A stretch of 5,420 bases of DNA from Chlorokybus atmophyticus (GCA_009103225.1 RHPI01002495.1:1-5420), one strand, 5' to 3'. Counted from the stretch's first letter, positions 1 to 5,420 are shown. Program-made: numbers and translations. Notes: generated by a model from the letters alone, not told the origin.

Positions 1-2
1 AG

Positions 3-188
3 ACTGCAGATGTCTCAACAAGTCCATCATTGCGTAAATCCTCCGCACAGCAACGCGGCAAAGGACCTGCGGTGGATCCCAAAGAAGAATTCCGTACAGC
101 TCTTCAAGAATTGCGGAGGTTTAAAGTGAAACGCTACAGTTTCACGGGCACCACACAGCCATCCAACCTATCGGACGATATCTTGAGG
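3..188 (+). CDS. Possible coding exon of unknown product, truncated by the window edge
   Basis: The frame is open from base 3 (TADVSTSPSLRKSSAQQRGKGPAVDPKEEFRTALQELRRFKVKRYSFTGTTQPSNLSDDILR) to a consensus-like donor AGG|GTAAGC at 189-194. No recognisable motif. Confidence 0.3.
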
Positions 189-387
189 GTAAGCATAGGT
201 CATCCCATAATTATCCAGGTCCAGTGGTTCGATAATCACCAAGTCGTAGCTGGTCGCCATGCTTCCTTAGCTAGCCTGCAATGAAGACGGCGCCTCCCCA
301 AGCTATACCAACTTGTGTGTGCTATGCTAGCGCTCGTGAGGACCCATAACTTATTAAGAGATTGTACAGTAGCAATGATGCACACGC

Positions 388-428
388 ACAAGTGTGGCGC
401 CAGTAAGTGAAGAGCGATCTTACTGTAC
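388..428 (+). mobile_element. Eroded hAT right end (R0)
   Basis: ACAAGTG (388-394), CGCCA (398-402) and GCGA-TCT-TACTGTAC (414-428) are colinear with the right end ACAAGTG..CGCCA..GCGA-CC-CACTGTAT. Segment 421-444 matches junction 704-727 at 18/24 without gaps. Confidence 0.55.
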
Positions 429-436
429 TACACAAC

Positions 437-711
437 AGACAGTGTCTTATATAGTACACTAGTGAGTGCTAGTCAACACTAGTCAACACTAGTCAAAGTC
501 AAAGTCAATGGTTAAAGTCAAAGTCAAAGTTGACGTTGACCAAGCTTGACTATAACTCCCGTAACTCCCGTAACGGCCGTTGACCATAACTTCCATAACT
601 CCCGAAGATAAGTTGATCGTAGAAGTTTAGCTAAGGCGCCACCTACATAGGTACCTTTAACAAAGTGCAACAAGCACGCCAACTATAGAGACAATGCGCG
701 ACCCACTGTAT
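437..711 (+). mobile_element. Unit A: 275-bp non-autonomous (MITE-like) hAT derivative, left end fused directly to right end
   Basis: Starts AGACAGTGTCTTATATA; the 14 bp at 440-453 are identical to 723-736. It has a subterminal repeat array, then 663-711 matches the right end of the transposase-bearing unit (5364-5412), ending CACTGTAT. Confidence 0.78.
471..603 (+). repeat. Left subterminal repeat array L1 (AGTCAA x7, TTGAC x4, TAACTCCC-like x4-5)
   Basis: Read directly: AGTCAA at 471, 481, 491, 497, 503, 516, 522; TTGAC at 530, 536, 546, 580; TAACTCCC at 553, 562, 596 with variants at 571 and 587. Confidence 0.95.
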
Positions 712-717
712 TAAGCA
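663..717 (+). repeat. 55-bp direct repeat (hAT right end plus spacer), copy 1; copy 2 at 5364-5418
   Basis: 53/55 identical to 5364-5418; the mismatches are 670 A vs 5371 G and 697 C vs 5398 T. Confidence 0.97.
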
Positions 718-719
718 AT
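712..719 (+). repeat. 8-bp inter-element spacer / candidate target-site duplication TAAGCAAT
   Basis: Lies between the perfect inverted 8-mers CACTGTAT (704-711) and ATACAGTG (720-727). It is 7/8 identical to TAAGCAGT at 5413-5420. hAT elements make 8-bp TSDs. Confidence 0.6.
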
Positions 720-753
720 ATACAGTGTCTTATATATTATGCTACTAAGCACT

Positions 754-863
754 AGTCAACTCTAGTCAACTCTGGTCAAAGTCAACACTAGTCAATGGTC
801 AAAGTCAACGATCAAAGTCAAAGTTGACCATCGTTGACTATAACTCCCATAACTCCCGTAACT
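754..863 (+). repeat. Left subterminal repeat array L2 (RGTCAA x8, TTGACY x2, TAACTCCC x2)
   Basis: RGTCAA at 754, 764, 774, 780, 790, 797, 803, 816; TTGACC at 824; TTGACT at 834; TAACTCCC at 841 and 850. Same motif order as L1. Confidence 0.95.
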
Positions 864-1136
864 ATAAACATTAAGCTAATCATACCAACTACATGTAGGC
901 GCCGCCTATACATGTACTTTCATCAAGCTATAACATTTAAGAGCGGCGGCGGTGACGAGGTTACGAGTGAGAAGTGAGCTGGTTGCGTGGTTGTGGGAGT
1001 GTCAAAGAAATTTTGCATTTAATGCACACAACACACATACATACACATTGAGTGCGGATGATGGCTTGCGTGACTACACAATGCAGACAGGGACGCCTCT
1101 AGCCACGACAGCAGTGTTGGTCATGGCGGCATTGTG

Positions 1137-1197
1137 GGCGGCAACGGCTTTTTTCTATAGGTACTGTCCTGCACCTCCTCCCCTCATTGCCCACCCT
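1137..1197 (+). pseudogene. Possible remnant of the N-terminal BED zinc finger of the hAT transposase
   Basis: Removing one T from the T6 run gives GGNGFF(Y)RYCPAPPPLIAH, resembling the BED pattern F-C-K-Y-C...L-x-x-H. It is roughly 30/45 colinear with 2933-2975, just upstream of the unit C transposase remnant. Confidence 0.35.
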
Positions 1198-1298
1198 GTT
1201 TTAGCCAACACTACCGCATTGGCACTGTCTACAACTTTGCACAGCACTCTTGACTTGTTCTTCCAAGCTCTCTTCTCTGCCCCTGCCTTTGTGCACAG

Positions 1299-1800
1299 GT
1301 AAGTGGTGGTGCTGGAGTAGCACATGAGCATTGACACGCACGAAATCTATATTGTAATGTACAAACACAGTGTTTATCTCTGACACACATGCACAGAGTC
1401 AGTCCCACACACGCACACACGCGCACAGCAATACCAGCACCAGCACCAACACCAGTCACAACAACAGCAACAACACACGCACACGCACACGCACACGCAC
1501 ACTCGCACTCGCACTGGCATTCCACCAATCCCGTTCTGTTCCATGCACACACACCACTACCACCACAACAACACACGCACACTCGCATTCAGCCAGTCAA
1601 GCTCTTTTCTACGCAGACACATACACACACACGCGCACACACAACAGTTCATAACAAATAGTTGTTGTGAGCAATAATTACACACGCACGCACGCACACA
1701 CACACGCACACGCACACACAAACACTCCACCGCACACTCTGTCCGTCATGTAGTTGATTGCTCTTCTCTCGTTGTATGCTAACTGTGTCTTATTGAGCAG
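1299..1800 (+). other. Putative spliceosomal intron containing CA-rich microsatellites
   Basis: Consensus donor CAG|GTAAGT at 1299-1304, branch-like GCTAAC at 1778-1783 and acceptor CAG at 1798-1800. No transcript evidence. Confidence 0.4.
1383..1735 (+). repeat. Compound CA-rich microsatellite / low-complexity tract: (CA)n, (CACGCA)n, (CAA)n, (CAC)n
   Basis: Read directly, e.g. (CACGCA)4 at 1476-1499 and CACG/CA runs at ~1615-1640 and 1681-1720. Confidence 0.95.
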
Positions 1801-1859
1801 GCGTGCATATGGAGGTTGAAGTGAAGATGGGGTGTTCATCAGGCGTGCATACAGAGGTT
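1798..1859 (+). repeat. 20-bp direct repeat with 42-bp period
   Basis: CAGGCGTGCATATGGAGGTT (1798-1817) vs CAGGCGTGCATACAGAGGTT (1840-1859), 18/20 identical. Confidence 0.9.
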
Positions 1860-2323
1860 AGAATTGAAGCTGGCCGGCCGCACCGATTATGCTATGGTCG
1901 CCGGTCGCCTGCTCCAATAGGTAGACATCAATTCCATCGCAGCCAACCACTTATCGTGCTGGCTTCCTATACCGTGTAGGTGCATACATGCGTGGTGTAT
2001 CATGCATTTTGGCATCCCGTCACATGCACACGGATGCGTACCTATAGGAGCGCATACAAGCTGGCGGTTTAACACATATTAATGCACCATTGTGCACACA
2101 TACCAGCGCACCCATACATGTTTGCAAGCACATTACAACTACACGCATACATATCTAAGCATCAAGTTCAGTGCGGTTGTACTCACATGCGCACTGCCAC
2201 ATGTGCCCTTGCGTGCCTTGCTTATGCGCCCTTGCCATCATCCAAGAACATGCAAGAGTGCGCGCTAGCTAGGATGTGGCAGTAGTAGATGCTTGCGCGC
2301 AGCCTTTGTTGGCCTCTAATAAG

Positions 2324-2400
2324 CCCCCTTCCCCTCTCCCTCCCTCCCTCGCTCTCTCCCCCTCTCTCTCTGCCTCTCTCTCTCTCTCTCTCTCTCCCTC
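2324..2400 (+). repeat. 77-nt polypyrimidine tract including (CT)11
   Basis: All C/T except G at 2351 and 2372; (CT)11 at 2374-2395. Confidence 0.97.
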
Positions 2401-2726
2401 GCACGTGCATGCGCACACGCTCACACGCTTGCGCGCAGGTTTTCCTAATCGTGCAATTTAGTGGTTTTTGATGTCGGGGGCAACCGAAGAGTATAAAACA
2501 AAGGTGATGTTGCGTGTGCGATGTACTCTTGCGCGCTAGTGCTTTCTCTTGTGCTCTTTGCATGTTGTGCATATCAAGAACTAGTGTGCATATATGCGCC
2601 CTACCTCATACATGTGCTCACACTAGGGGAACAACAAGTGCAATAGCATGTCAACAACAAAGAGAAGTATGTTCCTATTGCAGTTCCACCTGTATGCGCC
2701 TCACAAAGTAACTTATATACCAAGCT

Positions 2727-2894
2727 AGTCAACACTAAAAAAGACTAGTCAACCCTAGTAAAAGTCAACTCTAGTCAACACTAGTCAACAATTAAAGTCA
2801 ACCCTAGTCAACCCTAGTTAATGGTCAAAGTCAAAGTTAACCGTAACTTTCGTAACTTCGTAAGTCTTGTTGATTGTAACTCCCATTGCGTAAC
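2727..2894 (+). repeat. Left subterminal repeat array L3 (RGTCAA x9 plus variants, GTAACT-type repeats)
   Basis: RGTCAA at 2727, 2747, 2763, 2773, 2783, 2796, 2806, 2823, 2829; GTAACTT/GTAACTCCC repeats at 2843-2884. Confidence 0.95.
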
Positions 2895-3574
2895 CGCCGC
2901 ACATGGTCCAAGTAACATTAACAAGCTGACTGTTCTATAAGCATACTATACCAGCAAACCTCATATGCTTAACCTTCAACAGGGGAGATTGGCGTGGGAG
3001 TGGCATCTTGTCAAGTTGTACCTGATGATGTGCGTGATCACTTTCGCCAGCTTGAACAAGCTTGAACAAGCTGCCATCATCACCAAGACCACCAAGTGCT
3101 CCAATACCGATGCTTTGAGCTAGCAAACTAGCATTGACTTAACGACTATAGGCATCACAATTGCATCACCTGCTGTTAACACCATGGATGCATTGATGAA
3201 GCTGTATGACGCACGTTCTATGGGCATGGCTTGCCATTGACGTTGGTTTGTAGTCCTCTGTTTAAGGCTGCTATCAAGGCCATAAGCAAGTAAAGTCTTT
3301 CATATATAGCACCTTCGTACAATAATGTGTGCACCGGCTTGCTAGACAAGGTCAAGGTAGGTGTGGATAGTAGGTTGGAAGAATATCGTAATACTGTCTT
3401 GAAGACAGGCTGCATAATATGCAGCCATGGTTGAACGGATGTACATAGCCGGCCTTTGTTGAATTTGCTGCAAGTTTCCCCTGATGGCGCTATCTTCTTG
3501 AAGCCATCATCATTGAGGGCATGACCAAATTTGCATCGTACATAGCAAGGCAGATCTTGGCCGCAATTGAAGAG

Positions 3575-3675
3575 GTGAGTGCAAGCAGTCTGTACGTGTG
3601 TACTGCCATGTTGTGTGCTTGTAGAGTGTGTTGTCCATGCTATGTCTGCTGGCTCATTTGCTTGTTGTAGAGCAG
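3575..3675 (+). other. Predicted intron 1 of the transposase (phase 0)
   Basis: GAG|GTGAGT ... GAGCAG|GTT. Removal joins AIEE to V.S..VVHVV, matching the conserved IEEVGxxNVVQVV motif, with a nearby 1-bp frameshift. Confidence 0.75.
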
Positions 3676-3909
3676 GTTGAATCAAAAAAGTAGTGCATGT
3701 GGTGATTAATAGTGCCAAAGCTTGCAAAGCCGCTGGCGCCATCATCAATAACACATACCCGCACAATAGCTGGAGCCCTTGCGCAGCTCATGTGCTTGAT
3801 CCATTGCTTGAGGACATTGATGAGCTACCATTCTTTGCTACCAATATCAAGAAAGGCAAGCATATGGTGACCTTTATTGCAAACCACCATAAGAGCTTAG
3901 CCATTTGAG

Positions 3910-4012
3910 GTATGATGTGCATTTGTTCTTATGCAATGCTGCATGCATGCATACTTGTGTGTAGCTTATTGCATGTTGCTCACTAATATTATGTGCTGAC
4001 AATGAGTTAAAG
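3910..4012 (+). other. Predicted intron 2 of the transposase (acceptor uncertain: 4006 or 4012)
   Basis: Donor G|GTATGA at 3910 follows NHHKSLAI. The interior is TGCA/CATG-rich and non-coding, with branch-like GCTGAC at 3995-4000. Coding similarity resumes at LLKPSKTRF (4025). Confidence 0.65.
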
Positions 4013-4289
4013 ACTTTTAAAACTCTGCTCAAGCCAAGTAAGACCAGGTTCGCATCAGCATTATGCTGCAAAGACTACTGGAGGTTAAAGGAGAGCTTGC
4101 CAAGACGGTTGTGGATGATCCTTGGACTGCTTGGGCAGCCCAATCAGGCGTACATCAACGCGGGGCAGAGCGGGCAATTGAAATCGTGTTGTCTTCACAC
4201 TTTTAAAAGGCAGGTTGGGCAGATAATTGTTGCACTCGAGCACCTCATCCAAATTATGCAGCTAGTTGATGGCAATCATCCAACCATGG

Positions 4290-4368
4290 GTATGCTATAT
4301 TCAACTTATAATGAGCTCTGTATCACTTATGTTGACAGCACTATTGACACTCGCGTGTCTCTCTGTAA
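4290..4368 (+). other. Predicted intron 3 of the transposase (phase 1; acceptor apparently mutated AG>AA)
   Basis: ATG G|GTATGC ... CTCTGTAA|GC CAG CTG TAT. Removal restores PTMG-QLYQRM, matching the hAT pattern PTMGxLYxxM. Confidence 0.6.
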
Positions 4369-5296
4369 GCCAGCTGTATCAGCGGATGTTGGCTGCGCGT
4401 GAAACGCTGAAAGCGTCAGTCTTGCCAACCGCGCTGCTGCATACTATCTCCGATTGCTTGAAAGTGCGCTTCAAGATAATGAAGACTAATTTGCTGTGTG
4501 CGGGCTTCATGCTCGACCCCGAGTTCGCCTCATGAACCAGCACGAGCAAAAGGACGTCATGCATGGGTTTTGCAACATTGTTGAGCGAATGTTTCCCAAC
4601 ACAGATGAAGTGCAGCTGAATCTGCAGTTGACGCAATACCGCAGTAGACATGGCCTGTTGTGGCTAAGGGTTCCGCAATGTCTATGCTGGCACATCAGTG
4701 GTGGCTTCAATTTGACGGTAGCGTGCCTCAGTTGCAGCGCATAGCAGTGCGTGTGCTTGCTTAGGTCACTGTGGCATCATCATGCGAGCGCAACTGCAAT
4801 ACGCATCACTTTATCCATAGCAAGAACCGTAACAAGCTGCGAGCATTGAGAGCGCATGACCTTTTGTGGGTGTTCAACATCCTTTTCCTTCAGACCATCT
4901 TTGATGTTGCATATGAGGAGCAGTTTGCAGCTTGGGATCCTGTGTTATTGGATGATAAGAGTAGTGACGATGATGCTTGATTTAATGATGATGTGGTTGA
5001 AGTGTTAGCATTTGACACTAAGCAACGATGACTATGTGCTAGCATTAGCCCAGTGGGCTTTGAGTATAGAGATGTGTAGCAATTGCTGTGCTTGCTTGTT
5101 TTGTTTGTATAAGCAGCTGAGGAGATGTCAGTCATGTGCTGCAACATGTTGTGACATGCATGTATTGGCCATATTGGTAAAAAGCATGTGAAGTATAATA
5201 CCCGTATCACTTGCCCGCCGTGTTCAATACCGTGTGTATATATTGCGCTACCATGCGTGTTGCCGCATTTTCAATCAGACTTGGTTACAGCTGTTG

Positions 5297-5412
5297 AGAA
5301 CTAGTGATGTGCATAGTGTGTGTGTATTTGCCTCGTACATACAAGTGTGCACACACTAAGGACAAGTGCAGCAAGCACGCCAACTATAGAGACAATGTGC
5401 GACCCACTGTAT
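5297..5412 (+). mobile_element. hAT right end of unit C (R2)
   Basis: Homologous to 2577-2695 and 663-711. The terminal CACTGTAT is the perfect reverse complement of ATACAGTG (720-727). Confidence 0.8.
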
Positions 5413-5420
5413 TAAGCAGT

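Follow-up and report, generated by a model that had tools for sequence, protein, structure and literature searches.

A nose-to-tail array of three dead hAT elements in Chlorokybus atmophyticus

Three dead members of one hAT family lie nose to tail in a 5,420-nt stretch of Chlorokybus atmophyticus DNA (the window, meaning the whole stretch that was analysed), separated by spacers the size of a target site. We found that left-end and right-end modules of this family alternate on the + strand in the order L-R-L-R-L-R, making up units A (275 bp), B (1976 bp) and C (2710 bp), with spacers of 8 bp between A and B, 7 bp between B and C and 8 bp after C. A preliminary description of this DNA had reported units of 275 bp, ~2 kb and ~2.7 kb in one orientation, and both sizes and orientation hold. 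The nose-to-tail arrangement is real, yet it is of a kind already known from hobo, P and Ac/Ds. As to its origin, we tentatively favour a history, which may well be the right one, in which B and C form an older, fused dimer whose last move was made as a unit and which now sits beside the MITE A in the same 8-bp target.

Modules, junctions and spacers of the array

Element A (437-711, + strand) is a MITE-like deletion derivative with termini AGACAGTG and CACTGTAT; within it, an AGTCAA array precedes GTTGAC copies in inverted orientation, and the element folds better than its shuffles (z = -3.7). The left module of B (720-935, + strand) has the perfect terminus ATACAGTG, an AGTCAA array and TAACTCCC repeats, and its right module (2562-2695, + strand) is of the autonomous, C-like type, decayed, with the terminus CACCTGTAT bearing a 1-bp insertion in the inverted repeat. 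The left module of C (2703-2900, + strand) starts with the mutated terminus ACAAAGTA (5/8) and holds the longest AGTCAA array (8 copies), while its right module (5296-5412, + strand) ends in a perfect CACTGTAT. Of the 22 AGTCAA copies in the window, 21 fall within the three left modules. Self-alignment of the window supported the homology of the left ends, with 82% identity between 422-574 and 705-862 (E 3e-35) and 74% between 724-821 and 2707-2801 (E 8e-14). Among the right ends, 663-717 and 5364-5418 are 96% identical, and 2562-2666 aligns with 5304-5395 at a local score of 61, against 17.6 +/- 3.1 for shuffles (z = 14, 0/2000), which bears out the homology of 2577-2695 to the right end that the preliminary description had set as a check. 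The 8-bp terminal inverted repeat is ATACAGTG/CACTGTAT. A terminus starting with ATA is atypical for hAT, and we assign ATA to the element because it is kept beside an unrelated spacer at the junction between B and C.

Between the two modules of B lie 1.6 kb (936-2561) that contain CA- and CT-rich microsatellites and are unrelated to the family: the window self-match gave no family similarity, and neither a Pfam match nor a tblastn match to P0001, a 606-aa Chlorokybus relative, was obtained. The same Pfam and tblastn searches returned no transposase remnant there. This interior could be captured or host DNA, so the earlier statement that no host DNA separates the units stands at the junctions but may not extend to the inside of B. 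The left flank (1-379) gave no self-match to the elements and no significant Pfam match, and family homology is not demonstrable for it; its + strand frame is open over 3-185, with a donor-like GTAAGC behind it at 189-194, so the flank may represent a host exon and the beginning of its intron.

Two right-end to left-end junctions, both on the + strand, are visible in full. J1 (704-727) reads CACTGTAT, TAAGCAAT and ATACAGTG in succession and has 0 mismatches to a palindromic junction pattern for which, at <=3 mismatches, 0.09 matches are expected per shuffled window. J2 (2687-2710) reads CACCTGTAT, GCGCCTC and ACAAAGTA; its spacer had been given as the 5-bp GCGCC, but in register with J1 it is the 7-bp GCGCCTC. 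J3 (5405-5420) consists of CACTGTAT followed by TAAGCAGT, showing a right end and spacer only because the window ends there. At J0 (421-444), TACTGTAC, TACACAAC and AGACAGTG follow one another with 3 mismatches to the pattern, and the stretch before the spacer (380-428, + strand), which ends in TACTGTAC, a 6/8 match to CACTGTAT, may be what is left, in heavily decayed form, of the right end of an earlier copy, Z. The alignment of 330-428 or 380-428 to the right end was not robust (z = 2.1, 88/2000), with p ranging from 0.006 to 0.25 by gap costs and 2-33% of other windows scoring equally well, and the proposed homology of 388-428 to the right end did not reach significance. The one firm point in favour of J0 is positional: the 16 nt preceding the left terminus of A match those preceding the left terminus of B (704-719) at 11/16 (p ~3e-4). 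Of the four junctions of one design originally described, three (J1-J3) are retained, and the fourth, at J0, is weakly supported.

The hAT superfamily makes an 8-bp target-site duplication, and the spacers are of target-duplication length: 8 bp at J0 (S0, TACACAAC, 429-436) and J1 (S1, TAAGCAAT, 712-719), 7 bp at J2 (S2, GCGCCTC, 2696-2702), where the adjacent terminus carries the 1-bp insertion, and at least 8 bp at J3 (S3, TAAGCAGT, 5413-5420), the 8th base being the last of the window. An assembly artefact, in which family copies of separate loci were strung together or misplaced via their shared ends, would fit the repetitive nature of the family ends and the stop of the window exactly at a junction. 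We consider it highly improbable, as a false join falls inside a shared repeat and would not give precise successions of right end, 8-bp spacer and left end; furthermore, the three junctions are unlike in sequence and decay, and J2 is anchored on both sides by the unique interiors of B and C.

A decayed transposase of the DUF659 type

The interior of C contains a decayed hAT transposase pseudogene with introns (2979-5022, + strand), recognized by a Pfam DUF659 match at 3681-3905 (E 8.8e-12) and by tblastn with P0001, which aligns colinearly with 2979-4941. These two results corroborate the assignment to hAT made from the sequence alone. P0001 itself matches DUF659 at 1e-44, with hAT dimerisation and zf-BED matches below Pfam's own cut-offs; the Dimer_Tnp_hAT match to a piece of the window is weak (E 0.09). 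The pseudogene corresponds to residues 57-576 of P0001, with tail similarity reaching ~5022, and shows 71% identity over a 75-aa query piece and 32-70% in single tblastn segments. No counterpart of the P0001 N-terminus, where a BED-finger exon would lie, was found anywhere in the window. The reading frame is broken by at least six in-frame stops, including those at 3207, 3291, 3432, 3906, 4204 and 4762, and by five frame changes near 3504, 4058, 4205, 4525 and 4645, and the DGW motif reads H-G-stop. C is thus a family member but dead, and cannot supply transposase. The family is a DUF659-type hAT of Chlorokybus: like green-plant transposases of this type (PF04937 with PF05699 and zf-BED) the pseudogene matches DUF659, but this copy is interrupted by stops and frame changes and is without the BED-finger exon. 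A scan with the right end gave no match in metagenomes, the only sequences that it covered, and is uninformative for the Chlorokybus genome.

Spacer identity, end decay and the history of the array

S1 and S3, which both flank 720-5412, match at 7/8 (chance 4e-4), and S0 and S1, which both flank A, match at 5/8 (chance of 5/8 or better 0.027). S2 is unrelated to the other three, matching S1 at no more than 2/8; had it descended from one and the same target by decay to 70% identity, a spacer so unrelated would arise with P = 0.011. This suggests that not every junction was made at this site. Taken alone, neither B (S1 vs S2, 1/8) nor C (S2 vs S3, 3/8) has matching flanking 8-mers. The preliminary description had proposed a 'landing pad' for repeated insertion, and the spacers are consistent with it at J1 and J3 and weakly at J0, but not between B and C. 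TAAGCAAT departs from nTnnnnAn, the target consensus of Ac and hobo, a point against repeated insertion at this site.

The ends of B and C have also decayed unequally. Among 155 three-way aligned columns of the left modules, unique differences number 9 in A, 16 in B and 31 in C, and among 58 such columns of the right modules 4, 14 and 3, respectively; with three copies only, these counts reflect subfamily structure as well as age. At their inner ends, B and C are mutated and ~4x more diverged than at their outer ends (Fisher p = 0.014 and 0.010), and the terminal 8-mers follow the same pattern, with 8/8 at the outer left end of B and right end of C, 5/8 at the inner left end of C and the 1-bp insertion at the inner right end of B. 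By these unique-difference counts, B and C therefore each have a young-looking outer end and an old-looking inner end, an asymmetry that is not predicted by in-situ neutral decay of two separate insertions. It could be supposed that A, B and C inserted separately, by local hopping or a preference for the family's own ends, and decayed in place, the likeness of spacers being due to chance or target preference. Such a plain nest, the original reading of this locus, agrees with the fact that all three units have recognizable left and right modules pointing the same way, and with spacers of target-duplication length; yet decay in place should have left both ends of an element equally diverged, which is rejected for B and C alike (p ~0.01 each), and the lack of matching flanks around either unit also tells against it. 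We regard it as improbable, and a composite of B and C, each with one consensus-like and one decayed end, fits better than separate insertion of the two at this site.

Element A groups in two directions. Its left part (437-662) shares 81% identity with B (720-935), and its right part (663-711) shares 96% with C (5364-5412), a value exceeding every other pairwise identity in the family (72-85%). The excess has a Fisher p of 0.009 against the 226-bp A-B comparison and 0.07 against a 138-bp comparison, making the A-C identity somewhat unexpected for independent family members.

The 7/8 match of S1 and S3, the unrelated S2 between B and C, the consensus-like outer and decayed inner ends of B and C, and the split grouping of A together lead us to the composite reading. 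The proposed composite X (720-5412, + strand, 4693 bp) is bounded by perfect 8-bp inverted repeats on the outside and by S1 and S3 beyond them, while its inner ends are defective. A hAT insertion duplicates its 8-bp target, so a preferred target remains at either side of the new copy and is open to a further hit; a copy inserted there abuts the earlier one head to tail, and exactly one target copy separates their ends. The present order would then be a possible Z remnant, T, A, T, X, T, where T approximates TAAGCAAT and S1 would be the copy of the 8-bp target shared between A and the composite. X would be a fused dimer of the non-autonomous B, with its 1.6 kb of foreign filler, and the dead transposase copy C, whose inner junction would have formed on another target, GCGCCTC. 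Its inner ends would have decayed afterwards, with perfect ATACAGTG and CACTGTAT kept only at the left of B and the right of C, and because only these outer ends keep the perfect inverted repeat, a transposase provided in trans could mobilize the 4.7 kb only in its entirety. We infer the order of these events, the movement of X as a unit and the re-use of the target, as opposed to its duplication by recombination.

Such duplication bears on the same spacer evidence. The S1/S3 match is the tail of the 55-bp stretch of 96% identity (663-717 vs 5364-5418), and duplication or gene conversion would equally yield it. An ancestral head-to-tail dimer might have multiplied through unequal exchange or segmental duplication, in steps of ~4.7 kb, before internal deletion and insertion remodelled its units; A would then represent a B+C unit that has collapsed, and further repeats would lie past the window. 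This array expansion is possible though unlikely. In its favour, 663-719 and 5364-5420, 4701 bp apart, are 96% identical with the spacer included, J0 resembles J1 across right terminus, spacer and left end (11/16), and A is B-like on its left and C-like on its right, as expected of a deletion derivative of B+C. The window also stops just past a spacer, where a repeat-limited contig would be expected to break, and there is precedent in a hobo dimer that grew to 13-19 copies with the same 8-nt motif, as recounted in PMC5932611. However, a single duplication predicts equal identities on the two sides, whereas the left ends of A and B are 81-85% identical and the right ends of A and C 96%; the greater decay of the inner ends of B and C is left unexplained, and one full period only is visible.

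A concatemer of joined or circular excision products, made in a rolling-circle-like manner and then reinserted, had been the other suggestion of the preliminary description. Head-to-tail order and short spacers would suit it, and Bari1 arrays have been suggested to arise by rolling-circle replication, as related in PMC5932611. It predicts like units, but these are not mutual copies: the interiors of B and C have nothing in common, the left and right ends group in conflict, and the spacers are exactly of target-duplication length, with one unrelated to the rest. We therefore consider a concatemer extremely improbable.

Comparison with known systems and significance

The preliminary description had noted that hAT elements are usually dispersed, but tandems of hobo, also a hAT element, had already been described in Drosophila, which makes the arrangement less unusual. 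In the account given in PMC5932611, hobo and P dimers and arrays of Drosophila melanogaster form when two copies insert at a single target, and lie head to tail as here, with exactly one 8-nt target copy between inverted repeats; in hobo tandems the 8-nt motif is identical, and the inner ends are frequently damaged, a feature common to both. Unlike those dimers, the partners here are unequal (a 275-bp MITE and a 4.7-kb composite) and one spacer is an unrelated 7-mer; the array, known from one sequence, belongs to a streptophyte alga and consists entirely of old, dead copies. For jockey dimers, McGurk and Barbash 2018 took structural differences between units to favour double insertion over duplication (PMC5932611), and the units here, a MITE, a filler unit and a transposase unit, differ structurally.

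A precedent for the movement of X comes from the maize Ac/Ds macrotransposon, in which two nearby elements and the DNA between them move on their outer ends (Huang and Dooner, cited in PMC3260210). In our array too, two members plus intervening DNA seem to act as one unit bounded by one left and one right end, with one flanking duplication (a 7/8 match). Movement of the maize unit, however, was demonstrated genetically and involved elements far apart, whereas here the elements abut and may have moved as one. B also resembles Ds-type non-autonomous hAT elements as presented in PMC3260210, with left and right modules of ~216 bp and ~134 bp around 1.6 kb of unrelated DNA, but no gene fragment was identified in its filler; A is comparable to Ds1, a short deletion derivative described in the same source. 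Coral CMITE arrays, related to piggyBac, likewise place MITEs of a cut-and-paste family in tandem, but their units and gaps are near-identical and are attributed in PMC2872659 to replication slippage, while the units here are heterogeneous.

No new mechanism is revealed by this locus, and its value is descriptive unless tandem copies prove strongly over-represented genome-wide. Head-to-tail dimers of transposable elements are the proposed seed of satellite DNA derived from them and of composite elements with foreign DNA, and the locus would add a fixed, old and heterogeneous example in an alga placed close to the base of the land-plant lineage, with a MITE beside a fused dimer seemingly frozen into a single mobile unit through inner-end decay. 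The fixing of the family termini as ATACAGTG/CACTGTAT (8 bp) aids the annotation of Chlorokybus MITEs. A broader idea, which we consider speculative and rather unlikely, is that the family homes to its own ends and that fused dimers become larger non-autonomous elements spreading as units. Transposase bound to resident AGTCAA arrays would capture the adjacent regenerated 8-bp target, and copies would for this reason pile up head to tail. If homing is true, tandem insertion would be a route to new composite transposon families in an early-diverging streptophyte.

Modules and junctions of the cluster

Self-comparison of the window identified three left-end modules of one hAT family, starting at 437, 720 and 2703 and sharing 82% (437 versus 720) and 74% (720 versus 2703) identity. 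Besides its terminus, each carries a TTATATA box and AGTCAA copies arrayed in one orientation; of 22 AGTCAA sites across the window, 21 lie within these arrays. The three right-end modules have their last bases at 711, 2695 and 5412; here 663-717 and 5364-5418 are 96% identical, and the homology between 2562-2666 and 5304-5395 (z = 14, with none of 2000 shuffles as good) supports the earlier proposal that 2577-2695 is related to the right end. The modules follow one another as left-right-left-right-left-right on a single strand and delimit three units on the + strand: A (437-711), a 275-bp MITE; B (720-2695), in which a left module of ~216 bp and a right module of ~134 bp enclose 1.6 kb of microsatellite-rich DNA that is unrelated to the family; and C (2703-5412), which carries a transposase pseudogene. 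This order, rather than left-left-right-right, rules out nested insertion. The hAT cluster is real and its preliminary description was largely right. As single-stranded DNA, A folds better than its shuffles (-35.3 kcal/mol, z = -3.7) because its AGTCAA array opposes inverted GTTGAC copies at 529-584. Neither B nor C has motifs of the AGTCAA/GTTGAC type at its right end; among the long members the subterminal array is thus confined to the left end. Rfam and tRNA scans of the window returned no matches.

Of the four right-end/left-end junctions originally proposed, three are secure. J1 (704-727, + strand) reads CACTGTAT, TAAGCAAT, ATACAGTG and fits the junction pattern with 0 mismatches, where 0.09 matches at ≤3 mismatches are expected by chance. 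J2 (2687-2710, + strand) reads CACCTGTAT, GCGCCTC, ACAAAGTA, and J3 (5405-5420, + strand) reads CACTGTAT, TAAGCAGT, followed by the window end. The fourth, J0 (421-444, + strand), has 3 mismatches to the pattern, and the 16 nt preceding the left end of A agree with those preceding the left end of B at 11 positions (p about 3e-4). Over the longer stretch 330-428, several scoring schemes tested against two null models gave no significant homology with any right end, so J0 is only suggestive, and the supposed right-end homology of 388-428 is not significant. The TAT/ATA bases are part of the element, since J2 keeps them although its spacer is unrelated to the others; this makes ATACAGTG and CACTGTAT the termini and gives the spacers the 8-bp length of a hAT target duplication. 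CAGTG was ruled out as the true terminus, both because the spacer would then be 14 bp long, with flanking 8-mers agreeing at only 1-2/8, and because the TAT/A-A bases persist at J2 beside the unrelated spacer.

Contents of B and C and the left flank

A stop-free 75-aa piece of C (3681-3905) matches Pfam DUF659 (E 8.8e-12). Its closest relative among 1.84 billion representative proteins, at 71% identity over the piece, is P0001, a 606-aa protein of Chlorokybus atmophyticus (EukProt EP00898, JGI Chlat1 Chrsp86S08005) with a DUF659 domain (1e-44) and with hAT-dimerisation and zf-BED matches under Pfam's own cut-offs. By tblastn, residues 57-576 of P0001 are covered across 2979-4941, a stretch with in-frame stops at 3207, 3291, 3432, 3906, 4204 and 4762, frame changes near 3504, 4058, 4205, 4525 and 4645, and H-G-stop for the conserved DGW motif. 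No counterpart of the N-terminal BED-finger part of P0001 was found anywhere in the window. The transposase gene of C is dead. Protein searches were made with separate stop-free pieces and no joined or read-through protein; the C-terminal 71-aa piece gave no candidate in a word-index search whose length window leaves out full-length relatives. At 4648-4761, upstream of the dimerisation domain, the pseudogene retains a WW-containing segment typical of hAT elements, which the JGI gene model of P0001 lacks (about residues 495-510); part of a conserved exon may have been spliced out of that model.

An exact scan of JGI metagenome contigs for the conserved 26-nt right-end core gave 0 matches. A P0001-guided scan returned 121 distant relatives, mostly intronless, whose best segments are mostly 35-47% identical, with at most 76% over short C-terminal pieces; the AGTCAA array was found in none of the 121. 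Dozens of apparently intronless relatives (L001-L047) lie on JGI contigs of up to 115 kb (Ga0116226-31, Ga0209208, Ga0209611), their full-length matches being mostly 36-42% identical, and may represent a hAT lineage of some eukaryote that has been domesticated or has different ends. Screening 21 metagenome loci for a 12-nt inverted repeat with an 8-bp duplication yielded one doubtful pair, and a quick look around the intronless relatives showed no obvious case. Such scans are no substitute for the Chlorokybus genome itself and are uninformative on the hAT family of the window.

Within the filler of B (936-2561), CA-rich arrays, (CACACG)n among them, lie at 1433-1737 and a CT-rich tract at 2331-2400; a 116-aa open frame (952-1299) terminates at a donor-like GTAAGT. 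Comparison with P0001 ruled out that the interior of B is a decayed transposase or supplies the N-terminal exon that C lacks; the 1.6-kb filler may have been captured from the host, belong to another element, or be neither. By eye, B 893-935 and A 630-660 look plausibly homologous to C 2883-2935, but the similarity is not significant (z = 1.2), and the left part of B may end in left-module or in right-module sequence. The window has a G+C content of 46.8% and introns of spliceosomal type, which mark it as eukaryotic. A + strand frame stays open from the first bases of the window through 185, with a donor-like GTAAGC at 189-194, and the transposon cluster may lie inside a host-gene intron. The sole Pfam match on 1-194 was at chance level (PDCD7, E 0.11).

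Spacers and preservation of the ends

We compared the flanking 8-mers of every pairing of a left with a right terminus (7/8 and 5/8 were computed, the remainder counted by hand). The flanks of 720 with 5412 agree at 7/8 (p = 4e-4) and those of 437 with 711 at 5/8 (p = 0.027), while the remaining pairings reach at most 4/8, including 437 with 5412 (4/8), C alone (3/8) and B alone (1/8). The spacer of J2 (S2, 2696-2702) agrees with that of J1 (S1, 712-719) at no more than 2/8, an outcome whose probability would be 0.011 even if both were copies of one target and S2 had fallen to 70% identity.

The terminal 8-mers are perfect at the left end of B and the right end of C; those at the inner ends are mutated, the left end of C at 5/8 and the right end of B with a 1-bp insertion. 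In three-way alignments, A, B and C have 9, 16 and 31 unique differences over the 155 columns of the left modules, and 4, 14 and 3 over the 58 columns of the right modules. B looks young on its left and old on its right and C the opposite (Fisher p = 0.014 and 0.010), while A is even at its two ends (p = 0.75); by its left module A groups with B, by its right module with C. Asymmetric ends are not expected of two separate insertions that decayed in place, but are expected of a fused pair moving on its outer ends. Separate insertion of A, B and C followed by decay in place should not give conflicting left and right groupings either, and we consider it improbable.

The main rival, expansion of a dimer through unequal exchange or segmental duplication, has more in its favour, and we regard it as unlikely rather than improbable. 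It accounts for the 55-bp, 96% identical repeat at 4701-bp spacing and for the mixed B-like and C-like composition of A. The window also stops on the last base of the J3 spacer (S3, 5413-5420), which, if this is the contig end, hints at a further repeat and so a longer array. Expansion leaves unexplained why A is 81-85% identical on its left and 96% on its right, as well as the asymmetry between inner and outer ends. Mis-assembly fits less well still and seems very improbable, and a rolling-circle concatemer is the least credible of these explanations.

Proposed history of the cluster

We tentatively favour, at somewhat under an even chance, a reading in which B and C were imported as a fused dimer that joined A, and maybe an older copy, at one target. 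A hAT insertion keeps its target and generates a second copy of it, and a later insertion into either copy yields a head-to-tail pair with a single target copy at the junction. B and C would have been fused by such a double insertion elsewhere, at the target GCGCCTC; after the loss of their inner ends, the 4.7 kb would have been mobilised in trans as one unit, X (720-5412). X would have inserted at the 8-bp target used by the MITE A and possibly by Z (380-428), a possible decayed right-end remnant of an earlier copy. Spacer similarity suggests the insertion order Z, A, X, since the J0 spacer (S0, 429-436) and S1 agree at 5/8 and S1 and S3 at 7/8. We propose two, perhaps three, events at the site and one imported fused dimer; repeated insertion at one site, as first suggested, is retained, but not as four events.

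For P elements, McGurk and Barbash demonstrated double insertion as the source of such head-to-tail pairs (PMC5932611). The same study found hobo tandems carrying an identical 8-nt motif between inverted repeats, one of which had grown to 13-19 copies, and inner-end deletions in 24 of 36 hobo dimers (PMC5932611). In moving as a unit, X would resemble the maize Ac/Ds macrotransposon as cited in PMC3260210. The cluster belongs to an already known kind of arrangement.
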